Of a DNA stretch of 64,000 nucleotides, positions 1-64,000 are shown in pieces. Numbering within the stretch: position 1 is the stretch's first letter; the number at the start of each line of letters is the position of its first letter. The translations under genes and the position numbers were made by a program. Where the stretch lies: the NCBI GenBank assembly GCA_019058365.1, contig JAHPZE010000006.1, positions 96,001-160,000 on the forward strand, read 5' to 3'. A model generated the notes under the pieces. It worked only from the letters and a program-made list of their open reading frames with translations, ran no database searches and was not told the DNA's origin. This DNA is from Promethearchaeota archaeon (GTDB lineage: Archaea > Asgardarchaeota > Lokiarchaeia > Sigyniarchaeales > SOKP01).

Positions 1-536
1 AGAATTGGTTCAGGCATAGTTGATTGTATCTTAATTGGTAATCCATCTTTGGTAATAATTGCTAACACTAGAGTATTTGGTATCGCTCTTTTCAAACCTT
101 TAAATATTTCTTCTTTAAGAATATCTGATGTTTCTGCAATAGCGGTTATTTGTAGGCTTAATTTTTGTAGTCTATTAATAAATGAATCTAATCCTTCAAG
201 TTCAGCTAACTCTCTATTTAAATAACTTATCATTGTAATATGTTCTGTTAATATGGAGAGGACAATTTTTTCCTTACCAATAATTAAGTTATAAGAAACA
301 TCTTGATTTAGTGAATCTCTTAACATTTTAGATGAAAGGTATACAAGGCTACTATTTGCTGCTGTAATTTCACCCATTGTCATTTTAACTTCTTTTTTAA
401 ATTTGCTTGCTATTTTTGTTCCCTCAGCGGTTCCAACATTGATTCCCAGAATAGCTGGTGCTGAATCAAGCTCTTTTTCTATTATTTCAGATACATCTGA
501 TTCTAATTCTTCGATTATTTTTTCTTGCTTTTCCAT
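1..536 (-). CDS. Roadblock/LC7-like protein, probably tandem roadblock domains (runs off the left edge; not in ORF track)
   Basis: Manual translation from ATG at 536: MEKQEKIIEELESDV...AILGINVGTAEGTKIAS...ITAANSSLVYLSSKM...then IPNTLVLAIITKDGLPIKIQS. Two roadblock-type 'hhh-T-x-(D/E)-G-x-x-I' starts; frame open to position 1. Confidence 0.65.
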   Translation of the reverse strand, partial: MEKQEKIIEELESDVSEIIEKELDSAPAILGINVGTAEGTKIASKFKKEVKMTMGEITAANSSLVYLSSKMLRDSLNQDVSYNLIIGKEKIVLSILTEHITMISYLNRELAELEGLDSFINRLQKLSLQITAIAETSDILKEEIFKGLKRAIPNTLVLAIITKDGLPIKIQSTMPEPI

Positions 537-629
537 GGAAGAATATTGTATATCTGAAAATAAAAAGCTATTCTAATTATTTAATAATAATAATAAAATA
601 TGAACTAGTACGGTTAGAATGTTTAATAA

Positions 630-941
630 TTGAAGATTAAATTAATTAATTATGTAATTATGTTAACAGGTTGTTATGATACAAGATTAAAACCGCTCTC
701 TTATCGAAGTCCAAAAACTCTACTTGAAATCGCTTATGTAATAATTAGAAAATATTGCAGAATCGGTGATTTTTGTGATTTATCAGATATTATTATTTTC
801 GATAATACCATTATTGGCAAATCATGCAAATTAAATTGGTGTATTATAGATGAGAATATAAAAATACCAGACAAGTTTAATACAACAAATTGTTTTATTA
901 TTAAAAATGATAAAAAAGAATTAGAAATAATAACTTATTAA
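630..941 (+). pseudogene. Internally deleted NDP-sugar pyrophosphorylase (nucleotidyltransferase) remnant
   Basis: Degenerate N-terminal signature IMLTGCYDTRLKPLSYRSPKTLLEI (cf. LAGGxGTRLxPLTxxxPKPL) joined directly to left-handed beta-helix hexapeptides (IIRKYCRIGDFCDLSDIIIFDNTIIGKSCKL); the catalytic core is absent. Confidence 0.7.
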
Positions 942-995
942 ATTTTAATCATTATAGTAAAAATTATAAATAAATAATATTGTGATCTTGTTATA

Positions 996-1796
996 ATGGA
1001 TTACGAAATAAAAAAACAATTAGAGACTAAGGATAATCTTATTAAATTAAAAGATGAACAAGTGAAAACTCTTGAGAACTCTCTATTATTAAAGGATGAG
1101 CAAATCAAGACTCTTGAGAAGACAATAAAGACTAAGGATGAAGAAACTAGAACTTTAGAAAAAACTGTCTCATTAAAAGAAGAAGAAATTAAGAAATTAA
1201 GTTCTTCTGCAATTGATCCAAATTTTTTAAAAGATCAAGATGAAACTATTACTCAGCTTCAGAAAGAGATAGAAATATTAAATGAGGAATTAACTAAAGC
1301 GGATGAAGATTTGGAAGGCTTAGAATTAGAAAATGAGAAACTAAAAAATGCTCAAACTAGTTCTAAAGAAGTAAAAATCATAGATTTTACAAACACTCAG
1401 ATTAAGAAATCTAAAATTCTTGAAAAAATGAAAGCTTTATTAGAAAATGCTATAGCGAATGTTACCATTGTTGTTCCTAGTATTGAAGATTTGCAGGAAC
1501 TCTATTTATATGAACTTAGATCTTCTGTTAGTATGAAGATTGCGTGTTCAATTAATCCAGGAATTGATGAGCATAGGGAATTACTGGAGGAATTTGAAAG
1601 TTTAGATAATATTTCCCTTAGAAATTACGAAAGAAAAGATAGATATGTCATAACTAGGGATGGAGAGGAACTATTTTTTGCCGCAATTGGTAACTCTGAT
1701 GAGAATCATCTCGTATTCCATACAAGAGACCCAAAACATATCACATTATTCAGTTCCTTAGCCACTGATGGCTGGATCCAGAGTAGAAAAGTGTAG
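996..1796 (+). CDS. Coiled-coil protein with 14-aa repeats and a C-terminal TrmB/PLD-like domain
   Basis: Repeats KDEQVKTLENSLLL/KDEQIKTLEKTIKT/KDEETRTLEKTVSL. The C-terminal alpha/beta domain resembles part of the 35311..37335 protein. Confidence 0.55.
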   Translation: MDYEIKKQLETKDNLIKLKDEQVKTLENSLLLKDEQIKTLEKTIKTKDEETRTLEKTVSLKEEEIKKLSSSAIDPNFLKDQDETITQLQKEIEILNEELTKADEDLEGLELENEKLKNAQTSSKEVKIIDFTNTQIKKSKILEKMKALLENAIANVTIVVPSIEDLQELYLYELRSSVSMKIACSINPGIDEHRELLEEFESLDNISLRNYERKDRYVITRDGEELFFAAIGNSDENHLVFHTRDPKHITLFSSLATDGWIQSRKV

Positions 1797-1799
1797 AAT

Positions 1800-2528
1800 T
1801 TAAAATATCGGACACTTCTCTTTTACACATTTATCATTAATGTTTGAAAAACAACATCTTTCAAAGGTATAACCTAAATCTATATTGAACTTTTCTTTTA
1901 AGAATTTAATAGTCTCTTTGATCGATAACCTCACTGATCTTTTACAACAGTGCTCTAAGTTATCAGCGATTTTATTTAATGATCTTGATGTTATTTGATT
2001 TGCTAATGTCCTTGGAGAATCTGTAGATGGAGTTGCTCCTGTGAAAATACTTATTGCTATCCCAGATCCCATTCCAGCACCACATGATCCATAAAAGCCG
2101 CACCACCCACCTGGAACTTTAGAGGCTCTTCGTATTGCTTCTTTAATATCAAATAAATTTATCTCGGTTCCATCAGGTTTTTTTATTTTATTGTTTTTAA
2201 GAGCTGTTAAAATAACCGCAGGGGTTAAAACATGATGTTCTGGACCATAAACTTTGAATTTAGGATGCTTCATTATTAAATCTGCTAATTTAAATGGATC
2301 TTTAATCTTTGTTTCCCCACAAATTCTTTCAATGAGTTCAATAGGACCTTTGGAATGACAAGTATCACATATATAATGACCTTCTTCACAGTAAATATTA
2401 GAATTAAATATATATCCACAAAATTCACATTTAAGTTCTTTATAGTCTTCCTGTTTTGTCCCATAGATTAAATTTTTATGGCAAATCTCACACTTATCAC
2501 TTTTTTTTTCAGACATTAATAATCGCAA
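1800..2528 (-). CDS. DUF5714-type Cys-rich metal-binding protein
   Basis: CxxC clusters, GHYICDTCH, GPEHH, GGWCGFYGSCG, CCKR motifs. Confidence 0.75.
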   Translation of the reverse strand: MRLLMSEKKSDKCEICHKNLIYGTKQEDYKELKCEFCGYIFNSNIYCEEGHYICDTCHSKGPIELIERICGETKIKDPFKLADLIMKHPKFKVYGPEHHVLTPAVILTALKNNKIKKPDGTEINLFDIKEAIRRASKVPGGWCGFYGSCGAGMGSGIAISIFTGATPSTDSPRTLANQITSRSLNKIADNLEHCCKRSVRLSIKETIKFLKEKFNIDLGYTFERCCFSNINDKCVKEKCPIF

Positions 2529-2537
2529 CTTTAAAAT

Positions 2538-3401
2538 TTACGGTATTTCTATAAATGTTCTTTTTCTTTTATAAAAATGAGCTAATTTAGTATAACCTAT
2601 CTTGCTTACCAATTTTATCATTTTATTAAATTTATAACCTAACTCATTAGGATGATGAGCATCTGACCCTAAGAGAATTGGAATATCTAATTCATACATT
2701 TTTTCAATAATTTCAAAACTAGGGTATTGTTCTTTTATTTCTTTTCTTAATCCCCCTGTATTAATTTCAACTGTTAAATCTCTCCTTTTAACACACTCAA
2801 GAGTTTTAATTACTTCATTCATAACCAATTCTTTGTCTATTGCTCTCTTTTTATATTTTTTTGGTAAATCAAAATGACTTACAACGTCAAAGTCAAATTC
2901 TTCTGAGGTGATCATGTCCTGTAATTTGTGATAATATTCTAAATAGATATTATCAATACTATCATATTCTTTATACATACTTAAAAATCTTCTATCATCA
3001 ACAGCAAATAATTTTGATTTTCCATGTAATATGTGGACCGAACCTAGGATATAGTCTAAATTATTCAATCTATTCTTAATCTGTAAATTTAAAAAACTCT
3101 CTTGACTTTTAAAGTAATCGACCTCAAATGCTACTCTTAACTGAATTTTATTTTTATATATATCTCTTAATCTTTGTATAGACGAGAGATATAAATCAAC
3201 TTCATTTAAGCTCATAGCATATTCTTGATATGGAACTTCTTCTATTAAGATAGAACTACTCTTAAGATATTCATATGGGAAATGATCACTAATTCCAATA
3301 AGATCTAATTTCTTATCGATAGCTTTTTTAATATAATCCTCAATCGAGCCAACTGCGTGATGGCACATTTGATTGTGAGTATGATAATCTTCTAAAACCA
3401 T
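2538..3401 (-). CDS. Histidinol-phosphatase, HisJ/PHP family
   Basis: DYHTH, SDH, GSVH, SHFD, EINTGG, GSDAH PHP motifs. Confidence 0.85.
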   Translation of the reverse strand: MVLEDYHTHNQMCHHAVGSIEDYIKKAIDKKLDLIGISDHFPYEYLKSSSILIEEVPYQEYAMSLNEVDLYLSSIQRLRDIYKNKIQLRVAFEVDYFKSQESFLNLQIKNRLNNLDYILGSVHILHGKSKLFAVDDRRFLSMYKEYDSIDNIYLEYYHKLQDMITSEEFDFDVVSHFDLPKKYKKRAIDKELVMNEVIKTLECVKRRDLTVEINTGGLRKEIKEQYPSFEIIEKMYELDIPILLGSDAHHPNELGYKFNKMIKLVSKIGYTKLAHFYKRKRTFIEIP

Positions 3402-3467
3402 CTTGTATTTATAAAATAATATAAATTAGATAAAATTAATCATAACAAAATATAAGCTGATTAGTTT

Positions 3468-4277
3468 TTGGAATTTAAAAACAAAATATTTGATGGTGAA
3501 TATGAAGTATCTGAAGTTCAGATTAATAATGAAGGACAAATCTTTCGAGGATTATTGTATTTTCCAGCAGAAAGATTTAAAAAACCTTATCCATTAGTGA
3601 TATATTTCCATGGATTTCCAGAGTTATTTTCATTAACAGAGAATGTAAAAAAGTATAAATATATTTTAGATTTGGGTTACTCCCTTATTGTTTTTAATTT
3701 TCGAGGATATCGAATTAGTGAGGGCTCGATTTCAATTGGTTCTCAAATCTCTGATAGTTTAAAGATAATTGAATTTGTAAAAATAATGACAAAAAAGAAA
3801 ATTTTCGATATTAATAGTATTAATATTATAGGTTATGATTTTGGAGCACATATAGCTTTAATGGTATGTTCTAGAATTGAAACTATAAATAAATTGATAA
3901 TTGTCAGTCCAATTATAGATTTAAAAAAACATGTTTATAGTAAAGACTTTCCAAGAGCTTTGAGTTACATTAACAGATTTCTTCCCAGTTGTATCAATAG
4001 AATTGAAAATATCGAAGAATTTATTAAGTCTACAAAAGAAGAGTTAGATAATGACCAATTGCAAATTGAGATATTTATAAATCAGTTGAAATTAAAAAAA
4101 CTAAAAATAATTATCGGAGAAAATGATAAATTAACACCTATAGCAGAAATAAACAGTATATTTCAGGGAGTAAATATTAATTACGAGCTTTCTATTATTA
4201 ATGGTGCAGATCATGATTTTAATGATGATGAGGAATTAGAAAAATTGAATAAAGAGATAATAAAGTGTTTCATATAG
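3468..4277 (+). CDS. Alpha/beta-fold hydrolase with atypical Asp at the nucleophile elbow
   Basis: FHGF oxyanion motif, NFRGY, GYDFG elbow, GEND acid, GADH histidine. Confidence 0.8.
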   Translation: MEFKNKIFDGEYEVSEVQINNEGQIFRGLLYFPAERFKKPYPLVIYFHGFPELFSLTENVKKYKYILDLGYSLIVFNFRGYRISEGSISIGSQISDSLKIIEFVKIMTKKKIFDINSINIIGYDFGAHIALMVCSRIETINKLIIVSPIIDLKKHVYSKDFPRALSYINRFLPSCINRIENIEEFIKSTKEELDNDQLQIEIFINQLKLKKLKIIIGENDKLTPIAEINSIFQGVNINYELSIINGADHDFNDDEELEKLNKEIIKCFI

Positions 4278-4795
4278 TCACTTTTTCTATTGAGGGTCTA
4301 AATTTGAACAAATATCATTTGAGACGGATTGAAAAAGAAATATCTAATAAAAAGGAATTATTAGGGATCCTTAAAAAGGGAAAATATACAATTATTTCGC
4401 TGTGTAAAGAGAATAAACCTTATATTGTAGCTCTAAGTTATGGATATGATGAATCTAAACATGCTTTATATTTTCATTGTGCTAAAGAAGGGCAAAAACT
4501 GGATTTTATAAAATCTAATCCATATGTTTGTGGTACTATTATTGAAGATAATGGTTACAAAGATGGATGTGGTCAAGCATTCCGTTCAATCGTATTTAGG
4601 GGGAAAATAGTGATTATTGAAGAATTAGAAGAAAAAAAATATGGATTTGACATTTTAATAGATCAACTGGAAAACGATCCTAATACCATTAAAAGTAAAT
4701 TCCTTAAAAAAGATACAACGTATGAAAACTCAGGTATTTTAAGATTAGATATTACAGATATTACTGGTAAAGAAGAAAAATCAGATTCCCAATAA
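4265..4795 (+). CDS. Pyridoxamine 5'-phosphate oxidase/NimA-like flavin-binding protein
   Basis: PYIVALSYGY, LYFHCAKEGQKLD, SIVFRGK, ITGK. The true start is probably TTG near 4303. Confidence 0.85.
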   Translation: MFHIVTFSIEGLNLNKYHLRRIEKEISNKKELLGILKKGKYTIISLCKENKPYIVALSYGYDESKHALYFHCAKEGQKLDFIKSNPYVCGTIIEDNGYKDGCGQAFRSIVFRGKIVIIEELEEKKYGFDILIDQLENDPNTIKSKFLKKDTTYENSGILRLDITDITGKEEKSDSQ

Positions 4796-4807
4796 AATAG
4801 TTTAACT

Positions 4808-5608
4808 CTAAAATTTAATTGATTTAAATACAGTTTGCCAACAATATTGCTTCAAAAAATCAATTTTATATAAGGGAAATTCAATTAATTGAAGTATTTT
4901 ATAAAGAATTCTAAATATTTTTGGTTTTTTGAAAATAATTTTAAAAATCTCAGTCGATGGAGAAATAATATAATATTCAGCATGCTTAATATTACTAAAT
5001 ATTTTTTTTGCTTTCATAACATCTGATAATAATAAAGGATGTTCATGTTTAGTTCTTTTTTTTGGATTTAGATGTTTCCTATTCATTTCTACTATAGGAT
5101 TTTTTTTTAGTGGTTCTATAAAGGTAATGAACCCTTTTTTTTTGAGTAAACGTTTACATTCTCGAAAGAATAGCCCGATATCTGGTAAATGATGAAGAAT
5201 TCTAGAACCTACAATGATATCAAACGTGTTATCTTCAAAATCTGGAATTTGGGCATTCATAACTCGAAAATCTACATTAAGGTTTAATTCATTCATTTGA
5301 CTTTTACAGAAATTTATAAAATTTTTTGAAAGATCGATTCCTATTACATCAGCCCCCTTTCGAGCTAAATAAAAAGAAAGATTACCTCGACCACAGCCAA
5401 TATCTAACACTTTCTTTCCTTCAATATTTCCTAGCATGTTTTTTAATGTTATATTAACTTGTTTAAAAAAACTCTCTTCTTCTAAATCAAATATTTTTCC
5501 CGGACGTAACATCTTTTTATTATAATAACTTTCTTCATCTCTGAATATGTGGGTATACTTTGAAAGTGTTTTCTTTTTTTCTTGATCATCCATAAATATC
5601 GAATCCAA
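4808..5608 (-). CDS. Class I SAM-dependent methyltransferase
   Basis: VLDIGCGRG motif I, FDIIVG, ILHH, FIEP. Confidence 0.9.
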   Translation of the reverse strand: MDSIFMDDQEKKKTLSKYTHIFRDEESYYNKKMLRPGKIFDLEEESFFKQVNITLKNMLGNIEGKKVLDIGCGRGNLSFYLARKGADVIGIDLSKNFINFCKSQMNELNLNVDFRVMNAQIPDFEDNTFDIIVGSRILHHLPDIGLFFRECKRLLKKKGFITFIEPLKKNPIVEMNRKHLNPKKRTKHEHPLLLSDVMKAKKIFSNIKHAEYYIISPSTEIFKIIFKKPKIFRILYKILQLIEFPLYKIDFLKQYCWQTVFKSIKF

Positions 5609-5696
5609 CCGTATCTTAATAGTAATATTTAATTCTTTAAAATAAATATATTGAAATGTTATTGAATGCCATCACTAAAAACGTTAATAAAAATCT

Positions 5697-7058
5697 ATGA
5701 TTAGAAAGTATCAAGAAATATATGATATAGATATTGAGGAAGCAGAATTTTTTTTAAAATTAGAAAAGTCATTAACCAAGGCTAAAAGGAATGAAGATAC
5801 GAAAATAGGATACTTTAAAAAGTTCCAAGCCAATAACATTGATTTATTCAAAAATAATAACTATTATAGTTATGTAAATGAAGAATCACATATTATTGCA
5901 TTAGATTTGAGTCGATGGGAAATAAAAGAACTTCCAGAATCTATTGGGAAACTGTCAAAGCTACAATATTTAAGTTTAGCTAATCTTGAATTGAAAAGTT
6001 TGCCTGAATCTATTAAATATCTCTCTCACCTTAAATACTTTAATTTAGGGGGCAATAAGTTTAGTAGTTTACCAAAATGGTTGATTGATTTTGTTGGAAG
6101 TAAATTCTCACAAAATTATATAAATAAGGGGGTAAATACTATAGAAGCAAAAGTGCTAAGTATATTAGAAGTTCTTAAAGGAAATAGATTGGAAAAAGTA
6201 AGTATAGAAAGTGATGTAATTCATTGGGAATATGCTTTAAATTATAAGATTAACAAGGAAGGAAATATAATAGGGATATATATAAATGATGAGAAAATGG
6301 GAATTGGAATCTTCCCCGAACTAATATGTACTCTTAACTATCTCCAAGATTTAGTTTTACCACAATCATCGTTAGAATTCTTACCAAATTGTATTGGTGA
6401 ACTTCATAATCTCAGATATTTGGATCTATCTTTTAACAGAATTAATTATATCCCAGAGTCAATAGATAAGTTAGTAAATTTAGAGTATTTAGACCTAAAT
6501 GATAATGAAATCTCTGAAGAAAAGTTATCTTCTCTAAAATGGAGCAAAAATGGGCAATTATCTCTTGATAAGGGTGATTTTAATAGTGTAATTCAAGAAT
6601 GTAACAATACATTAAAAATATATCCTAAAAATAAAAGTGTTTGGTTCAACTTAGGAATCGCTTATAAAGAGGTAGGGGAATATTCTAAAGCTGAAGAAGC
6701 ATTTAAAAAGTTTTTAGAAATCGATCCACTAGGTTCAGTTGTATGGAGTAATCTAAGTGATATTTATTATCAAAAGGGAGATTATACTAATGCTATTACT
6801 ACAATAGAGCAGGCTTTAAAAATTGAACCGAATGTAGCATTTTTATGGAGTAACCTTGGCTTTAATTTAAAGAAATTGGGAAAATATGATAAAGCTATTA
6901 GTGCATATTTACATTCACTTGATATAAATCCAAAAAATAAAAATGTATGGAAAGATTTAGCACTAATTTATCGCTACAAAGGCGATTACATGAAAGCTAT
7001 TGAAGCTGATGAACATGCTTTAGAAATTGAACTAAACCCAAACGATGAACAGAAATAG
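5697..7058 (+). CDS. Leucine-rich repeat + TPR protein
   Basis: Two LRR blocks (LPESIGKLSKLQYLSL; LPNCIGELHNLRYLDLSFNRI) followed by about 4-5 TPRs (WFNLGIAY...A...F...LEIDP). Confidence 0.9.
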   Translation: MIRKYQEIYDIDIEEAEFFLKLEKSLTKAKRNEDTKIGYFKKFQANNIDLFKNNNYYSYVNEESHIIALDLSRWEIKELPESIGKLSKLQYLSLANLELKSLPESIKYLSHLKYFNLGGNKFSSLPKWLIDFVGSKFSQNYINKGVNTIEAKVLSILEVLKGNRLEKVSIESDVIHWEYALNYKINKEGNIIGIYINDEKMGIGIFPELICTLNYLQDLVLPQSSLEFLPNCIGELHNLRYLDLSFNRINYIPESIDKLVNLEYLDLNDNEISEEKLSSLKWSKNGQLSLDKGDFNSVIQECNNTLKIYPKNKSVWFNLGIAYKEVGEYSKAEEAFKKFLEIDPLGSVVWSNLSDIYYQKGDYTNAITTIEQALKIEPNVAFLWSNLGFNLKKLGKYDKAISAYLHSLDINPKNKNVWKDLALIYRYKGDYMKAIEADEHALEIELNPNDEQK

Positions 7059-7065
7059 AGGAAGG

Positions 7066-7716
7066 TTAATCTAAATATTTATTAATGTATCGTTGAACTT
7101 CGCTCGCAGGTTGAAAGATCCCGAAATGTCCCTCACATAGGATATCTGCGTTAAGATCTAAGAGTTTTCTTAACGAATTTTGATAATCATCATAGTTACT
7201 TACGCCAGGAATAATTGGTCCATGCAAATCTTGCCCAAATAGAATTTTCTTTTTATCTTTAGTTTCGATCAATATTGAAATAGAACCTGGAGTATGGCCT
7301 GGTGTATGAATGCATTGAAATTCATAGATTCCAAATTTTAAAATTTCTAAATTCCCTTTCAATTTTTTTGTGAGTTTAATAGGTTGATACTTTACGCCAT
7401 ACCACATAGCTGCTGTTTCTTTATCATGCCCCATCTCTTCTATTGCTTCTGCATCAAATTCATGAGCATAGTAATTCACATTTTTATTATATTGTTTTAA
7501 ATCATAACACGCAGCGATATGATCTATATGGAAATGAGTTATAATACAATGTTTTATCTCCATTGGATCTAAATTGAGTTTAGTGATCTTTTTTATCATT
7601 TCAAGGCTCATTCCACAATCTATTAAAACAAGCCCTTCTTCACTATGAGTATTTACTAAATAAACTGAACAACCAGAATCTCCTATATGATAAATATCCT
7701 CAAAAATTTCTCTCAA
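7066..7716 (-). CDS. Metallo-beta-lactamase-fold hydrolase (glyoxalase II-like)
   Basis: LIDCG, THFHIDH, TPGHTPGS, EGH. Confidence 0.9.
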   Translation of the reverse strand: MREIFEDIYHIGDSGCSVYLVNTHSEEGLVLIDCGMSLEMIKKITKLNLDPMEIKHCIITHFHIDHIAACYDLKQYNKNVNYYAHEFDAEAIEEMGHDKETAAMWYGVKYQPIKLTKKLKGNLEILKFGIYEFQCIHTPGHTPGSISILIETKDKKKILFGQDLHGPIIPGVSNYDDYQNSLRKLLDLNADILCEGHFGIFQPASEVQRYINKYLD

Positions 7717-7799
7717 ATTTTATTCTCCTTACCTATATTAATCAATCATTATGATTGATTATTTAAAAAATAATAGTTTTGTATATATCTAGATTCAAA

Positions 7800-8597
7800 T
7801 CATGTTGCTTTAATATAAAGTCTTTTATAGAGCAGAATTGTAATAACCGCTGCCATCATTGTTGAAAATAAAACATCTGAGACATAATGAGCTCCAATAA
7901 CAATGCGAGATAAACCAACAAATAGTCCCCATCCAACTATTAAAATATAGGATAAAATCTTAATAATATCCGTATTCTTTCGATCTTTTACTACAATTAA
8001 TAAAGGTAAAAACATCCATCCCATTGCGGTATGACCGCTAGGAAAACTTTGGTTTCCTGTTATCCCTTGCGGCAAAAACCAAGGAGTATAATCTATAAAA
8101 CCAGGAGCAAGATCTCTAAATCGAACTCTTCCCCATAAAAGTTTAATTATTTGTACAAATAATAACGGATTGATGATTGCTAACAGCAAAATTATTCCTG
8201 CTAAAGTTCTATAGGTCTTCCAATCCTTATTCCATGTGATCATTACATAAAATATCATCGGAATAATTAAAGCCCACCCTGTATAAAAATCTGTTTCATT
8301 ATTCGCAAATATGATAAAAAGGATTCCAACAATCACAGATATATAAGCAGGGATTTTTTGTAAATTTAAATTCTTATTAAAACCCCCTAAGTAAGTTGCC
8401 AGTGCTATTGCTATTAATGCATAACCAGGAACTTCTCCAAAATCTCTTCCAAAAATACCCCATTTTGAATTTTGATCTACCACAACTTTAGACATTTCTA
8501 GATCCGTAAAACCAAAAACAATAGCAAGAGTAATCCAAATTAATATTATGGTTAACAGTAACTTTGTGGTTATAGATTCTTTAACATTTTTAAACAT
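7800..8597 (-). CDS. PAP2-family membrane phosphatase
   Basis: KLLWGRVR, SFPSGH, SRIVIGAHYVSDV. Confidence 0.9.
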   Translation of the reverse strand: MFKNVKESITTKLLLTIILIWITLAIVFGFTDLEMSKVVVDQNSKWGIFGRDFGEVPGYALIAIALATYLGGFNKNLNLQKIPAYISVIVGILFIIFANNETDFYTGWALIIPMIFYVMITWNKDWKTYRTLAGIILLLAIINPLLFVQIIKLLWGRVRFRDLAPGFIDYTPWFLPQGITGNQSFPSGHTAMGWMFLPLLIVVKDRKNTDIIKILSYILIVGWGLFVGLSRIVIGAHYVSDVLFSTMMAAVITILLYKRLYIKAT

Positions 8598-8674
8598 TCA
8601 AGCACCTAGTGTCCCATCATCAAAAAATAACCTATTGAAGAAAGTTATAATAATAATCCTAATACATTGATGTA

Positions 8675-9406
8675 TTATTTATAATATTCCCTTATTAGAT
8701 TAAGAACTTTATCTGGATAATCAGTATAAATTGCTTCCACTATTTTGTCCTTATATCTCATATGAATAACTCTTTTCATGTTTACTTTCGTGTTGACTCC
8801 CCAAATATAACATTTAAATCCATTATCTATGATATCAGTAAATAAATCATCAACCATCTTTTTACATCTTACATTTACTACATTTATATCGAGTTTTCTT
8901 AATTTTTCAATGATTCTTGGTTTATTTGATATTTTACTTATATTTTCTGGTAATGTATGTACTAGATTTGATATCCCATTTTGTTTCCTTAATTGCGAAA
9001 GTATCATTAATCTCCGATCTGTAATTTCTATTTTATCTAAGATTGAAGCTTCTTTTGCTAGATGTATCAACCTTACCCCAGCTTCTTTATCAGCAATGTC
9101 AAAACTATAGCGGAGCTCATTCGAGAAATCTTTAAAAGTCTTAAAAAGATCTTTAACTAAGGGGATTCTATTATCCTCTTCAAATATTAAATGATTAATC
9201 TCTTTAAATGTTAAATTATTTACCCGATATAATACTTTTCCTTTTCTGAAATATGGATCATGCAAACATATTAATTTATTATCTTTTGTAATTTGAATGT
9301 CTGTTTCAATTCCCGCGCCCATTCTTACAGCTTTTTTGAAAGAGGGAATTGTATTTTCAATTTCATATCCCGACGCGCCCCTATGCCCAAAAATGTATGG
9401 AATCAT
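8675..9406 (-). CDS. Glycerophosphodiester phosphodiesterase family
   Basis: GHRGASG..ENT, ETDIQITKD, HD, TDYPD. Confidence 0.9.
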   Translation of the reverse strand: MIPYIFGHRGASGYEIENTIPSFKKAVRMGAGIETDIQITKDNKLICLHDPYFRKGKVLYRVNNLTFKEINHLIFEEDNRIPLVKDLFKTFKDFSNELRYSFDIADKEAGVRLIHLAKEASILDKIEITDRRLMILSQLRKQNGISNLVHTLPENISKISNKPRIIEKLRKLDINVVNVRCKKMVDDLFTDIIDNGFKCYIWGVNTKVNMKRVIHMRYKDKIVEAIYTDYPDKVLNLIREYYK

Positions 9407-9499
9407 CTATTTATCAATAAGAAAATAATAAGAAAGTTGAAAAAGATAATTTTTATTGAAATTTAAATTACTTATATTACCTTATATTTACTCAAGATA

Positions 9500-10357
9500 T
9501 TGATTAGAATGGGAGAAAATAACGAAGTAAATTCTAAAGAGGAAAAACAATCTTCCTCTATGAAATTAAAGAACTATCTTAAAAATTTAGTAGATTTTTC
9601 GAATTATGACGCTAAGACAATAATCTATATTATTATATTCATAGTTTTAATTGCTGCATCTTTAGTCTTATTATATTTTATATTTTTTGTAGATAACACA
9701 ATATTATACAAATTTGTTGTAATATATTTTGTAAATCCGGTTTATAACTTAGGAATTATTGGCATCTTTCTTTTTATAGCCATTATGGGGATTCAAGGAC
9801 TTCTTGTCCCTCTTCCTTCTGAAGTTGTACTTTTAGCTACTGGTATGATATGGGGGTGGTTTTGGGGAGGTTTAATGGGAGTCATTGGTTCAATGGCTGC
9901 GGGAATATTATGTTATTATGTAAGTAAACGTGGTGGAAGACCTTTGGCTGAAAAGTTTGTTGGTGAAAAAGCTATTGATATTGCTGATGATTTCATCCAA
10001 AAACATGGTATTAAAGCAATTATTATTACAAGGTTTATTCCATTTATTCCGTTTGATGTGATATCCTACACTTCGGGATTAGTAGATATAGATATAAAAA
10101 CATATTCAATAGGAACCTTGATAGGATCAATCTTTAGAGCTTTCTTTTATGCAACATTAGGGTGGCTACTCTTCATGAGATTTAATCTTACTCTTCCCTT
10201 AGATTTTGATACTTTGCCTTTAAACGTAATTATTGAGCAATCAAATTATTTCAATACTATACTATTAATAATTTTAGCAGCTCTAGCTGGAATGATAATC
10301 TTATATTACATACTAATTAAAAAATTAGAGAAAAAGAGAACTCTAAAAAATGAATAA
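9500..10357 (+). CDS. DedA/TVP38 (VTT) membrane protein
   Basis: PLPSEVV, RFIPFIPFDVISYTSGL, multiple TM segments. Confidence 0.9.
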   Translation: MIRMGENNEVNSKEEKQSSSMKLKNYLKNLVDFSNYDAKTIIYIIIFIVLIAASLVLLYFIFFVDNTILYKFVVIYFVNPVYNLGIIGIFLFIAIMGIQGLLVPLPSEVVLLATGMIWGWFWGGLMGVIGSMAAGILCYYVSKRGGRPLAEKFVGEKAIDIADDFIQKHGIKAIIITRFIPFIPFDVISYTSGLVDIDIKTYSIGTLIGSIFRAFFYATLGWLLFMRFNLTLPLDFDTLPLNVIIEQSNYFNTILLIILAALAGMIILYYILIKKLEKKRTLKNE

Positions 10358-10439
10358 GGATGTAAATTGTTATTACAATCAATTTATAATATTGTGATAT
10401 TATTTCTTTTTTTATATTTTCCTTAAAATATTTTAGCCT

Positions 10440-10613
10440 ATGGATAAGAAGGAAAAACCATCTCAAGAAATAGGATTTAAAGACCATTACGAATTGAATT
10501 TAACAGAGTTTTACCGGGCTCTCAATGAAGCAATTACTACTAATAATACGCAATCTATTTATGAGCTTTCAAAGATTTTCACCAGATATCTATTTAAAAA
10601 ATTAAATAATTAA
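10440..10613 (+). CDS. Small hypothetical protein (57 aa, below ORF-track cutoff)
   Basis: ATG..TAA ORF MDKKEKPSQEIGFKDHYELNLTEFYRALNEAITTNNTQSIYELSKIFTRYLFKKLNN followed by a T-run. Confidence 0.5.
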   Translation: MDKKEKPSQEIGFKDHYELNLTEFYRALNEAITTNNTQSIYELSKIFTRYLFKKLNN

Positions 10614-10806
10614 CTTTTTTTTTGAAAGGGTTAAACTTTATTACGGTTCACATTTTTTGAGAGATTAAAGAGTAGAATCTCCACAAAGTTTGATTTTTTT
10701 GTAATTTGTACTAATAGTATATAAAACTTTCGAATTGATTAGGTTTATAAATTTGAAGACTATTCTTAACTTAAGTATTAAATACTAAGTAATGTGAGGA
10801 AATATA

Positions 10807-11064
10807 ATGACAGTTAGCGGAGAACAGACAAATTATGAGGAAATTTTAGTTTCGTCTCTAAGAGCTGATTTAGAATGGCTAGAACGAGAATTTGAGCTTC
10901 AATTTAAATTCAAAAAAGAAAAAACTAATGAGGATATATCTCTTGGTAATCAAATTCTCGATAATGTAATTGATAGCATAAAAACAAATAATTGCGAAGA
11001 ATTGCATAATTTATTAGCAACAACACTAAATAGGATTGAACAGACCTATCCTGAATTTTTTTAA
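10807..11064 (+). CDS. Small helical hypothetical protein
   Basis: Clean ORF, GAGGA upstream, protein-like composition. Confidence 0.65.
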   Translation: MTVSGEQTNYEEILVSSLRADLEWLEREFELQFKFKKEKTNEDISLGNQILDNVIDSIKTNNCEELHNLLATTLNRIEQTYPEFF

Positions 11065-11330
11065 TTATTTTGAATTCTCCGAAATCTTCTATTTCTGTAT
11101 TTAAGCTATCGACGATATTTTTAATTTCTACTTTATTCATATAATTATTAGTATATGAAATCAAAAATATTTAAGATATTAATAGAATTTAGATTCTTAT
11201 TTGAAAAAGATAAAATATTATAATACAGAAACTTCATTATTAAAAAAAGGAATAAGCTAATGTAAATTTAAAAATAATTTAATTACTAGAAAAACAAATC
11301 AACAACATATTAATAATAAATATTTTAATT

Positions 11331-12416
11331 ATGGAAAGAATTATATTAACTCACTGGAATACCTCAACAGGACCAGAGCCCATTATCCAATATCCTCCAG
11401 ATAAATCTTTTCCTCCCAAAGATTTTTTTCTAAAAATTTGGGCGAAACATGAATTAAATAAAGAAAATTCTATAATTGAATTTGTTCCTGAGGATAGTGA
11501 GACTTGTTATCTTTCAATAGTACAAAAATTTGAGGGAGAAATCTATTTTCTTATATTAGTTTATAATCAAAAAATGATGATTGAAGATATAATAAAAGAA
11601 TCTCCAGAAATATTAGGCCTTATTAGTAAAAATTTAATAGAATTGATAAATACGAATAAAATTACTCGTACAATTTCTGAAGCATTTAACACGATTAGAA
11701 ATTATTCTAAATTAGATGAAGAAGAAAATCTTATAAACTTCTTTCAAGATCGAATTAAGTCTACTATTTTACAAATTCTTAGGAAGGGAGTAATCTCTAA
11801 ATCGGTATTAACTAATATATTAAAACATGATTATGGTTTCTCTACAGTAAATATTGATTTAATATTAATTTCTTTCCTCCATGAAAATTTAGTAGTTAAA
11901 AAGAATGTACCAGGAAGTAAAGAATGCTATTTTCTAATTAAGGACCTTTCTTGTACTAGGATTCCTCCAAAAAAATTACCAACGGATCAGATTGAAGAAA
12001 GTTCTTTAAAAAAATATGGAGAGTCTTTAAAAAATTATTATTTTGATTATTATAATGTCTCAGAATTTGAAAATAAGACTATAATTCAGACAGTTCTTTT
12101 TAATAAAGACGTATTTCATCTTATAAAAATGCTAAGAGAAAAAATCTTATCTGTAAATGATTGTTTAACTATTTTAAACAATAAAGAAGAATTATTTACT
12201 GAGTTATTAGATAAAAAATTTATTTATGAAGTAAAAGGGTTCGTGTACCTCTTTTCAGATGTTCGATTTATTAAATTTAACCCATATTACATCATCGAAA
12301 AGTTAGTGGAAAGATATCAAAATCAAGATATTTCTTTAAATGAATATATAGCACATTTAAAGTTATTATCAATGCAGATAGAGGAACCATTTTCCATTAA
12401 TTATGAAATAGTGTAA
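11331..12416 (+). CDS. Longin/uDENN-like N-terminal domain protein (NPRL2/NPRL3-like start) with a possible winged-helix C-terminus
   Basis: N-terminus IILTHWNTSTGPEPIIQYP matches the 'F..xGPxhhxQxP' hairpin of uDENN/longin domains. Confidence 0.55.
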   Translation: MERIILTHWNTSTGPEPIIQYPPDKSFPPKDFFLKIWAKHELNKENSIIEFVPEDSETCYLSIVQKFEGEIYFLILVYNQKMMIEDIIKESPEILGLISKNLIELINTNKITRTISEAFNTIRNYSKLDEEENLINFFQDRIKSTILQILRKGVISKSVLTNILKHDYGFSTVNIDLILISFLHENLVVKKNVPGSKECYFLIKDLSCTRIPPKKLPTDQIEESSLKKYGESLKNYYFDYYNVSEFENKTIIQTVLFNKDVFHLIKMLREKILSVNDCLTILNNKEELFTELLDKKFIYEVKGFVYLFSDVRFIKFNPYYIIEKLVERYQNQDISLNEYIAHLKLLSMQIEEPFSINYEIV

Positions 12417-12535
12417 TTGATCCTATTTTACGTTCTCTTCTTCATTTCAATTCTAAGAAAATAAAAATATAAATACTACATCAACTAAATTTATACAATT
12501 TACTAAAATTAAAATTTATAAAATGGTGTGTATAT

Positions 12536-13294
12536 ATGGCACTTGAATTAGTAGATTTCTTACAAGGAAGCTTTAGTCTTGTATTTGTTATCATATCTAT
12601 TATAATAGGGATTACAATCCTCTCGAAATATTCTCAATTTAAAAATCGATTGTATATTTTAGTGGGAATTAGCTGGATCGGCGTTAGTGTTCCCTGGGTC
12701 CCAGATTCAGTCAGTTTCTTAATGAATGTTTTTGTTCAGCAATCGCTTCCGGTTGAATGGTATTTTATTATCGGTAATGTTTTTTTACCTATAGCTCTTT
12801 TAACTTGGTTGACAGCCTTTACTGATATGATTTACAGAAAAGCCCAGAAAAAAGTATTGATAATAACTATTATTCTTTCAATAATATTTGAAATAATATT
12901 TTTTGTATTGTTCTTTATTAATATAGATTTGATCGGAGTCATTAATCCTAATAGACCTTTTACCGTAGAATTTGATCTTTTTATAACTATATACTTATTG
13001 CTTATTATCTTAGTTATGCTAATCACAGGAGTCATATTTGCTCAAAAATCAGTTAAATTAGAAAATCGAGAAGTACGATTGAAAGGCAAATTACTCCGTG
13101 CAGCATTTATTACATTTACTGTTGCTGCCATTTTAGATTCTTTACTTGGTACTATTTTTGAAGATCCAACCGACCCTCTCTTAGCGATTATGGTTGTGAT
13201 CGTAAGAATCTTGTTAATAATCAGCGCTTTGGAATTCTATGGAGGTTTTTTACTTCCCAAATGGATGAAAGAGCTATTTATGAAAAAAGAATAA
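12536..13294 (+). CDS. Seven-transmembrane-helix protein of unknown function
   Basis: Seven hydrophobic segments counted by eye; no soluble output domain. Confidence 0.7.
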   Translation: MALELVDFLQGSFSLVFVIISIIIGITILSKYSQFKNRLYILVGISWIGVSVPWVPDSVSFLMNVFVQQSLPVEWYFIIGNVFLPIALLTWLTAFTDMIYRKAQKKVLIITIILSIIFEIIFFVLFFINIDLIGVINPNRPFTVEFDLFITIYLLLIILVMLITGVIFAQKSVKLENREVRLKGKLLRAAFITFTVAAILDSLLGTIFEDPTDPLLAIMVVIVRILLIISALEFYGGFLLPKWMKELFMKKE

Positions 13295-13344
13295 TATTTT
13301 TTTTTCTATTTTTATATTATTTTATATTATATAGAAAAAACCAG

Positions 13345-14058
13345 TTAGGTAGTTAAGATCGAAGTATCTGAAAATTCTTTATCAACTGGGGCTTTCCCAT
13401 CTCCATATATGTGATATAATCCAGATCTTCTAGCTATCTCATAAAAACTACGATAAATATCTTTTTCTTGATCAAATAACGCGCAAGTTTTATATATTAA
13501 GGGATTCCAAATATAAAATTTATTCTTTGGACCATACCAAAGTTTCTCATTTTTTAAAATCTGGATAAAATCTTCATCACTAATTACAGCTTTAAGATCT
13601 TGTTTATTCAGCATAACTATAAACGGAATTTCTTTAATAAGCCGATTATTTGTAATACTTTTTAATTCTAATAAAAATTCAATATTATCCTCAAAAAATT
13701 TTATTTGAGAATCAACTACAAAAATGACAGCATCAGTTTCAGCATCAAGTTTATTAAATACTTTAATTCTTAATGAACTGAAACCCTTTTGACCGGCAAC
13801 TGTATATACTCTATAATATACCTTCCTCTTTTTTGTTGATTGAAAAATTCCTCGGTCAAAATAAAGTGTAGCTCCACTTGTTCTATCAATTTTTTGCAAA
13901 TCACTAACAGGAATGATTTCCCTATTTCCATCTTTAGTTAACTTATAAAGAGTTTCTAATATAGTAGTCTTTCCTGATCCTGCCATACCATAGTATACAA
14001 TTTTTAGATACGTATTTCCATTATTGTGTTGAACCATTGCAGGATCTCCGGAGAACAA
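13345..14058 (-). CDS. MglA-like small GTPase
   Basis: KIVYYGMAGSGKTT, TLYFD, YTVAGQ (MglA-type G3), VVDSQ, NKQD. Confidence 0.85.
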   Translation of the reverse strand: MFSGDPAMVQHNNGNTYLKIVYYGMAGSGKTTILETLYKLTKDGNREIIPVSDLQKIDRTSGATLYFDRGIFQSTKKRKVYYRVYTVAGQKGFSSLRIKVFNKLDAETDAVIFVVDSQIKFFEDNIEFLLELKSITNNRLIKEIPFIVMLNKQDLKAVISDEDFIQILKNEKLWYGPKNKFYIWNPLIYKTCALFDQEKDIYRSFYEIARRSGLYHIYGDGKAPVDKEFSDTSILTT

Positions 14059-14238
14059 ATAAACTTACTTTCACTTTAAATAAATAAATGTGATTATTAT
14101 TAAATAAAATAATTTTCAGAATTAAAGATATTGCATCGTAAAATTATTTTTAAGAATACAATAATTTTTTTACAATGAATAATGATTCCCTTATAGAATA
14201 AGAAGTTCAGTAATAAAACTCTAAAAAAACAAGAAATT

Positions 14239-14763
14239 ATGGATGGATATACTGATTCAGACTGGAACTGGGATTTTTATAACGAACTTGTAGATGATGT
14301 AGAGGAAAACAAAAATATTATTCAGTGTATTTCTTGTGGTAAATGTGTAGGTGATTGTCCAGCTGCAAAAGTGTCTAACTTCAATATTAGGAAAATAATT
14401 AGTAAGGTCCTTCGAGGAGATAAAAGTGTTTTAAAGGATTCTGATATTTGGTATTGTTATTTATGTGAAAGATGTAAAAGAGTTTGTCCAAAAGATAACA
14501 TTAATATCCCCCTACTTATTATTAATTTAAGAAATGAAAGCTTTAAGAAAGGGTATGGTCCTCGTTATAATGATTTACGTAAATACGTGGAGATGTCTGA
14601 AAGATTTTTGACTAACGGTACCGTTTTGGAAGATCCTTTAGGTGGTGGTTTACCACCGGAACGCATGGAAGAATTAAATGAAATTTGTAATTTTGCTCGA
14701 ATAAATTATGTATTTAAAGCAAGAAAACATAAAAATAAACAAAAAGGCAAGAAAAAATCATAA
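14239..14763 (+). CDS. hdrC: Heterodisulfide reductase subunit C-like
   Basis: Two CxxCxxCxxxCP motifs, IWYCYLC; adjacent to hdrB. Confidence 0.85.
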   Translation: MDGYTDSDWNWDFYNELVDDVEENKNIIQCISCGKCVGDCPAAKVSNFNIRKIISKVLRGDKSVLKDSDIWYCYLCERCKRVCPKDNINIPLLIINLRNESFKKGYGPRYNDLRKYVEMSERFLTNGTVLEDPLGGGLPPERMEELNEICNFARINYVFKARKHKNKQKGKKKS

Positions 14764-14778
14764 TCGAGATTCAAAAAA

Positions 14779-15792
14779 ATGGAAGTTGTTGATTTAGCAC
14801 TAAATTTAGATGAAATTGAAAGAGATTATCCTGAAAATCCTTTAGACTATTTTAAAGATAAAAAATTATGCCTTTTTAAAGCTTGCTTGGAAAAATATTT
14901 TCCAGGTGTAAGATGGGGTTTTCAGGACCTTCTGGAAGAACTTCACTTAAATGTAGCTATGTGTGTGAATCAATCGTGCTGCTCTGGTACTTTTTTTCAA
15001 CGAAATTTAATAACAAGGGCGCAATTTGCGGCTATTAATGAGAGGAATCTAAATGAAATGAATCAGATAGCCGATATAGTGTTCTTTAGCTGTAATGGTT
15101 GTTACAATAGTCTGTTAAGAGGGCGAGAATTTTTAAAAATTCCTGATGTAAAAAAAAAAACTAATGAAATACTGAATGGATTAAAAAAAAAGAGAATAGG
15201 TGTTAATTATCCCAATAAATACGAAATTCTTGAAAATCTTGATCTCAAATTAGTACATGATTTAGATTTCTTATATTTAATTCGAAACGATGTTCTTAAC
15301 TCTTTAAAGTTTGATTTGAAAAATCTTAAAGTTGCTATTCATTATGGATGCCATTACTTGAATTTATCAAGAGATAAAAGAAATATTGAAGAATATATAA
15401 AAGACAAAACTAAATTAGATGAATTAATTAATCTCTTTGGGGGTATTCCAATTGATTATCAAGAAAGAGAGAGTTGTTGTGGATGGGGGGCTTCCCAGCT
15501 CATAATAAACCCTCGTGAAGCGCTAAAGATAACCGCTAATAAACTAAAAAGCGCTCAAGATGTAGGAGCGGATTTTATGATAACACCCTGCCCAACTTGT
15601 TTATATACTCTAAGTAAACCCGAATACCGAGAGAAAATGCATAAGTGGTTTGGTGAGAAGTTAGACATTCCCACAATACATTTAAATGAACTAATAGCTA
15701 TATTGCGAGGATGTGAAGAAGAACGCTGTATCACCCTTAGACGAAAGACTCCTCGTTTAGATGAGATTTTTGAAATAATTACAAAAGAATAA
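14779..15792 (+). CDS. hdrB: Heterodisulfide reductase subunit B-like (CCG domains)
   Basis: SCCSG, CNGC, HYGCH, SCCG, PCPTC. Confidence 0.9.
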   Translation: MEVVDLALNLDEIERDYPENPLDYFKDKKLCLFKACLEKYFPGVRWGFQDLLEELHLNVAMCVNQSCCSGTFFQRNLITRAQFAAINERNLNEMNQIADIVFFSCNGCYNSLLRGREFLKIPDVKKKTNEILNGLKKKRIGVNYPNKYEILENLDLKLVHDLDFLYLIRNDVLNSLKFDLKNLKVAIHYGCHYLNLSRDKRNIEEYIKDKTKLDELINLFGGIPIDYQERESCCGWGASQLIINPREALKITANKLKSAQDVGADFMITPCPTCLYTLSKPEYREKMHKWFGEKLDIPTIHLNELIAILRGCEEERCITLRRKTPRLDEIFEIITKE

Positions 15793-15829
15793 AACAATTA
15801 TTAATATTTCTATGAATACTAAATTAGCA

Positions 15830-17209
15830 TCACAATTCTTTAATTGCTAATCGTGGACAAGAATCCAAACATAGTAAGCATCCAATACATTTTTCATAGT
15901 AAAATGCTAACCTATCATCTTTATCTAAGTATAGAGCATTAGTAGGACATAACGAAACACATGCTCCACAATTAATACATTTATCCTCATCTATTATAAA
16001 TCGCTGATTCTTAGCGACTGTTTTTAAATCGCTATTATCTAGGTAAGTTAAAGTGTTTTGTTTGAAATCTTTTAAAAATTTTAATTTTGAGGTTTGTTTC
16101 ATTGGTTTAACGACTGTTTTAGTAGGTAAAGTTTCAGCAGGAGGATTCAAGAAAAATTTTCCATCTTCTATCCATTTTTTAAGCGTTTCAGCTATTTTAC
16201 GCGCATAAAATAAAGATGACAATGAGGAGCATTTTATTTTTTTGCCATCTAACTCGATATGTCCACTTTTCAATTCCATATAACTCACTTGCTTCAGTTC
16301 TGGTTTATCTCTCTTGGGTTTTCCATAATCTAAAACCTCTGTTAGTAAAATCTCATCATTTACAGCAGTTTTTCTAGCTAAACCCTCATTTAGTATTGGT
16401 ATTGGTATTCCTACTCCTACAGATAAAGATGTACCATACTTTTCATAAGCTACTCCTCGTAAATATTCTGGACTCATTTGTTTCATATCTCCTTTAACAA
16501 ATAAAGCTCCAAATCTGTTTGTGGGATTATGTTGGGTACCCTCTCCCATAATGTATCCAATTCCCCCACCTAAAAAGATCCTAGTTCCGATTCCGATGGT
16601 TTCATAATCAGGATCATTACTCAAAGGATTCAAGCATCCCGCTCCAGCATAATGAGCATTTCCAAAATGAGGTAATAATTTTCCCATATATGTATATAAT
16701 GTTTTATTTGAACTATTTACAGCACATACATATCTCTGATAAGCATTTCTAGGATTGCATAAAATTGCTTGATTGATGTCTTCGATTGTAAATTCTGTGT
16801 CCACTTCTGCTAAGGGGTAACAATCAGTAGTATAAGAATTACCTTTTAATCTTATTAATTTCCCTGAGACTAAATCTTCAATGACATGACCACCACCATA
16901 TTCAAAAGGCTTTTTATCTGACATCCTCGTGCTACCTATATAACAATCTACTGCAGCATTTCCATGATATGCCATAACATCATTCAAAAATAATTCATCG
17001 AACTTAACGGGAGGGTCACTATGGCCAAAATTGAGAAAAGCTCCACTTGAACACATAGGTCCAAAAGTACCTGTAGTTACTATATCAATCTCATCAGCAG
17101 CTACCTTAATACTTCTATCTTCTACAAATTTAATCATTTCTTCAGCTGTAACTACCACAACATCACCATTTTTTATTTTCTCATTTATTTCATTATAAGT
17201 TTTTAGCAC
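15830..17209 (-). CDS. DUF39 homocysteine biosynthesis protein (L-aspartate semialdehyde sulfurtransferase) fused to a 2x[4Fe-4S] ferredoxin
   Basis: EINEKIKNG.VVVVTAEEM, DIVTTGTFGPMCSSGA, NPRNAYQ, GVGIPIPILN; C-terminal CINCGACVSLCP and CIGCLLCLDSCP. Confidence 0.88.
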   Translation of the reverse strand: MLKTYNEINEKIKNGDVVVVTAEEMIKFVEDRSIKVAADEIDIVTTGTFGPMCSSGAFLNFGHSDPPVKFDELFLNDVMAYHGNAAVDCYIGSTRMSDKKPFEYGGGHVIEDLVSGKLIRLKGNSYTTDCYPLAEVDTEFTIEDINQAILCNPRNAYQRYVCAVNSSNKTLYTYMGKLLPHFGNAHYAGAGCLNPLSNDPDYETIGIGTRIFLGGGIGYIMGEGTQHNPTNRFGALFVKGDMKQMSPEYLRGVAYEKYGTSLSVGVGIPIPILNEGLARKTAVNDEILLTEVLDYGKPKRDKPELKQVSYMELKSGHIELDGKKIKCSSLSSLFYARKIAETLKKWIEDGKFFLNPPAETLPTKTVVKPMKQTSKLKFLKDFKQNTLTYLDNSDLKTVAKNQRFIIDEDKCINCGACVSLCPTNALYLDKDDRLAFYYEKCIGCLLCLDSCPRLAIKEL

Positions 17210-17424
17210 AATATCACCAACATTTTACTCCTTTGTCATTATTAATTCTGTTAATAAAATAAAAATATGCATATTAATAAATTCTAACGACTAAAATATT
17301 CATTAAATGCATATAATATGCATCAGATTTATATCATAATTATAGAGCAGAGAAGAAAAGCCATTTAGGAATAATTTTTATACTTGTTATGTTTTCCACA
17401 ATTACATCCCCAATATTATAGGTT

Positions 17425-18321
17425 ATGACTAATACGAAAATTGATAATTTCCATTCTAGACGGAACATAATAGCTATATTTCTTTTGATTATAACTACAG
17501 TGCTCTGGGGAACATCTTTTATTATTACTAAAAATATAACAGAAAATATCCCTATATTCTTATATCTTGGTTTACGATTTTTAATAGCATTTTTAGGATT
17601 CATTCCTTTTTTTCCACATTTTAAGAATCTGAACAAAAAAATTATAATTATGGGCTTAATAACAGGCACATTGTACTTTTTTGGGATGGTATTTCAAACT
17701 TATGGACTCCAATCGACAACTGCGGGTAAAACAGGCTTTATTACAGGTTTAAGTACAGTCATAGTTCCTTTTATCGCATGGTTAGGATATAAAAAACCAT
17801 TAAATATAAGAATTTGGATTGCTGTAATGTTATCCCTCATAGGTATGGCATTTTTATTGTTGGAGGGTGAATCTGGGTTCATTATAGGTGATTTACTAGT
17901 ATTAGTTTGTGCTTTTATCTTTGCATTCTATATTGTTTTAAATGATAAGTATGTTCGCATAACGGACGTATATCTATACTCAATTATTCAAATTTGTGTT
18001 ATCACCCTATTCAGTTTTGTTTGTTCTTTACTTCTAGGAGAATCATATAACTCACTATCAAATCCACCAACTTTCTGGTTTGTTATGATTTATATGGGGA
18101 TTGCTGTTATGACAGTCACAGTTTTATTTCAAAATTGGAGTCAACAATATCAAGAACCAACTCAAACTGCAATAATATTTACCCTTGAACCTGTATTTGC
18201 TGTATTATTTGGGTTCCTTATAGGAAGTGAAATCCTAACACTATTTGGTTGGCTTGGATGTGGGTTAATCTTGATAGCAATTCTTACAACTGTTTTAAAG
18301 AATACTAATAATAAAGAATAA
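17425..18321 (+). CDS. DMT/EamA family transporter
   Basis: LWGTSF, LRF, GLQSTTAGK, LEPVFA; about 10 TM segments. Confidence 0.92.
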   Translation: MTNTKIDNFHSRRNIIAIFLLIITTVLWGTSFIITKNITENIPIFLYLGLRFLIAFLGFIPFFPHFKNLNKKIIIMGLITGTLYFFGMVFQTYGLQSTTAGKTGFITGLSTVIVPFIAWLGYKKPLNIRIWIAVMLSLIGMAFLLLEGESGFIIGDLLVLVCAFIFAFYIVLNDKYVRITDVYLYSIIQICVITLFSFVCSLLLGESYNSLSNPPTFWFVMIYMGIAVMTVTVLFQNWSQQYQEPTQTAIIFTLEPVFAVLFGFLIGSEILTLFGWLGCGLILIAILTTVLKNTNNKE

Positions 18322-18575
18322 AATAAGAAAAAACTATTTTAATTAGATTAAACTGCCTGAAATTTCTTAAATTTTTCATTTTGGCGCTTTTAATATAGGT
18401 CTAAAGACTTAATACGTGATGAAATAAAAAAAGTTTTACTTTAAAACATATTTAAATAATTAGATAATTATTAATATCTAAATAAGGGTTGTTTTATCGG
18501 TAAATTGCTATTTTAAACAGTAAATTACTAAATTGAACCTTTTACTAGAATAATCAAATATATGTGAAATAATAC

Positions 18576-18734
18576 ATGTCCGCACATAAATTAAAACCTA
18601 AAGATTTAACCATATGCAATAAGTGCGGGAATGTAATGGTAAACAGAAGGATACGTACTAATAACTCAGGTAAAGTTACTTTTCAAAGGGTTCTGCAATG
18701 TATCGTATGCAGATATTGGATCTCATTAGATTAG
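18576..18734 (+). CDS. Small basic zinc-ribbon protein (52 aa; not in ORF track)
   Basis: MSAHKLKPKDLTICNKCGNVMVNRRIRTNNSGKVTFQRVLQCIVCRYWISLD; two CxxC motifs. Confidence 0.75.
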   Translation: MSAHKLKPKDLTICNKCGNVMVNRRIRTNNSGKVTFQRVLQCIVCRYWISLD

Positions 18735-18760
18735 CTTTTTATATAATATTTCTAGAAATT

Positions 18761-18794
18761 TTTGAGTTGCTTTCATAACTCAAATCTTTTTTTT
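18761..18794 (+). terminator. Hairpin plus T-tract after the zinc-ribbon gene
   Basis: TTTGAGTT-8nt-AACTCAAA followed by TCTTTTTTTT. Confidence 0.5.
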
Positions 18795-18834
18795 AAAAAT
18801 AATTCAAATCATCCTCATTTAGATGTTAAAAGAA

Positions 18835-18984
18835 AGGTAAGGGAAAAGAAATTTGCGTCAAATTTTAAAATCAGGGAGAGAATTAAACTCGTTAGAGTTT
18901 AATAGAGGGCGAATTTTGGTGATCTCCCGATCTGAGTAGACCTATCCAATGTTTACACAAATTTTCTTATAGATTCCCTTACTT
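18835..18984 (-). ncRNA. Candidate ~150-nt structured non-coding RNA (family unknown)
   Basis: Four nested helices: 18835-45/18974-84, 18846-58/18955-68, 18870-79/18923-31 and hairpin 18882-18903. GC-richer than the flanks; TATA-like TTTTATAT on the minus strand at ~19007-19014. Confidence 0.5.
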
Positions 18985-19158
18985 AGTTAATAAATATATT
19001 TTTTTAATATAAAAACCATCTTATTATATTTTATTATGTGTCAATATCAAGAACAAGTTTTAAATCATAAATTCTGACTTCAATCTTCTTTTTTTGCCGC
19101 TTTATTGGAAAATACTCAATCCCATTTAAGAAAATCCTATTTAAGAGCAAAATATATT

Positions 19159-19974
19159 TTATTTCAAAAGTTCTGTAATCTTTATTTTTAGTCCATCTTC
19201 AGCAGCAACAATGTTCTTGATATTTGTGTATTTTTGAAGTTTAGCGGTCTGACTAGGGACATAATTTTTAGTTGACATTGAGCTATCCATATATGTCCCA
19301 AAATGAGTAATAATAAGACCGTCAAGTGGAGGGTTAATTTTGTTTAGATAAGGTATAACTTCATCAGTACATAGATGTCTCTTACATACAATAGAATCTG
19401 GACGCAAAAGGTTAAGAATTAAAATATTGACACCAGAAAATTCCTTTGAAAAGCCTTCATATACACTTGTATCACTTGAAAAAGCTAGTGAATAATCTTT
19501 AAGGTTAAATTTAACTCCAAAACCCTCGTTTTTAGGAGAATGAACTACTTTAGTTCCGATAATTTCAATATTTTTATAATTGAATGAATCTCCCGCTTTA
19601 AATTTTACAATTTTATCGAGCATATCAAGATGGTACTTAGAAATATACTTCAAAACTTCACTTGTAGTAATTAATGTTCCTTTTTTATAGTATTTATAAT
19701 TTCTGTCGTGTAAGATTTCTCGTGAGCTTTCAATCATAGCACTTAAATCACTATAATGGTCAACATGAGCATGGGTTGCAATAAAGAGTTCTGTCTTTAC
19801 TGGATCTTCTTTAAATTGGTTAATTCGAACAATGGCACCAGGTCCAGGATCTATATGAGATTGTATATCGTTAAATTTATAGATAACACCTCCTGTGGCC
19901 CTAAATTGAGTTCTAATATGATGTCGACCACCCCCTGATCCGAGAAAAACTAGTTCATCAGCCATATTAACCAT
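19159..19974 (-). CDS. MBL-fold metallohydrolase (PhnP/RNase Z-like archaeal family)
   Basis: FLGSGGGR, IDPGPG, THAHVDH, SSDT, HL, THFG. Confidence 0.85.
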   Translation of the reverse strand: MVNMADELVFLGSGGGRHHIRTQFRATGGVIYKFNDIQSHIDPGPGAIVRINQFKEDPVKTELFIATHAHVDHYSDLSAMIESSREILHDRNYKYYKKGTLITTSEVLKYISKYHLDMLDKIVKFKAGDSFNYKNIEIIGTKVVHSPKNEGFGVKFNLKDYSLAFSSDTSVYEGFSKEFSGVNILILNLLRPDSIVCKRHLCTDEVIPYLNKINPPLDGLIITHFGTYMDSSMSTKNYVPSQTAKLQKYTNIKNIVAAEDGLKIKITELLK

Positions 19975-19992
19975 TTTTATAATTAAAGAAGT

Positions 19993-20511
19993 TTAATATT
20001 TGGTTGCATTCACTAATTTTTTTGTTATCATTTCAAATGCTTTTTCAACATTGTATCCCGTTTTAGCTGATGTTTTTATGAAATCTATCATATTAAAAGT
20101 ATTCTTTAAATGAAGAGCACTTTCATCATCTACAGCAATTAAATCTTGGAGATCTGCTTTTGTTCCTATTAGTAAAATTGGTAAATTTAAATCATGTAAT
20201 CGAGCCATATTTACCCACTCAAGTATGTCTCCTATCTTGGGCATTCTTGTTAAATCAAATAAAAGAAGTGCCCCTCTTGCCCCCATTACAAAATTCTCTA
20301 AAAGATATCTAAAGCGTTCTTGACCTCCTAAATCCCATAATTGTAAAAGACAATGTGCATCATCAAAATTAAGCTCTGTTGTGTAAAAATCCACACCAAC
20401 TGTCATTATACTTGACTCATCAAACATACCATCGACATATCTTCTTAGAAGTGATGTCTTGCCCACACTTGCATTTCCGGCAATTAAAATTTTAAAGATA
20501 AAATTTTTCAT
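19993..20511 (-). CDS. Rab-like small GTPase
   Basis: GNASVGKTS, TVGVDF, WDLGGQERFR, GTKAD, TSAK; no C-terminal prenylation Cys. Confidence 0.92.
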   Translation of the reverse strand: MKNFIFKILIAGNASVGKTSLLRRYVDGMFDESSIMTVGVDFYTTELNFDDAHCLLQLWDLGGQERFRYLLENFVMGARGALLLFDLTRMPKIGDILEWVNMARLHDLNLPILLIGTKADLQDLIAVDDESALHLKNTFNMIDFIKTSAKTGYNVEKAFEMITKKLVNATKY

Positions 20512-20580
20512 GTTTGAATGGGTATATAATAAGTGATAAATATAAGAACACTTATTTATTTTAATACCTTAAAATGAAAC

Positions 20581-22851
20581 CTAATGTAAATTTTTACTTT
20601 CTTGTAGTTGATTAATTAAAATTTCATCAATTTGAGTAAATAATTGTTTGAGATATTCATTTATCTTTATTTGGATTTTAATCTTTGAATAAGTCTCTTT
20701 CTTTTTTTTATCAAAAGCTCCAATTGTCTGTTTCGTAATAGTTTGACCTTTTCGACCTAATTCAGCTAATTTCTGATGGATGGGGTTATTTTTATCAAAT
20801 TTTTTAATTGGAAATTCTAGCGGAAGTTTGAATATATGCCTTGAACTTCTTATTATATTTACTTGGTTTGTCATGAGATTGGAATTTAAAATAGCTGACA
20901 AATAAAAAGCTTCTTCAAGATCATTAGTATCATAGAAAGATAAATCCCCAGTAATCAAAAAATCTCCCTGTATTACAGCTGAATTCAGTATAGTGCCAGA
21001 ATTGTTATATACCACCTTAATTTTTGATAATTGTCTTTGATTTATCAATTTAGACCATCTATCTAAATTTTCTATCAAAGATTCATGTGTAGTTGTTTCT
21101 TTTTTGTATTTAATATATAATTGATTGATTTTATCATAGAATAATTTACCGAACTTGTCTATTTTCTCATACTCAAATTTTAAATCCGTTTTTGTAAGTG
21201 GTAAAAACACGTAATAATAATTATATACATAAAATTTGACTAATTCTGTACTTTTAAGTACATTAAAGATATATTTTGTTTCAATAGTTTCATTTTCAAA
21301 TTCTATTTTATTCCATGGGGCTTTAGCTCTTTTGAATATTCGCTTATCAGGAGTTATTTTCGATAAGGAATTATCAATACTGTTAAATTTTATAAATATT
21401 AGATTTCGCGGATTTAAATCGGCACCTTTATGAAATAAAGGTTTATAATAGCTTTCTTCTAATGGATAGAGGTGATTTAAGTTCTCTTGTGAGACAAGTT
21501 TTTTGGTATACATCTTTCCTGCTTTTTCTTCAATTAAATAAGGCAACAATAATTCTTCTCTTTCTAATTTCAATTCTACATCTTTAAAATACTCAATTGT
21601 TTCAATTTCATTCTTTAATGTAAAGTGATAACCTTTAATCTGCTCATTAGAATTTCGTTTTGGTGTTTTTGATTTCTGTCCAAATAAGCAAATAAAATCG
21701 ATATTAAATAAAGTTTCAATTTTTCTATCAAAAGTCCAAATTTTTATATTAAAAAATCCTTTAAAATTACGAAATCTAGAAGCGTGGGAGCCAGTAATGA
21801 CTCCTTTCGTCATTACAAAAAATATTTTCGCCCTTTCTTTCATAAATGTTTTGTTTGCTTTAGCAAAGAATAAAGTAGATATTTCTAGATTTAACAGATT
21901 CTTAGGAAGTGGTTTCAATTCTAATCTTTCAGATAGTGCCTTAACTTTATTTTGATACTCAGCAGTTTCTATATCACGATAGGTATACCACGGAGGGTTT
22001 CCTATTATCAAATCAAACTTTTTATTAAGATTATTCTCTTTTTGAAATAAAAAATCAAAAACATATAAATTTAAATTAATATCAGTGAATTTTTCTCTTA
22101 GCAGATAGAATAGGTTAATCTTTGATACATAAATTGAGATCGGATTTATATCATAACCATATATGTTATTTATTGCAGTGATTTTTCTCTCCATAGGCTT
22201 ATTTTGAGAAAGAATATGTTTTACTGCTTCCATTAAAAAATTTCCCGAACCACAACAAGGATCAAGGATAGATTCTCCAAAAGAATAGGCATCTCTAATC
22301 ATCTGTTTTACCAAGAATTGAGGAGTATAATATTCACCAGATTTATGTCTAATAAGCGGAGAAATTATGGTTTGAATTAAATAATCAAAAATGTATTCGG
22401 GATTAATTTCTAATTTGAAAAGATAATTAGAAATTTTTGAAATAAGATCATTAAAAATAGATAAATCTTCTTTTTCAGAAAGAGAGAATAATGGATCGAA
22501 ATACACCATTTCAAAAATATTAAGGTTTTTAAAATTGGATTTTAAATTATCTTCAAAATTTTTAAAATTCTTTAATGATAATTTATCTTGTGTTAGTAAT
22601 CTTTCATTGTTTAAAATATATTTTGAGATAAATAAGTGTCCTATGAAATAGATTAAAGCAAAAATAAGATATAATTGTATATCCACTTGTTTTTTGCCAT
22701 ATATATTCTCAAAATCTTCTAACCATACTCCAAACTCCAACTCATTTTGATATTCATGTTTTTTTAAAGAATTTTCCAAGTTTAATAATGTTTCATTTAT
22801 AAAATGAAAATCTAAATCTTTTTTATCACTTGGGCTTATTGATTTAGCCAA
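20581..22851 (-). CDS. N6-adenine DNA methyltransferase (N-6 MTase plus TRD), apparently orphan
   Basis: GEYYTP, DPCCGSG, GYDINP, GNPPW, AILNS; no recognisable nuclease motif. Confidence 0.88.
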   Translation of the reverse strand: MAKSISPSDKKDLDFHFINETLLNLENSLKKHEYQNELEFGVWLEDFENIYGKKQVDIQLYLIFALIYFIGHLFISKYILNNERLLTQDKLSLKNFKNFEDNLKSNFKNLNIFEMVYFDPLFSLSEKEDLSIFNDLISKISNYLFKLEINPEYIFDYLIQTIISPLIRHKSGEYYTPQFLVKQMIRDAYSFGESILDPCCGSGNFLMEAVKHILSQNKPMERKITAINNIYGYDINPISIYVSKINLFYLLREKFTDINLNLYVFDFLFQKENNLNKKFDLIIGNPPWYTYRDIETAEYQNKVKALSERLELKPLPKNLLNLEISTLFFAKANKTFMKERAKIFFVMTKGVITGSHASRFRNFKGFFNIKIWTFDRKIETLFNIDFICLFGQKSKTPKRNSNEQIKGYHFTLKNEIETIEYFKDVELKLEREELLLPYLIEEKAGKMYTKKLVSQENLNHLYPLEESYYKPLFHKGADLNPRNLIFIKFNSIDNSLSKITPDKRIFKRAKAPWNKIEFENETIETKYIFNVLKSTELVKFYVYNYYYVFLPLTKTDLKFEYEKIDKFGKLFYDKINQLYIKYKKETTTHESLIENLDRWSKLINQRQLSKIKVVYNNSGTILNSAVIQGDFLITGDLSFYDTNDLEEAFYLSAILNSNLMTNQVNIIRSSRHIFKLPLEFPIKKFDKNNPIHQKLAELGRKGQTITKQTIGAFDKKKKETYSKIKIQIKINEYLKQLFTQIDEILINQLQESKNLH

Positions 22852-22960
22852 AAATTTAAACTCCTTTTTGTTTGTTGCCTAATATATTCAATGAAGTAAT
22901 ACTTAAATATTAATTAAATACATGTATATTATTTATTAATCTAAAATTTAAGAGATATTT

Positions 22961-23560
22961 TTGGTTTTGACTTCAACAGAGATAAAAATTTCTAGAATTC
23001 TCGAAAATGGAATTGAATTCTCTTGCCAAATGTGTGGTAAATGTTGTAGAGGGTTCAATGATGGTGAAGTCTATTTATATAAAGATGATATACTTAAATT
23101 AGCGGATTTTTTAAAAATCAATGGAAAAAAAGGCTTAAGAGATTTCGCAAAAAAATATCTAAAAGTAGTAGATGATAGCTTTTTCTGGAAAGAACCTGGA
23201 GCTGAAAAAGGTAAAACTTATCGATATAAAAACCTTGGATTTAAATTTACTGGAGGAGATGAGCAGTGTCATTTCTTAAGAGGAAATAAGTGTAGTGTTC
23301 ATACAGCTCGACCCTTCCAATGTAGATCATTTCCTTTTTGGCAAATGATGGTCTCTAGTAAAAAGAATTTTGAAGATTATACTAAGAAATGCAAGGGTCT
23401 ACAAGTTTTAAAAGGAAAATTTTATACAAAGGAGGAAATTTTAAATTGGGCACAAGAGGAATATGAAATAGAAAAGAAATACTTTTTAGAAATGAAAAAG
23501 AATAATTTTAACATCATGAAAGTACATCCCTATTTATCTAAAGAAATGCTTCAGGAGTAA
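22961..23560 (+). CDS. YkgJ/CxxCxxCC family metal-binding protein
   Basis: FSCQMCGKCC, CHFL, CSVHTARPFQCRSFPFW, CKG. Confidence 0.9.
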   Translation: MVLTSTEIKISRILENGIEFSCQMCGKCCRGFNDGEVYLYKDDILKLADFLKINGKKGLRDFAKKYLKVVDDSFFWKEPGAEKGKTYRYKNLGFKFTGGDEQCHFLRGNKCSVHTARPFQCRSFPFWQMMVSSKKNFEDYTKKCKGLQVLKGKFYTKEEILNWAQEEYEIEKKYFLEMKKNNFNIMKVHPYLSKEMLQE

Positions 23561-23568
23561 AATGAAAC

Positions 23569-23964
23569 ATGCCAAAAGGATTAATATTCATAAAATATGA
23601 TGAGCGGAGCGGTATGGAGATTAAAGCAAAATATCCAGAGAAAAAGTTTAAAATTACTGATAAAACCCTAATGCAAATTCTAAATTTACATGAATTTAGT
23701 AAACAAGCAGGGATTGTGAGTTTAACTTTAGAAAATATCAATTTTGTGACTTATTATTCTGGTTCAGATACAGATTATTTCTTTATATTGATGTTAACCA
23801 TGCTTGAAAATCCTGAAGATTACGAAGAAATCTTAGAAGAAGTCTCTCAGATCATTTTAAAAAACTTAGAAAAGAAAAGATATTTGAAACTTCTTCCTTC
23901 ACTCTTTAATAAAATTATGGATTATCCTAAATTAAGCAAGGATGGTCTAGATGAACAAATCTAA
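23569..23964 (+). CDS. Stand-alone longin-like domain protein
   Basis: GLIFIKYDERSGMEIKAKYP start, a beta-strand run (NFVTYYSG..YFFILML) and C-terminal helices; longin-sized (131 aa). Confidence 0.55.
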   Translation: MPKGLIFIKYDERSGMEIKAKYPEKKFKITDKTLMQILNLHEFSKQAGIVSLTLENINFVTYYSGSDTDYFFILMLTMLENPEDYEEILEEVSQIILKNLEKKRYLKLLPSLFNKIMDYPKLSKDGLDEQI

Positions 23965-24068
23965 TATTTTTCAAAAATTTAAATCAGTTCTCAATCAATA
24001 TATTTAAATTAATTCTATTAAATTGATTTTGTAAAAATAAAAAAAAAAAGGTTATTTTAAAGTTAAGT

Positions 24069-24803
24069 TTAGAAGTCTAAGATTAGTAAAAGAAAAGCAA
24101 TTAAGAGCAAACGGCCACTCCATCCCACTATTACTACATTTGTTCCACCAAAAGCTAACCATCCCGCCATGATTCCTGCAGAACCTGCTACCCACGTAAA
24201 GAATACAAAGCCAATTATTAACAGAACCCACCATTCATAGGGTATTTTAATATCAACGAAATCAAAAATGATGATAATTAGAACAATTGCTAAGATTAAT
24301 CCAAAAACAGCATTTAAGGAAAAACTGGCAGGTACTGGCTTAGGAAGATAATCACCAAAACCCATGAAAATTATAATGCAATCGTAGATCCCAAAAGCAG
24401 CACCTAGGAGTGCTATCATCTTAGATGCTTTCCATCCTTTCTTTTCACCAAGGAGATCTATTAATGCTGCCATTGTAACAATTGTTCCAGCAAACCATGA
24501 AGCAGTCACCGCAGGATAATCAGCATTAAAAAAACCAAAAAGGATTGTAACTATACCAATGATAAGCAGAAGCCACCATGTAAATGGAAGCTTAATTGGT
24601 ATTAACTTCCAGTAATTTAAGCCAAGAAAGATAACAATAGCAAATACAAGTTCTATTATTCCAAAAAGAACATATAATTCTGTACCTGTCCCGGCAGCGT
24701 AAAAGTAGGTTATAGCATCAGCACCTAAAAAAAGCATTCCTATAAAAGCAAGTAATTTTACAGCAGTAAGATCTTTTTCTTCACTTATAGCCATTTTATT
24801 CAC
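24069..24803 (-). CDS. Membrane protein with an internal duplication (2 x ~4 TM)
   Basis: Repeated IKLPFTWWLLLIIG / IKIPYEWWVLLIIG and LLAFIG / MIALLG. Confidence 0.75.
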   Translation of the reverse strand: MNKMAISEEKDLTAVKLLAFIGMLFLGADAITYFYAAGTGTELYVLFGIIELVFAIVIFLGLNYWKLIPIKLPFTWWLLLIIGIVTILFGFFNADYPAVTASWFAGTIVTMAALIDLLGEKKGWKASKMIALLGAAFGIYDCIIIFMGFGDYLPKPVPASFSLNAVFGLILAIVLIIIIFDFVDIKIPYEWWVLLIIGFVFFTWVAGSAGIMAGWLAFGGTNVVIVGWSGRLLLIAFLLLILDF

Positions 24804-25164
24804 TTATGTTTTTTTTATTTAATATTTTATTCCATATTGGAATCAGAATTAAATTATTTTACCCAATTTAAAAGGTTTTACATATCTTTTATTATATGCT
24901 TAATAGCATTATACATTCAAGAATGAAAAATAGAATAATTTTTGTGAATACTTCAAAAATTTGAAACTATTTATTTTGATACGGACTTGAATTTCTCACA
25001 GAACCATAATTGAAGATATTTGTTTTAAGTAGATGATTATTAATTATTTTAAATTTGTAATATTACAACCTATGTTTCCAAAAATAATATCAATAGTTAT
25101 TAAAAAATCGACTTTATATTAATTAAGGTTTAATAAAGATATTTTATTAGAGAGTAGGATAAAA

Positions 25165-27555
25165 TTGAAGATCGGGCTATTTATATGTGATTGTGGTAAA
25201 AATATTAGTGGCGTTATCGATAATGATAGGTTAATTAAACATTTTGAGAAATATCCTAATTTATATGTGTTTAGAGACCAGTATTTATGTTCAGAATTAG
25301 GTTTAAACAAAATTATTAATGAAATACGAGAAAACAAAGTCGATCGGGTTGTTATTGCTTCTTGTTCGTTTAAATTACATGGATTATTGTTTCGCAAAAC
25401 CATTGAAAAAGCAGGAATTAATCGCTTTTTAATATCATTTGCTAATGTGCGTGAACAAAATTCATGGGTTCATTATAATGAGCCAGAAAAAGCAACAAGA
25501 AAAGCAATCGATCAAATAAGTATGGCGATAGAACGAGTCAAACTTTTAGAGCCGTTAGAAGTTCAATATTCAAATATAACACCTTCAAGTTTAATTATCG
25601 GAGGAGGAATTGCCGGAATAAAAGCTGCATTAGCAATTGCGGATACAGGAATTAAGGTATATTTGGTTGAAAAAGAGCCTACAATTGGGGGTCACATGGC
25701 GCTATTTGATAAAACATTTCCTACTTTAGATTGTAGCATATGTATTTTAGGGCCATTAATGACTGAGGTTAAGGATCATCCTAATATTAAATTACTTACT
25801 TACTCCACAGTAGAAAGTGTTGATGGTTATATTGGAAATTTTGAAGTAAAAATAAAGAAAAACCCTCGATTTATAAAAGAAGATGATTGTGTAGGATGTA
25901 TTGATATCTGTCGAGAAGTGTGTCCAATAGACATAGAAGAAACATTTTTTCCAAGGAAAGCTATAGATGTTCCTTATCCTCAAGCAATCCCTTTATTCCC
26001 AAATATTTTAGAGAAATATTGTATTGGTTGTAAAGCCTGTGCTCAAGCTTGCGATAGAGATGCCATCGATTTTGACCAAAAGCCTGAAACCATAAAAATA
26101 ACCGTAGGTTCAATTATAATCGCAACTGGTTTGAAGCCATTTGATCCTTCTGTCTTAGGAGAATTTAGTTATGAGAAATATCCCGATGTAATAACTTCAA
26201 TGCAAATGGAACGGTTACTTAATAATGATGGCCCAACTCACGGAAAAGTTGTAAAACCCTCTAATGGTCAAGTTCCTAAAAAGGTTTCTTTTATATTATG
26301 TGTTGGTTCACGCAATAAAAAAATCCATCATGATTATTGTAGTCAAGTTTGTTGTAATGTAGCAATTAAACAAGCAGTATTATTAAAAAATGAGAATCCG
26401 GACATAAAGATTAATATTTACTATACAGATATTAGAGCTATGGGCAAAAATTGTGAGGAATTCTACAACAGAGCACGTGAAGCTTTTGGAGTGCGCTTCA
26501 TAAAAAGTAATATTTCAGCGGTTTTAAAAAGTGATACTTCAGATGATTTAATTGTCCGTGGTGAAGATATCATTGAAGGATCTCTTTTCGAAAATAAGAC
26601 AGATTTAGTAGTATTAGCAGTGGGTATAGAACCCGCAGAAGGTACAGATGAGTTAAGCAAAATATTAAATATTTCCCAAGATCCTTATGGTTTTTTATTA
26701 GAGAAACATTTAAAAGTTAAACCTTCAGAAACACTTGTAAGTGGAATATACATAGCTGGAGCAATCCAAGGGCCTAAAGATATACCAAATAGTATTGCTC
26801 AAGCAGAAAGTGCAGCCTCTAAAGCGATAGGTTTAATAACGCGTGGTAAAGTAGAGTTGGATCCTCACGTTGTTTATCTTAATAAAGAAAAATGTGATTT
26901 ATGTAGACTCTGTGAAAATATATGTGAATATAATGCTTTAAAAATCGAAAATAATCAATTAAAGATTATTCAAGCTAATTGTTCTGGGTGTGGTGCATGT
27001 ATAGCAATGTGCCCATATGATGCGCTCTATATTCCAGGATTTCGAAGAGATCAAATTTCAGCACAATTAAAATCGGTTCTTAGTGAAAAAAAAGAATTTC
27101 CGTTAATTATTTCATTTCTATGCAACTGGTGTTCTTATATAGGAGCAGATCTTGCTGGAACAAGCAAAATAGTTTACCCAACAAATAATAGAACTATTCA
27201 TGTGATGTGTACAGCAATGCTCAATCCATCACTAATTTTCGAGAGCTTCTTTTATGGTGCTGATGGAGTACTAATTGCGGGGTGTCATCCGCAAGATTGT
27301 CACTACGATACTGGATTCATTAAAGCTAAAGATAGATTTGAGAGTATTAAAGAAATGTTGGCTGAAGCAAATATTAATGAAAATCGTGTTAAAATTGTAA
27401 GTATCTCAGCTGGAGAAGGGGAGAAATTTGCTAAAGTAATAAAGCAATTTAAAGAGGACCTAGAAAAACTGGGTCCAATTCATCCCGGTGAATATTTAAA
27501 ACCTTCTAAGGTAAAAAAACAAGTAAAAGATAAAGCTAAGCTTGATGAAATTTAA
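25165..27555 (+). CDS. hdrA: HdrA-MvhD fusion (flavin-based electron-bifurcating subunit)
   Basis: GLFICDCG, ASCS, IGGGIAG, DKTFPTLDCSICI, CVGSR, CSQVCC, QGPKDIP, ferredoxin motifs; C-terminal MvhD (FLCNWCSY, VMC, GCHPQDCHY). Confidence 0.95.
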   Translation: MKIGLFICDCGKNISGVIDNDRLIKHFEKYPNLYVFRDQYLCSELGLNKIINEIRENKVDRVVIASCSFKLHGLLFRKTIEKAGINRFLISFANVREQNSWVHYNEPEKATRKAIDQISMAIERVKLLEPLEVQYSNITPSSLIIGGGIAGIKAALAIADTGIKVYLVEKEPTIGGHMALFDKTFPTLDCSICILGPLMTEVKDHPNIKLLTYSTVESVDGYIGNFEVKIKKNPRFIKEDDCVGCIDICREVCPIDIEETFFPRKAIDVPYPQAIPLFPNILEKYCIGCKACAQACDRDAIDFDQKPETIKITVGSIIIATGLKPFDPSVLGEFSYEKYPDVITSMQMERLLNNDGPTHGKVVKPSNGQVPKKVSFILCVGSRNKKIHHDYCSQVCCNVAIKQAVLLKNENPDIKINIYYTDIRAMGKNCEEFYNRAREAFGVRFIKSNISAVLKSDTSDDLIVRGEDIIEGSLFENKTDLVVLAVGIEPAEGTDELSKILNISQDPYGFLLEKHLKVKPSETLVSGIYIAGAIQGPKDIPNSIAQAESAASKAIGLITRGKVELDPHVVYLNKEKCDLCRLCENICEYNALKIENNQLKIIQANCSGCGACIAMCPYDALYIPGFRRDQISAQLKSVLSEKKEFPLIISFLCNWCSYIGADLAGTSKIVYPTNNRTIHVMCTAMLNPSLIFESFFYGADGVLIAGCHPQDCHYDTGFIKAKDRFESIKEMLAEANINENRVKIVSISAGEGEKFAKVIKQFKEDLEKLGPIHPGEYLKPSKVKKQVKDKAKLDEI

Positions 27556-27712
27556 AAAGCATTTCTAAGGTGATTGAAATAATTATCAATTTCCTTAAGA
27601 ATAAATGTTAATTTTTTATTAATAGCTCTCTTATAATCTTTATTAACAGATTTTTTTATTATATTATATATTACGATTTTTAATTTTGAAAATGTAATGT
27701 AACGGGTTAAAT

Positions 27713-28999
27713 ATGAGAATTCGTGCTGTAACCTTAGGTCAAATCATCCCATTCTTATATAAGAATGAATCAATATTGTCATTTTTACAAGATAGACTAG
27801 TGAACTTTTCCAATTTTACTAATGAATTTAAGAGTATGCTAAAAGAAATTGATATAGAAGTTGAGACAAAAAGATTTTGTTCTCAACCACTTTTTAGTTA
27901 TGATAATAAATTATTTTATGAAAAAAACCTAAGAGAAACATTAGTAGACATAAATAACCAATTAGGATTTTTACAAGATCTGTTTAAGGATTATGAATTT
28001 GATTATTTTGCCTGCTGCATGATGAAAGCAGATCAAATTGAGGAATTAGGAATTTTTGAGAAACTTTTATTAAATGAAGTTCCTCAATTTATTAAAAATC
28101 ACAGAAAATTTTTTACATCTTTACCAGTCGCGTCAACTGAAAAAGGAATAAATATAGCTGCTTTAAAATCAGGTGCAAAAATAATAAAAGAATTATCTGA
28201 ACCAGATCCTTTTAATAATTTACAATTTTGTGTATCTGCTAATGTTGGTTCAAACATTCCATTCTTTCCTGCGGCTTACCACCTTTCAGAAAAACCTGCC
28301 TTTTCTTTAGCCTTAGAAATGGCAGATGAGGTAATAAACGCTATTGAAGAATCAGATACATTAAAAGAAGCCCAACTTAATTTATTAGCAAAATTTAATG
28401 ATATATATGATAATCTGACAAAAATTGCTGAAAAAGTTAGCAGGAACTACAATATTGAATTTAAAGGAATAGATTTCTCTCCAGCTCCTTATCCTATGAT
28501 TGATAAGAGCATTGGAACTGCTATTGAAAAATTAGGAATTGAGTATTTTGGAGCTAATGGAACATTAACAGGGGTAGCTTTAATAAAAAATTCTATTCCT
28601 ATTAATAAAGAGAAGGTAATTGGTTTTTCTGGGTTCATGCAACCAGTTTTAGAAGATTTTATTTTATCAAAAAGATTATCTGAAAACAAATTTAATTTAG
28701 ATTCGCTCTTATTATATTCTACTATGTGTGGAGCGGGTCTTGACGTAGTCCCACTCCCTGGAGATATAACAGAACGCGAATTATTTTACATTTTACTCGA
28801 TGTTTGTACGATATCTGTAATATTAAATAAACCTTTAACTTGTAGACTTATGCCAATTCCAGGTAAAAGTTCTGGTGACGATGTTGAGTTTGATTTTGAA
28901 TATTTTGCTCCTTCAAAAATAATTGATTTTAAAAGGTTAGTTACTGAGAATAAAAATGATTTATTCAATCGAAATGAGAAAACTTTAAAATTTCTTTAA
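27713..28999 (+). CDS. DUF711 family protein
   Basis: MRIRAVT, PFFPAAY, GIDFSPAP, GFSGFMQPVLED, CGAGLDVVPLPGD, KPLTCRLMP. Confidence 0.85.
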   Translation: MRIRAVTLGQIIPFLYKNESILSFLQDRLVNFSNFTNEFKSMLKEIDIEVETKRFCSQPLFSYDNKLFYEKNLRETLVDINNQLGFLQDLFKDYEFDYFACCMMKADQIEELGIFEKLLLNEVPQFIKNHRKFFTSLPVASTEKGINIAALKSGAKIIKELSEPDPFNNLQFCVSANVGSNIPFFPAAYHLSEKPAFSLALEMADEVINAIEESDTLKEAQLNLLAKFNDIYDNLTKIAEKVSRNYNIEFKGIDFSPAPYPMIDKSIGTAIEKLGIEYFGANGTLTGVALIKNSIPINKEKVIGFSGFMQPVLEDFILSKRLSENKFNLDSLLLYSTMCGAGLDVVPLPGDITERELFYILLDVCTISVILNKPLTCRLMPIPGKSSGDDVEFDFEYFAPSKIIDFKRLVTENKNDLFNRNEKTLKFL

Positions 29000-29069
29000 T
29001 AAAATTTTTTAGAGAGCGTTTCTAGTTATCTTTTTGAAAAGCCTCAAAAATTATACTTGCATTATTTTT

Positions 29070-29525
29070 ATGAGTGAAAAGAAGGAAAAAAAACCATTGC
29101 GATTTTTTAATGAAGCTGTCGAATATATTGAGAAATTCGATACACAAGGAATTTTAATCGAAGAGAGTAGAGTTCCTTTAGAAATTAGAAATTATAACTC
29201 AAATTTTTTAAGAGATGAAATGATAAATGAATTAAATAATCTGAGAGATCTCATTCGAAATAATCCAGATTTAAAAATTGAGAAGTTATCCAAAGAAGAG
29301 CGCGATATCTTCTATAGTTTCATTAAATTTGCAAGTGTTTGTCCAGTTTGCGGAAATTCAAATCATTTCTTCAATTTAAAACGACTATTTTTTGATGAAG
29401 AAAAGAAATTTTTAGTAAAAGAATTGTTAAGATTAATGACTTTAAATAGCAGAAAATTAAAAAAGTTTAACTTACAGCTAGGTATTCCTTGCTGTAATTG
29501 TTACAAGAACTTTTTTGAGGAATAA
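29070..29525 (+). CDS. Hypothetical zinc-finger protein
   Basis: CPVC ... CCNC. ATG at 29070 preferred over the upstream TTG at 29034. Confidence 0.65.
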   Translation: MSEKKEKKPLRFFNEAVEYIEKFDTQGILIEESRVPLEIRNYNSNFLRDEMINELNNLRDLIRNNPDLKIEKLSKEERDIFYSFIKFASVCPVCGNSNHFFNLKRLFFDEEKKFLVKELLRLMTLNSRKLKKFNLQLGIPCCNCYKNFFEE

Positions 29526-29543
29526 ATTAGAATTTAGTGTTTT

Positions 29544-29882
29544 TCATTTTAAATAATCTACCACTTTGCCACCTTGAGTGATTTCATAAACAATCTCATC
29601 TGTTTTTTCATTATTTTCAGACTTAATACAAAAAGCTTTAATCAAAAAATCCATATTATAGTTAAACATATGCTCATCTTCGAGAATATTACGTTCAATT
29701 AAAATTTGTAACAAAGTGCTTTTTGAAACTTGTTTTAAATCGTTTACTATATTTAAAATTTCTCGGCGAATAGGATTATTGACAGCTCTTAGATACAGAT
29801 CATGCAAATATTTGGTTCCTTCAAGTGATTTACTAAATTCTTCCATCGTTTTATAATTCTTGAAATCGAACTCATCAGGCAT
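29544..29882 (-). CDS. Winged-helix (ArsR-like) protein
   Basis: AVNNPIRREILNI ... YEITQGGK. Confidence 0.75.
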   Translation of the reverse strand: MPDEFDFKNYKTMEEFSKSLEGTKYLHDLYLRAVNNPIRREILNIVNDLKQVSKSTLLQILIERNILEDEHMFNYNMDFLIKAFCIKSENNEKTDEIVYEITQGGKVVDYLK

Positions 29883-30022
29883 ATTTCAATAAAACAAACA
29901 AGAAAGAAAAATCTTTTGTCTATAATAATAAAACTAATTATACCTTGAAATATAAAGGGACTTTAAATATTTGGATTTAAAGTAAGTAATTGAAAATAAT
30001 ACTTTTTAAAAAGTGAAAAAAA

Positions 30023-30307
30023 TTGGAAAAAATTAAAATAACACACAGCCCAAAAATAGAAACTATTAATACGAACGAGAAAGTTGGGGAAAAAATTGAT
30101 AGCTTATGGACTGAAAATACATATATTAATAAAAATTTAAAATATGAATCTAAGAAACTGATAATAAAACTAGAAACTAATGGAAAGGAGAAACGAAAGA
30201 TATTACTAAAACTTGAAAGCGGGAGCCCTAAAGTTCACTCAAGTAATTATAATCTTATTTCAGAATTATTGAAAGAATTTTTTAACAGTGCAAACAATTT
30301 TGAATAA
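30023..30307 (+). CDS. Hypothetical protein
   Basis: ORF only. Confidence 0.45.
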   Translation: MEKIKITHSPKIETINTNEKVGEKIDSLWTENTYINKNLKYESKKLIIKLETNGKEKRKILLKLESGSPKVHSSNYNLISELLKEFFNSANNFE

Positions 30308-30432
30308 ATAATTAAAAGTGTTTTTTCAAATTCTTCCCTTCGAAAACTTTTTTATTATAGAAATTAAAAGTAAAATATTTTATTGTAGGTCACCTATTTC
30401 TTCATTAAATTTAATCTAAAAGTAAATTTGAT

Positions 30433-31503
30433 GTGGAAAAAATGAATTTTGAAGAAATTAAAAAGTTATTAGGTTCAGATGCCGATACTTTACTGAATCA
30501 TGTATGTACCGGAATTCCAAAAGAAAAGATTTATCCTCCGGGACCCGATTTTGTAGAACGAGTTTTTGAACATTCAGATAGAAATAATCTTGTATTAAAT
30601 AATATGGAACGCTTATATAATCAGATTGGTAGATTATCAGGAACTGGTTATCTCTCAGTATTACCCGTTGATCAAGGAATTGAGCATTCTGCCTCAGCTA
30701 GTTTTGCTGTGAATCCTTCATATTTTGATCCTGAAAATATTATCAAACTCGCGATCAATGGAGGTTGTAATGCTGTTGCTTCTACTCTTGGTGTGTTAGG
30801 TTCTGTGGCAAGAAGATATGCTCATAAAATTCCATTTATAGTGAAAATCAATCACAATGAATTACTCACAAAACCCGCACTTTCAGATCAAACTCTTTTT
30901 GCGAATGTAGAACAAGCATTTGATATGGGGGCAGCTGCAATAGGAGCAACAATATATTTTGGTTCTTATGAATCTAGGCGTCAGATTCAAGAAATTAGTG
31001 AATCATTTAGATTTGCTCATGATTTAGGATTAGTCTGCGTTCTTTGGTGTTATTTAAGAAATCAAGGAGAGTTTATTAAAAATGGAAAAGATTATCATAC
31101 AGCAAATGATTTGGAAAGCCAAGCTAATTATCTCGGGGTTACTATTGAAGCAGATATCATAAAGCAAAAACTGTCTACTCTTAATAGAGGATTCCTTGAT
31201 CTAAACTTTGGTAAGACAGATAAACTGGTTTATGAAAAACTGGCTCCAGATAATCCAATTGATTGGAATAGATATCAGGTCGCAAATTGCTATATGGGAA
31301 GAATAGGATTAATAAATTCTGGTGGAGAAGCTGGTGGCAATGATCTTCAAGATGCTGTCACTGCTGCAGTGATTAATAAACGTTCAGGGGGTATGGGCTT
31401 AATTTTAGGACGGAAAGCATTTAAAAGACCAACTCCTGAAGGTATTAAAATTCTTAATGCCGTACAAGATGTTTATTTATGTCAAGATATTACTATTGCC
31501 TAA
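30433..31503 (+). CDS. fbaB: Class I fructose-bisphosphate aldolase (DhnA/FbaB type)
   Basis: [31 protein letters not shown] (Schiff-base Lys), NSGG, GRKAF. Confidence 0.93.
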
Positions 31504-31607
31504 AATTTTTTTTATCACTTTTTTTTTCTTATTCTTTAATTAAATTAAAATTAAAAATAAAAACAACATTATTCATAATAAAGAATTAATTTTTACTTAA
31601 GATAACA

Positions 31608-32204
31608 ATGGGAAAAGATAGGAATTTTAGGCCAGATCCAAATAATAATCCCTATAGAGTCAAACAAACGCCTTCTACTCCCAAGGGAACGTTTATTGAT
31701 TTTAATACGAGAAGAATTTGCCCCGCTTGTGGATTAGACATAAAGATAACGCATAATTTCTGTAAACGTTGTGGTGTCGATCTAAGCACGATAGAACCAA
31801 TAGGTAATGACGAAATTTCAAAACAATTAGCAATAACCGCTATTACTGATCCCGATCCTGAAGTACGAAAAGAAGCAGTTGATACTTTAGGAGATTTTGG
31901 GGATGAGAAAGTTTTAGGAGTTCTCACTTATGTTTTATTAAACGATCCAGATGAACATGTAAGAAAGGAAGCTGCAGATGAACTTGGAGACCTACACCAC
32001 CCATATAGTTTAGATAGTTTTACAAAAGCACTAAAAGATGAGAGTCCATTAGTCAGGAAGGAAGCCATAGAAGGATTAAAGAAGATTAAAAAGAAGATCA
32101 AGCCAAAGGACTTAGATGAAGGAAAACCAGAGAGTAGGAAAGATAAAGAAGATAAACCTAAACCAGAAGAAACCACAGAAGAACGTGATACTGATATGTT
32201 GTAA
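31608..32204 (+). CDS. Zinc-ribbon + HEAT-repeat (PBS-lyase-like) protein
   Basis: CPACG..FCKRCG; three DPDxxVRKEAxxxLG repeats. Confidence 0.85.
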   Translation: MGKDRNFRPDPNNNPYRVKQTPSTPKGTFIDFNTRRICPACGLDIKITHNFCKRCGVDLSTIEPIGNDEISKQLAITAITDPDPEVRKEAVDTLGDFGDEKVLGVLTYVLLNDPDEHVRKEAADELGDLHHPYSLDSFTKALKDESPLVRKEAIEGLKKIKKKIKPKDLDEGKPESRKDKEDKPKPEETTEERDTDML

Positions 32205-32299
32205 AAATTTTATTATTTTTTCCTTAATTTAAATTAATTCTCATAACTTAAGTTAATAATTAAAAGAAAGATTAATCTCAAAATTAAGAAGAGATGATT

Positions 32300-33436
32300 T
32301 CAATCATCCTTACTTGGAATTTTCGGTAATTGTCTTCTACCACTTGGTTTTTTCGCTCTAGATTTTTCTAATATATCAATTAAATCAGCTTTCTTTGTAT
32401 TTATAGGTAAATCAATTTCTTTTTCTTCGGCATAAGCTTTAAGATCTTTTATAGTCATAGAATTAAAATCCGTTATCTCTTTAGGAGTTATAGTTTTCTT
32501 CATTGCATCTGGTTTAGTTGGCATTGGAGACAATCCTGAAGGAGATGTCTTTCTTGGAGCGTTATTTAATTTTTCTTCCTTTTCTAATACTTCAATAGCT
32601 TCCACAATTCCTTTCTTTTCGTCAAAATAAATTCTTAACACATGATTATCTAATTCTATCATTTCTTTTGGGACATTTTTAACTGGTTCCCAGTCGGTTT
32701 CTTCAACATTTTTTCCGAATACTTTAGCAATTTTTGAAACTGCAGCATAGAGTGTATAGCCCAAAATGAGATTTGTTCTTTTATAACCATCAGATACATC
32801 AGTTTTGAGAATTTTATCTTTTATTTTTTGTGCTTCTTCTCCTGATAATTCTATTGCTTTAGAAATTCTTGATGGTTTTACCATTTCTGATCTTGGATAT
32901 TGCGTCCTTGGTTTTGGTTTTAATGTACTCGAAGCGAAAGATGAAACTATTACTTCATTACTCGTATCTTGTAATGCTGGTGAGAAATACTCCTCTTCTG
33001 TCTGCAACTTAGTTGTTTTAGGAGCAACATCTGTAATAGGTGCTTGTTCCATTCTCTCCCGTTCAATATTTCGGACATATCGCATATCTGCTAATCGTTC
33101 AGTTACTTCCATCGATTCTAATCTGAATGTATTTAAGAATTCTGAAGGTTCTTCTCCCGCATCTACAGAAATAATCTTACAACGATGATATCTAGAATCG
33201 TTTATTAATTCTTCTTGAAGAGTTGCAGCTACTCTTGAACTGATAAATCTTTTTCGAACAGGTGATTTTGGACCTTTCCAAATGAAGATCCTTCGTAAAT
33301 CTTCTCTTATTATTACTAAAACTTGTTCTGGATGCATATTTTCCTGAAGATGCTCTTCAGTTATGTCTAATTTTATCCTTTCTCCAGAATCGTCTAATTC
33401 ATATACCATAAATGTCTCATATTCAGTCATTTTCAT
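32300..33436 (-). CDS. Gelsolin-domain protein with a C-terminal HeH/SAP (Rho-N-like) domain
   Basis: N-terminal HPEQVLVII...RIFIWKGPKSPVRKRF...VDAGEEPSEF (gelsolin fold signature); C-terminal FNSMTIKDLKAYAEEKEI....KKADLIDIL. Confidence 0.75.
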   Translation of the reverse strand: MKMTEYETFMVYELDDSGERIKLDITEEHLQENMHPEQVLVIIREDLRRIFIWKGPKSPVRKRFISSRVAATLQEELINDSRYHRCKIISVDAGEEPSEFLNTFRLESMEVTERLADMRYVRNIERERMEQAPITDVAPKTTKLQTEEEYFSPALQDTSNEVIVSSFASSTLKPKPRTQYPRSEMVKPSRISKAIELSGEEAQKIKDKILKTDVSDGYKRTNLILGYTLYAAVSKIAKVFGKNVEETDWEPVKNVPKEMIELDNHVLRIYFDEKKGIVEAIEVLEKEEKLNNAPRKTSPSGLSPMPTKPDAMKKTITPKEITDFNSMTIKDLKAYAEEKEIDLPINTKKADLIDILEKSRAKKPSGRRQLPKIPSKDD

Positions 33437-33643
33437 TCAGCAGTAATATTAATCTGTGATATTTCAATTTTTATGATAGTAATTAATAACTTTGTATTAT
33501 AATTTGAAATTTCTTTTAAAATTTAATTGTTTTAAAAAAAATATAAATTAGATTATATTAAATCTTTTTTTTTAAAAAACCAAGAGGATCTTTTTTGATT
33601 GCATATTTTAATTTTAAAATTGAAAAGAAAATCTTAGTTCTTA

Positions 33644-34357
33644 TTATCGATCGTGAAGGACATTATCTATTGATAATACAAATCCTACGAGAATTCTTCG
33701 ATCAGTCTGATTATCAAGTATTCTTAAAGCATATGTATCTTTAAAATCTAAAAGCCCTCCAAGAAAGACATCTCTCCATCGATCTGCTTTTTCTATTTCT
33801 GCTATAACATTACCAGTGGTTACATCATAAACCTTAAAACTCCACCCCATAAACTTGCCTTGAGCACGGAACCATTGGTTTCCTTGAGGGTCTTCAAGAA
33901 AAAACACAGGTCTGAAAAGGGATAAAATCTTCTTCTTAATTCGAGCTATAAGATTCCCTTGAGGATCTTTTAAATCTTGTGCTCCGCGAGCAGATACGAG
34001 TTTAGCATGAATCGTTGCTGCAATAGTTCCATCAACTTCTTGTAATTCAACTCTCCGTCGAATGCTTAAGATTATTCTTTTCATCTTCCCAATAATTTGG
34101 TTATGTTCGTCTAATATGTCGCCGCTTCCCCAATCCCAATACTTCTCCTTAAGGATATAGTAATTCCGGTTGATGTCAAACAATCCTCCTGGTGGGCTTG
34201 AGGGATATACTCTAGGACCAGTTGGTCTTGTTTGTATAGGGGCAGTTTCTACTTGTCTAGTGCTAGCTGCTATAGGTGAACCGCACTTTTCACAGAACCT
34301 TTGAGTTAAGTCGGAAATTTCCGCCCCGCAATTATTACAATATGGCACTTTTCTCAC
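33644..34357 (-). CDS. Zinc-ribbon + LURP-one/scramblase (Tubby C-like) protein
   Basis: YCNNCG..FCEKCG, Pro-rich linker, repeated D-x-x-G-x-x-I-A/G-x-I-K-K strands, DTYALRI, LSID. Confidence 0.82.
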   Translation of the reverse strand: MRKVPYCNNCGAEISDLTQRFCEKCGSPIAASTRQVETAPIQTRPTGPRVYPSSPPGGLFDINRNYYILKEKYWDWGSGDILDEHNQIIGKMKRIILSIRRRVELQEVDGTIAATIHAKLVSARGAQDLKDPQGNLIARIKKKILSLFRPVFFLEDPQGNQWFRAQGKFMGWSFKVYDVTTGNVIAEIEKADRWRDVFLGGLLDFKDTYALRILDNQTDRRILVGFVLSIDNVLHDR

Positions 34358-34503
34358 TTTTCTTTTAAATTTATTTTAAGCTATGAATAATAATATTGTT
34401 TAATAAAGTTACGGGTAAATTAGATATTCAATGGATAATCAAGAAAACGTTTTAATTAGATAAGGATTAATTATTATTAATAAGAAATAATTAGAGAAGC
34501 AAT

Positions 34504-35256
34504 ATGTCAAGCCAAAGCATTCCAAAGTTATTAAAATTGAAGGACTATATTACACTTGTAGGCACTTCTTTAGGAATAATTGCTTTAGTATGTGCCTCTA
34601 TTGGTCACCCTTATTTACTTTCCTTAGGTTTTTTTTTGGTGACGATCTCGCTTGGTACTGATATGATAGACGGCTATATCGCTCGAAAAACAAATACAGT
34701 AAATGAAATGGGTAAAGAATTAGATTCATTGAGCGATTCTCTAACCTTTGGAATCACCCCCGCGGTTTTAGCTTACCAATCATTCAAAACAAATACCCTC
34801 TTTGATATTATTATTATAATCGGAGCAATATGTTTTGCTATTGGGGCAATACTAAGATTGGCACGTTATAACATTACAGAAAGTCCAGGATATACGGGAG
34901 TACCTACACCCATAAGTGCCTTGCTAATAATTACCTTCTTTTATGCAAATTACTTTTATTCTATTGCTATGGGTGATTTTTGGGGAATCTCTTCATATAT
35001 ACTACCAATAATTATGATCCTAATTGGCTGGTTTAATATTACTACATATATTCATTTTGGTGAGAAAGATAAAGCAACCTATATGCTTTTTATTATAGTT
35101 GCTCCACTATGTCCCATTTTTGGGATAATTGGAGTTAGTTCACCCAATTTCATAATTTCGATGATAGTTTCAATATTCTTTTTATGTTCTTTTCTTATTC
35201 TAATAATCTCAATCATAAGAGGATTTTTTCTTTACTTTAGGACAAAAAAAGGTTAG
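34504..35256 (+). CDS. CDP-alcohol phosphatidyltransferase (archaetidylserine synthase/PssA-like)
   Basis: DMIDGYIARK..NEMGKELDSLSD, LRLARYN, YTGVPTP. Confidence 0.88.
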   Translation: MSSQSIPKLLKLKDYITLVGTSLGIIALVCASIGHPYLLSLGFFLVTISLGTDMIDGYIARKTNTVNEMGKELDSLSDSLTFGITPAVLAYQSFKTNTLFDIIIIIGAICFAIGAILRLARYNITESPGYTGVPTPISALLIITFFYANYFYSIAMGDFWGISSYILPIIMILIGWFNITTYIHFGEKDKATYMLFIIVAPLCPIFGIIGVSSPNFIISMIVSIFFLCSFLILIISIIRGFFLYFRTKKG

Positions 35257-35310
35257 GTATACTATTCACTATATCTAAACTATGTGGAAATTTGTTGTGA
35301 GAGTATTTAT

Positions 35311-37335
35311 CTAGAATATCTTCTTTTTCCAGTTTTCAATACTTTCGATGATTTCTTTTTTGTCATTCTCATCTAGTAATAAAAACTTTTCCTTGTACTT
35401 ATTTATCGTACTTCTAACACTATGTAAGGTTACTGAAAACCCTTTTTTTTCTAGAATTAAATCAGCAATATCCTGTAATTCTTTACCAAATGCATCCCCT
35501 TTGAGACTACCAAGTTTATCAATTAAATGATCGAAAGCAGTATTTATCTGTATTCCTGCTTCGTCACCTGCTTTAGGTTGTGCTGCTGTTAAAAACTCAA
35601 TTTTTTCTTGGAGTTTCTGCTTTAAATCAGTAATTTTGGGTGAGGAATAAGATGGAACTGGGGTTTGTGAAGGTGAAATCTCCGTAGATCTAATACTCTC
35701 TTTTGGAATTTCTTGAATTTGACTTGGTATTGGAATTGTTGGTTTACTTTCAATTTTGGTTGATTTCAGATCTCCTTTAATCGATTGAAATTTTGCGGGA
35801 ATTATAGGTTTTGCAGCAGTAAATGATTTAATAGGTGTAGTTGTCTTAGTTGCTTGTGCTTTTGTTATTTGAGTAGCATGAAAAGAATCAGTATAAGCTT
35901 CTTCCCATATGTTTTTTATCAACGGATCTAATAACTTTATTAATGGTTTAAATGAAGTTCCGATTCCAATAAAATCATCTAAAGAATTATTTGAATCTTG
36001 GATTACTCCCATTATGAATATATCATTATCACCTTTTAAAATAATAATATTATCATTTTGATAAGTTCTATATACTATATTTTTAATATCATTAAAGCTC
36101 TTAACAGTACTATTTGTATGAGCTTCTGAAGAAGCGATTTTTATTTTTAGATTACTAGCAATTTTATCAAATTGCTCAAGTGTTAAATGGTTTTCAATAT
36201 GGGGGATAATTAACGTAAGAGTTTCTTGAGAATTTATAATAAGATTGTGGATTGATTCATTTACATTAGTGATACTATTTATTATCCAAACATTATTGAA
36301 TAGTTGCTTATCAATCCTATTCATTTCTTTAAGATAATGCTTCATTAAGTCTTCGACAGGTTTATTTAGGTTTGAAACTTGATTAATTGAATTCTGAACA
36401 ATGAGATTTAAACTTTCTTTGATTCTAGCTTCCAGATTCTCAACAGCAGGTAAAAGTTCCTCTTGGTTTTCTTTAAGTAATTCATATATTTTATTCATTT
36501 TAGATTCAAAATTACTCAACATATTCAATAAAAGAATTTTAAAGTCATTTCGGTACTGAAATATAGAGTCTGTAGTATTTTGCATTTGTTCAGCTAAACC
36601 ACCAAATTCTTTTTCAATTAATTCATGCAAATTATTACTAAATTCTCCTATTATTTTATCTAATTTCTCTTTGAATGACTTTTCCACAGCAGCAAGAATC
36701 TCTTCTTTATGTTTTTTAAATTCCATGGAATTAATGTTCTTAATTATATCAATTTTAAGAGTATTAATTGTTTTAATTAAATCAGCAAATTGAGTTTGCG
36801 TAATACTCTTAATATCTTGACGGAGATCAGAGAGAATTTTATTAATTTTTTTTAATTCTTCCATTCCCTCAACAATATCTTCTACTTCTTGTTTTTGAAT
36901 AATGGAATCCTCTTCAATATCTTTTTTAACTGCTTGAAAAGCGTTTACTATTGAATCTAGCTCAATTACCTTATTTTCTTGAAAAATAGTTAATAAGGAA
37001 TTAACCATTAAGTCATAAATTGATTTTTTGATTGTAGGTAAATTTGCTTCAATATTATCATAATAATTGAGAATTGGAGAAATTGGCGGTAATGGTGAAT
37101 AGTGTATTATTTGTTCTTTTTTCTTAGGCTTTTGTTGAATGAGCAAGCCAGCGTCTAAAAGTCCTTTTATGCTTGTATTAAATTCTTCTGGAGTTGCGTT
37201 AGGTATAAGAGTATATAATTCATAAAACGATAAAGGAAATTTACCTAATGATTTAAGATAAATCTCCACGGCATATTCGGGGAGTTGCATTTTTCTTAAA
37301 AACTCTTCCATTAGTTTTTCACCAAATTCTTTCAT
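35311..37335 (-). CDS. TrmB-like wHTH - long coiled coil - PLD-like domain - Pro-rich linker - helical C-terminal domain
   Basis: N-terminal wHTH (EIYLKSL...LLDAGLL...YSPLPP), about 250 aa of heptads, then an alpha/beta domain similar to 996..1796. Confidence 0.55.
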   Translation of the reverse strand: MKEFGEKLMEEFLRKMQLPEYAVEIYLKSLGKFPLSFYELYTLIPNATPEEFNTSIKGLLDAGLLIQQKPKKKEQIIHYSPLPPISPILNYYDNIEANLPTIKKSIYDLMVNSLLTIFQENKVIELDSIVNAFQAVKKDIEEDSIIQKQEVEDIVEGMEELKKINKILSDLRQDIKSITQTQFADLIKTINTLKIDIIKNINSMEFKKHKEEILAAVEKSFKEKLDKIIGEFSNNLHELIEKEFGGLAEQMQNTTDSIFQYRNDFKILLLNMLSNFESKMNKIYELLKENQEELLPAVENLEARIKESLNLIVQNSINQVSNLNKPVEDLMKHYLKEMNRIDKQLFNNVWIINSITNVNESIHNLIINSQETLTLIIPHIENHLTLEQFDKIASNLKIKIASSEAHTNSTVKSFNDIKNIVYRTYQNDNIIILKGDNDIFIMGVIQDSNNSLDDFIGIGTSFKPLIKLLDPLIKNIWEEAYTDSFHATQITKAQATKTTTPIKSFTAAKPIIPAKFQSIKGDLKSTKIESKPTIPIPSQIQEIPKESIRSTEISPSQTPVPSYSSPKITDLKQKLQEKIEFLTAAQPKAGDEAGIQINTAFDHLIDKLGSLKGDAFGKELQDIADLILEKKGFSVTLHSVRSTINKYKEKFLLLDENDKKEIIESIENWKKKIF

Positions 37336-37487
37336 ATGATTCTTATTAATAATAGAGATACTTACCGAACTTATATAATCTTTTAGAATTAAAGAATCTT
37401 TTTTTAAAAATTAAAATATTTAAGGAGGCTTTAACATTATAATCATTAATAATATTATAGATACTCACCGAAATTCATAAAACAGAT

Positions 37488-38828
37488 GTGGAAAAAATGA
37501 CAGAGGATATATATTTTTACTTAGATCTTACTAAAGATTTATTGAGAAAAAAAGAGATCATAAAAACAATTAAATATTACATTGAGGAAAAAAATAAAGC
37601 AAACTTAAAAGGTCACTATTCTCTCTTGATTTTTCAAGAAGAGGGAAATCCAGTCTTTTTAACGGATAAAAAAGATTCTGATATAATTGCCAACTCAATT
37701 GAAGAAAATTGGAATACTCGTCCAAAAGATAAAAGTTATTTTGAAAATGGGTTATTTTACATTTTTTCTTATATTGCTGAGACTGTGAGAAAAAAATCCA
37801 AATTTAATAGAATTATAGTTATTACAGATACGCCATCCGACTTATCTGAAGAATATCAAGAGGCTCTATTTAATTTAGTATCAAAGATAAAGAATTTTCC
37901 CACATTTATAGATATTATTAGAGTATCCAAAGAGGGCGAACGCTTTTTTAAAGATGATGTAAAATTGAATATGCTTGCAAGTGACACTAAGGGAGGAATT
38001 TTTTATATTCAGGACAGAAAAGGCTTCACTGATGTGATTAAGAAACTTGTAAAGACTAAACAATTTGTAACTACATTTGAAGATCAACCTGATCTTATTA
38101 GAATAAGCAAAGAAGATTATGCTTTCTACAGTCAATTAGCAAAATCCTTAATAAAATCTAGTGAATTAAATTTAGTATGTCATTTTTGTAATGAAGAAGT
38201 ATGTCCCGTTTGTATGGATGTTCATGATACTCCGTTGATTTGTGAAGACTGTAATACAAGTTTTCATCATTGTTGTATTACCAATTATGTTATAAATCAT
38301 AATATTGGTATACCTCATATTTTTCGTTGTCCCAATAACGAATGTGATGTGCTTCTTAAAATAGATGAAGATGAGATAATTGAAGTATCAGGAGAAGTAG
38401 AAGTAGGAACGGTAAAGGAATATTTAGAAGAAGAACTACTTCAAGAGTCATTAGAAGAAATTCCCGAAGAAGAAGAACCTAGTTCTATTACACCTACTCT
38501 ACAAAAAATAGAAACTCCGCCAGTAAAAGAAAAAAGTATCTCTGGAGCAAAACAAGTCACAACCATTAGAATTGGTGGATTTTTTGGAAAAGTCTATACC
38601 GTAAAAAAAATGGGAGATAAAATTGTGTACGAGAAGTCTACACAGCCAACTTTTAAACCAAGTGCTGAAACTTCAAAAAGAGGAGAATTTATACTAAAAG
38701 ATACTATAAAACTTACGAGTGAAAAAGCGAGAAAGAAACCAAAGTTTATTATTTGTCCTCAATGTGGAACTCAAAATGATTCTACTCACACCTCGTGTTC
38801 TAATTGTGGAAATAAATTATCATATTAA
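37488..38828 (+). CDS. vWA-like + PHD/RING-type zinc finger + C-terminal zinc-ribbon protein (paralogue 1)
   Basis: FYLDLT, IIVITD, IDIIRV, TKGGIFY (vWA strands); CHFC-CPVC-CEDC-HHCC-CPNNEC; CPQC..CSNC. Confidence 0.7.
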   Translation: MEKMTEDIYFYLDLTKDLLRKKEIIKTIKYYIEEKNKANLKGHYSLLIFQEEGNPVFLTDKKDSDIIANSIEENWNTRPKDKSYFENGLFYIFSYIAETVRKKSKFNRIIVITDTPSDLSEEYQEALFNLVSKIKNFPTFIDIIRVSKEGERFFKDDVKLNMLASDTKGGIFYIQDRKGFTDVIKKLVKTKQFVTTFEDQPDLIRISKEDYAFYSQLAKSLIKSSELNLVCHFCNEEVCPVCMDVHDTPLICEDCNTSFHHCCITNYVINHNIGIPHIFRCPNNECDVLLKIDEDEIIEVSGEVEVGTVKEYLEEELLQESLEEIPEEEEPSSITPTLQKIETPPVKEKSISGAKQVTTIRIGGFFGKVYTVKKMGDKIVYEKSTQPTFKPSAETSKRGEFILKDTIKLTSEKARKKPKFIICPQCGTQNDSTHTSCSNCGNKLSY

Positions 38829-38920
38829 GAAAAAAGCGAAGTTCTATAGTATTTTTATAACATATTCTTTTAATAAAGAAAAAGTAAATCACAATATTGT
38901 TAAAAGAAAAATAACTGATT

Positions 38921-38983
38921 CTAGTATTATCAATAAAAATAAATAAACTGAATCTACTAGTATTATCAATAAAAATAAATAAA
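38921..38983 (+). repeat. 27-bp perfect direct repeat, two copies, period 36
   Basis: CTAGTATTATCAATAAAAATAAATAAA at 38921-38947 and 38957-38983, each preceded by AACTGA. Confidence 0.9.
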
Positions 38984-38992
38984 TGTGCTAAA

Positions 38993-40297
38993 ATGTTACC
39001 ACGATCTTCTAATACGGTAAATTCTGAGGAATTTATTTTTTATATAGACTTAATTACTGATTTCTTGAAAAAGAAACCCTTAGTGAAAGCAATAAATGCT
39101 TTTATAAAAGAAAAAGATAAATTTAATGTTTTAACTTCTTACGGAGTGGTGCTTTTTCAAAAAGATGAGAATCCGATAAATGTTTATGATTTAAAAGATG
39201 TGGAAACCGTTATAAATACCATAAACAATGGATGGGAAACACGAGAAATTGAGAAAAGTTATCTAGAAAATGGGTTATATGAAATACTTGCATATATTTT
39301 TAGGAAAAGCCGTGATACAAGAAAGAATTATCGTATAATAATAATTTCAGATTCCCCTAGCAAATTATCTGAGGATTATTATAATGCACTTTACGATTTA
39401 CTCATTAAAGCAAAAAAATTTTCAGCTTTTATTGACATTATTCGTGTGGGAGAAGAGAAATTTTTTGAAGATGATGTAAAACTTAAAGTTATTTCAAGTG
39501 AAACTCATGGAGGCACATTCTATTGTCAAAGTGATAAACTTCTTCAAACTATCTTAGGTTCTTTGACTCAGAATAAAAAAGAATTCAAAGTTATACTCTC
39601 TGATGAGTCTGAACAAATTTTAAAAGAAGATCAAGTTTTTTATGAACGATTGGCCGTAGATCTCATTAGTCTCTCTACAGATGATCAAGAAATATGTGAT
39701 ATCTGCGAACAAGCGGTATGTCCTATTTGTGAAGCTCATTCTGATGAGATACATAAGTGTTTTAATTGTAACGCTAAATTTCATAGTTGCTGTGCGGCAA
39801 AATATTCCCTTGTTAAGAATATAGGTTTTAAACATCTATTTAGGTGTCCGCAATGTGACACTCTTTTAAAACTAGATGAAGAATTTGTCAATATGATATA
39901 TGATGAAGAGATAGAAGAAGGATTGCCTGAAATAGATTTGGGTGAACCTTTTTCAGAACCTGTCATGGAAGCGCTCGAAGTTCAAGAAGAACTAATAGAA
40001 AAAGTAGAGGAAGAGCCCGTTGAAATACCCGAATCAGCCATACCTACACCAACGAAAAAGGTACGGTTAGGAGGGTTCTTTGGGAAAGATGTTACAATTA
40101 CAACTGGAACTACAAAAGGTGAAGTAGCATTAAAAGTTCCAGAAATTATTAAGTCACCAGAAGAACAAAATGTCTCGATAACAAATTTAAGACCACCAAA
40201 AAGAAGAGGAACTGGAACAATACGACTTTGTAAAATTTGTGGAGCAACGATACATAATACCCGAAATTGTCCAACATGCGGGGCTAAAGCTGATTAG
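38993..40297 (+). CDS. vWA-like + PHD/RING-type zinc finger + C-terminal zinc-ribbon protein (paralogue 2)
   Basis: FYIDLI, IIIISD, IDIIRV, THGGTFY; CDIC-CPIC-CFNC-HSCC-CPQC; CKIC..CPTC. Confidence 0.7.
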   Translation: MLPRSSNTVNSEEFIFYIDLITDFLKKKPLVKAINAFIKEKDKFNVLTSYGVVLFQKDENPINVYDLKDVETVINTINNGWETREIEKSYLENGLYEILAYIFRKSRDTRKNYRIIIISDSPSKLSEDYYNALYDLLIKAKKFSAFIDIIRVGEEKFFEDDVKLKVISSETHGGTFYCQSDKLLQTILGSLTQNKKEFKVILSDESEQILKEDQVFYERLAVDLISLSTDDQEICDICEQAVCPICEAHSDEIHKCFNCNAKFHSCCAAKYSLVKNIGFKHLFRCPQCDTLLKLDEEFVNMIYDEEIEEGLPEIDLGEPFSEPVMEALEVQEELIEKVEEEPVEIPESAIPTPTKKVRLGGFFGKDVTITTGTTKGEVALKVPEIIKSPEEQNVSITNLRPPKRRGTGTIRLCKICGATIHNTRNCPTCGAKAD

Positions 40298-40302
40298 CTT
40301 CT

Positions 40303-40860
40303 TCATATTTTTAAATTCTCAACTAAAATTACTCCAGAAATATTCGTCTCTTTAACAGCTGTAAAACCTTTCTTCATTTTCTGCGCATAATTCTTTAAAA
40401 GAAGTAAAATTTGATCAATTTTTTCTTTATGAAAATCCAACATATTTATATTGCATGTTTTTTCCGATTTCTGATTTATAAAACGAAGTTCATATCTATA
40501 ATATGGTTTAAAGTCGAGCTTTCTCAATCTTATTTCTATTTTCTCTAACTCAGACCAAGTAATTGTGAAGATAGGGACATTAGGTAAAATTAATTCAATA
40601 TTTTCAGTTGATATTGAGAATTTTCTAATTTCTCCTGAATTTTGAGATAAAAGATAAGAGTAATACAAAACTAACGAAATAATTATCACTAAACTTACAT
40701 AAATACTCACATAAGATCCTGGAAATAAAAACATCACTAAAAAATTTATTGACGCTGTGAGAATCATAATAGCTAAACCAACTGAACAAGGGATTGAAAT
40801 CCTATTGAATTCTTCTCCAGAAAAATCAATTATCTCAATTTTTTCTGGCTTTACTTCCAT
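40303..40860 (-). CDS. Two-TM membrane protein with a PH-like soluble domain
   Basis: Two TM helices, then FSISTENIEL...ITWSELEKIEI. Confidence 0.55.
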   Translation of the reverse strand: MEVKPEKIEIIDFSGEEFNRISIPCSVGLAIMILTASINFLVMFLFPGSYVSIYVSLVIIISLVLYYSYLLSQNSGEIRKFSISTENIELILPNVPIFTITWSELEKIEIRLRKLDFKPYYRYELRFINQKSEKTCNINMLDFHKEKIDQILLLLKNYAQKMKKGFTAVKETNISGVILVENLKI

Positions 40861-40985
40861 AGACTTACATTAATTAATTTCACATATAAACTTTAACTAA
40901 AAATTAAAAATAATTTTTGATATTGGAAAATAGAGGAATAATTTTAAAATTTTAATTGTTTATTAAAAATACAAAATAATCTTTA

Positions 40986-42335
40986 ATGGTTCACATGTTT
41001 ATTAAAGAAGAAATAAAAACTTTTCAAGAAAATAGACCTCAAACAAGAGAAATATGGCAAAAAGCCCTTAAAGTTTTACCAGGGGGGATTTCTCATAATA
41101 TTCGCACATTTGGTCTTCCATTAATTGGAGCCTTTCCAGTCTTCATTAATTCTGCGTTTGGCCCTTATCTTATAGATATTGATGGTATTAAATATATCGA
41201 CTGTTGGAATGGTCACTTTGCTATGATTCTTGGTCATAATCCTCCTAAAGTTCAAGAAGTTCTAAAAGAGTATATAAGCTATGGGTGGCATTTTGGAACA
41301 AATACTGAACACCAAGTTAAATTAGCAGAATGTGTTGTTAAAAATAATCCTGGCATCGAAAAGATAAGATTTTGTACAAGTGGGACAGAAGCTACTATGT
41401 ATGCTACAAGATTAGCACGAGCTTTTACTAAGAAAAGGCTTGTAGCTAAGGCAGGATTAGGATGGCATGGAGCTAATGATACACTTTATTATGCGGTAGG
41501 AAGTTTAAATAGCAACCTTTTTTCCCCTGGACTTTCAACACCAAAAGACGCGGGAATATTAACTTTCGAAATCAATAGTGAAGATATATTTGATTTAATA
41601 AAAATAAATAAAGATGATTTAGCTGCTGTAATTTTAGAACCTATTTTAGGAGGTGGTGGGGGATTTCCAGCTAAAATTGAGTTTTTAAAAAGATTACGAG
41701 AAGAAACTGAACACTACGATATACTTTTAATTTTTGATGAAGTCATTACTGGGTACCGTTTTACCAATGCTTTATTTCAAACTGCAATAAAAGTAATACC
41801 AGATTTAACTACGATGGGAAAAATTATCGGTGGTGGGATGCCAATAGGAGCTATAGGTGGAAAAAGAGAAATCATTGATCGTTCTAGCCCAGAAGCAGAG
41901 AATCAAGTGTTAATTGGAGGAGGTACTTTTTCTGGATACCCCTTGAGTATGATAGCAGGATTAAAAACCATAGAGATATTAAATCAGTCTCAACAAGAAT
42001 ATCTTCGAATAAATAAAGAAGGAAATGCATTATTAACTAATCTAAATCGATTTTTTAGTGAAGAAAGATTGCCACTTATCGCCAAAGGATATAAATCAAT
42101 AATTATGCTTCACGCACTTACAAAATGGATTGAACAACCTTCACTACGAGAAATAATTGAATTTAAGGATAAAAAGCGAGAAGCTTTACTTCAATTATCG
42201 CTTTTCAATAGGAATATTTCGGGTTTACATGGTTTGGGTTCTATTTCTATGGCACATACTCATGAACATATTAAGAAAATACAAGAAGTAGTGGAAGAGA
42301 TAGCACATCCAGTCTCTCAAACAAATCTAAGTTGA
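40986..42335 (+). CDS. Class III PLP aminotransferase (glutamate-1-semialdehyde aminomutase-like)
   Basis: LPGG, DIDG.KYID, SGTEATM, WHG, FDEVITGYR, TMGKIIGGG. Confidence 0.9.
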   Translation: MVHMFIKEEIKTFQENRPQTREIWQKALKVLPGGISHNIRTFGLPLIGAFPVFINSAFGPYLIDIDGIKYIDCWNGHFAMILGHNPPKVQEVLKEYISYGWHFGTNTEHQVKLAECVVKNNPGIEKIRFCTSGTEATMYATRLARAFTKKRLVAKAGLGWHGANDTLYYAVGSLNSNLFSPGLSTPKDAGILTFEINSEDIFDLIKINKDDLAAVILEPILGGGGGFPAKIEFLKRLREETEHYDILLIFDEVITGYRFTNALFQTAIKVIPDLTTMGKIIGGGMPIGAIGGKREIIDRSSPEAENQVLIGGGTFSGYPLSMIAGLKTIEILNQSQQEYLRINKEGNALLTNLNRFFSEERLPLIAKGYKSIIMLHALTKWIEQPSLREIIEFKDKKREALLQLSLFNRNISGLHGLGSISMAHTHEHIKKIQEVVEEIAHPVSQTNLS

Positions 42336-42411
42336 AATTTTAAAAAAAAAAAAGTTAAAGTAAAATTCTAAAATTTGTTTTGTATTAGAATTCTTTGGAA
42401 AGTGAAGGGTT

Positions 42412-43443
42412 ATGAGTAAGAAATTTAATGTAATACAAGTGGGATTAGGACCAATGGGGAAATTAATAACAAACCTCCTTCTTAAACGAAAAAATATTAA
42501 TCTAATTGGAGCAGTCGATATTAATCCACAACTTGTAGGTAAACATTTGATTGAAGTACTTGATGTTGATGATAAATCTGAGATTGTTATTCAATCTAAT
42601 TTAGAAAGTGTGTTTTCCCAAGAAAAAGTTGATGTTGTTATTATTGCTACTTCTTCTTCGTTAGAAAAAGTTGCTCCCACAATTAAGCAAGCAGTTAAAT
42701 CGGGAAGCAATGTTATTTCAATTTGTGAGGAATTATCTTATCCTTTCCAAAATTATCCAATACTTTCTAAAGAATTAGATCAAATAGCAAAAACTCATAA
42801 TGTCTCTATTGTTGGGACGGGAATTAATCCCGGTTATCTAATGGATTTATTGCCAATTGCTATTACTGCACCATGTCAAGAAATAAAGTTAATTAAAGTA
42901 ACGAGAATGATGAATTCAGCAAAAAGAAGAGAACCTTTCCAACGTAAAATAGGGACTGGGTTAACAATTGAAGAATTTCATCAAAAATTAAGCCAAAAAG
43001 AAATTACTGGTCATGTAGGCTTAACGCAATCTATCCAAATGATTGTAGCAGCTTTAGGTCTCGAATATGATGAACTCATTGAATTCCCTCCTAAAGAAGT
43101 AATTACTGAAAAAGAATTTACGACATCTTATGATGAGCAAGTAAAAAAAGGGTATGTTTGTGGTCTACAGAGTAAAGCTGTAGCTAAAAACAAAGGTAAG
43201 GATATTATTTTTTTAGATTTTATAGCTTATGCAGGAAAACATGAAGAATTTGATAGTATAGAAATAGAAGGTATTCCAAACATACATCAAAAAATAATTG
43301 GGGGTGTTCATGGCGATATAGGAACTGCTGCTATGGTTGTTAATTTAATTCCTAAAATAATGCATGCTAAACCGGGCTTATTAACAATGAAGGATCTCCC
43401 AGTACCCTGCTACACCAAAAATTTATGGAAAAATTCGGATTGA
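42412..43443 (+). CDS. 2,4-diaminopentanoate dehydrogenase (Ord)-like NAD(P)-dependent amine dehydrogenase
   Basis: GLGPMG, NVISICEEL, GTGINPGYLMD, GHVGL, GDIGTAA, PGLLTMKDLP. Confidence 0.8.
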   Translation: MSKKFNVIQVGLGPMGKLITNLLLKRKNINLIGAVDINPQLVGKHLIEVLDVDDKSEIVIQSNLESVFSQEKVDVVIIATSSSLEKVAPTIKQAVKSGSNVISICEELSYPFQNYPILSKELDQIAKTHNVSIVGTGINPGYLMDLLPIAITAPCQEIKLIKVTRMMNSAKRREPFQRKIGTGLTIEEFHQKLSQKEITGHVGLTQSIQMIVAALGLEYDELIEFPPKEVITEKEFTTSYDEQVKKGYVCGLQSKAVAKNKGKDIIFLDFIAYAGKHEEFDSIEIEGIPNIHQKIIGGVHGDIGTAAMVVNLIPKIMHAKPGLLTMKDLPVPCYTKNLWKNSD

Positions 43444-43839
43444 CTTTTATATTATCCAAAGTTAACTAAATTTATTGTCAAAAAATAAAAAAAAATATTT
43501 AGTATTAATATTTAAGGCTTAATCTATTCCCCAGAGGATTTCTTTTTTATTTTTTTCTTAATTAATAGAGATTATGTATAGGGTTTCATTAATAGTTTCA
43601 ATAGTCAAAGGCTCACTGTAGTTTCGAATTACTATGGGAATACTTGTTGATAAATAGGAATAAATAGATTTATTATCGACATTGATTATACGTAGTATGA
43701 TAAATTCAGTTCTGATAATCAATTACTTACATTTTTATCAATAGTTAACATAGACTTTTTAGTAAACAATATAAGAAATCATTGTATATTTTTTAGTTAG
43801 AATATCAATTGTATATTTATCATTAAGATGGCGAAATAA

Positions 43840-46800
43840 ATGAGAAATAGAAAAAATTTTACTGTTATAATATTATTATTGTTATTTCTTCAAACTTTTA
43901 TTGGAATAATACCCCTTAATTTTCTTAATTTTAATGATAAAGAGAGAAATGAAACTCAAAAGATTGATCTTAAATATTCAGATATTATAATTGGAAACTA
44001 CACAGTTCCAGGAGTTTCAAGTCCAGTTTCCCTAAATCACTTAATTAGAATAGGATTGCTAGATGATATGAATGATATTACTGGCGATCACGCTTGGAAA
44101 GGAGCATTATTAGCTGCTAAACACATTAACGAGGCTGGTGGTATTGATATTTATGGGAATGGTACAAATCATTATATAGGTTTGACTGCTGAGGATACAG
44201 ATGAAGCTAACATAGCTATGGATGTATCAAAGGGAGTAGCTGCTGCAAATAGAATGATAACATATAATAATCCCCATTTTATTATAGGAGGATATAGAGA
44301 AGAAGCTGTGTCAGCTTATCAGGAAGTTATAATGGATGCTCAAATCCCTTTTTTAAGTACTGGAGTTTCAACTGATATTTTCACTCAAAATGTCTTGAAT
44401 GATTATGAACGCTATAAATATTTCTTTCGAATCATGCCAATGAATAGTACCTCACTTGGTACAGTACTTATTTATTATTTAGGTTTTCTTTGTACCAATT
44501 TAGGTGCAATTTATGGTGGCACATTGAATAAAGTAGCTATTTTTCGAGAAGATTTACCTTGGACAGAACCATTAAGTAATGCTCTTAATTTAACTTTAGG
44601 AGCTTGGGGGATAACTGTTGTACAAGAAATCGCCTTTCCCATAACTGCAACTTCAACAGATTTTAATACCTATTGGAATATGATTGAAAGTGCGGGTGTT
44701 CAATTAACAATTCCGTTGGTAACGGAGGGTTCTGGTGCAATTAAAATGATACAACAATATAGGGCGGTAAAACCAAAATGTCTCTTAGCAGGTATTAATC
44801 TACTTTCCCAATTAGATACTTATTGGGATTATACTGAAGGTGCATGTCAATATGAAATTACAATGCAAGCTATCCATAGAACCAATAAAACTTTCATGAC
44901 AATCCCGTTCTGGGATAGTTTTGTTTCAGAATATAATATGGAGCCATTTTATACTGGAGTTGGATCCTATGATGCGATACAATTATTAGCAGATGTTTGT
45001 GATGCGATAAATTCATTTAATTCAACTAACATTATTACAGCATTAGAGGGATTTAATAAAACTAACCCTTATGTAGGTATTAGTGCTCAAATAGCCTTTA
45101 CTAGTTCTCACGATTTGTTGGCAGGATATCCTTATGCTTCTACTCTTTTTACTCAATGGCAATTGGATGGAAAAAAAGTCACCATTCCTTCATTTGTCCC
45201 TTCAATCTACTCTGGATATTATCCAAGTTCTCTTTCCACAGGTCAAATTTCAATTCCGTACTGGGGCATTAATAATCTTGTAGCAGCACAGGACTTACCG
45301 GGAGATTTCATTCTAAATGATACTGCTGACTTCCAAGATAGGGATGGTAACTTTAATTTGACTTGGACGAACTCTACTGGTGCCGATAATTATTCTGTAT
45401 ACATGCATGACAAGTCTATTACTTACATAAACGATAACCTTGAACTATTAGCTGATCATAATGCACATTCTTCTTATCAAATTTCAGGATTAAAAACTGG
45501 AAAGTATTATTTTGTTGTAGTGGCGTATAATGGAACCGGTGAAAAATTGTCGAATAATGATGTAATAAATGTAGAACGTCCTAGGCCAGGAAATTTCACC
45601 CTAACTAGTGATGCTGGTAACCCAGATACCGATGGTTCTTTTAATTTGACTTGGACTGATTCAGAAGGAGTAGATAATTATTCTATATTTACTTATAATC
45701 ATTTCATTACTGAGATTAATGAAAGTGTCACTATCCTTGCAAATCAAACAGCAACCTCACCCTTTCCAATCACAGGGTTATCAAGCGGAAATTATTATTT
45801 CGTAGTTATAGCATACAATGCAACTGGAGAAACGATATCCAATAACGTTAATGTAACAGTAAAGATACCTCCGGGACAATTTACATTATCTTCAGATGCT
45901 TATACTCCTTTTGATACCGATGGAGCTTTTAACCTTACTTGGACAGAGTCAACTGTGGCTGATAATTATTCTGTTTATCAGTATTCCCGATATATTACCG
46001 TTATAAATGACAGTCTCATTCCTCTTGAGATCGCAACAAGTAATACATCATTCCAGATTACTTATTTGCCAAGTGGAACTTATTATTTTATTGTTATGGC
46101 AAATAACAGTTATGGCTATAATCTTTCGAATTGTATTAATATAACTATTCAAATTTATGATGAATTAAGTGGTTATTGGATATTAAACCCATTTCTTATT
46201 GATAATACTGGTGTTGGTGATTATACTTGGTTGGAAGTTGCAGCCTTACCATGGTGTAGTGGTTCTGGAACATCAGTTGCCCCTTATATAATAGAAGCTA
46301 TTAAAATTAATGGGCAAAATTCTGGTAGTTGTATTATAGTTCGAAACTCTAGTGTTTACTTTAAATTAAGAAATTGCTCATGTTATAATTCTGGTAATGC
46401 CCTAAATGACGCGGGAATTAAATTAATTAATTTAACAAATGGAATTCTAAAATATATTAATTGTTCTTTTAACGATGGAAATGGAATTCTTTTAGACCTA
46501 TGTCAAAATGTAACCATAACGAGTAGCACTGTTAATAATAATAGTCTAAACGGCATTAAGTTAATAGATAGTGATTACATAAATATTTCGGATAACATGG
46601 ATACAATTAATTGGAATAGCGAGTATGGCATTTCTTTAGAACATAGCGATTATAATGAGATTAGGGGAAATATGATAAATTATAATACAATTGGAGTTTA
46701 CCTTTATGAATCTAACTATAATACTATAACAGATAATGATTTAACAAATAATGATCAACCCTATGAACAAGTAGGTAGTATTGGAAATATTATTCATAGT

Positions 46801-47649
46801 AATCTTGGTGTATCGGAGGAAACACCATTTCCTTTTGATATTTTAATTATCGTTCTGATAATTGGATTAGTAGTTGTTGGAGTTGTAGGTGCTGTATTAA
46901 TAGTAAAGAAGAGAACTTCTACATCCGGATTGAAGAAAAAAGAAATAAGTGAGAAAAAAAGACTAAAAATAAGAAGAAAACTTGAAGCAAAATTAATTTT
47001 TGTTGATGATCTCATAAAGGAGAGAAATATAAAATCGGCTTATAAAAATTTAGGTAAAATACAAGATACAGCTGATCAATATGAATTCTTTGGTATATTT
47101 AATGAAGCAACGGAAAAAATTGAATATTGTAAGGATATTCAACAAGGAATTTATGAAGAAGCTAAGAGGGAGTCTGTAATTACTCCTTTAGTATCAGAAA
47201 GCTTTGAAAAAGAAACTCAGATCGCACCCGTATCAAAAAAAGTAGAAGAACCAACGCACAATATCTTTATAAGTTATTCTACTTTAGACGCAGAATATTT
47301 TCAAATAAATAAAATTGTGAAAAAGCTTAAAAAATATCCTGAAATTGAGAACGTCCTATACTGGGAAAGGGATAGTAAAGAAAATATAGTTGAATTTATG
47401 GATAGAACTCTGAAAGAAAGTGATGTTTTTATCCTCTTTTGCAGTGAAAGATCGCTGAATTCTGCAGCTGTAAGTGATGAGTGGCAGGCAGCGTTTCAAC
47501 GTAGAAAAAAAGGGTTAATTAAAATGATTCCTGTTTATGAAGATGAAAAATATGTTCCCCCAATTTTAGGCCATTTATTAAATGTGAAGTATACAAAAGA
47601 TGATTTTGATAGTTTTATTGAGAAACTTCATCGAGAAATCTTGAGATGA
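43840..47649 (+). CDS. Single-pass receptor-like protein: Venus-flytrap (Liv-type) domain - 3x FN3/Ig-like - NosD-like beta-helix - TM - TIR
   Basis: N-terminal hydrophobic segment; IRIGLL...GALLAAKHINEAGGI...YFFRI...YDAIQLL; 3x PGxFxL..DA..D.DG.FNLTWT.S..ADNYS...YYFxV.A.N; N-rich beta-helix; TM ILIIVLIIGLVVVGVVGAVLIV-KKR; IFISYS...FILFCS..S..S..V.DEW...MIPV. Confidence 0.85.
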   Translation: MRNRKNFTVIILLLLFLQTFIGIIPLNFLNFNDKERNETQKIDLKYSDIIIGNYTVPGVSSPVSLNHLIRIGLLDDMNDITGDHAWKGALLAAKHINEAGGIDIYGNGTNHYIGLTAEDTDEANIAMDVSKGVAAANRMITYNNPHFIIGGYREEAVSAYQEVIMDAQIPFLSTGVSTDIFTQNVLNDYERYKYFFRIMPMNSTSLGTVLIYYLGFLCTNLGAIYGGTLNKVAIFREDLPWTEPLSNALNLTLGAWGITVVQEIAFPITATSTDFNTYWNMIESAGVQLTIPLVTEGSGAIKMIQQYRAVKPKCLLAGINLLSQLDTYWDYTEGACQYEITMQAIHRTNKTFMTIPFWDSFVSEYNMEPFYTGVGSYDAIQLLADVCDAINSFNSTNIITALEGFNKTNPYVGISAQIAFTSSHDLLAGYPYASTLFTQWQLDGKKVTIPSFVPSIYSGYYPSSLSTGQISIPYWGINNLVAAQDLPGDFILNDTADFQDRDGNFNLTWTNSTGADNYSVYMHDKSITYINDNLELLADHNAHSSYQISGLKTGKYYFVVVAYNGTGEKLSNNDVINVERPRPGNFTLTSDAGNPDTDGSFNLTWTDSEGVDNYSIFTYNHFITEINESVTILANQTATSPFPITGLSSGNYYFVVIAYNATGETISNNVNVTVKIPPGQFTLSSDAYTPFDTDGAFNLTWTESTVADNYSVYQYSRYITVINDSLIPLEIATSNTSFQITYLPSGTYYFIVMANNSYGYNLSNCINITIQIYDELSGYWILNPFLIDNTGVGDYTWLEVAALPWCSGSGTSVAPYIIEAIKINGQNSGSCIIVRNSSVYFKLRNCSCYNSGNALNDAGIKLINLTNGILKYINCSFNDGNGILLDLCQNVTITSSTVNNNSLNGIKLIDSDYINISDNMDTINWNSEYGISLEHSDYNEIRGNMINYNTIGVYLYESNYNTITDNDLTNNDQPYEQVGSIGNIIHSNLGVSEETPFPFDILIIVLIIGLVVVGVVGAVLIVKKRTSTSGLKKKEISEKKRLKIRRKLEAKLIFVDDLIKERNIKSAYKNLGKIQDTADQYEFFGIFNEATEKIEYCKDIQQGIYEEAKRESVITPLVSESFEKETQIAPVSKKVEEPTHNIFISYSTLDAEYFQINKIVKKLKKYPEIENVLYWERDSKENIVEFMDRTLKESDVFILFCSERSLNSAAVSDEWQAAFQRRKKGLIKMIPVYEDEKYVPPILGHLLNVKYTKDDFDSFIEKLHREILR

Positions 47650-47721
47650 CTCTTATTAATTATCAACGAAGCTAATTTCTCTAAAATCTCAATTTGAATT
47701 TAAAATATGAAAAAAATTGAA

Positions 47722-48678
47722 TTAAATTGCAGCATTAATTGGAAAGTATAGCACGATTGATAAAAGTGCCGCCATTGGAAATGTTAAAAACCAGATTAAC
47801 ACTATTTTCCACATACCTTTTTTAGTAGGAGTATAACTTGCTTTAGATAAACCTACTAAAGAAGCCACTAACATATGCGATCCTGATAAAGGAATTCCTA
47901 ATGCAGTACCAACAAATAATATTGCTGCTGTAGGAATTTGTGCTGCAAAAGCGGTGCTTGGATACAACTCTGTAATTCTTCCAACGCTTTTTATGACACT
48001 TCGACCTAAAACTATTAATCCTCCCGCTAAACTGAATCCCGTTATTAAAAGAAGAAGATTTATTTGTATATCTCCAATACCCACAACAATTCCCACCGCA
48101 TTTGAACAATCATTTCCTGATCTTGAGAATGCAGTGATACAAATAACTATTAGAACTATATAAGTGAAAGTTTTTTCGGTTTTTTCTAAACTCTGAAATC
48201 CATTTAAGTGTTTAACTTTGTATTTACGCATAAGTTTAAAAACAAAAAATGAGACAATATACCCAATAATCGGAGATAAAACCCACCAAATACTCAATTC
48301 AATAATTTTTAGCCAATCAAGACTAGCATTAAGAGCTATTCCAAGACCTATAACCGCTCCGATAGTTGCATGAGTAGTTGAGATCGGTAATCCCAAAGCA
48401 GATGATAATATTAACCAAATAGCAGTAGATAATAAAATTGTTATTACAATTGCATTATTAAGATCAGCCAAAATGCCTTTACCTATAGTCTTGCTTACAG
48501 CTTCACCTAATATAAGTGCTCCTGTTATTGCGAAAATTGTAGCTAAAATCAGAATACGTTTCATATTTAGAATTCTTGAACCATAGATTCCAGCAAATGT
48601 TTCATCATTTCCACCAATTCCAAACGCGATTATTATCGCTATGAATAAAAAAATTGCTAATATTGCGGAAAAAGCCAT
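47722..48678 (-). CDS. PiT-family inorganic phosphate transporter
   Basis: GGNDE, GLPISTTH, GND, GIPLSGSH. Confidence 0.92.
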   Translation of the reverse strand: MAFSAILAIFLFIAIIIAFGIGGNDETFAGIYGSRILNMKRILILATIFAITGALILGEAVSKTIGKGILADLNNAIVITILLSTAIWLILSSALGLPISTTHATIGAVIGLGIALNASLDWLKIIELSIWWVLSPIIGYIVSFFVFKLMRKYKVKHLNGFQSLEKTEKTFTYIVLIVICITAFSRSGNDCSNAVGIVVGIGDIQINLLLLITGFSLAGGLIVLGRSVIKSVGRITELYPSTAFAAQIPTAAILFVGTALGIPLSGSHMLVASLVGLSKASYTPTKKGMWKIVLIWFLTFPMAALLSIVLYFPINAAI

Positions 48679-48693
48679 TTAAATCTCCTCTAA

Positions 48694-49350
48694 TTATTTG
48701 CTTGGATATTTCACAATCAAACTTCTTAGAAAATCACTAATTTCTTCAGCTCTTTCAATCATATCATATAATTTAATGCATATTTTTGATATTAAATATA
48801 TTTGAAGAGATTTTTCTTCTGATTTTTTATATATTACTCCTAAGATCTTAAATTTGGAATCACGACCGCTTCTCTTTAGTGTTTCTATATTGAATGATAT
48901 TTCATATGCTGTTTTAAAATCTGTCTCCATAAGGTTTATCATTTCGATTAGTAATTTCACAGTTTCTTCATATGTATCATTAAGTTTTTCCATTTCCTCC
49001 TTTATATCATCATAAAGATTAAAAGGAAAAACTAGTAAACCACGAGCAAGTTCTTCTGATCTATCAGAAATAATATCCAAATATTTAATTAATCTATATC
49101 GATCCTCAACTAAGAAAGGGAGAGACCTCTTATCTTCATAAAGAACATTAATATATTTTTCTTTTGCAACATCACCATTATGTTCGCATTGTATAACTTC
49201 TTCTAATTTATTTTTATTCAGTTTTCCTTCGATTAAATCATTAATACATGCATGCAACAAGTCTGAACCTCTTAAAACTTGTGTACGAAATTCGTTTGCT
49301 ACCTCTAATAATTTACTTTTTTTATCTTTTAATAATTTCAATCTATTCAC
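48694..49350 (-). CDS. DUF47 (PhoU-like) phosphate transport regulator
   Basis: EHNGD, EDR, LD.ISDRSE; upstream of the PiT gene. Confidence 0.88.
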   Translation of the reverse strand: MNRLKLLKDKKSKLLEVANEFRTQVLRGSDLLHACINDLIEGKLNKNKLEEVIQCEHNGDVAKEKYINVLYEDKRSLPFLVEDRYRLIKYLDIISDRSEELARGLLVFPFNLYDDIKEEMEKLNDTYEETVKLLIEMINLMETDFKTAYEISFNIETLKRSGRDSKFKILGVIYKKSEEKSLQIYLISKICIKLYDMIERAEEISDFLRSLIVKYPSK

Positions 49351-49512
49351 ACCAACAATTAAAAATCAAAAACTATTTTTTTTAATCTCATTTATTATTT
49401 GTTTCTTAAAAAAAATTACTTTTTTTGGGCTTGATCTCTATGTATAAGAACCGAATTAAGGTCGAGAAAAAAATTTTATATTATTAAATTTTCTTTATTT
49501 TAAGAAAAATAG

Positions 49513-50085
49513 TTGCTACTAATCTTGCCATTTCTTGAAATAAATTTAGAGGATATAATCTTTGATCCGAAAGTGCAAACTTATTGTATTAGTCCTAATT
49601 TTAAATGCCCCAGTTATGGTCATTCCTGGGCTTGTCCACCTGAAGCTCCATATTTAGAATATGAGGTCTCTACATATAAAAAATTTTATCTTGTTTATAT
49701 CAAATTTGATTTGAGTGCTTATATTGAAGAAATTAAATCAAAACATCCAAAAAGAAGTGAAAAAAGTATTCGAAACGTATTCTTTATGAAAAACCTTTTA
49801 CGAGATGTATTAGAGAAAGAAATTTTAAAATTTATCGAAGAAATACAAATTTTATATGAAGAAAAGCTTATCTTATGGGATGGTTTTTGTAGAATATGTT
49901 TTAATAAGAAAGATAAAGGATGTACTTATGATGCCGGTGAACCTTGTCGTTATCCCAACAAAAAAAGATATTCTATGGAAGCTGTAGGGATCGATGTAAC
50001 TCAGACTGTTAAAAATTTAGAATTTAAAATAGAATGGCCGCCTAATAATTATGTGTATCGTTTTGGTTTAGTATGTTTTAAATAA
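49513..50085 (+). CDS. DUF2284 predicted metal-binding protein
   Basis: CPSYGHSWACPP, CRIC, CRYP, SMEAVGIDV. Confidence 0.85.
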   Translation: MLLILPFLEINLEDIIFDPKVQTYCISPNFKCPSYGHSWACPPEAPYLEYEVSTYKKFYLVYIKFDLSAYIEEIKSKHPKRSEKSIRNVFFMKNLLRDVLEKEILKFIEEIQILYEEKLILWDGFCRICFNKKDKGCTYDAGEPCRYPNKKRYSMEAVGIDVTQTVKNLEFKIEWPPNNYVYRFGLVCFK

Positions 50086-50109
50086 ATCAAAATTGAGTAT
50101 AGAAAAAAA

Positions 50110-51423
50110 TTAAAAATTAATATCTTCTAATACTATAGTTTCTCTTCTATCTGGTCCAATAGAAACCATAGCAATATCAGTGTTAAGTAATTCCTTAATA
50201 GATTGAATATATATTCTCATTGGCTCTGGAAGGGCATCATATCCCTTTTTGGCAATATTTAACCATTCATCTCGAGATTTTGCTTCCCAACCTTCAAAAG
50301 TTTTATAAATTGGTACACAATTTTCAATAATTTCTGATTGGATTGGCCAACTTTCAAGTTTTTTACCGTTAAGTTCATAAGTGGTACATATCTTAATTGG
50401 ATTAATCCCTTCTAAGGCGTCTAAAAGAGTAATTATAACCTTATCAACACCGTTAATCATGATTCCATATTTAATATTAAAAAGGTCTAACCATCCAACT
50501 CTACGTGGTCTTCCGGTTACAGTCCCATATTCATGACCTTGTTCTCGGATTTTATCAGCATTATCATTAAACAATTCTGTTGGGAATTTTCCCTCACCAA
50601 CACGAGAAGTATATGCCTTTACTATTCCAATTATTTTATTTATTTTTTTTGGAGGAATTCCAGTACCTGCAGAAATACCCAATGCATTGGCATTAGATGA
50701 TGTACCATAAGGGTAGTATCCATGATCTATACCAAGTAAACTGCCTTGAGCCGCCTCAAAAAGAATATTTTTTCCAGCATCAAGAGCTTTATTCAAATAA
50801 TATGCTGAATCAATTACATAAGGCTTTAATTGTTCACCATAATTTTTGTATTCTTCATAAATGGTGTCTAAATTAACACTCCAGCTTGGATCATAAATAT
50901 TTATAAGCTCTTTTTTAATTTTAAACAATTTTTCCAATTTTGGTTTTAGAATCTCAGGATTTATTAAGTCAAAGACTCTTAACCCCCACCTAGCTGCTTT
51001 ATCAGAATAAGTAGGACCAATTCCTCTTTTAGTGGTTCCTGCGGCATAATTTCCTTTTGATTCTTCTTCTAATCCATCTAAAATACGGTGAAAGGGAAAA
51101 ATTACATGGGCTGTAGAACTCAGCTTTAAATAAATGTTCTTGTTTAATTTCTTTAGATTTTCAATTTCCTCAAGTAAAACTTTTGGATCAACTACACAAC
51201 CATTAGCTATTACTCCCTCTTTTTCTAAAGGAGCACCAGATGGCATCAATTTAAATTTATATTTAACTCCATTAGCAACAATTGTATGTCCTGCGTTATT
51301 TCCTCCATTATACCTAACAACTATGTCTGCTTTTTGAGCTAAATAATCAACAAATTTACCTTTTCCCTCGTCACCCCACGATAACCCTATAACAGCAATT
51401 GTGTTATTCATAACCATTTCCAA
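50110..51423 (-). CDS. purA: Adenylosuccinate synthetase
   Basis: WGDEGKGK, GGNNAGHT, GTTKRGIGP, EYGTVTGRPRRVGW. Confidence 0.97.
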   Translation of the reverse strand: MEMVMNNTIAVIGLSWGDEGKGKFVDYLAQKADIVVRYNGGNNAGHTIVANGVKYKFKLMPSGAPLEKEGVIANGCVVDPKVLLEEIENLKKLNKNIYLKLSSTAHVIFPFHRILDGLEEESKGNYAAGTTKRGIGPTYSDKAARWGLRVFDLINPEILKPKLEKLFKIKKELINIYDPSWSVNLDTIYEEYKNYGEQLKPYVIDSAYYLNKALDAGKNILFEAAQGSLLGIDHGYYPYGTSSNANALGISAGTGIPPKKINKIIGIVKAYTSRVGEGKFPTELFNDNADKIREQGHEYGTVTGRPRRVGWLDLFNIKYGIMINGVDKVIITLLDALEGINPIKICTTYELNGKKLESWPIQSEIIENCVPIYKTFEGWEAKSRDEWLNIAKKGYDALPEPMRIYIQSIKELLNTDIAMVSIGPDRRETIVLEDINF

Positions 51424-51648
51424 TTTAACATTTTTTTAAATTTACTTCACTTAAAATGATCCAAAAAAGATTATTATATACAGTTTAAAAAATTTTTGGT
51501 AAGCAAGAACGGAAATAAAATAGATAAGTAATGATTTTTATATGCGAATTTTCTTGTAAGTCATAAACTTATTTTATTAAATAATCAATAAAAAATAAGC
51601 CCCTTTTTAAAAACAGCTAAAATCTCTTTCACTTAGGATATAGGAACA

Positions 51649-52566
51649 ATGCTAAAAAAAACCATACTTTTTGATTTAACTCACAATGAAATGTTAAATA
51701 TCGATGATGAAGAATTTAAGGAATTCTCAAATCTTCTAAAACGATTAGATGTTAAGATTAAAAAGAATGAGAATGGACATATAACGAAAAACACATTAGA
51801 AAATATTGATCTTGTAATCATTGGTAATCCAATTGATGATTTCTTTTCAAGTTTAGAAATAAAACATGTTGTTGATCATGTGAGAAGTGGAGGGGGGGTA
51901 CTCTTATTGAGTGAATATGGAGCAGATCACCTTCAAAAAACCAATCTAAATGATATTGCTGGAAAATTTGGTATTTTTTTTGAGAAAAATATAATTAAAG
52001 AGATAAATGACAACAATAAAAATTGTTCTAGCATATTACACATTCAGAATTTTTTAAAGCATCAAATAACAAAAAATTTAAGAGAAATAATAATTGGAGG
52101 TGCATGTTCCTTATTTTTAAGTAAAGAAGTAAAGCCTATATTGCAATCAAATGAACGATCTGTATGGTCAGAAGTTTATAATAATGCATCTGAGGAATGG
52201 TCCAAACTAGAGGAAAAACAGTATACTCTTGCAGCATATTCAGAATTTGGTCAAGGAAAAATCATTGCGATTGGAGATATTGATATATTCACTAACAATT
52301 CAAAAATAGGCATAAATTCATTGGATAATCGAAAATTTATTCAAAATATTATTAATTGGTTAATAAATCCTGTTAAGGAATCTAAGGTTAAGTCATTTAT
52401 CCTTAATCAACTTGGTGATCTCCAATATGAAATTAAGGAGACTAACAAAGTATTGAATAATATTATCGAAACTATGACGATTTTAGAAAAACGAATTACT
52501 TATTTGGAAAAAAATTCAAAAGTAGATATGCAACCATCAGATCAAGAAGAAAGTTTTGAAACTTAA
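51649..52566 (+). CDS. GIFT (GldG/IFT52-like) domain + C-terminal coiled coil
   Basis: ILFDLTHNE, LVIIGNP, GGGVLLL, LNDIAGKFGI, GKIIAIGD, DNRKFIQNIINWL. Confidence 0.72.
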   Translation: MLKKTILFDLTHNEMLNIDDEEFKEFSNLLKRLDVKIKKNENGHITKNTLENIDLVIIGNPIDDFFSSLEIKHVVDHVRSGGGVLLLSEYGADHLQKTNLNDIAGKFGIFFEKNIIKEINDNNKNCSSILHIQNFLKHQITKNLREIIIGGACSLFLSKEVKPILQSNERSVWSEVYNNASEEWSKLEEKQYTLAAYSEFGQGKIIAIGDIDIFTNNSKIGINSLDNRKFIQNIINWLINPVKESKVKSFILNQLGDLQYEIKETNKVLNNIIETMTILEKRITYLEKNSKVDMQPSDQEESFET

Positions 52567-52706
52567 TCAACTTAAGAAGTCTTATTATTAAATATTCGAA
52601 AAGAATATGAAGTCCTTTTTTTTTTAATAAATAAATATTAAAAATTTTGATATTTATCTAGATTATCAATTGTCATAAATATTACTAATTTTAAGGAGAA
52701 AATAAA

Positions 52707-54155
52707 ATGCCTTTAAAAACTCCAAAAGAATATCTAGAGTCTATTAAAAGACCAATTAATTTATATATGTTTGGTGAAAAAGTAAAAGAGTTTTGGAACC
52801 ACCCAATCATTAAACCTTCAATAAATACTGTAATGAAGATTTATGAGTTAGCCCAAATAGATGAGTATAAAGAACTAATGACAGCAAAGTCTCATTTAAC
52901 GGGTGAAACTATAAATAGGTTTACTCATATTCATCAATCCGTAGATGACTTAATAAAAAAAGTAAAAATGCAGAGACTACTCGGACAAAAAACTGCTTGC
53001 TGCTTTCAAAGATGCGTAGGTTTTGATACTGCAAATGCATTATACAGCGTAACTTATGAGATGGATAAAAAGAATAATACTAATTATCATGAACGTTTTA
53101 AAAAATATTGGATTGAAGTTCAAACCCAAGATCTAATGGTAGATGGCGCAATGACAGATACGAAAGGTGATAGAAGCAAAAGACCTAAAGATCAACCAGA
53201 TCCCGATGCTTTTTTACATATAGTAGACGAGAATGATGAGGGTATCATAGTAAGAGGAGCCAAAGTTCATCAAACAGGATTTCTTAACTCTCATCGGGCA
53301 ATCGTTATGCCTACACTTTCTTTAAGACCAGGTGAAGAGGAATATGCGGTAAGTTTTGGAATTGATACAAATACAGATGGAATTACTCTAATATATGGAA
53401 GACAATCATGTGATACAAGAAAATTGGAAAATGAGAAACTAGATATCGGAAATTTTAAATATGGTGGACAAGAAATTTTTGTTGTCTTCAACAATGTCTT
53501 TATTCCAAATGAAAATATTTTTATGAAGGGTGAGATCGAGTTCGCTGGAGAATTGGTTAATCGATTTGCTGGATTTCATCGGCAATCTTATGGTGGATGC
53601 AAAGTGGGAGTTGGAGATGTACTTATCGGGGCTGCAGCTCTGATTTCTGAATATAATGGTACTCAGAACGCATCTCATATTAAAGATAAACTTGTTGAAA
53701 TGATACATTTAAATGAAACATTATATAGTTGTGGTATCGCTTGCAGCTCTTTAGGGTTCCAAAGAGAAGCTGGCAATTATGAAATGGATATGTTATTAGC
53801 AAATGTATGTAAACAAAATGTTACTCGCTTTCCCTATGAAATAGGAAGATTAGCTGAAGATCTGGCGGGTGGAATGATTTGTACAATGCCTTCTGAAGCA
53901 GACATTAATTCAAAAGAGATTGGACCATTAATTGAAAAGTATTTAACTACATGTGAGGGAATATGCGCTGAAGATCGCTTTAAATTATTACGGTTTATTG
54001 AGAATTTAACCATGGGTGTTGCTTCTGTTAGCTATCGAACCGAATCGATGCATGGCGCGGGATCCCCTCAAGCACAAAGGATTATGATATCGAGACAAGC
54101 AAATTTCGAAGAAAAGAAAAAATTTGTAAAAGATATACTTGATATTGAAGAATAA
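52707..54155 (+). CDS. abfD: 4-hydroxybutyryl-CoA dehydratase
   Basis: CFQRCVG, MTDTKGDRS, GAKVHQTG, HRQSYGGC, ESMHGAGSPQAQR. Confidence 0.93.
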   Translation: MPLKTPKEYLESIKRPINLYMFGEKVKEFWNHPIIKPSINTVMKIYELAQIDEYKELMTAKSHLTGETINRFTHIHQSVDDLIKKVKMQRLLGQKTACCFQRCVGFDTANALYSVTYEMDKKNNTNYHERFKKYWIEVQTQDLMVDGAMTDTKGDRSKRPKDQPDPDAFLHIVDENDEGIIVRGAKVHQTGFLNSHRAIVMPTLSLRPGEEEYAVSFGIDTNTDGITLIYGRQSCDTRKLENEKLDIGNFKYGGQEIFVVFNNVFIPNENIFMKGEIEFAGELVNRFAGFHRQSYGGCKVGVGDVLIGAAALISEYNGTQNASHIKDKLVEMIHLNETLYSCGIACSSLGFQREAGNYEMDMLLANVCKQNVTRFPYEIGRLAEDLAGGMICTMPSEADINSKEIGPLIEKYLTTCEGICAEDRFKLLRFIENLTMGVASVSYRTESMHGAGSPQAQRIMISRQANFEEKKKFVKDILDIEE

Positions 54156-54281
54156 CTTAGAGTATTAAAACCTAGATTTTACAATTTTTATTATAATGAT
54201 ATCAAATTTTATTAATTATCGTATCTTTTTTAATATACAATGAAGTCTAATTTATATTAAAAAATAATTATATGACAATTA

Positions 54282-54746
54282 ATGGGCAAACAAGTTCAAA
54301 GTCAGGCTAAGAAATTTGGATTGACAAATTTACCACGATATACATTTTATGGCAGACCAAAAAAAATTAAAGCTAAATTTTCAAAAATTAAACCAGATTT
54401 TGCTTATATTGTAGAAAGTTGGATGAAAAATCTAGATCCCACAACAAATATGAGTGAATCTATGGGTGCAAGGAGTTCTAATTATTACTATTTAGCGCCG
54501 CAATTACAAATCTATATTGAAATTGCTGATAAACTTTCGGGATATTTTGCATATAGTGAAGAAAATCATGCTTGTAAAATAGATATTTATGCAAATAATA
54601 CGGATTACGTAAAAGCAATTGTTAAAAGTTTTAACGATCAATGGGATGATGGAATAGTATCTCATCTTAACTTAAAAAAACTTGAAAAAAAATATAAAGT
54701 CAGAGGAGAAGACATCGTTAATGCCTGGAATTCTTTTCTTCAATGA
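54282..54746 (+). CDS. Hypothetical protein
   Basis: 154-aa ORF with no recognised motif. Confidence 0.65.
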   Translation: MGKQVQSQAKKFGLTNLPRYTFYGRPKKIKAKFSKIKPDFAYIVESWMKNLDPTTNMSESMGARSSNYYYLAPQLQIYIEIADKLSGYFAYSEENHACKIDIYANNTDYVKAIVKSFNDQWDDGIVSHLNLKKLEKKYKVRGEDIVNAWNSFLQ

Positions 54747-54790
54747 AATTAAAATATTAGGATTATTGCTTTTTAAATAAAAACCAAAAA

Positions 54791-54955
54791 TTATTTTTTC
54801 TCATTTTTTTCGATTAATACCTCTATTAAGTTGTAATCTCTTGATCCTAAGCCAATTTCTTCGGTTAACTTCAATTTTAATTCCCAGTGTTTTGATTCTT
54901 TCTCACTGAAGTCCATTTCTCCACTTTTGGGATCAAAACGAGGGGTATAGGAAAA
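54791..54955 (-). pseudogene. Diverged 3' fragment of the DUF362 gene
   Basis: Encodes FSYTPRFDPKSGEMDFSEKESKHWELKLKLTEEIGLGSRDYNLIEVLIEKNEKK*, versus FSHTPWFNPESGEMDFSGKESRHWELQLKLAEEIGLGTRDYNLIEVKIEKNK* at 57939-58097. Confidence 0.9.
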
Positions 54956-55120
54956 CGTTTTATTGAGAATTTAACAAGGGGCATTGTTTCTGTTAGCTAT
55001 CGAACTGAATCGATGCATGGAGCAAGAAGTCCTCAAGCACAAAGGATTATGATATCGAGACAAGCTAACTTCGAAGATAAGAAAAAATTAATCAAAAAAA
55101 TTCTTGGCATCGAAGAATAG
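54956..55120 (+). pseudogene. Diverged 3' fragment of abfD
   Basis: Encodes RFIENLTRGIVSVSYRTESMHGARSPQAQRIMISRQANFEDKKKLIKKILGIEE*, versus RFIENLTMGVASVSYRTESMHGAGSPQAQRIMISRQANFEEKKKFVKDILDIEE* at 53991-54155. Confidence 0.9.
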
Positions 55121-55204
55121 ATTAGTACATTAAAATTTGGTCATATTATTTATTTCATTCAAAAAAAAAAAAGAGTAATATTCTATTTTTAATTTCCTTT
55201 ATTC

Positions 55205-56587
55205 ATGATTGATCTATCTTATGATCAAATATTTTCTGCTTTTGAAGAAGTTTCAAACAACTTTAATCGAAAAAACCAATATTTTGACATTTTGTATGAT
55301 TCTTTATCAGCTGTATACATAGATATAGATCCCTCTAAGGAGGATATTTCAGTTATTTCAAAGACATCTGGTATTGTTGCAAGAACCTTTGATGGAACCT
55401 GGAAGGAAATTGGACTTCATGATTTTTCTAATCTGAATACTATTGAAGAAAAATTGCCTAAAGTCGTTAATAAAGGCGAAAAAATTGCTGAATTTAAAGG
55501 ATGGAAGTTAAATAAAGAACTTAAAACTAAAATTGATCCTCAAAAAATCTCTATTGAAGAAAAGTTAAAGAAAATTAGACACATTTTTAACTTTATTCAA
55601 AATTATGATAAAAAAATTGCCATGTGTCAATTAAAATACTTGGAAACCCAAATTACACGTATTTTCGTAAATAATGAGGGAAGTCAATTACGACAAGTGA
55701 TACCAAGATTAAGATTCTTTATTTTTCCGATAGTTAAAGAAGGTATAAAGGTTGATTTTGATCATTTTGTACTTGAAGGTGAAGCGGGTTTTGAACTTTT
55801 TGATGAATTGAATGACAGTAAGTTAGAACAAATAGCAAATAACTCTTTGGAAATGTTAAATGCTAAAAAGCCTCCCTCAGGTAAATTTCCCGTAATAGTA
55901 GATTCAGGAATGGCTGGAACTATTGCTCATGAAAGTTTTGGTCATGGATTAGAAGCTGATCAAGTTTTAAGAGGAAGAAGTTATTTAAAAGAAAAATTGA
56001 ATAAAAAGGTTGCTTCAGAAATATGTGTAATATGCGATACCCCAAACCTTGAAAATCAAATAGGATCTTATTACTTTGATGATGAGGGTATAAAAGCAGG
56101 CAAAAACATATTGGTTGAAAATGGAATCCTAAAAAATTTCATTTATGATCGAAGAAGTGCCTCAGTATTAAATGGATCTCCACAAGGAAATGGAAGAAGG
56201 GAAAGTTATGCTCACGTTATTCATCCAAGGATGTCAAATACATATTTTGAACCAGGAGACTATGATCTAGAAGAAATGGTAACAGAAATTAAAGAGGGGA
56301 TAATATGTAAACACTCATATTTTGGCATGGAGGATCCTATTGGTGGAGGTATGCAATGTACTTCTAAGAAAGGATATTTTATTGAAAATGGTGAACAGAC
56401 GAAAATACTAAAAAGTATTGCTTTATCTGGTTATGTATTAGATGTACTACAGAATATTGATGCAATTAGTAAGGATGCTACAAAACTTCATGGAGGCACA
56501 TGTGGAAAGGGTAATGCTGATCATGTTCCTGTTAGCGATGGTGGTAGTTATCTTAGATTTAAAGAAGTATTAATTAGTCCGGGGTGA
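55205..56587 (+). CDS. tldD: TldD family metalloprotease
   Basis: HESFGHGLEAD, DDEG, GNGRRESY, PRMSNT, GTCGK. Confidence 0.92.
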   Translation: MIDLSYDQIFSAFEEVSNNFNRKNQYFDILYDSLSAVYIDIDPSKEDISVISKTSGIVARTFDGTWKEIGLHDFSNLNTIEEKLPKVVNKGEKIAEFKGWKLNKELKTKIDPQKISIEEKLKKIRHIFNFIQNYDKKIAMCQLKYLETQITRIFVNNEGSQLRQVIPRLRFFIFPIVKEGIKVDFDHFVLEGEAGFELFDELNDSKLEQIANNSLEMLNAKKPPSGKFPVIVDSGMAGTIAHESFGHGLEADQVLRGRSYLKEKLNKKVASEICVICDTPNLENQIGSYYFDDEGIKAGKNILVENGILKNFIYDRRSASVLNGSPQGNGRRESYAHVIHPRMSNTYFEPGDYDLEEMVTEIKEGIICKHSYFGMEDPIGGGMQCTSKKGYFIENGEQTKILKSIALSGYVLDVLQNIDAISKDATKLHGGTCGKGNADHVPVSDGGSYLRFKEVLISPG

Positions 56588-57924
56588 AATTAAATATGTC
56601 TAAACAAAATTTAGATATAATAGAAAACCTAATGAAATCTAAAGGTGTTAAAGATTATGAGATTTTCCTTGTTGAAGGGAAAGCATATGAATCTATTCTA
56701 CTGAAGGATAAGGTTGATAATGAAAGAGAACTGAATGATTTAAAATATATTTTACGAATTCTCTTTCATAAAGAAGACAAAACAGGAATTGGAGTTATTA
56801 AAGGAAATTCTCTGGATATAAACGAAATTGAGAAAAGCATAAATACATGCGTTTTAATCGCAAAAAATAATTTGGGTTCCCAATTTTACTTTCCAAGGGA
56901 AGCTTCTTTTCCAGAAGTATCAATCTTAGATAAAAAAATATTTCAGGCTCCCCTTGATATTAAAAATGATTTAGTAGAAGAATTAATTTCTGAGATAAAT
57001 CATTATAAAGAAGTTACCCCTACTTTTGGGCGTTTTCGGGTTCATATCGATAAAATCTCTTTAAGAAATAGTAATGCTCTTGATATTAGCACTCTAAAGA
57101 CTTATTTTTTTATAGAAATCTCATTAAAGGCTCAATTAAATGGGAAATTATCAGAATATTGGCCTTATTTATTTATCAAAGAAAAAAATCAATTAGATTT
57201 TTCAAAAAGAGTAGAAAAATGGGTTAGATTAGCTCAAGATTCCTTAAAAGCTAAAGGTCCACTACAGAATAATATTGCAACTGTGATTTTTTCGCCACGA
57301 GTATTAAAAAATGCACTCAATCCTGTAATAGAAAGACACGCTTCTGGGAGTGCATATCTTCAAAATCTCTCTAGATTTGAAATCGATAAAGAGGTTGCTT
57401 CTAATAATATCTGTCTCATTGATAATGGGTTATTAGAAGGAGGTTTAAGAACTAATAAGTGGGATAGTGAAGGATCACCTCATCAAAGAACTGAAATAAT
57501 TAAGGATGGAATTTTCCAAAAAAGACTTTATGATCAAAAATTTGCGCTTCTCGCTCATCAAAGCTCAACTGGAAATGGAATGAGAACTTTAAAGGGCGCT
57601 GTTGATAATGGAATAAGTAATTTGGAGATTCTACCTGGAACTATGAATTTAGATGATATTATATCAGAAATAAATGAAGGTTATTATATTGAACAATTTT
57701 CTTGGTTGAATCCAAGCATACTATCAGGTGATTTTGGAGCAGAAATCAGAAATGGGTACTATATTAAAAATGGTAAATTTGAAAATCCAATCAAACTAGG
57801 AAATGTTAGCGGAAATGTGCTTAAAATGATCAAAGATTGCCAATACCTTTCTAAAGAACGAGAATATTTTGAGAACTCTCTTTTTCCTTACATGGTTTTT
57901 AACAATTTAGCTGTTTCACTATAA
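56584..57924 (+). CDS. pmbA: PmbA/TldE family protein
   Basis: DSEG, STGNG, SGDFGAEI; no HExxxH; overlaps the tldD stop codon. Confidence 0.88.
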   Translation: MKLNMSKQNLDIIENLMKSKGVKDYEIFLVEGKAYESILLKDKVDNERELNDLKYILRILFHKEDKTGIGVIKGNSLDINEIEKSINTCVLIAKNNLGSQFYFPREASFPEVSILDKKIFQAPLDIKNDLVEELISEINHYKEVTPTFGRFRVHIDKISLRNSNALDISTLKTYFFIEISLKAQLNGKLSEYWPYLFIKEKNQLDFSKRVEKWVRLAQDSLKAKGPLQNNIATVIFSPRVLKNALNPVIERHASGSAYLQNLSRFEIDKEVASNNICLIDNGLLEGGLRTNKWDSEGSPHQRTEIIKDGIFQKRLYDQKFALLAHQSSTGNGMRTLKGAVDNGISNLEILPGTMNLDDIISEINEGYYIEQFSWLNPSILSGDFGAEIRNGYYIKNGKFENPIKLGNVSGNVLKMIKDCQYLSKEREYFENSLFPYMVFNNLAVSL

Positions 57925-57938
57925 AAAAAATGGAATTT

Positions 57939-59162
57939 TTATTTATTTTTTTCAATTTTCACTTCAATTAAATTATAATCTCTTGTTCCTAAACCAATTT
58001 CTTCAGCCAACTTTAATTGTAATTCCCAGTGTCTTGACTCTTTCCCACTAAAATCCATTTCTCCGCTCTCAGGATTAAACCAAGGTGTATGAGAAAACCA
58101 TTCATGAGGTCCTTGAGTTGGTAAACCCTCCACTTCAGAAAGAACAGAATGAGGACTAATCGAAGATTTATGTATAAGATCTACAGTTGCTTGGTCTAAA
58201 GCAACAGGATCTAAAGATGCTAAAACTCCAATATCTGGAACAAATGGGATATCTGAACCTCCTGTACAATCACACTGGTAGGTGATATCTATTGCATAAT
58301 TAATATAAAAGATTTTATCTTTCCCAAAATATTCGACTACTCCCTTAGCATTATCGACCATCTGTGTAACGAAAACTTCACGAGGAACGCTGCCGATATT
58401 AATAACTTTATCTTTGCATACCGAAGCACACATGTAACAAAATTTACATTTTTCTTCTTTGAAAATTAATTTATTATCTTTATCTTTAGATAATGCGTTG
58501 GTAGGGCATATATTAATACAGCTTTTACACTCAGGATTACAATTATCGAAATTAATCTCAAATGTTTTCCCCGTATGAGCTTCAACTTTTCCACCCTTCG
58601 AAACACAACCAATTCCGAGGTTCTTTATTGCCCCTCCAAACCCTCCGCTAATATGGCCTTTAAAATGCGATGCTAATATCATATAATCAAAGTCTCTTAA
58701 ACGTCCTGCCACTAAAACGTCATTAAATATCTTTCCATTAATTTTTTGAACTTCAAGATCAGCTCCAACTTTTCCATCTAACATAAGAATTGGAGCACCC
58801 ATGGTTTCTTTTGTAAATCCATGCTTTAGAGCTGTTTCTAAATATTCTGCTTCAGATGATCGACCAGAGTATTCTGTATGAACCCCTGAAACACTTTCGG
58901 GTAGACCCCATCCACAAGATTCTGCTACTGATGGAATCCCACCTAGATCTTTGACATAATCACATAAGAATCGTATATAGCTTGGGCGCAAGTATCTTGT
59001 GTTCTCTAATGCACCAAAATGTGTTTTAATTACTACTTTATCACCTTTCTTAATCTTTTGCTCAATTCCAATTTCTCTCAAGGCTAAAGAACCTTTAAAT
59101 TTGCTCATACTTTGCTTATGAACGTGTGTTCGAGCCGTAAAATAAAAAACATCTGATTTCAT
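57939..59162 (-). CDS. DUF362 protein with inserted 4Fe-4S ferredoxin
   Basis: KTHFG, SHFKGH..GFGGAIKNLGIGC, CxxCxxxCP motifs, QCDC, DIGVLASLDPVALD. Confidence 0.9.
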   Translation of the reverse strand: MKSDVFYFTARTHVHKQSMSKFKGSLALREIGIEQKIKKGDKVVIKTHFGALENTRYLRPSYIRFLCDYVKDLGGIPSVAESCGWGLPESVSGVHTEYSGRSSEAEYLETALKHGFTKETMGAPILMLDGKVGADLEVQKINGKIFNDVLVAGRLRDFDYMILASHFKGHISGGFGGAIKNLGIGCVSKGGKVEAHTGKTFEINFDNCNPECKSCINICPTNALSKDKDNKLIFKEEKCKFCYMCASVCKDKVINIGSVPREVFVTQMVDNAKGVVEYFGKDKIFYINYAIDITYQCDCTGGSDIPFVPDIGVLASLDPVALDQATVDLIHKSSISPHSVLSEVEGLPTQGPHEWFSHTPWFNPESGEMDFSGKESRHWELQLKLAEEIGLGTRDYNLIEVKIEKNK

Positions 59163-59320
59163 TATCCATTACTTTAAATAAGTTCTATTAAATTCATACA
59201 AATAATTAGAATTTATAAGATAAGTCAAAAAATATTTTAACGCTAATTAATTCTATTAATATAATATATAAATAAAAAAATAGCTCAGAAAATAATAAAA
59301 AAGAATAAGATGGTATTTTA

Positions 59321-59554
59321 ATGGCTCGCTGCCCCGAATGCGGAGGTTTTATGAAATATCATTCAGCCATAAAACAGATGGTTTGTCAATCATGCGGACT
59401 TTCGTTAACTAGACATGAATTAGATGGGTATTGGAAAAAAGTAAGAAGTGAAAATATTACAGAAACTGACAATATGCAACAAAAGAAAAATCGGCGTAAA
59501 GAATGGTTAGAGTGGTATTCCTCCTCTAAAGAATCCAAGGAAAAAGATTTTTAG
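59321..59554 (+). CDS. Small zinc-ribbon protein
   Basis: CPECGG...CQSCG, then a helical tail with EWLEWY. Confidence 0.8.
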   Translation: MARCPECGGFMKYHSAIKQMVCQSCGLSLTRHELDGYWKKVRSENITETDNMQQKKNRRKEWLEWYSSSKESKEKDF

Positions 59555-59657
59555 AAATCAATATTAATAAGTTAGATTTTCTACAAAATAAGAGAATTCT
59601 ATTTAGAATTAAGAAAAAAGAGAGTTATATTGTTTTAGACCATTGAGCTATTACCTA

Positions 59658-60848
59658 TTAATTAAATTTTCTTTGTAAAATGTCTTCTAACAGTTCTGCT
59701 AATTTTAATGCAGGGATATCTAACAGTGTTATCTCTAAATGCCTTCCACGAGTAGCCTCTTCGATTCTTACTGTTTTAGACGCCATAATTTTTAACTGAG
59801 TAAGTTGGCGTACGTATTTTCTAAAACTCATTTTAACATGAGGTTCAATAGAATAATTCTCACATATAGCATTATATTCTTCAAATGCATCGTCAACTAA
59901 AGTGAAAGGTTCGTCATTATTAATTAATGACCGCACAATTCCGTATAAGGCTAAGAGCTCTTGATCTTTTAATTGATCTATAATATCACTTCTGAAAGTA
60001 GGATACACATCATTAGACGCCTCTCTAATAATATCAGCAGTTATACGATCAAGTCCTTCCTTATCACAATAAGATCCACTTTTACGTAAAATTTCAATCC
60101 CATGTCTCATGTTTTTATGATCAACTACGATTTGTGAAACTATTATTAAAAGTTCTTCATCGATCACATTTTCTTTTAACGCCAATTCACTGCGATATTT
60201 CAAGATTTGCTGTGATTCATCAAAATCATAAGGCTTAAGTTGGATTTTCTCATTTAGTCTACTTAATATTCTTTCATTCTCAATTATCATCCAATCTTTA
60301 CTTCTAGAAATTAACAATAGCGACAATTTCGCATTTTGGTGACCGAATGTTTCCGCAATGTCCAAAAATGCAAGTACTTCATCTGGTTTGAGAAGATGAA
60401 TCTCATCTATTATTAATAACATGTAGCCTTTCTCCCGAATCAGTTGCGAAAGAATTAACTTTAAAGCCTCGTCGTCCGAGAAACCGCGCCCGCTACCATG
60501 TTGATATTTGGCGAGGAGCTCTCTAATTATCTTACTCTTAGAGCGAAAATTGATGCAATTAAAATATTCTAAAAATAATTTAACATCATTTTCAATTGCT
60601 ATAGTTCTAAAATTTTTTCCAAAATAGCGCGCTGTACATGTTTTTCCCACTCCTCCTTTCCCTAAGATCAAGCAATTAACAGAAGGTTGTTCTTTTTCCT
60701 CCATAATTCTCCTATAATTAAATATCAATGTTTTTAAAGCTTCATCGCGACACATTAATTTTTCTGGTACATAACTTAAATCAAGAGAACTCGCTTGTCT
60801 AAAAACCGACTTTTTCATAAATTGCTTTCTGAATTCATCCTCGTCCAT
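59658..60848 (-). CDS. cdc6: Cdc6/Orc1 replication initiator
   Basis: YVPEKLMCRD, GKGGVGKT, IIDEIH, RILSRL, PYD, C-terminal wHTH (RGR). Confidence 0.92.
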   Translation of the reverse strand: MDEDEFRKQFMKKSVFRQASSLDLSYVPEKLMCRDEALKTLIFNYRRIMEEKEQPSVNCLILGKGGVGKTCTARYFGKNFRTIAIENDVKLFLEYFNCINFRSKSKIIRELLAKYQHGSGRGFSDDEALKLILSQLIREKGYMLLIIDEIHLLKPDEVLAFLDIAETFGHQNAKLSLLLISRSKDWMIIENERILSRLNEKIQLKPYDFDESQQILKYRSELALKENVIDEELLIIVSQIVVDHKNMRHGIEILRKSGSYCDKEGLDRITADIIREASNDVYPTFRSDIIDQLKDQELLALYGIVRSLINNDEPFTLVDDAFEEYNAICENYSIEPHVKMSFRKYVRQLTQLKIMASKTVRIEEATRGRHLEITLLDIPALKLAELLEDILQRKFN

Positions 60849-60903
60849 TGTAAATCGAGAAAATCTGGTATATAATTTTGAAGTATAAGTAATAAAAGAA
60901 CAA

Positions 60904-60931
60904 TTTAAGTATAAATTTTCTTATACTTGTT
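60904..60931. other. dif-like Xer recombination site (11-6-11)
   Basis: TTTAAGTATAA-ATTTTC-TTATACTTGTT: 8-bp perfect inverted arms with the ATAA-N6-TTAT core, 54 bp from the xerA stop. Confidence 0.55.
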
Positions 60932-60984
60932 AAATTTTGTTTTTTCTATAAAAAATTTATTAATTAAAAAAAATAGATTATTAT

Positions 60985-61908
60985 CTACAATTTATCCAAA
61001 TTGTTTAGAGGATGCATTTGCGAATAAGATTCCTTTAATTTAGTTATATCGTTCTTAGCGTAAATCCGTGTTGTATTTGGACTTGAATGACCTAAAATAT
61101 CCTGTAATTCGCTAATATCCATACCTGAACGTCGTAGATGGGTTGCTCCTGTATGTCTGAAAACATGGGGAGTTATAATTTTAGAATCAGCAAACCCGCA
61201 TTTTTCTTTAATTATTTTAATATCTGTTTGAACGACTCGAGGGCTTAATTTTTGGTTCCTTGTATTTACTAAAAGATAATCTTCAGAATCGTAACTTATC
61301 CTATTTTTAAGATATTCTTTAAAAATTTCTAGTGTTTTGTGATCAACGGGTACAATTCGTTCCTTATTTCCTTTTCCCCTGAGTTGTATATATCCTCTTT
61401 CAAAATCAATATCTCTAATTCTTATATTACATAACTCGCTCACTCTTGCCATCGTCGAATATAATAACCTGATAATCAAATAATATCGGTTACCTTTTCG
61501 AGAGTTGAATAATTGGCGATCCTTCAATTTATTAAAAATCACTTCCATATCAGAAATTCTCAAAAACTTGGGTAGACTCTCTTCAAGTTTAATTTTCGGT
61601 GTCTTAATTGTACTCATGGGATCTTTTTCCATAAACTCATTCAAGGTTAGAAATTTAAAATAAGAACGCAATGAGGCAATTTTTCTTCCAATTCCTTTTT
61701 TAGTATAGTTCAATTCATTTAATTTTTTTAAGAATAAACGTATTTTTTGGCGTAGTAGGGGAGAATTAATATATAAATCCCCTACAAGTTCAATGAATTT
61801 CTGAAGATCATAACGATATGCCTTAATAGTGGAGGAAGCACATCCTTCTTCAACTTCTTTCGCAATTAAAAAGTCTTCTATAAAATCAGAAATTTTATAG
61901 GTTTCCAT
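60985..61908 (-). CDS. xerA: XerA/XerC-like tyrosine recombinase
   Basis: STIKAYRYDL, ARVSEL, GKGNKER, TPHVFRHTGAT, LGHSSPNTTRIY. Confidence 0.9.
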   Translation of the reverse strand: METYKISDFIEDFLIAKEVEEGCASSTIKAYRYDLQKFIELVGDLYINSPLLRQKIRLFLKKLNELNYTKKGIGRKIASLRSYFKFLTLNEFMEKDPMSTIKTPKIKLEESLPKFLRISDMEVIFNKLKDRQLFNSRKGNRYYLIIRLLYSTMARVSELCNIRIRDIDFERGYIQLRGKGNKERIVPVDHKTLEIFKEYLKNRISYDSEDYLLVNTRNQKLSPRVVQTDIKIIKEKCGFADSKIITPHVFRHTGATHLRRSGMDISELQDILGHSSPNTTRIYAKNDITKLKESYSQMHPLNNLDKL

Positions 61909-61928
61909 GATGATTACAATATGATCGT

Positions 61929-61954
61929 GATATTACATAATAGATTGTAATATC
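61929..61954. promoter_or_regulatory. Inverted repeat upstream of xerA
   Basis: GATATTACA-TAATAGAT-TGTAATATC. A second inverted repeat, TTAGAGT-N11-ACTCTAA, lies at ~61965-61989. Confidence 0.5.
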
Positions 61955-62191
61955 CAAGTAACATTTAGAGTAAAAAGTTGACACTCTAATACTACATTAT
62001 ATTAATCTGGACTAAATTTTATCTTTTCCAATTCTTTTTTTAAATTTAATCGGTTTCAAAAAATCATAATAACTGATTTTGGCCAAACTTTAATTAAAAA
62101 GATGATTTTCATGTTCCGATATAAGATTATGCATTTTTTTTTCTATATTTTGGAACTTTTCTAAGTTCGCTGATATATATTAGAAAGGCAT

Positions 62192-63136
62192 TTATTTTGT
62201 TAAGCCTTCCCCATACCATCCTTGTTTAATATATAGATATGCATTCATTGCTGCAGTTGTTGCTTCCCCTACTGCTGTAGCGACTTGTTGAATTCCACCT
62301 GTTACATCTCCAGCGGCATATATACCAGGAAAATTAGTTTCTTGATTTCTATTAACTTTAATGTAATTATCCTCATCAAGTTCTATCCCTGCCTTTTTCG
62401 CTAAATTACTCTGTGGCTCAACTCCTATTGCTATGAAGAGAGCTTTTACACCAATATTAGAAGTTTCGCCAGTTTTATGATTTTTAATTTTTAACTCTGC
62501 CAATTTGTTATCTTTAGGTATTGCTTCTTCAATAGTGCAATTATACATTGGTACAACATTGGGTAATGAATCAACTTCATCTACAATACATGCTTCTGCT
62601 CGCATACAATGTCGTCTATGTATAAGATAAACCTTTTTTGCTACGCCTGAAAGATAAATTACCTCTAAACCAGCGGCATTACCACCCCCAACTGTAGCAA
62701 CTACTTGATCTCGAAATAAAGGACCATCACATGTAGCACAGTAAGATATTCCATTACCTACTAATTCAAACTCATTAGACAATCCAAGTGTTAGATGTTT
62801 TGAACCAGTAGCAATTATAATCGCTCTGCCTTTTGTGTCTCCTTCATAAGTAGTTATAGTCATTTTCTTTGGATTGATTGCTGAAACTTCACTAAAGAAA
62901 AAAGTAGTTCCCCAATTTTCAGCTTGTTCTCTCATTTTTTCAGTTAACTCAAGACCATTGATACTACTGAATCCTGGATAGTTTTCAATCTTGGGAGCGG
63001 TTCCAGCTAGACCTCCAAAACCTTTTCCCTCATAGAGAGCAGTTTTTAAACCCATTCTTCCCCCATAAATAGCTGCTGTTAAACCTGCGGGTCCACCCCC
63101 TATGATGATAAGATCGAATTCATTTTTTTCAGACAA
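62192..63136 (-). CDS. trxB: Thioredoxin-disulfide reductase
   Basis: GGGPAG, IENYPG, ATG, CATCDG, GGGNAA, HRR, AAGD. Confidence 0.93.
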   Translation of the reverse strand: MSEKNEFDLIIIGGGPAGLTAAIYGGRMGLKTALYEGKGFGGLAGTAPKIENYPGFSSINGLELTEKMREQAENWGTTFFFSEVSAINPKKMTITTYEGDTKGRAIIIATGSKHLTLGLSNEFELVGNGISYCATCDGPLFRDQVVATVGGGNAAGLEVIYLSGVAKKVYLIHRRHCMRAEACIVDEVDSLPNVVPMYNCTIEEAIPKDNKLAELKIKNHKTGETSNIGVKALFIAIGVEPQSNLAKKAGIELDEDNYIKVNRNQETNFPGIYAAGDVTGGIQQVATAVGEATTAAMNAYLYIKQGWYGEGLTK

Positions 63137-63229
63137 TTTTAATCCCTATTACATTGTAGATTTATTTAAGTATACAAATTGTAATCTTAAAAATGGTATA
63201 AATTTTTTCTAATTTTGTTCTTGATTGAC

Positions 63230-64000
63230 TTATTCTTTCTTTAATTGCCGAAGATATTTACATGCGTTTATTCCTGCTCGTGCACCCTCTGCTGTGGCAA
63301 ATACTACTTGAAAAAGTCCCCCCGTGCAATCTCCAGCAGCATAGACTCCCTTAAGGTTCGTTTTTTGGTCTTCATCAACTTTTACATTTCCCATATCATC
63401 CAATTCTACTCCAGCTTTTTTAAAGATTGAATTTGAGGATATATGAGATAAAATAAATAAACAACTTAATTCAAATTCCTTTATTTCTTCATGATCTTCT
63501 GATTCAGGTTTAGTAGACTTACAAATAATTTTATCAAGCATACCTTCTGAATCGGGAACTGCTTCAATTATTTCCATATTTTCAAAAATTTCAATTCCAG
63601 TTTCTTTTACTTGATATAACTTTTCGGGTAATTTTTCAATTCCTACATTTGTGATTATTCGAACTATACATCCCATTTGGTGAAGAGCCAAAGCATCTTC
63701 CAACATTTCTTCGTCATTACCAAATAAATAGACCACTTTATCTTTATATAATGGACCATCATTTAATGCACTATACGAAATGCCAAAACCAAGTAAAATA
63801 TCCTCTCCTTTTATTATTTCTTTTCGAGTACCTCTACCAGCAGCAATAATAACCACATCAGAAGTTATGTCAGCTGTTCTGGTTGAGGTTCTATTTACAC
63901 CCATTCCAAGCATTAATGAAATTACATCACCTTTGATTATTCTAATATTTTCTGAATAACTCTCAGTATGAGCTCTAAATTTCTCTAATAGATGCTTTCC
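63230..64000 (-). CDS. Thioredoxin-reductase-like flavoprotein lacking CxxC (5' end beyond the window)
   Basis: Frame open to 64000 (GKHLLEKFRAH...); GISYSALNDG in place of GISYCATCDG; TNLKGVYAAGDCTGG retained. Confidence 0.85.
   Translation of the reverse strand, partial: GKHLLEKFRAHTESYSENIRIIKGDVISLMLGMGVNRTSTRTADITSDVVIIAAGRGTRKEIIKGEDILLGFGISYSALNDGPLYKDKVVYLFGNDEEMLEDALALHQMGCIVRIITNVGIEKLPEKLYQVKETGIEIFENMEIIEAVPDSEGMLDKIICKSTKPESEDHEEIKEFELSCLFILSHISSNSIFKKAGVELDDMGNVKVDEDQKTNLKGVYAAGDCTGGLFQVVFATAEGARAGINACKYLRQLKKE

Follow-up and report, generated by a model that had tools for sequence, protein, structure and literature searches.

A gene from a Lokiarchaeial genome encodes what is very probably a member of the GelX family, and it carries two features that are new beyond the published GelX proteins: a helix-extended-helix (HeH/SAP) module and a strongly conserved C-terminal peptide. 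The gene lies at 32300..33436 on the minus strand of the window, the 64,000-nucleotide stretch of DNA that was analysed. Its open reading frame is intact, without internal stops, and codes for 378 aa followed by a stop codon (32300-32302). Gene calls in databases begin at Met3 and give 376 aa. From the N- to the C-terminus, the product consists of a gelsolin domain, an S/P/T-rich linker, an alpha+beta domain, a HeH/SAP-type module, and the terminal peptide RRQLPKIP. The explanation that we favor, at somewhat better than an even chance when taken as a whole and including its mechanism, is that this product is a long-form, Lokiarchaeia-specific member of 1DGelX/GelX, a group of Asgard actin regulators. 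Judged from its sequence, it is likely to regulate actin. No mention of a HeH/SAP module or a C-terminal peptide on GelX was found in the searchable literature.

The gene and domain calls that the original prediction had made for 32300-33436 were borne out by the open reading frame, the fold models, the profiles, and the conservation of the tail. The prediction had seen both the gelsolin domain and the middle domain. It had not recognized that the two form the published 1DGelX/GelX pairing, and it had called the middle domain "unrecognised".

The gelsolin-homology head

Residues 5-104 (33125..33424, minus strand) were assigned to a gelsolin-homology domain using Pfam, phmmer, AF2, and Foldseek. 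Its WxG signature is W53-K-G55, and a long helix spans residues 60-78. Pfam Gelsolin (PF00626) matched residues 45-101 with an E-value of 1.1e-3 and 19.2 bits, which is below the gathering cut-off of 21. This score is made good by the fold match and by phmmer against the PDB, in which Thor ProGel (7c2f_B) was the top match with an E-value of 6.7e-6 and the 2DGels came next. In the full-length AF2 model, residues 9-103 had a pLDDT of about 95. When the head was searched with Foldseek against the PDB, the best match was again 7c2f_B, the structure of ProGel bound to actin, with an rmsd of 1.5 A and a TM by target of 0.88. There were 63 matches with E<=1e-3, and the 50 listed were all gelsolin-family domains. 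As modeled, the head is a bona fide gelsolin fold with a sheet packed on a long helix, and the claim that the N-terminus folds as gelsolin withstood this check.

The WxG motif and the long helix hold the most conserved residues of the head. Across 99 sequences, W53, G55, F64, and F100 were invariant and I65, R68, and A70 were near-invariant. The WxG motif and the long actin-binding helix are common to the query head and its top sequence and fold matches, Thor ProGel (7C2F) and the Asgard 2DGels (7C2G, 7C2H, 7WHF). ProGel differs from the query in being a bare domain, and its affinity for actin is negligible; each 2DGel is built of two domains, with calcium sites and an LKKT-like linker. In the phmmer pairwise alignment, V60-R61-K62 of the query corresponds to V-D-E in 2DGel3. 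The acidic pair of the type II calcium site of the 2DGels is absent from the query head, in line with a calcium-independent GelX.

The head is followed by a conserved extension, residues 105-130 (33047..33124, minus strand; RLESMEVTERLADMRYVRNIERERME), which was delimited by its conservation profile and has a short helix at 123-130 in the AF2 model. We infer by analogy that its place matches that of the WH2-like linker between D1 and D2 in the Asgard 2DGels (PMC9433394).

Domain X and the linkers

Composition, conservation, and AF2 mark residues 131-195 (32852..33046, minus strand) as a disordered linker. With 14% S, 11% P, and 11% T, this linker 1 is S/P/T-rich, as had been described. It contains a conserved EEYFSPAL motif at residues 148-155 (32972-32995, minus strand), in which P153 is near-invariant. 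Beyond domain X lies linker 2, residues 291-322 (32471..32566, minus strand), which was defined by conservation and composition and is basic, with a pI of 10.2. A second conserved motif, LSPMPTKPDAMKK, occupies residues 301-313 (32498-32536, minus strand) of this linker.

Between the two linkers, AF2 predicts domain X at residues 196-290 (32567..32851, minus strand), with a helix at 199-211 and five long antiparallel strands. The pLDDT was about 95 in the full-length model and 89, with a pTM of 0.76, when the domain was folded alone. This is the middle globular domain of the original prediction, placed at about 196-290 at this pLDDT of about 95, and it could be aligned over 99 sequences. With Foldseek, the best E-value against the PDB was only 0.43. 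A wide VIA-align search reached a top Z of 3.5, with no PDB match above that. PAS, GAF, Cache, and Roadblock/LC7 appeared as scattered rows at Z 2.2-3.1, which is too weak to give the fold a name. Structural matches in the ESM Atlas (TM 0.90, 0.70, and 0.61) were to Promethearchaeota clusters only, one of them named gelsolin-like, and the feature and structure searches there gave nothing beyond the protein's own Asgard clusters. Domain X is confidently predicted to be a compact fold of a helix and five strands without a convincing solved relative.

Relationship to known GelX proteins

A sequence database search found 642 full-length relatives, all of them Asgard. Single HMMER stretches ran over about residues 10-290 of the query, which include the head and domain X, in short GelX proteins labeled Odinarchaeia, "Asgardarchaeia", and Hodarchaeum. 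The organism labels of the metagenome-assembled genomes were inconsistent, with Thor, Odin, Hod, and Hermod given to near-identical Loki-type sequences, and they were not used for taxonomy. The genome that contains the query holds two more domain-X paralogues. One of these, the short GelX form of this genome, has a Roadblock gene after it; the query gene has none beside it.

Two published members of the family serve for comparison. Thor 1DGelX binds actin with a Kd of 7.7 uM, and its severing of filaments does not require calcium (Akil et al. 2020, PMC7444086). L. ossiferum B35_GelX was placed together with Thor_GelX among gelsolin-homology proteins that are treated alongside a Lokiactin co-IP (bioRxiv 10.1101/2025.11.30.690169). 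Both proteins resemble the query in having one N-terminal gelsolin domain and, C-terminal to a disordered linker, domain X (PMC7444086; 10.1101/2025.11.30.690169; PMC13716822). They are also Asgard-only, and the missing acidic pair of the calcium site in the query fits the calcium-independent Thor protein. The putative orthology of Thor 1DGelX (SMTZ1-83) to the query clade is argued from architecture and family-wide homology. Unlike these two proteins, the query clade adds about 90 residues past domain X, made up of the basic linker with its TPMPxKP motif, the HeH/SAP module, and [KR]RxLPx[IV]P. Neither the paper on 1DGelX (PMC7444086) nor that on B35_GelX (10.1101/2025.11.30.690169, PMC13716822) describes either a HeH or a motif at the C-terminus. 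In these papers, X is taken for a coiled coil by prediction or for a disordered region, in contrast to the compact helix and five strands in our AF2 model. The predicted fold corrects this published view.

MRTF/myocardin, which joins RPEL to SAP, and villin, which joins a gelsolin core to a headpiece, are functional analogies only. The former combines an actin-binding unit with a DNA-binding-type SAP, and the latter has an appended targeting module. There is no architectural homology, since RPEL and the headpiece are absent from the query. MRTF/myocardin and villin act in nuclei or in bundles.

Gene neighborhood

Upstream of the gene is an AT-rich intergenic stretch of 207 nt (33437..33643, minus strand), with a T-run behind the upstream LOR/zinc-ribbon gene. 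The T-run and this gap make a separate promoter for the query gene probable. Most of the 80 related loci compared have the same flanking genes, which encode a LOR/zinc-ribbon protein, a pssA-like CDP-alcohol transferase, a HEAT/zinc-ribbon protein, and DeoC. The whole region is collinear in the family of the query, and the sister family keeps only parts of it. No functional link was drawn from the neighboring genes at these 80 loci.

The helix-extended-helix module

Residues 323-362 (32351..32470, minus strand) were recognized as a HeH/SAP/Rho_N-type helix-extended-helix from Pfam, AF2, and the profiles of paralogues. In the query itself, the matches to HeH (E 2e-4; 21.4 bits, cut-off 28.9), Rho_N (E 3.7e-4; 20.8 bits, cut-off 24.9), and SAP (E 4e-3; 17.1 bits, cut-off 23.9) all fell below threshold. 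The alignable domain of paralogue P0136 scored above the Pfam cut-offs for HeH (41.2), Ish1 (40.9), SAP (38.9), and Rho_N (32.3). In the AF2 model, helices at 329-338 and 349-361 with a pLDDT of about 94 give the helix-extended-helix fold, so the motif that had been read from the letters stands as a fold. A profile of the region gave marginal matches to PDB sequences, namely FluMu gp35 (E 0.017), the Ku70 SAP (E 0.033), and the Tho1 SAP (E 0.27). As in the SAP/HeH/LEM/Rho_N modules (PF02037, PF12949, PF07498, PF10281), two helices are joined by an extended segment. The pattern TVKDLK-Y-----I-L------KAEII-IL is also like that of these modules, as are the scores of the paralogues over the Pfam cut-offs. 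Unlike them, the query is below every cut-off and acidic (pI 5.2, net -1), and DNA binding here is putative.

The HeH is absent from 37 of 130 long tail-bearing relatives, which means that the clade's core function cannot be DNA binding by this module. A sister subclade that bears the tail and lacks the HeH has polybasic (A/P)KKK repeats instead, with a net charge of +8 to +24. A tail-less paralogue clade includes P0159 and P0290, and these two have a helix-hairpin-helix (HHH_5) in place of the HeH; this swap is confined to that clade and was not seen in the query's own. The same HeH profile matches Topo VI-B in this genome and, below threshold, a ScpA-like protein. The use of one slot by HeH, (A/P)KKK repeats, and HhH, together with the HeH on Topo VI-B, points to the binding of DNA or another polyanion. 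We lean slightly toward nucleic acid binding by the HeH region, and the actin-to-nucleic-acid tether of the original prediction gains indirect support. For the polybasic repeats, F-actin or acidic lipids are equally possible ligands.

A conserved C-terminal peptide

The C-terminal tail comprises residues 363-378 (32303..32350, minus strand) and was defined from the alignment and from codons. The sequence GRRQLPKIPSKDD was found at residues 366-378, and the core RRQLPKIP spans residues 367-374 (32315-32338). The consensus [KR]RxL[P]x[IV]P is the hallmark of a large clade within Lokiarchaeia. In a logo of 153 sequences, R or K was found at the first position in 145 and R at the second in 149; L followed, and then P in 145, K or E in 135, I or V in 153, and the last P. 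The positions that do not vary are basic-R-x-L-x-x-[IV]-P near the free C-terminus. Among the 145 fetched relatives that fit the motif pattern, 143 have it two to six residues from the C-terminus. At 25 loci with an identical peptide, synonymous codon changes were found at 8/8 tail positions. The tail is conserved at the protein level far beyond chance, because it is held near the end in nearly all of these relatives, its codons have changed synonymously, and the flanking linkers, unlike the tail, can hardly be aligned. Conservation of the tail among orthologues had been proposed as a check on the prediction, and the tail passed it.

The tail arose at the base of the large clade and predates the HeH. 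From these comparisons, it is the older and more constant of the two features. When all open reading frames of at least 60 aa were scanned, the query was the sole one in the 4.74-Mb genome with the motif at its C-terminus. There was only one other match, an internal KRELPSIP that is probably fortuitous, and a docking signal common to several proteins was rejected. We consider the tail a good candidate for a protein-docking motif, with no single partner given more than a low probability.

The original prediction had read the tail as a class I SH3 ligand (RxLPxxP). In this reading, the tail would recruit the tandem-SH3 protein P0276, making GelX an adaptor in a eukaryote-like SH3 actin network. 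RRQLPKIP does match +xLPxxP, with R368-Q-L-P371-K-I-P374 as the +xxPxxP core. P0276 (G000:C29:80370-80711) is the one tandem-SH3 protein encoded in the genome, and 14 of the 15 genomes in this genus have it; its 114 aa hold two SH3_2 domains (33.1 and 29.2 bits, above the cut-off) with ALYDY-like, WW-like, and P-x-x-Y-like residues. A profile search for SH3_1 found none in the query's own genome. The fit to the consensus stands for the query but does not span the whole family, as the first proline is K in 6, R in 1, and Q in 1 of the 153 sequences; in one closed genome, the tail ends in KRELKKIPSS. The partner does not follow the tail either. Of 71 family genomes, no more than 33 yielded a P0276-type protein, and four genomes that are 90-100% complete and have LPKIP tails (G019, G030, G159, and G168) lack a homologue of P0276 and any SH3_2 above the cut-off, the search in these four having been for SH3_2 and for P0276 itself. 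An SH3 site also usually needs less than the invariant RR, L, and IP, and we regard this reading as improbable. The changes at the first proline also weigh against a MIM2-like LPxIP for the MIT domain of Vps4, which would tie actin turnover to ESCRT membrane remodeling. The MIM2 core is (L/V)Px(V/L)P, which LPKIP resembles, and a Vps4-type MIT protein is present in the genome (55.7 bits), with its MIT domain at G000:C46:188165-188359. However, MIM2 motifs usually have more prolines, the motif is confined to the query within this genome and is not shared by any ESCRT-III candidates, and the ESCRT genes are not syntenic. This makes MIM2 the least credible of the readings, with very little chance of being correct.

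Two further possibilities keep the protein on actin, and we think each of them rather unlikely. The tail could be a second actin contact of the WH2 or "LKKT" type (Leu, two basic residues, then Val, Thr, or Ile), by which the single gelsolin domain would gain another site on the actin subunit it holds or on the next one, enabling severing, nucleation, or bundling, with the HeH/basic region serving mainly as a spacer or F-actin side binder. Polybasic linkers can bind F-actin, and some variants of the tail read LKKIP, LRKIP, or LHKVP. Asgard 2DGels contact actin through LRRV, LKHV, LRRT, or LVDV (PMC9433394), and an actin side-binding element has been proposed for the C-terminal extension of 1DGelX (Akil et al., PMC7444086). 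Against this, L-basic-basic is not the rule: LP(K/E)I stands in 145 of 153 sequences, the query itself having LPKI. LKKI, LRKI, or LHKV is limited to a few relatives, and this consensus does not span the family either. HeH-less forms have no amphipathic helix before the motif, and behind the head, DMRYVRN already provides the positional equivalent of the 2DGel WH2-like motif. Pfam gave no WH2 match in the query at E<=10, a result of little weight by itself. The tail is missing from short GelX forms, among them the clade of Thor-labeled sequences, and yet Thor 1DGelX severs well. Alternatively, the HeH could be a structural or protein-protein module of a cytoplasmic actin regulator in which the tail folds back against domain X or against the head and so keeps the protein autoinhibited. 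The acidity of the query HeH and its optional presence within the clade would agree with this, as would the AF2 pLDDT of the tail, 66-74 vs 42-50 in the linkers. C-terminal latches often autoinhibit gelsolin-family proteins, and such a latch is established for human gelsolin. However, the HeH slot is taken by HhH in tail-less paralogues or by H1-like basic repeats in the tail-bearing sister clade, Topo VI-B carries the same HeH type, and the pTM of 0.40 means no confident interdomain packing in the AF2 model.

Proposed mechanism and significance

In the mechanism that we propose, the head, its extension, and domain X would bind Lokiactin, encoded at G000:C39:111968-113110, and would act on its filaments by severing, capping, or nucleation with no need for calcium, in keeping with the measurements on Thor 1DGelX. 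The segments appended at the C-terminus would position the protein rather than act on actin. The HeH, or the HhH or (A/P)KKK repeats in relatives, would bind a polyanion, most likely DNA, and the terminal peptide would serve as the short linear motif onto which a conserved protein partner docks. The outcome would be a coupling of actin-filament ends or turnover to the nucleoid, to a partner complex, or to both. A more specific and tentative version, which we hold with little confidence, is that GelX-HeH tethers Lokiactin filament ends through its head to chromosomal DNA through its HeH/HhH/H1-like module, for nucleoid anchoring or segregation, and that the tail recruits a conserved factor.

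To our knowledge, Asgard archaea are the sole prokaryotes with a regulated, eukaryote-like actin skeleton, and we know of their actin regulators so far solely as proteins that sever, cap, or sequester filaments. Here, a widespread Lokiarchaeial subfamily appears to pair a gelsolin-type head with a DNA-binding-type module and a conserved terminal docking peptide. If the tentative tethering version holds, the C-terminal [KR]RxLPx[IV]P would define a new archaeal short-linear-motif system, and there would be an actin-based link to the nucleoid in the closest archaeal relatives of eukaryotes. How the archaeal actin skeleton is attached bears on the pre-eukaryotic origin of actin-chromatin and actin-adaptor links.

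The GelX gene and its family

The GelX gene (window 32300-33436, minus strand) is a single uninterrupted ORF of 378 aa and is real and strongly conserved; database gene calls start it at Met3, giving 376 aa. The host assembly, from an Asgard archaeon (Promethearchaeota, Loki-type), comprises 4.74 Mb in 54 contigs, and G+C around the gene is ~30%. Since an AT-rich spacer of 207 nt, containing a T-run, lies between the upstream same-strand gene and GelX, the GelX gene probably has its own promoter. All the parts listed in the original prediction (a gelsolin-like domain, an S/P/T-rich linker, a middle globular domain, a helix-extended-helix (HeH) module and a C-terminal motif) were found where it had placed them. 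The middle domain, which had been called unrecognised, is indeed globular but can be recognised as domain X of the published 1DGelX/GelX architecture. The protein is thus a member of this known family, within a Lokiarchaeia-wide long-form subfamily.

1DGelX proteins, which have one gelsolin domain and an unknown domain X, occur in all Asgard phyla. The Thor protein binds rabbit actin with a Kd of 7.7 μM and shows nucleation, sequestering and severing without calcium, and the bare domain (ProGel) hardly binds actin (Akil et al. 2020, PMC7444086). MK-D1 has two 1DGelX genes and Loki GC14_75 has three (Akil et al. 2022). A motility study of L. ossiferum found that B35_GelX clusters with Thor_GelX and that five gelsolin-homology proteins were enriched in a Lokiactin co-IP (bioRxiv 10.1101/2025.11.30.690169).

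Our searches recovered 642 full-length relatives, every one from Asgard MAGs, and 231 representatives of an exhaustive 50%-cluster library matched the query at E ≤ 0.001. Many short matches (~280-320 aa), labeled as Odinarchaeia, 'Asgardarchaeia' or Hodarchaeum, cover ~10-290 of the query, taking in both its gelsolin domain and its domain X. From the architecture and the family-wide homology, we infer direct orthology of the query to Thor 1DGelX.

In the same genome (G000) there are two more paralogues of the gelsolin + X type and one 2DGel that has a zinc ribbon. A short GelX paralogue on its contig C40 (L002:940-1773, minus strand; 277 aa) has neither HeH nor tail; a Roadblock/LC7 gene (L002:333-725, minus strand; 26.3 bits) lies directly after it and an actin-family gene (C40:73510-74601) ~5.5 kb away. 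Short GelX proteins (P0228-P0264) finish in a conserved amphipathic helix, either EM+xxLxDL(V/I)xFFK or, at the very C-terminus, ...SLRDLTKLGI, where the long forms have linker, HeH and tail. Other Asgard proteins (P0171, P0173, P0177, P0183, P0209 and P0217) run from a gelsolin domain through a PYPY(V/I)FKPP motif to a C-terminal CxxC...CxxC zinc ribbon.

The gelsolin head and domain X

The gelsolin-homology domain (residues 5-104) was identified by Pfam, phmmer, AlphaFold2 and Foldseek. Its Pfam score was slightly below threshold (19.2 vs 21 bits), and phmmer against PDB sequences matched Thor ProGel (7C2F) at E 6.7e-6, as well as 2DGels from Thor and Heimdall. The predicted gelsolin fold was upheld by structure prediction: with a 99-sequence alignment, AlphaFold2 gave a pLDDT of ~95, and the top Foldseek match was ProGel (TM 0.88, rmsd 1.5 Å), the others among the matches listed being domains of gelsolin, villin and adseverin. 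Residues W53, G55, F64, I65, R68, A70 and F100, which are invariant or near-invariant in this alignment, map to the WxG signature and to the long helix, which contacts actin in both gelsolin G1 and ProGel. A pairwise alignment sets V-R-K of the query against V-D-E of the calcium-regulated 2DGel3, which would fit a calcium-independent protein. A post-domain extension (residues 105-130; RLESMEVTERLADMRYVRNIERERME) is almost as conserved as the gelsolin domain and, judged by position, lies in the same place as the WH2-like linker of 2DGels (PMC9433394). The S/P/T-rich linker (residues 131-195) is disordered and contains a conserved motif, EEYFSPAL, in which P is near-invariant family-wide.

Domain X (residues 196-290) was modeled by AlphaFold2 as one helix and five long antiparallel strands, with a pLDDT of ~95 in the full model and of 89, with a pTM of 0.76, when folded alone. 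It has been described as a predicted coiled coil by I-TASSER (Akil et al. 2020, PMC7444086) and as a 'disordered domain of unknown function' (bioRxiv 10.1101/2025.11.30.690169), whereas our deep-alignment model predicts a compact alpha+beta domain. No convincing solved relative was found by Foldseek (best E 0.43) or VIA-align (best Z 3.5, with scattered PAS, GAF, Cache and Roadblock/LC7 chains at Z 2.2-3.1), and structural neighbors in the ESM Atlas were Promethearchaeota clusters only. In P0123, P0131 and loci L164-L166, all from one genus of the family (g2), two tandem copies of domain X precede an LPKIP tail.

A conserved C-terminal tail

The most striking feature of the query is its tail, the last 16 residues (KPSGRRQLPKIPSKDD). 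A strict pattern, [KRT][KR]xL[PKQRH]x[IV]P, was present in 145 of 270 fetched proteins. The expected conservation of the motif was borne out; it ends 2-6 residues before the C-terminus in 143 of these 145. The first proline is not fixed. Relaxing the anchor to L-x-x-[IV]-P, shortly preceded by a basic residue, gathered 153 sequences, in which the positions are R/K (145), R (149), x, L, P (145; otherwise K in 6, R in 1 and Q in 1), K/E (135), I/V (148/5), P, S/K, x and D/E. The linkers around the tail are nearly unalignable, and the tail itself is conserved. Identical RRQLPKIP peptides at 25 loci are encoded by 20 nucleotide versions, with synonymous variation in all eight codons; therefore, selection acts on the peptide. 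No other G000 ORF of at least 60 aa carries the motif at its C-terminus.

A midpoint-rooted FastTree tree, built on 207 columns covering the gelsolin + X core, placed the tail-less short GelX forms as basal. The tail originates at the base of a large clade, to which a closed 4.36-Mb genome from the same order also belongs; the GelX protein of that genome ends in KKRELKKIPSS. The HeH is younger and arises inside the tail-bearing clade. There are three derived groups: a crown group with HeH and tail, containing the query; a tail-bearing sister subclade that lacks the HeH; and a tail-less clade of paralogues that have the HeH at the C-terminus.

Candidate partners of the tail

In the original prediction the tail was described as SH3-ligand-like. 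Its sequence conforms to +xLPxxP, and G000 encodes one protein with two SH3_2 domains (G000:C29:80370-80711, minus strand; L120:1333-1674, minus strand), which has 114 aa and eukaryote-like ligand-site residues. However, the first proline varies and the tandem-SH3 protein is patchy in the family (33 of 71 genomes). G019, G030, G159 and G168, genomes that are 90-100% complete, keep perfect LPKIP tails and have no tandem-SH3 homologue and no SH3_2 match above cut-off. We therefore disfavor SH3 binding and consider it quite improbable. A WH2/LKKT-like actin contact is also unlikely. Motifs of this kind are used by Asgard 2DGels (PMC9433394), and a few GelX lineages have LKKI, LRKI or LHKV, but most tails have LPKI or LPEI, the HeH-less forms have no helix ahead of the motif, and the relatives of the active Thor protein are the tail-less short GelX forms. 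The variable first proline also speaks against a MIM2-like ligand of the Vps4 MIT domain, for which there was no supporting context and to which we give hardly any credence.

The segment between domain X and the tail

A basic linker (residues 291-322; pI 10.2) with a conserved (S/T)(M/L)TPMPxKPxS(M/L)K motif leads into the HeH (residues 323-362), modeled as a pair of helices with an extended stretch between them (pLDDT ~94). Residues 323-362 gave sub-threshold Pfam matches to HeH, Rho_N and SAP. The alignable domain of paralogue P0136 scored above Pfam cut-offs for HeH (41.2), Ish1 (40.9), SAP (38.9) and Rho_N (32.3), which supports the HeH as genuine. In the tail-less paralogue clade, P0159 and P0290 have a C-terminal helix-hairpin-helix (HHH_5, 27.0 bits, at cut-off) instead; they lie on separate contigs and share 62% identity across this region. 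The HeH-less tail-bearing subclade has histone-H1-like (A/T/P)PKKK repeats with a net charge of +8 to +24. A GelX-HeH profile search of G000 matched Topo VI-B, a ScpA-like 337-aa protein and two Rho_N + CxC...CxH proteins.

The HeH, its helix-hairpin-helix and polybasic substitutes and the HeH modules on Topo VI-B and the other G000 proteins point to a segment that would bind polyanions, most simply DNA. Against DNA binding, the query HeH is acidic (pI 5.2), matches solved SAP domains marginally and is absent from 37 of 130 long tail-bearing relatives; the helix-hairpin-helix swap is confined to the tail-less paralogue clade, outside the query's clade; and F-actin or acidic membranes are other possible ligands of polybasic repeats. 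On balance, we lean slightly towards putative nucleic-acid binding, and the actin-to-nucleic-acid tether first proposed for this protein, here most simply to DNA, is a live, testable hypothesis.

In G000, DNA topoisomerase VI subunit B (G000:C35:243617-246955, plus strand; 1113 aa; Topo-VIb_trans 99 bits) carries the same type of HeH at aa 961-994 and extends further towards the C-terminus beyond it. In the 337-aa protein (G000:C35:226524-227534, plus strand), the HeH is N-terminal and scores 63 bits against the GelX HeH profile, and a ScpA/kleisin match falls below threshold (17.9 vs 24.6 bits); this protein may be an HeH-bearing kleisin. The remaining two (G000:C46:34917-36023, minus strand, and G000:C43:28073-29023, plus strand) are paralogues with an N-terminal Rho_N/HeH and a CxC...CxH (SWIM-like) motif.

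Genomic neighborhood

The neighbors of GelX are a gene for a zinc ribbon with a LOR/Tubby-like barrel (window 33644-34357, minus strand), directly upstream on the same strand; a pssA-like CDP-alcohol phosphatidyltransferase gene adjoining it (window 34504-35256, plus strand); and genes for a HEAT/zinc-ribbon protein and a DeoC aldolase. Across most of 80 related loci the flanking genes keep a collinear order, which the sister family preserves in part. The LOR gene and the transferase are each beside GelX in 69 of the 80 loci; in five sister-family genomes, they are kept in two and three, respectively. Because the whole region is syntenic, no functional coupling was inferred from the flanking genes. 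A putative lipid link to the gelsolin-type protein is conceivable.

Proposed model

In the model we consider most likely, the head of the query would sever and cap actin independently of calcium, and the C-terminal modules (HeH or equivalents, and tail) would position this head. In the searchable literature we found neither the HeH (or equivalents) nor the C-terminal peptide described for Asgard gelsolins; the full-text match for HeH with Asgard gelsolin was a surname in an acknowledgements section. The gelsolin + X architecture was already known. What is new, compared to published GelX proteins, is that the long-form subfamily has added a DNA-binding-type HeH (or equivalents) and a strongly conserved C-terminal peptide, which probably serves in docking.

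Follow-up and report, generated by a model that had tools for sequence, protein, structure and literature searches.

Proteins that join a vWA domain to a RING are typical of eukaryotes, where they include the TFIIH subunit p44 and a number of plant and fungal ligases and scaffolds. RGLG, for instance, is a plant ligase with both domains. Where the TFIIH core and the proteasomal subunit Rpn10, another vWA protein, came from is not settled. In the part of PMC4094531 available to us, the vWA domain of p34 binds the RING of p44 and the vWA domain of p44 binds XPD. Ste5 and Far1 of fungi are given the architecture RING+PH+vWA in the accessible text of PMC3023161, and plant WAV3 is presented as a structural look-alike of ArnB in that of PMC12852372.

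We analysed a 64,000-nucleotide stretch of a Promethearchaeota genome (the window), which carries two adjacent genes, A and B, that we consider to be old, diverged members of a cytosolic vWA-RING-zinc-ribbon family specific to Lokiarchaeia. Literature searches returned no published description of this family, NCBIfam gave nothing useful, and public records label its members only as 'hypothetical', 'RING finger protein' or 'VWA domain-containing protein'. The features of the locus, by position in the window, are:

35311..37335, minus strand: gene U, divergent from A; encodes a long coiled-coil protein of 674 aa that may carry a TrmB-like wHTH at its N-terminus
37336..37487, no strand: divergent intergenic region between U and A, an AT-rich 152 nt presumed to hold the promoters
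37488..38828, plus strand: gene A, a 446-aa ORF; vWA, RING, acidic linker, GGFFG beta-hairpin and Zn ribbon
37500..38057, plus strand: vWA domain of A, about residues 5-190, from structure matches to p44, Ssl1, ArnB and Rpn10
38178..38345, plus strand: RING-type cross-brace finger of A, C231-C286, a core C4HC3 plus the extra C239/C242/C262
38565..38636, plus strand: IRIGGFFGK motif and beta-hairpin of A, residues 360-383, conserved within an otherwise variable linker
38754..38807, plus strand: terminal C4 zinc ribbon of A, C423-C440, from Pfam Zn_Ribbon_1
38829..38992, no strand: A-B spacer, holding an exact 27-nt direct repeat
38993..40297, plus strand: gene B, a 434-aa ORF with the domain order of A
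39695..39856, plus strand: RING-type finger of B, C235-C288, from the invariant columns of the family alignment
40061..40087, plus strand: VRLGGFFGK motif of B, from the A/B alignment
40229..40279, plus strand: terminal C4 zinc ribbon of B, C413-C429, from the A/B BLASTP alignment

An earlier, sequence-only reading had described A and B as adjacent, co-oriented, diverged paralogues, and both ORFs lie exactly where it had placed them; BLASTP aligns the two proteins end to end at 36% identity (E 3e-82), far beyond chance. The motifs that it had listed were all recovered, namely SYFENGL/SYLENGL, FIDIIRV, FFKDDVKL/FFEDDVKL, the Cys/His cluster CxxC-x4-CxxC-x9-CxxC-x4-HxCC...RCP, IRIGGFFGK/VRLGGFFGK and the terminal CxxC-x9/10-CxxC. 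Since the database entry that matches A exactly is 443 aa long, the true start of A is probably the ATG at 37497 (443 aa) and not the GTG at 37488. Both genes are under purifying selection as judged from their dN/dS ratios, 0.18 for A and 0.21 for B, each obtained from a single comparison with the closest congener. A reading of the locus as a defence system was dropped, PADLOC having returned no match for A, B or C and, for U, only the weak coiled-coil-type ZorA.

The pairing is conserved across related genomes, as had been anticipated. All 23 congeners with A also carry B, next to it in 22 of them, and the tandem also occurs in other genera of the same family, at 12 of 16 loci. U adjoins A divergently in 22/23 congeners and at 13/16 of the further loci, the complete arrangement of tandem A-B beside divergent U being found in 22/23 and 11/16, respectively. 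A and B are kept tandem, co-oriented and beside divergent U across at least seven genera. The two copies of the 27-nt repeat (38921-38947 and 38957-38983) lie just upstream of the start of B. The genes around A and B are unrelated housekeeping genes; a gelsolin-like gene lies 4 kb upstream of the pair. A sigma-70 promoter scan, with a model ill-suited to archaea, gave 13 sites against 17.4 in shuffled sequence.

Among genomes sampled across the phylum, the vWA-RING-ribbon family occurs in 77 of 301, all of them of the Lokiarchaeia-type class, where each genome has three to seven such vWA-RING genes. The orthologues of A and those of B form separate clades, each with 100% support and spanning at least seven genera of one family. 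A first tree made them sisters (support 85/82); AU tests retained both the grouping of A with f2, the sister family (p 0.136), and that of B with f2 (p 0.212), and in a wider tree A, B, f2, g13 and f4 form a polytomy. The idea that the single-copy genes predate the A/B duplication was dropped in view of these AU values and of the polytomy. All of A, B, the single-copy f2/g13 relatives, the f4 members and the C/D pair fall in one Lokiarchaeia-only tree, and the A/B duplication is, on this phylogeny, internal to Lokiarchaeia. A fused relative of 1113 aa (P0218) also exists, and its C-terminal 660 aa were searched for a clue to function; Atlas scores did not exceed 0.78 and Pfam gave nothing solid, so that the fusion provided no such clue.

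The N-terminal domain, which had been called vWA-like from the sequence, is in the AF2 model of A (pLDDT 83.3, pTM 0.70; above 90 in residues 10-190) a vWA fold, an alpha/beta domain with a central sheet flanked by helices, and the same fold is predicted for B. The best 50 VIA matches of A are vWA chains (Z 14.5-19.7, 159-191 residues aligned), headed by p44 (8ebs_E, Z 19.7, rmsd 3.2, 188 aligned), Ssl1 (4wfq_A, Z 19.1) and a further Ssl1 chain (Z 18.7), followed by ArnB (Z 18.5), Rpn10 (Z 17.8) and Sec24 and Sec23/24 (Z 16.1-16.6); p44 outscores generic vWA domains by no more than about 2-5 Z units. Foldseek found p44 at 1.9e-9 with the same domain, and the family profile, searched against PDB sequences, matched Rpn10 best for the vWA domain (3.1e-5), with Tfb4 chains at 6.4e-5. 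Pfam VWA and VWA_2 found no match in A, the match of B to VWA (E 0.0049, 17.6 bits) is under the cut-off of 23.8, and the gathering score is reached by four of the 63 aligned family members plus the paralogues E and F. That a canonical DxSxS MIDAS is lacking proved correct, A reading DLTKD and B reading DLITD at this position. Both keep the first Asp of the MIDAS and the Asp of beta4, the latter (D114) invariant in 63/63 members. Some single-copy relatives still read DLSGS, C and D read GLTPE, and a fully canonical MIDAS (DxSxS...T...D) was found in a single member of the 63 (P0248).

The zinc finger that follows has seven ligands invariant in all 63 members (C231, C234, C252, C255, H260, C281 and C286), the eighth, at position 263, being Cys in 57 and His in six. 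The extra CxxC pair accompanies C262 in 23 of 25 members, and C239, C242 and C262 probably form a third zinc site. With the finger alone, VIA ranks FANCL first (Z 6.7, rmsd 2.4, 60 aligned), then Listerin (Z 6.4) and HOIL-1 (Z 6.3), with all Z values below 8; the best 50 matches are RING or U-box domains, in agreement with the RING-like finger claimed from the sequence. Foldseek found no match at E <= 0.001 (best E 0.075), and Pfam RING matches on A stay under the cut-off (zf-C3HC4_2, 14.5 bits against 27). Prok-RING_1 matches 21 of the 63 members at E <= 0.01 (best 1.9e-6), and prokaryotic RINGs are C4HC3 in the part of a review available to us (PMC11354881). We conclude that the finger of A and B is, as modelled, a C4HC3 cross-brace resembling E3-type RINGs, a prediction with low structural scores.

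Beyond the vWA domain and the RING, the model of A contains only three strands, within residues 358-383 (pLDDT 62-81). The acidic linker of A and B is predicted to be disordered, with a conserved GGFFG island: among A orthologues the hairpin region is 68% identical, and the linkers on either side of it reach 30% and 20%. The terminal ribbon of A matches Pfam Zn_Ribbon_1 (E 2.3e-5) at 24.4 bits, just under the cut-off of 25, and a terminal CxxC...CxxC is present in 46/63 family members. The constraint is asymmetric, the RING being stricter in B (88% identity among orthologues, 71% in A) and the hairpin stricter in A (68%, 52% in B), which would fit a division of labour between the two proteins.

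Our preferred reading, which we put forward tentatively, is that A and B are a RING-type ubiquitin-ligase-like adaptor, probably as a putative A-B hetero-oligomer. The RING would recruit a host UBC-type E2 charged with a ubiquitin-like protein, the metal-free face of the vWA domain would dock a partner, a substrate or the RING of the partner, much as the p34 vWA sits on the p44 RING, and further contacts would come from the GGFFG motif and the ribbon; U could be a regulator of A and B or a third subunit. Genes of the ubiquitin system that had been expected in the host are there, namely two UQ_con (E2) genes and three ubiquitin-like genes in the genome. The reading is further favoured by the invariant or near-invariant C4HC3 ligands and by conservation at positions 233 (hydrophobic in 60/63 members), 267 (aromatic in 60/63) and 282 (Pro in 29/63), which we take to be the E2-contact positions of known RINGs, as well as by the co-retention of A and B, the 100% clade supports and the low dN/dS. 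Against it, no E2, E1 or ubiquitin-like gene was found near the pair, such genes lying on other contigs, and the RING scores are weak (VIA Z < 8, Pfam under cut-off). Many active RINGs have a 'linchpin' Arg right after the last zinc ligand, where none of the 63 members has Arg or Lys. In sequence-profile searches the finger matches the PHD finger of MTF2 best (1.9e-5). Moreover, the family was found in one class only, whereas ubiquitin systems have been reported more widely in Asgard archaea.

A non-catalytic scaffold is a rather unlikely alternative. Here the finger would be a protein-protein interface, like the C4C4 RING of p44, and A, B and U would assemble into a complex with a structural or regulatory role, in transcription, chromatin or some other assembly, with no ubiquitin transfer. 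The missing linchpin Arg and the lack of ubiquitin-system genes nearby suit this explanation, as do the contacts that p44 makes with p34 and XPD (available part of PMC4094531) and the steady linkage of U to A; in the clusters nearest U, moreover, a TrmB wHTH is carried by 25-33% of members (Atlas; a lead only). However, Pfam gave no TrmB or wHTH match on the N-terminus of U or on three U orthologues, the RING conserves its positions of E2-contact type, and the structural neighbours of the finger are mostly catalytic E3 RINGs.

The MTF2 match raises the question of whether the finger is a PHD-type reader, with A and B recognising a peptide mark, a lipid or a nucleic acid and tethering via the vWA domain. 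PHD fingers share a C4HC3 consensus with an aromatic residue two positions ahead of ligand 7. The spacing in A and B (C-x2-C ... C-x2-C-x4-H-x2-C ... C-x2-C) fits, F279 stands at that aromatic position in 54/63 members, PHF1 and DPF3 PHD fingers are also among the top sequence-profile matches, and Pfam matches PHD in 11 and C1 in five of the 63 members. Yet the C4HC3 RINGs FANCL (7.8e-4) and Doa10 score in the same sequence search, and the sole PHD-named protein among the best 50 structural matches is PHF7, itself an E3 complexed with an E2, the others being RING or U-box domains. We regard this explanation as improbable.

We give still less credence to a role of A and B as adaptors in membrane traffic or linked to the cytoskeleton, of the ArnB and Sec23/24 type (vWA plus zinc ribbon) and working with small GTPases. 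Its attraction lies in the ArnB and Sec23/24 scores given above, whose alignments extend into residues 366-427, in the docking of a zinc ribbon on the vWA protein in ArnAB (available part of PMC12852372), and in the neighbourhoods of some relatives: the single-copy homologue of the sister family f2 is divergent from a Ras-family GTPase gene followed by an actin gene at 5/7 loci, paralogue E lies divergently beside a Gtr1/RagA-Arf-like GTPase gene, and the pair has the gelsolin-like gene upstream. However, the residues aligned (172-186) amount to the vWA domain alone, and the model of A has neither the beta-sandwich nor the helical domain of ArnB/Sec23. The f2-type actin/GTPase neighbourhood is not kept in this genome, where none of the six actin genes is near A/B or C/D. 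Asgard genomes abound in small GTPases, whose adjacency may therefore plausibly be due to chance.

The sequence-only reading had also considered the pair a relative of the TFIIH p44/p34 module; this stands insofar as p44/Ssl1 chains are the top structural matches, and fails in that A and B miss the corresponding Pfam families, differ in finger layout and split within Lokiarchaeia. A whole-genome search with Pfam Ssl1 (PF04056, E <= 1; cut-off 27 bits) yields just two genes, E (40 bits) and F (37.8 bits), and neither A nor B; Tfb4 (PF03850), also over the whole genome, has a sole, weak match of 14.4 bits in E and none in A or B. E and F, with an intact MIDAS (DTSRSM), are on these profile scores nearer to p44 than A and B. 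Even their link to p44 is, at the level of profiles, non-specific, the E/F profile reaching p44 at 2.1e-11, behind both Rpn10 (4.6e-15) and a bacterial vWA protein (8e-15). That A and B correspond in archaea to p44 and p34 and work with XPD/XPB helicases is very improbable: the Tfb4 match of the family profile and an XPD-type helicase gene in the genome speak for it, but that gene is on another contig, Tfb2/p52 was not found in the genome, the finger content is unlike that of p44, the family was found in one class only, and A, B, f2, g13, f4 and C/D share one Lokiarchaeia-only tree. A and B are not the p44/p34 pair, although they resemble p44 and Rpn10. A broader scenario, to which we attach little probability, would make E and F, which have an intact MIDAS, a vWA of Ssl1 type and two RING-like fingers, a universal core, A/B and C/D derived pairs, and the superfamily the surviving archaeal stock of the eukaryotic cytosolic vWA modules of p44/p34 and Rpn10, with A-B plus U as a heteromeric RING ligase that keeps a pre-eukaryotic vWA-binds-RING pairing.

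Compared with described systems, the archaeal vWA proteins ArnB and ArnE of Sulfolobus also work with a zinc ribbon; in ArnB, however, the MIDAS is retained and the vWA is joined by beta-sandwich and helical domains (available part of PMC12852372) that are absent from the model of A. WAV3, RGLG and Ste5/Far1, likened here by description, combine RING and vWA in one cytosolic protein as A and B do, but differ in domain order and accessory domains. The C-terminal C4HC3 RINGs of FANCL and Listerin have the same ligand order (Z 6.7/6.4, rmsd 2.2-2.4, 57-60 aligned), while A and B have the extra CxxC and Cys insertion, lack the linchpin Arg, sit among unrelated domains and score low. The Rpn10/PSMD4 vWA is the best sequence-profile match of the family vWA (3.1e-5) and also a good structural one (Z 17.8); Rpn10 has no RING or ribbon, unlike A and B, in which a Pfam scan at E <= 1 found no UIM, a short motif of the kind easily missed. 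Finally, p44/Ssl1 is, like A and B, a cytosolic/nuclear protein with a vWA domain followed by zinc fingers, one of them RING-like, and p44 and p34 are likewise paired vWA paralogues (available part of PMC4094531). As the sequence-only reading had itself remarked, the order of fingers is different: p44 has a C4 finger and a C4C4 RING (same source), A and B a single C4HC3 finger and a distal ribbon, besides the acidic linker and GGFFG motif and a duplication placed inside Lokiarchaeia. The vWA-RING proteins of this Asgard class, among them one strictly conserved pair and two core members with sequence-level resemblance to p44 and Rpn10, offer defined material for two questions: did ubiquitin systems in Asgard archaea already employ RING adaptors that dock substrates, and does the vWA-RING pairing of TFIIH go back to archaea?

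The window is AT-rich (GC 0.25-0.35), and two co-oriented open reading frames lie exactly where the sequence-only reading had placed a tandem pair of vWA-RING-zinc-ribbon genes (A and B), with a coiled-coil gene (U) divergent from A:

35311-37335, divergent, upstream of A: gene U, 674 aa
37488-38828, + strand, co-oriented with B: gene A, 446 aa
38993-40297, + strand, co-oriented with A: gene B, 434 aa

A and B align over their full length with 36% identity (E 3e-82), as expected of the diverged paralogues they had been taken for, and every motif named in that reading was found in them. Because a database protein identical to A has 443 aa, the start codon of A is probably the ATG at 37497. In a single comparison with the closest congener (same-genus genome), A had a dN/dS of 0.18 and B one of 0.21; both are therefore real genes under constraint. 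The A-B spacer holds an exact 27-nt direct repeat (38921-38947 and 38957-38983, 36-nt spacing) that stops 10 nt short of B's start codon; it resembles a small duplication within what is presumably B's promoter or leader.

The proposed pairing of the two genes is borne out by related genomes: B is present in all 23 congeners that have A, adjacent and on the same strand in 22 of them, the single non-adjacent case being split at contig ends. U adjoins A in 22/23 of these congeners. The U-A-B trio is intact in 11 of 16 loci that represent eight further genera of the window's family (f1). Of the other five, one has A and B on a contig that does not extend far enough to include U, two have U and A with no adjacent B, and the two from genus g13 carry a single copy with no adjacent U orthologue. 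A sequences (12 rows, 8 genera) and B sequences (10 rows, 7 genera) each form a clade with 100% support, so that the duplication is old, dating at least to the common ancestor of 7-8 genera; it took place within Lokiarchaeia. A first, smaller tree placed A and B as sisters with the single copies of another family (f2) outside (85/82); AU tests did not reject f2 with A (p 0.136) or f2 with B (p 0.212), a larger tree gave no resolved order among A, B, f2, g13 and f4, and the sister placement is not secure. No Pfam domain was found in U, which in the Atlas falls in Promethearchaeota clusters with a TrmB wHTH in 25-33% of their members, a possible link that we treat as a lead only.

Pfam matches to A (Zn_Ribbon_1 2.3e-5, zf-C3HC4_2 0.032) and to B (VWA 0.0049) were all under cut-off. 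An AlphaFold2 model of A, from a 63-row alignment (mean pLDDT 83.3, pTM 0.70), contains the following elements:

residues 1-190: alpha/beta domain, pLDDT >90
residues 208-217: helix
residues 231-291: small zinc domain, followed by two helices and then a disordered acidic stretch
residues 358-383: three strands, pLDDT 62-81, with another disordered stretch C-terminal to them
residues 420-444: ribbon

The N-terminal domain, previously described as vWA-like, indeed has a vWA fold in this model, as judged by structural searches with VIA-align and Foldseek. Against 48,161 chains, the top VIA-align match was p44 (8ebs_E, Z 19.7, rmsd 3.2, 188 aligned), followed by Ssl1 (4wfq_A 19.1, 7o4i_6 18.7), ArnB (8s05_B 18.5) and Rpn10 (8amz_W 17.8), the remaining rows being ordinary vWA domains (Z 14.5-17.6). 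Foldseek agrees, with p44 chains at 1.9e-9 and then Tfb4, Rpn10, integrin I domains and MERIT40, and the family profile matched the PDB sequences of Rpn10 (3.1e-5), Tfb4 (6.4e-5) and MERIT40 (0.011). By these results p44, Ssl1 and Rpn10 are the nearest solved relatives, though with little lead over the rest. The canonical MIDAS (the vWA metal site) is missing, as had been noticed, the site being degenerate in A (DLTKD) and B (DLITD), and also in the paralogues C and D (GLTPE); DLSGS is kept by some single-copy relatives, and D114, the Asp of beta4, is unchanged in 63/63 members.

When 1.84 billion cluster representatives were searched, only 135 matched at E <= 0.001, and the named relatives are Lokiarchaeota/Promethearchaeota MAG proteins only, annotated as hypothetical, 'RING finger protein' or 'VWA domain-containing protein'. 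The family profile matches 77 of 301 genomes sampled across the phylum, including every genome of f1 (68/68, the window's own genome, G000, not counted), f2 (7/7) and f6 (1/1), of the same class, and none of the 224 genomes from all other families sampled; two families of the same order, f3 and f4, have members too. Four members of ~1100 aa (P0218, P0220, P0230, P0234) carry the vWA-RING-ribbon in their first ~440 aa, followed by ~650 aa in which no recognisable domain was found, and P0231 is a patatin phospholipase fused to a vWA domain. G000 has six family members, A, B and four outside the window:

contig 16, L003:1480-2646 and 2778-3920: C and D, second tandem pair, 388 and 380 aa
contig 26, L035:2613-3818, + strand: E, 401 aa
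contig 16, L036:1822-3000, - strand: F, 392 aa

C and D have neither the GGFFG motif of the acidic linker nor the extra CxxC pair of the finger, and are sisters in the tree (100/100); their duplication is independent of that of A and B. E and F carry a canonical MIDAS (DTSRSM), exceed the Pfam cut-offs for VWA (E 9.4e-16), VWA_2 and Ssl1 (38.6 and 36.1 bits, cut-off 27), and have the RING of A and B with a second RING-like finger replacing linker and ribbon. The A/B and E/F types are homologous over vWA, linker helix and RING (BLASTP, B vs E 1e-9 and C vs E 6e-11; hhalign probability 99.96% over 282 columns, with P0248 common to both alignments). A single-sequence PDB search with E gave human p44 as best match (8.2e-7) and Rpn10 at 6.5e-5, whereas the E/F profile gave Rpn10 (4.6e-15), the bacterial vWA protein 4rck (8e-15) and p44 (2.1e-11). 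Because the order changed, these matches connect E and F with the Rpn10/p44/Bat-type vWA clade generally, not with p44 specifically. E orthologues are very uniform (350 matches; among 120 listed, most exactly 401 aa, identity 59-100%), and E and F are found in the same 77/301 genomes as the family profile, including G003, the only congener without A, B and U orthologues. A and B are poorer p44/Rpn10-like candidates than E and F, and the suggestion that A and B are true p44/p34 counterparts, highly improbable with these closer paralogues in the same genome, was rejected.

The finger has invariant ligands C231, C234, C252, C255, H260, C281 and C286 in the family alignment (n=63), with Cys at position 263 in 57/63 and His in 6/63, and is a C4HC3 cross-brace. 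An additional CxxC pair (C239/C242) occurs in A, B and their closest relatives; C262 is present in 23/25 members with this pair vs 3/38 without it, a co-occurrence that argues for a third zinc site. When the finger was modelled alone (A residues 198-302, 29-row alignment, pLDDT 86, pTM 0.76), its best 50 VIA rows were RING or U-box throughout (FANCL Z 6.7, Listerin 6.4, HOIL-1 6.3, Tfb3 4.9, p44 C-terminal RING 4.8), the sole PHD-named protein among them being PHF7, an E3. Since every Z is <8 and Foldseek returned nothing for the lone finger at E <= 0.001, the model points weakly, though consistently, to a RING fold. The sequence profile of the finger has the PHD finger of MTF2 as top match (1.9e-5), with FANCL (7.8e-4) and the Doa10 RING-CH (0.0043) close after; a PHD-type reader seems to us very doubtful. 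Positions 233, 267 and 282, which correspond to E2-contacting positions of known RINGs, are conserved as hydrophobic (60/63), aromatic (60/63) and Pro (29/63), and none of the 63 members has Arg/Lys after the final ligand, where the linchpin normally sits. GGFFG forms a conserved island within the poorly conserved linker, retained as G(F/L/Y)FG in single-copy relatives. In the RING, B orthologues share 88% identity and A orthologues 71%; in the GGFFG hairpin the figures are 52% for B and 68% for A. This asymmetry of constraint fits a division of labour after duplication.

No ubiquitin-system genes were found near A and B; G000 has two UQ_con and three ubiquitin-like genes, all on other contigs. 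The pair is otherwise surrounded by genes such as those for a CDP-alcohol phosphatidyltransferase, a small membrane protein and an aminotransferase. The window also contains:

32300-33436, - strand: 378 aa, weak Pfam matches to Gelsolin-repeat (0.0011) and HeH/SAP/Rho_N (2e-4); possibly an Asgard gelsolin-like protein with a DNA-binding tail
33644-34357, - strand: 237 aa, N-terminal zinc ribbon and LURP-one-related/scramblase-like (tubby-like) domain (LOR 4.5e-9)
43840-47649, + strand: 1269-aa membrane protein with periplasmic-binding-protein domain, fn3 repeats, NosD/beta-helix region and C-terminal cytoplasmic TIR domain (TIR_2 9.3e-16)
51649-52566, + strand: 305 aa, IFT52 GIFT domain match (7.9e-12), under the model's whole-protein score cut-off

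In 5/7 loci of f2 (L024-L028, genera g2 and g9), the gene divergent from the single-copy homologue encodes a Ras-family small GTPase (~196 aa) and has an actin gene after it (~377 aa; Pfam Actin, 1e-78 to 5e-83). E has a comparable arrangement, with a Gtr1/RagA-Arf-like GTPase (L035:1182-2390) divergent from it. These adjacencies could be chance or reflect a link to GTPase/cytoskeleton biology, and a GTPase- or traffic-linked adaptor role for A and B has little probability.

The architecture, family and distribution, the conserved U-A-B trio and the closer p44/Rpn10-like paralogues E and F are all established here. As to function, our tentative choice for A and B is a RING-E3-like adaptor pair, which may well prove wrong; a non-catalytic scaffold acting together with U ranks next and is rather unlikely. 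Among the papers searched we found none uniting Asgard with vWA and RING, and eukaryotic-signature lists in supplements could name these genes; 'Asgard' was absent among the matches listed for Ssl1/Tfb4/p44/Rpn10/GTF2H2, and passages of an Asgard TFIIH-related paper deal with RAD25 only (PMC9258230). For the adaptor pair, the sole grounds for imagining an A-B heteromer are co-retention of the two genes and analogy with TFIIH, in which the p34 vWA binds the p44 RING (PMC4094531).

Follow-up and report, generated by a model that had tools for sequence, protein, structure and literature searches.

Introduction

TIR domains are an immune and signalling module common to bacteria, plants, and animals. 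In the TIR NADases Cat1, AbTir, SARM1, and SPARTA, activity depends on the packing of TIR domains against each other. To our knowledge, a cytoplasmic TIR domain behind a ligand-binding ectodomain has hitherto been viewed as an animal invention.

Here, we identified a gene, P0001, in a Lokiarchaeial archaeon whose product has a Toll-like layout: its outer part bears a domain of the amino-acid-binding type, a single helix crosses the membrane, and the TIR domain is predicted to lie inside. P0001 is a member of a large, apparently undescribed archaeal family in which a common TIR tail carries exchanged outer parts; within the archaea nearest eukaryotes, this layout is thus found in a family that is conserved, expanded, and modular. 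In the open full-text literature, as distinct from subscription journals, we found no description of archaeal ectodomain-TM-TIR receptors, and Leao et al. 2024 name TIR only within lists of defence-system names (PMC11291487).

Results

Domain architecture and membrane topology

The window is the whole stretch of DNA analysed (64,000 nt; contig JAHPZE010000006.1, positions 96,001 to 160,000, forward strand), and all coordinates are positions in it. P0001 has the following features, with the basis of each assignment in parentheses.

43840..47649, + strand, whole gene P0001, 1269 aa, stop codon counted in (ORF continuous)
43861..43917, + strand, N-terminal hydrophobic segment, aa 8-26, preceded by the basic n-region RNRK; signal peptide or signal anchor (Kyte-Doolittle 2.54)
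44005..45279, + strand, type I periplasmic-binding (HAAT/LivJ-class) domain, aa 56-480, Pfam core 69-409 (Pfam; profile of relatives)
45295..46152, + strand, three FN3-like repeats, aa 486-771 (Pfam fn3; repeat comparison)
46165..46833, + strand, NosD-type right-handed beta-helix, aa 776-998, Pfam span 817-981 (Pfam)
46840..46914, + strand, TM helix, aa 1001-1022, then KKR stop-transfer, aa 1023-1025 (hydrophobicity)
46936..47166, + strand, conserved juxtamembrane three-helix module, aa 1033-1109 (alignment; AF2 model)
47167..47259, + strand, variable, low-confidence linker, aa 1110-1140 (alignment; pLDDT 34-45)
47260..47646, + strand, TIR domain, aa 1141-1269, reaching the C-terminus (Pfam; alignment; AF2; Foldseek)
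47461..47484, + strand, SAAVSDEW motif, with S1208, V1211, E1214, and W1215 invariant (alignment of relatives)

The initial annotation had described one open reading frame with a hydrophobic N-terminus, a periplasmic-binding domain, three FN3 repeats, and a NosD-like helix, and both Pfam and hydrophobicity agree with it. Pfam matched Peripla_BP_6 (aa 69-409, 5.4e-22), fn3 (8e-9), NosD (aa 835-981, 7e-15), and Beta_helix (aa 817-919), and ANF_receptor fell slightly short of its cut-off (25.0 versus 25.4 bits). The three FN3 repeats (aa 486-579, 580-673, and 674-771) share 49-50% pairwise identity.

Two segments are strongly hydrophobic, aa 8-26 and aa 1001-1022, and the second is followed by KKR, in line with the single TM helix and stop-transfer noted earlier. 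The many NxS/T sequons that had been remarked on amount to 34 in the ectodomain, against 16.0 ± 3.4 in shuffled sequence, and to none in the 247-aa tail. A single TM helix, the uneven spread of sequons, and the positive-inside rule together predict that the TIR domain is on the cytoplasmic side, across the membrane from the flytrap domain.

The TIR domain and its putative active site

TIR_2 (PF13676) matched aa 1142-1263 (9e-16, 58.9 bits versus a cut-off of 28) over profile positions 1-121 of 122, ThsB_TIR was borderline (21.8 bits versus 21.2), and the animal-type TIR family PF01582 stayed under threshold (E 0.036, 14.3 bits versus 21.3). The AF2 model of the domain has a pLDDT of 89 and five strands alternating with helices. 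Among the 50 Foldseek matches listed for this model, 49 of the matches being at E ≤ 1e-3, all belong to TIR-domain proteins but for one related SEFIR domain; they include the NADases SPARTA TIR-APAZ, AbTir, and SARM1 as well as the scaffolding TIRs Hydra TRR-2, TLR2, MyD88, and MAL. The C-terminus thus models as a TIR domain, and the motifs from which this had been proposed (IFISYS and S..V.DEW with its Glu) are present as NIFISYS and SAAVSDEW, the codon of E1214 lying at 47479-47481.

A PDB search with the single TIR sequence returned nothing significant, and a profile was needed for alignment with solved structures. In the profile alignment, E1214 corresponds to E74 and S1208 to S68 of Cat1, which line the NADase site of the solved Cat1 structure and were both among the residues picked for alanine substitution (PMC12162218). 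Both residues are invariant across 71 tails, many of them attached to unrelated ectodomains; mean column identity is 66%. The position four residues before the Glu (E-4) is A1210 in P0001, Ala in 62 of the 71 tails, and Ser in 9, where NADase TIRs usually have Trp, as do both profile-aligned TIRs, Cat1 and 9m0n; in the family tails an invariant Trp (W1215) directly follows the Glu. A Glu at the equivalent position is also known from some non-enzymatic animal TIRs. Judging from the aligned residues, the tail is a candidate NADase, although the missing E-4 Trp and the Glu of those non-enzymatic TIRs count against this reading. A two-copy complex prediction of the tail scored 0.00 and weighs neither for nor against self-association.

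The tail could instead be a non-enzymatic scaffold, in which the TIR domain and the three-helix module recruit partners by homotypic contacts without NAD+ cleavage, as in animal TLR/MyD88. The AF2 model places the helices of the module at aa 1038-1060, 1064-1080, and 1084-1109 with a pLDDT of about 80, and a polytopic membrane protein without a TIR domain, P0134, ends in the same three helices, which suggests an interaction module. This agrees with a scaffold, as do the absence of the canonical E-4 Trp and the animal adaptors and receptors among the structural matches. However, the Glu and Ser at the NADase positions are invariant in at least 71 proteins, a gene for a nucleotide-sensing SLOG protein shows genomic linkage to the family (see below), and an HMM of the module matched only 4 proteins in its own genome, all of them membrane proteins, with no soluble protein carrying it. 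We therefore regard a pure scaffold as distinctly unlikely. The linker module of P0001 matches no Pfam family; in the paralogue P0099, only one repeat reaches ArnB_C (27.3 bits versus a cut-off of 26.3).

A putative receptor family with exchanged ectodomains

As predicted earlier, Asgard genomes encode this TM-TIR tail behind a variety of other ectodomains. The ectodomains on the TM-linker-TIR tail include PBP6, SBP_bac_5 (peptide-binding), WD40/PQQ, FG-GAP, PKD, and pure beta-helix types, and one variant has four TM helices in place of an ectodomain. At least 203 clusters (50% identity) match at E ≤ 1e-30. The full architecture of P0001 recurs in at least 9 full-length proteins of other assemblies at 52-67% identity, three of them with the same synteny. 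An assembly chimera, which the initial annotation had named as a concern, or a gene-calling artefact is next to inconceivable given these relatives and the continuous frame. The TIR-fused PBP domains (n=14) form one clade with an SH-aLRT of 97, which also takes in two truncated sequences whose C-termini are unseen.

The binding domain and the transporter question

A PDB search with the single PBP-domain sequence gave nothing significant, and a profile of 45 relatives was needed to reach binding proteins for branched-chain amino acids, urea, and amides (best 2.3e-9). P0001 may sense a small molecule through the flytrap domain and signal through NAD-derived products, as first proposed.

The genes around P0001 are Aminotran_3, DAP_DH, PiT, PhoU_div, DUF2284, and PurA, with no ABC permease or ATPase gene among them. 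The absence of ABC neighbours reported earlier is thus real, but its value as a sign of a sensor is lost, and we dropped it as evidence for a sensor role: three close PBP6-FN3 paralogues that end in a plain TM anchor likewise lack adjacent ABC genes. The genome has a single LivHMGF cassette, at the start of another contig (C18), and one other PBP6 gene, at the end of contig C43; the two contig ends probably abut, which leaves P0001 an orphan. P0001 might be an ordinary tethered substrate-binding protein that serves this one transporter, its TIR tail being a mere anchor or regulator; its PBP domain is of the HAAT class, its close paralogues carry the anchor alone, and a TM anchor is frequent in archaeal binding proteins. 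Yet conservation is higher in the TIR tail than in the binding domain, the same tail occurs on non-transport ectodomains, and the separate PBP6 gene (506 aa) lies at a contig end probably contiguous with the liv cassette. Taken together, this makes a transport role very improbable.

Distribution and divergence

The TIR subfamily is present in 44 of 301 Asgard genomes, and 43 of these carriers (own genome counted) belong to four related families (f1 to f4), with one carrier outside; nearly all carriers are from a single Lokiarchaeial family. Within the genus of P0001, 9 of 21 other genomes have the TIR family, and the number of copies per genome ranges from 1 to 11. The family is accessory. The gene is dispensable, because in G195, a genome of the same genus, the flanking genes are conserved and the P0001 counterpart is missing from the locus.

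These patterns bear on an antiviral role, in which the ectodomain would be an integrated decoy that mimics a common virus-attachment surface protein, a multivalent virion would cluster the receptors, and the TIR domains would deplete NAD+ or signal alarm, in the manner of abortive infection; the TIR chemistry would be that of the sensor reading proposed below, with a different input and purpose. Both the accessory distribution and the copy number are in keeping with a decoy, and the PBP6, SBP_bac_5, WD40/PQQ, and FG-GAP ectodomains all have close counterparts with a plain TM anchor. Divergence is faster in the ectodomain, at 49-70% identity, than in most of the housekeeping genes on either side, at 63-91%. 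Between orthologues, the identities of the TIR and PBP domains are discordant, which suggests module exchange. A multivalent particle would also account for clustering better than an amino acid. On the other hand, no PADLOC defence model matched (E ≤ 0.01), and the neighbours of the locus are syntenic housekeeping genes with no defence island. We consider an antiviral sentinel rather unlikely, although it deserves to be taken seriously.

Linkage to a SLOG gene

On contig C53 of the same genome, a gene of RelA_SpoT-TPR-LSDAT_prok (SLOG) architecture (G000:C53:31612-34179) follows the 4TM-TIR paralogue, with its start 533 bp downstream; its SLOG match is just under the Pfam cut-off (24.5 versus 25.4 bits). 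In G000 (the present genome), G189, G177, G276, G147, and G071, the two genes are adjacent, and in G207 and G171 they lie within about 10 kb of each other. Within the genus, 8 of 10 TIR-family genomes have a SLOG match no shorter than about 670 aa (34-100% identity); of the 12 genomes lacking the family, 1 has such a match (35% identity) and 2 have short matches only. The TIR family is thus genomically linked to the SLOG gene, whose product may read the product of the TIR domain. Three observations count against such a reader: among the flanking genes of the P0001 locus there is neither an effector nor a SLOG gene, the SLOG score is just under its cut-off, and in genus g4, 20 of 28 genomes have the TIR family but just 3 of 28 the SLOG homologue.

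Discussion

Proposed mechanism

P0001 would be a glycosylated single-pass surface receptor that is switched on by clustering and has an NAD-derived output, a reading to which we give an even chance. Outside, the LivJ-class binding domain would sit atop a stalk of three FN3 repeats and a beta-helix; inside, the polybasic stop-transfer would be followed by the three-helix module, a flexible linker of ~30 residues, and the TIR domain. Ligand occupancy or ectodomain cross-linking would alter the association of receptors in the membrane, and the TIR tails would then pack together in the cytoplasm and create composite sites for NAD+ cleavage. The cytosolic RelA/SpoT-TPR-SLOG protein, the gene of which lies beside the paralogous membrane TIR, could sense an ADP-ribose-type product; plain NAD+ depletion would be an alternative output.

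Activation by clustering is favoured over allosteric transmission because the stalk between the flytrap domain and the membrane is ~520 residues long, and from its length we judged GPCR-like transmission from the flytrap domain unlikely. An amino acid, being monovalent, would not bridge receptors, which counts against clustering by ligand.

A wider outside-in pathway, in which receptors with exchangeable ectodomains generate NAD-derived messengers for a common cytosolic SLOG-RelA/SpoT reader, is possible, although we lean against it. If true, it would give prokaryotes their first transmembrane second-messenger system based on TIR domains, and its role could be nutrient or partner sensing or an integrated-decoy antiviral alarm. 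Extracellular cues could then drive TIR enzymes directly, and the system would be tractable for the study of a clustering-switched TIR; its binding domain, tail, and SLOG protein are each amenable to separate expression. It would also bear on how Asgard cells, which are slow-growing, syntrophic, and amino-acid-fermenting, perceive nutrients, partners, or viruses.

Comparison with known systems

The binding domain of P0001 belongs to the type I periplasmic-binding fold family, together with LivJ/LivK proteins, natriuretic-peptide receptors, and class C GPCRs. Compared with LivJ/LivK, P0001 is not beside liv permease genes and is only distantly related to the solved binding proteins; compared with natriuretic-peptide receptors and class C GPCRs, its domain has a TIR as fusion partner where they have a guanylate cyclase or 7TM domain. 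The long stalk that carries the binding domain sets P0001 apart from all of these.

P0001 shares with Thoeris (ThsB TIR, ThsA SLOG) and other nucleotide signalling systems that lead from TIR to SLOG the Glu at the catalytic position and a SLOG gene beside a TIR gene, which here is that of a paralogue. Rather than a soluble sensor, the P0001 TIR domain forms the C-terminal part of a large surface protein, its locus has neither a SLOG gene nor a PADLOC match, and the candidate reader bears RelA/SpoT and TPR domains instead of SIR2.

Like animal Toll-like/IL-1 receptors and Hydra TRR-2, P0001 is predicted to be a type I single-pass protein with a glycosylated ectodomain and a cytoplasmic TIR domain, and the TIRs of Hydra TRR-2 and TLR2 are among the best structural matches of its own. 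The ectodomains differ, being PBP6, FN3, and beta-helix in P0001 and LRR or Ig in Toll/IL-1R, and the P0001 TIR domain fits TIR_2 rather than PF01582 and keeps NADase-typical residues. We know of no MyD88-like adaptor for the archaeal family. The likeness to Toll/IL-1R drawn in the initial annotation therefore stands for topology but not for common descent: since the TIR subfamily is confined to a few Lokiarchaeial lineages, convergence is the simplest explanation, and direct ancestry of animal Toll receptors is not supported.

With the NADases Cat1, AbTir, SARM1, and SPARTA, the P0001 TIR domain shares its fold and the aligned active-site Glu and Ser, and it differs from them in the Ala in place of Trp at E-4 and the invariant Trp after the Glu. 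In contrast to these enzymes, activation of P0001 would originate in an extracellular domain.

Domain architecture and membrane topology

The receptor gene is a single unbroken ORF of 1269 codons (window 43840-47649, + strand). The initial annotation had read in it an N-terminal hydrophobic segment, a periplasmic-binding (flytrap) domain, three FN3/Ig-like repeats, a NosD-like beta-helix, a single TM helix with a KKR stop-transfer and a TIR domain; all of these were recovered in one continuous frame, the folded domains by Pfam and NCBIfam matches.

Features of the receptor protein
aa 8-26: hydrophobic segment 1, preceded by basic RNRK
aa 69-409: Peripla_BP_6 (PBP6; Pfam, 5.4e-22)
following region: fn3 (Pfam), three repeats with pairwise identity of 49-50%
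aa 817-981: NosD/Beta_helix (Pfam, 7e-15)
aa 1001-1022: hydrophobic segment 2, followed by KKR
aa 1142-1263: TIR_2 (Pfam, 9e-16; 58.9 bits, cut-off 28)

These are the only two strongly hydrophobic segments. Parallel beta-helix repeats were also detected (NCBIfam), and ANF_receptor scored 25.0 bits, slightly below its Pfam cut-off of 25.4. The ectodomain is acidic (K+R 4%) and the 247-residue tail is highly charged (K+R 19%). The abundant N-x-S/T sequons pointed out earlier number 34 in the ectodomain, as compared to 16.0 +/- 3.4 after shuffling, and none occurs in the tail. Because of these charge and sequon asymmetries across a single TM helix, the TIR is predicted to be cytoplasmic, with the flytrap domain on the opposite side of one membrane crossing, as had been supposed.

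A modular family with swapped ectodomains

An assembly chimera was rejected, since at least nine full-length proteins encoded in other assemblies share the full architecture (52-67% identity); the named sources of these or related matches are mostly Promethearchaeota, the Loki-type Asgard archaea. As the initial annotation had anticipated, the same TM-TIR tail is combined with several ectodomain types. A search with the tail only returned 69 proteins, 68 of which possess a hydrophobic N-terminal segment and/or one TM helix that lies 160-480 residues ahead of a C-terminal TIR that finishes ...GFIxKLYxEILR.

Ectodomains and variants among the tail matches
PBP6: 13 proteins
SBP_bac_5 peptide binders: 7
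beta-helix alone: about 30
PKD
FG-GAP, PQQ or WD40 propellers
four TM helices in place of an ectodomain: some
soluble, with LRR and PCI domains: one

An exhaustive tail search gave at least 203 clusters (50% identity) at E<=1e-30, with the TIR at the extreme C-terminus in nearly all. Close relatives of the PBP6-FN3 ectodomain also exist without beta-helix and TIR, ending in a TM helix with a short basic tail; one source labels this end a Loki-CTERM sorting domain. In a tree of the PBP domain, 14 TIR-fused copies and two truncated sequences form one clade (SH-aLRT 97), while a second TIR-fused pair is placed among these anchor-only copies, which implies that the tail must have been gained or lost at least twice.

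Right behind the stop-transfer, a module of ~75 residues is strongly conserved among 30 aligned tails of comparable length and is predicted to form three helices (AlphaFold, pLDDT about 80); ~30 variable, low-confidence residues separate it from the TIR. Its HMM matches only four proteins of the window's own genome (G000), every one a membrane protein: the receptor, a 2206-aa beta-helix-TIR paralogue, a 4TM-TIR paralogue with five module copies, and P0134, a polytopic protein without TIR. It is possible that the module forms an interaction unit in its own right. P0134 (431 aa, G000:C7:171802-173097, L035:3803-5098) lies outside the window on the same contig and carries the module at its end.

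The TIR domain

A single-sequence PDB search with the receptor TIR gave no match. An alignment of 71 C-terminal tails was used for an AlphaFold model and a profile. The model (pLDDT 89) has a five-strand alpha/beta fold, and the Foldseek matches listed are TIR-domain proteins throughout, including SPARTA TIR-APAZ, Hydra TRR-2, RPS4, AbTir, TLR2, SARM1 and MyD88, except for one related SEFIR domain; the C-terminus thus models as the TIR it was taken for. Mean column identity of the tail is 66% across the 71 sequences, though their ectodomains are often unrelated, and F1143, S1145, D1150, S1179, C1201, S1208, V1211, E1214, W1215, Q1220 and K1223 are invariant. In the PDB, the profile finds Cat1 and the TIR-TPR protein 9m0n. 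When aligned, S1208 and E1214 fall on Cat1 S68 and E74, two residues that the solved structure shows lining the NADase site and that were among those picked for alanine substitution (PMC12162218). The Glu noted earlier at the position catalytic in NAD-cleaving TIRs is E1214, and the invariant Trp directly follows it. Position E-4 is Ala in the receptor family as compared to Trp in both aligned TIRs. This missing Trp speaks for a TIR that acts as a non-enzymatic scaffold, which we consider unlikely.

Transport or sensing

The receptor gene has no ABC genes on either side, in agreement with the initial annotation. The only livHMGF cassette of G000 opens contig C18, starting 238 bp in (G000:C18:238-3648), and its only other PBP6 gene (506 aa, C43:77122-78642) lies ~100 bp from the end of contig C43; because of these positions, the two ends probably abut and form one liv operon. 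This arrangement fits an orphan, putatively non-transport role for the TIR-fused copy. As a sign of sensing, however, the absence of ABC neighbours is weak on its own, because three anchor-only PBP6-FN3 paralogues from other genomes likewise lie far from ABC genes. That the receptor is just a plain tethered binding protein seems to us very improbable. Among solved structures, LIV, urea and amide binders are only distant relatives of the PBP domain (best match 2.3e-9). One anchor-only paralogue (L033 4234-9688) lies two genes downstream of Aminotran_3, like the receptor in the window, and the nearby Aminotran_3 in both cases may point to an amine or an amino acid as ligand.

A candidate SLOG reader

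Outside the window, an 856-aa gene (G000:C53:31612-34179, L020:613-3183) begins 533 bp downstream of the 4TM-TIR paralogue, whose TIR is 63% identical to that of the receptor. Its product matches RelA_SpoT (8.8e-10), TPR and, slightly below the 25.4 cut-off, the LSDAT_prok SLOG domain (1.8e-5, 24.5 bits). Matches to it occur in 18 of 301 Asgard genomes; such a gene adjoins a family TIR in at least six genomes and lies within ~10 kb of one in two more. Within the genus, SLOG matches of about 670 aa or longer are present in 8 of 10 carriers of the TIR family (34-100% identity) and in 1 of 12 non-carriers (35%), two of the 12 having short matches only; these are related genomes, not independent samples. 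Because of this relatedness, and because most TIR-bearing genomes of another genus (g4) are without the SLOG protein, the link is suggestive rather than general.

The reading with the best support, to which we give even chances, is that the protein is a surface receptor with the TIR as output, activated by clustering, whose nucleotide product would be bound by the SLOG protein. TIR NADases require TIR-TIR packing, and the binding domain stands far from the membrane on a long stalk; for both reasons, clustering rather than allostery would be the activating step.

Locus, distribution and evolution

The order Aminotran_3, DAP_DH, receptor, PiT, PhoU_div, DUF2284 and PurA is conserved in two other genomes. 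A third keeps the downstream half, with an SBP_bac_5-NosD-TIR receptor and an LRR-PCI protein upstream. In G195, from the same genus, flanks 76-83% identical in DNA enclose ~120 bp instead of the receptor-bearing 4.3 kb, and the locus is rearranged in two more genomes of the genus. The match to DAP_DH in G195 is divided between two frames (aa 6-280 and 267-341; L029, G195:C36, 6868-7996), which is a frameshift or sequencing error.

Three further genes of the window were recorded. Tandem paralogues at 37488-38828 and 38993-40297 (446 and 434 aa) have Cys-rich, zinc-ribbon-like segments and no further family match, and their synteny is kept in two orthologous loci (L017 and L018). The third gene, at 51649-52566, encodes 305 aa with a match to the IFT52 GIFT domain (7.9e-12), known from eukaryotic intraflagellar transport, with synteny kept in L016 and L017.

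Identity between orthologues is 72-91% for most flanking genes (PiT 63% in one genome), 49-70% for ectodomain parts and 58-88% for the TIR. In comparison with the receptor of the window, the TIR of L016 is the most similar (88%) and its PBP domain the least (51%), whereas in L017 the PBP domain comes closest (64%) and the TIR is the least similar (58%). This mosaic suggests that tails may have been exchanged between paralogues.

The TIR subfamily is present in 44 of the 301 Asgard genomes searched, with 1 to 11 copies per carrier: 37 of 68 genomes of its own family (9 of 21 others in its genus), a few genomes of sister families and a single genome elsewhere. The match in the latter (G136:C221:2568-2969, family f24; 8.7e-68, 989-aa frame) is the only strong one outside Lokiarchaeial lineages and may stem from a transfer or from contamination of the bin. 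The family is accessory and lineage-restricted. This distribution, the fast-evolving ectodomain and the requirement for a multivalent trigger are better explained by an antiviral sentinel or decoy with the same chemistry; PADLOC defence models, however, gave no match to the receptor, and we regard this role as rather unlikely.

Comparison with known systems

A description of this ectodomain-TM-TIR family was not found in the searchable literature. The proposed likeness to Toll/IL-1 receptors held for layout only, as neither the ectodomain nor the TIR subtype fits that family and shared descent with it is not supported. For a clustering surface receptor with TIR output, Thoeris-type TIR-to-SLOG signalling is the closest system in logic, from which the receptor differs by its transmembrane input.
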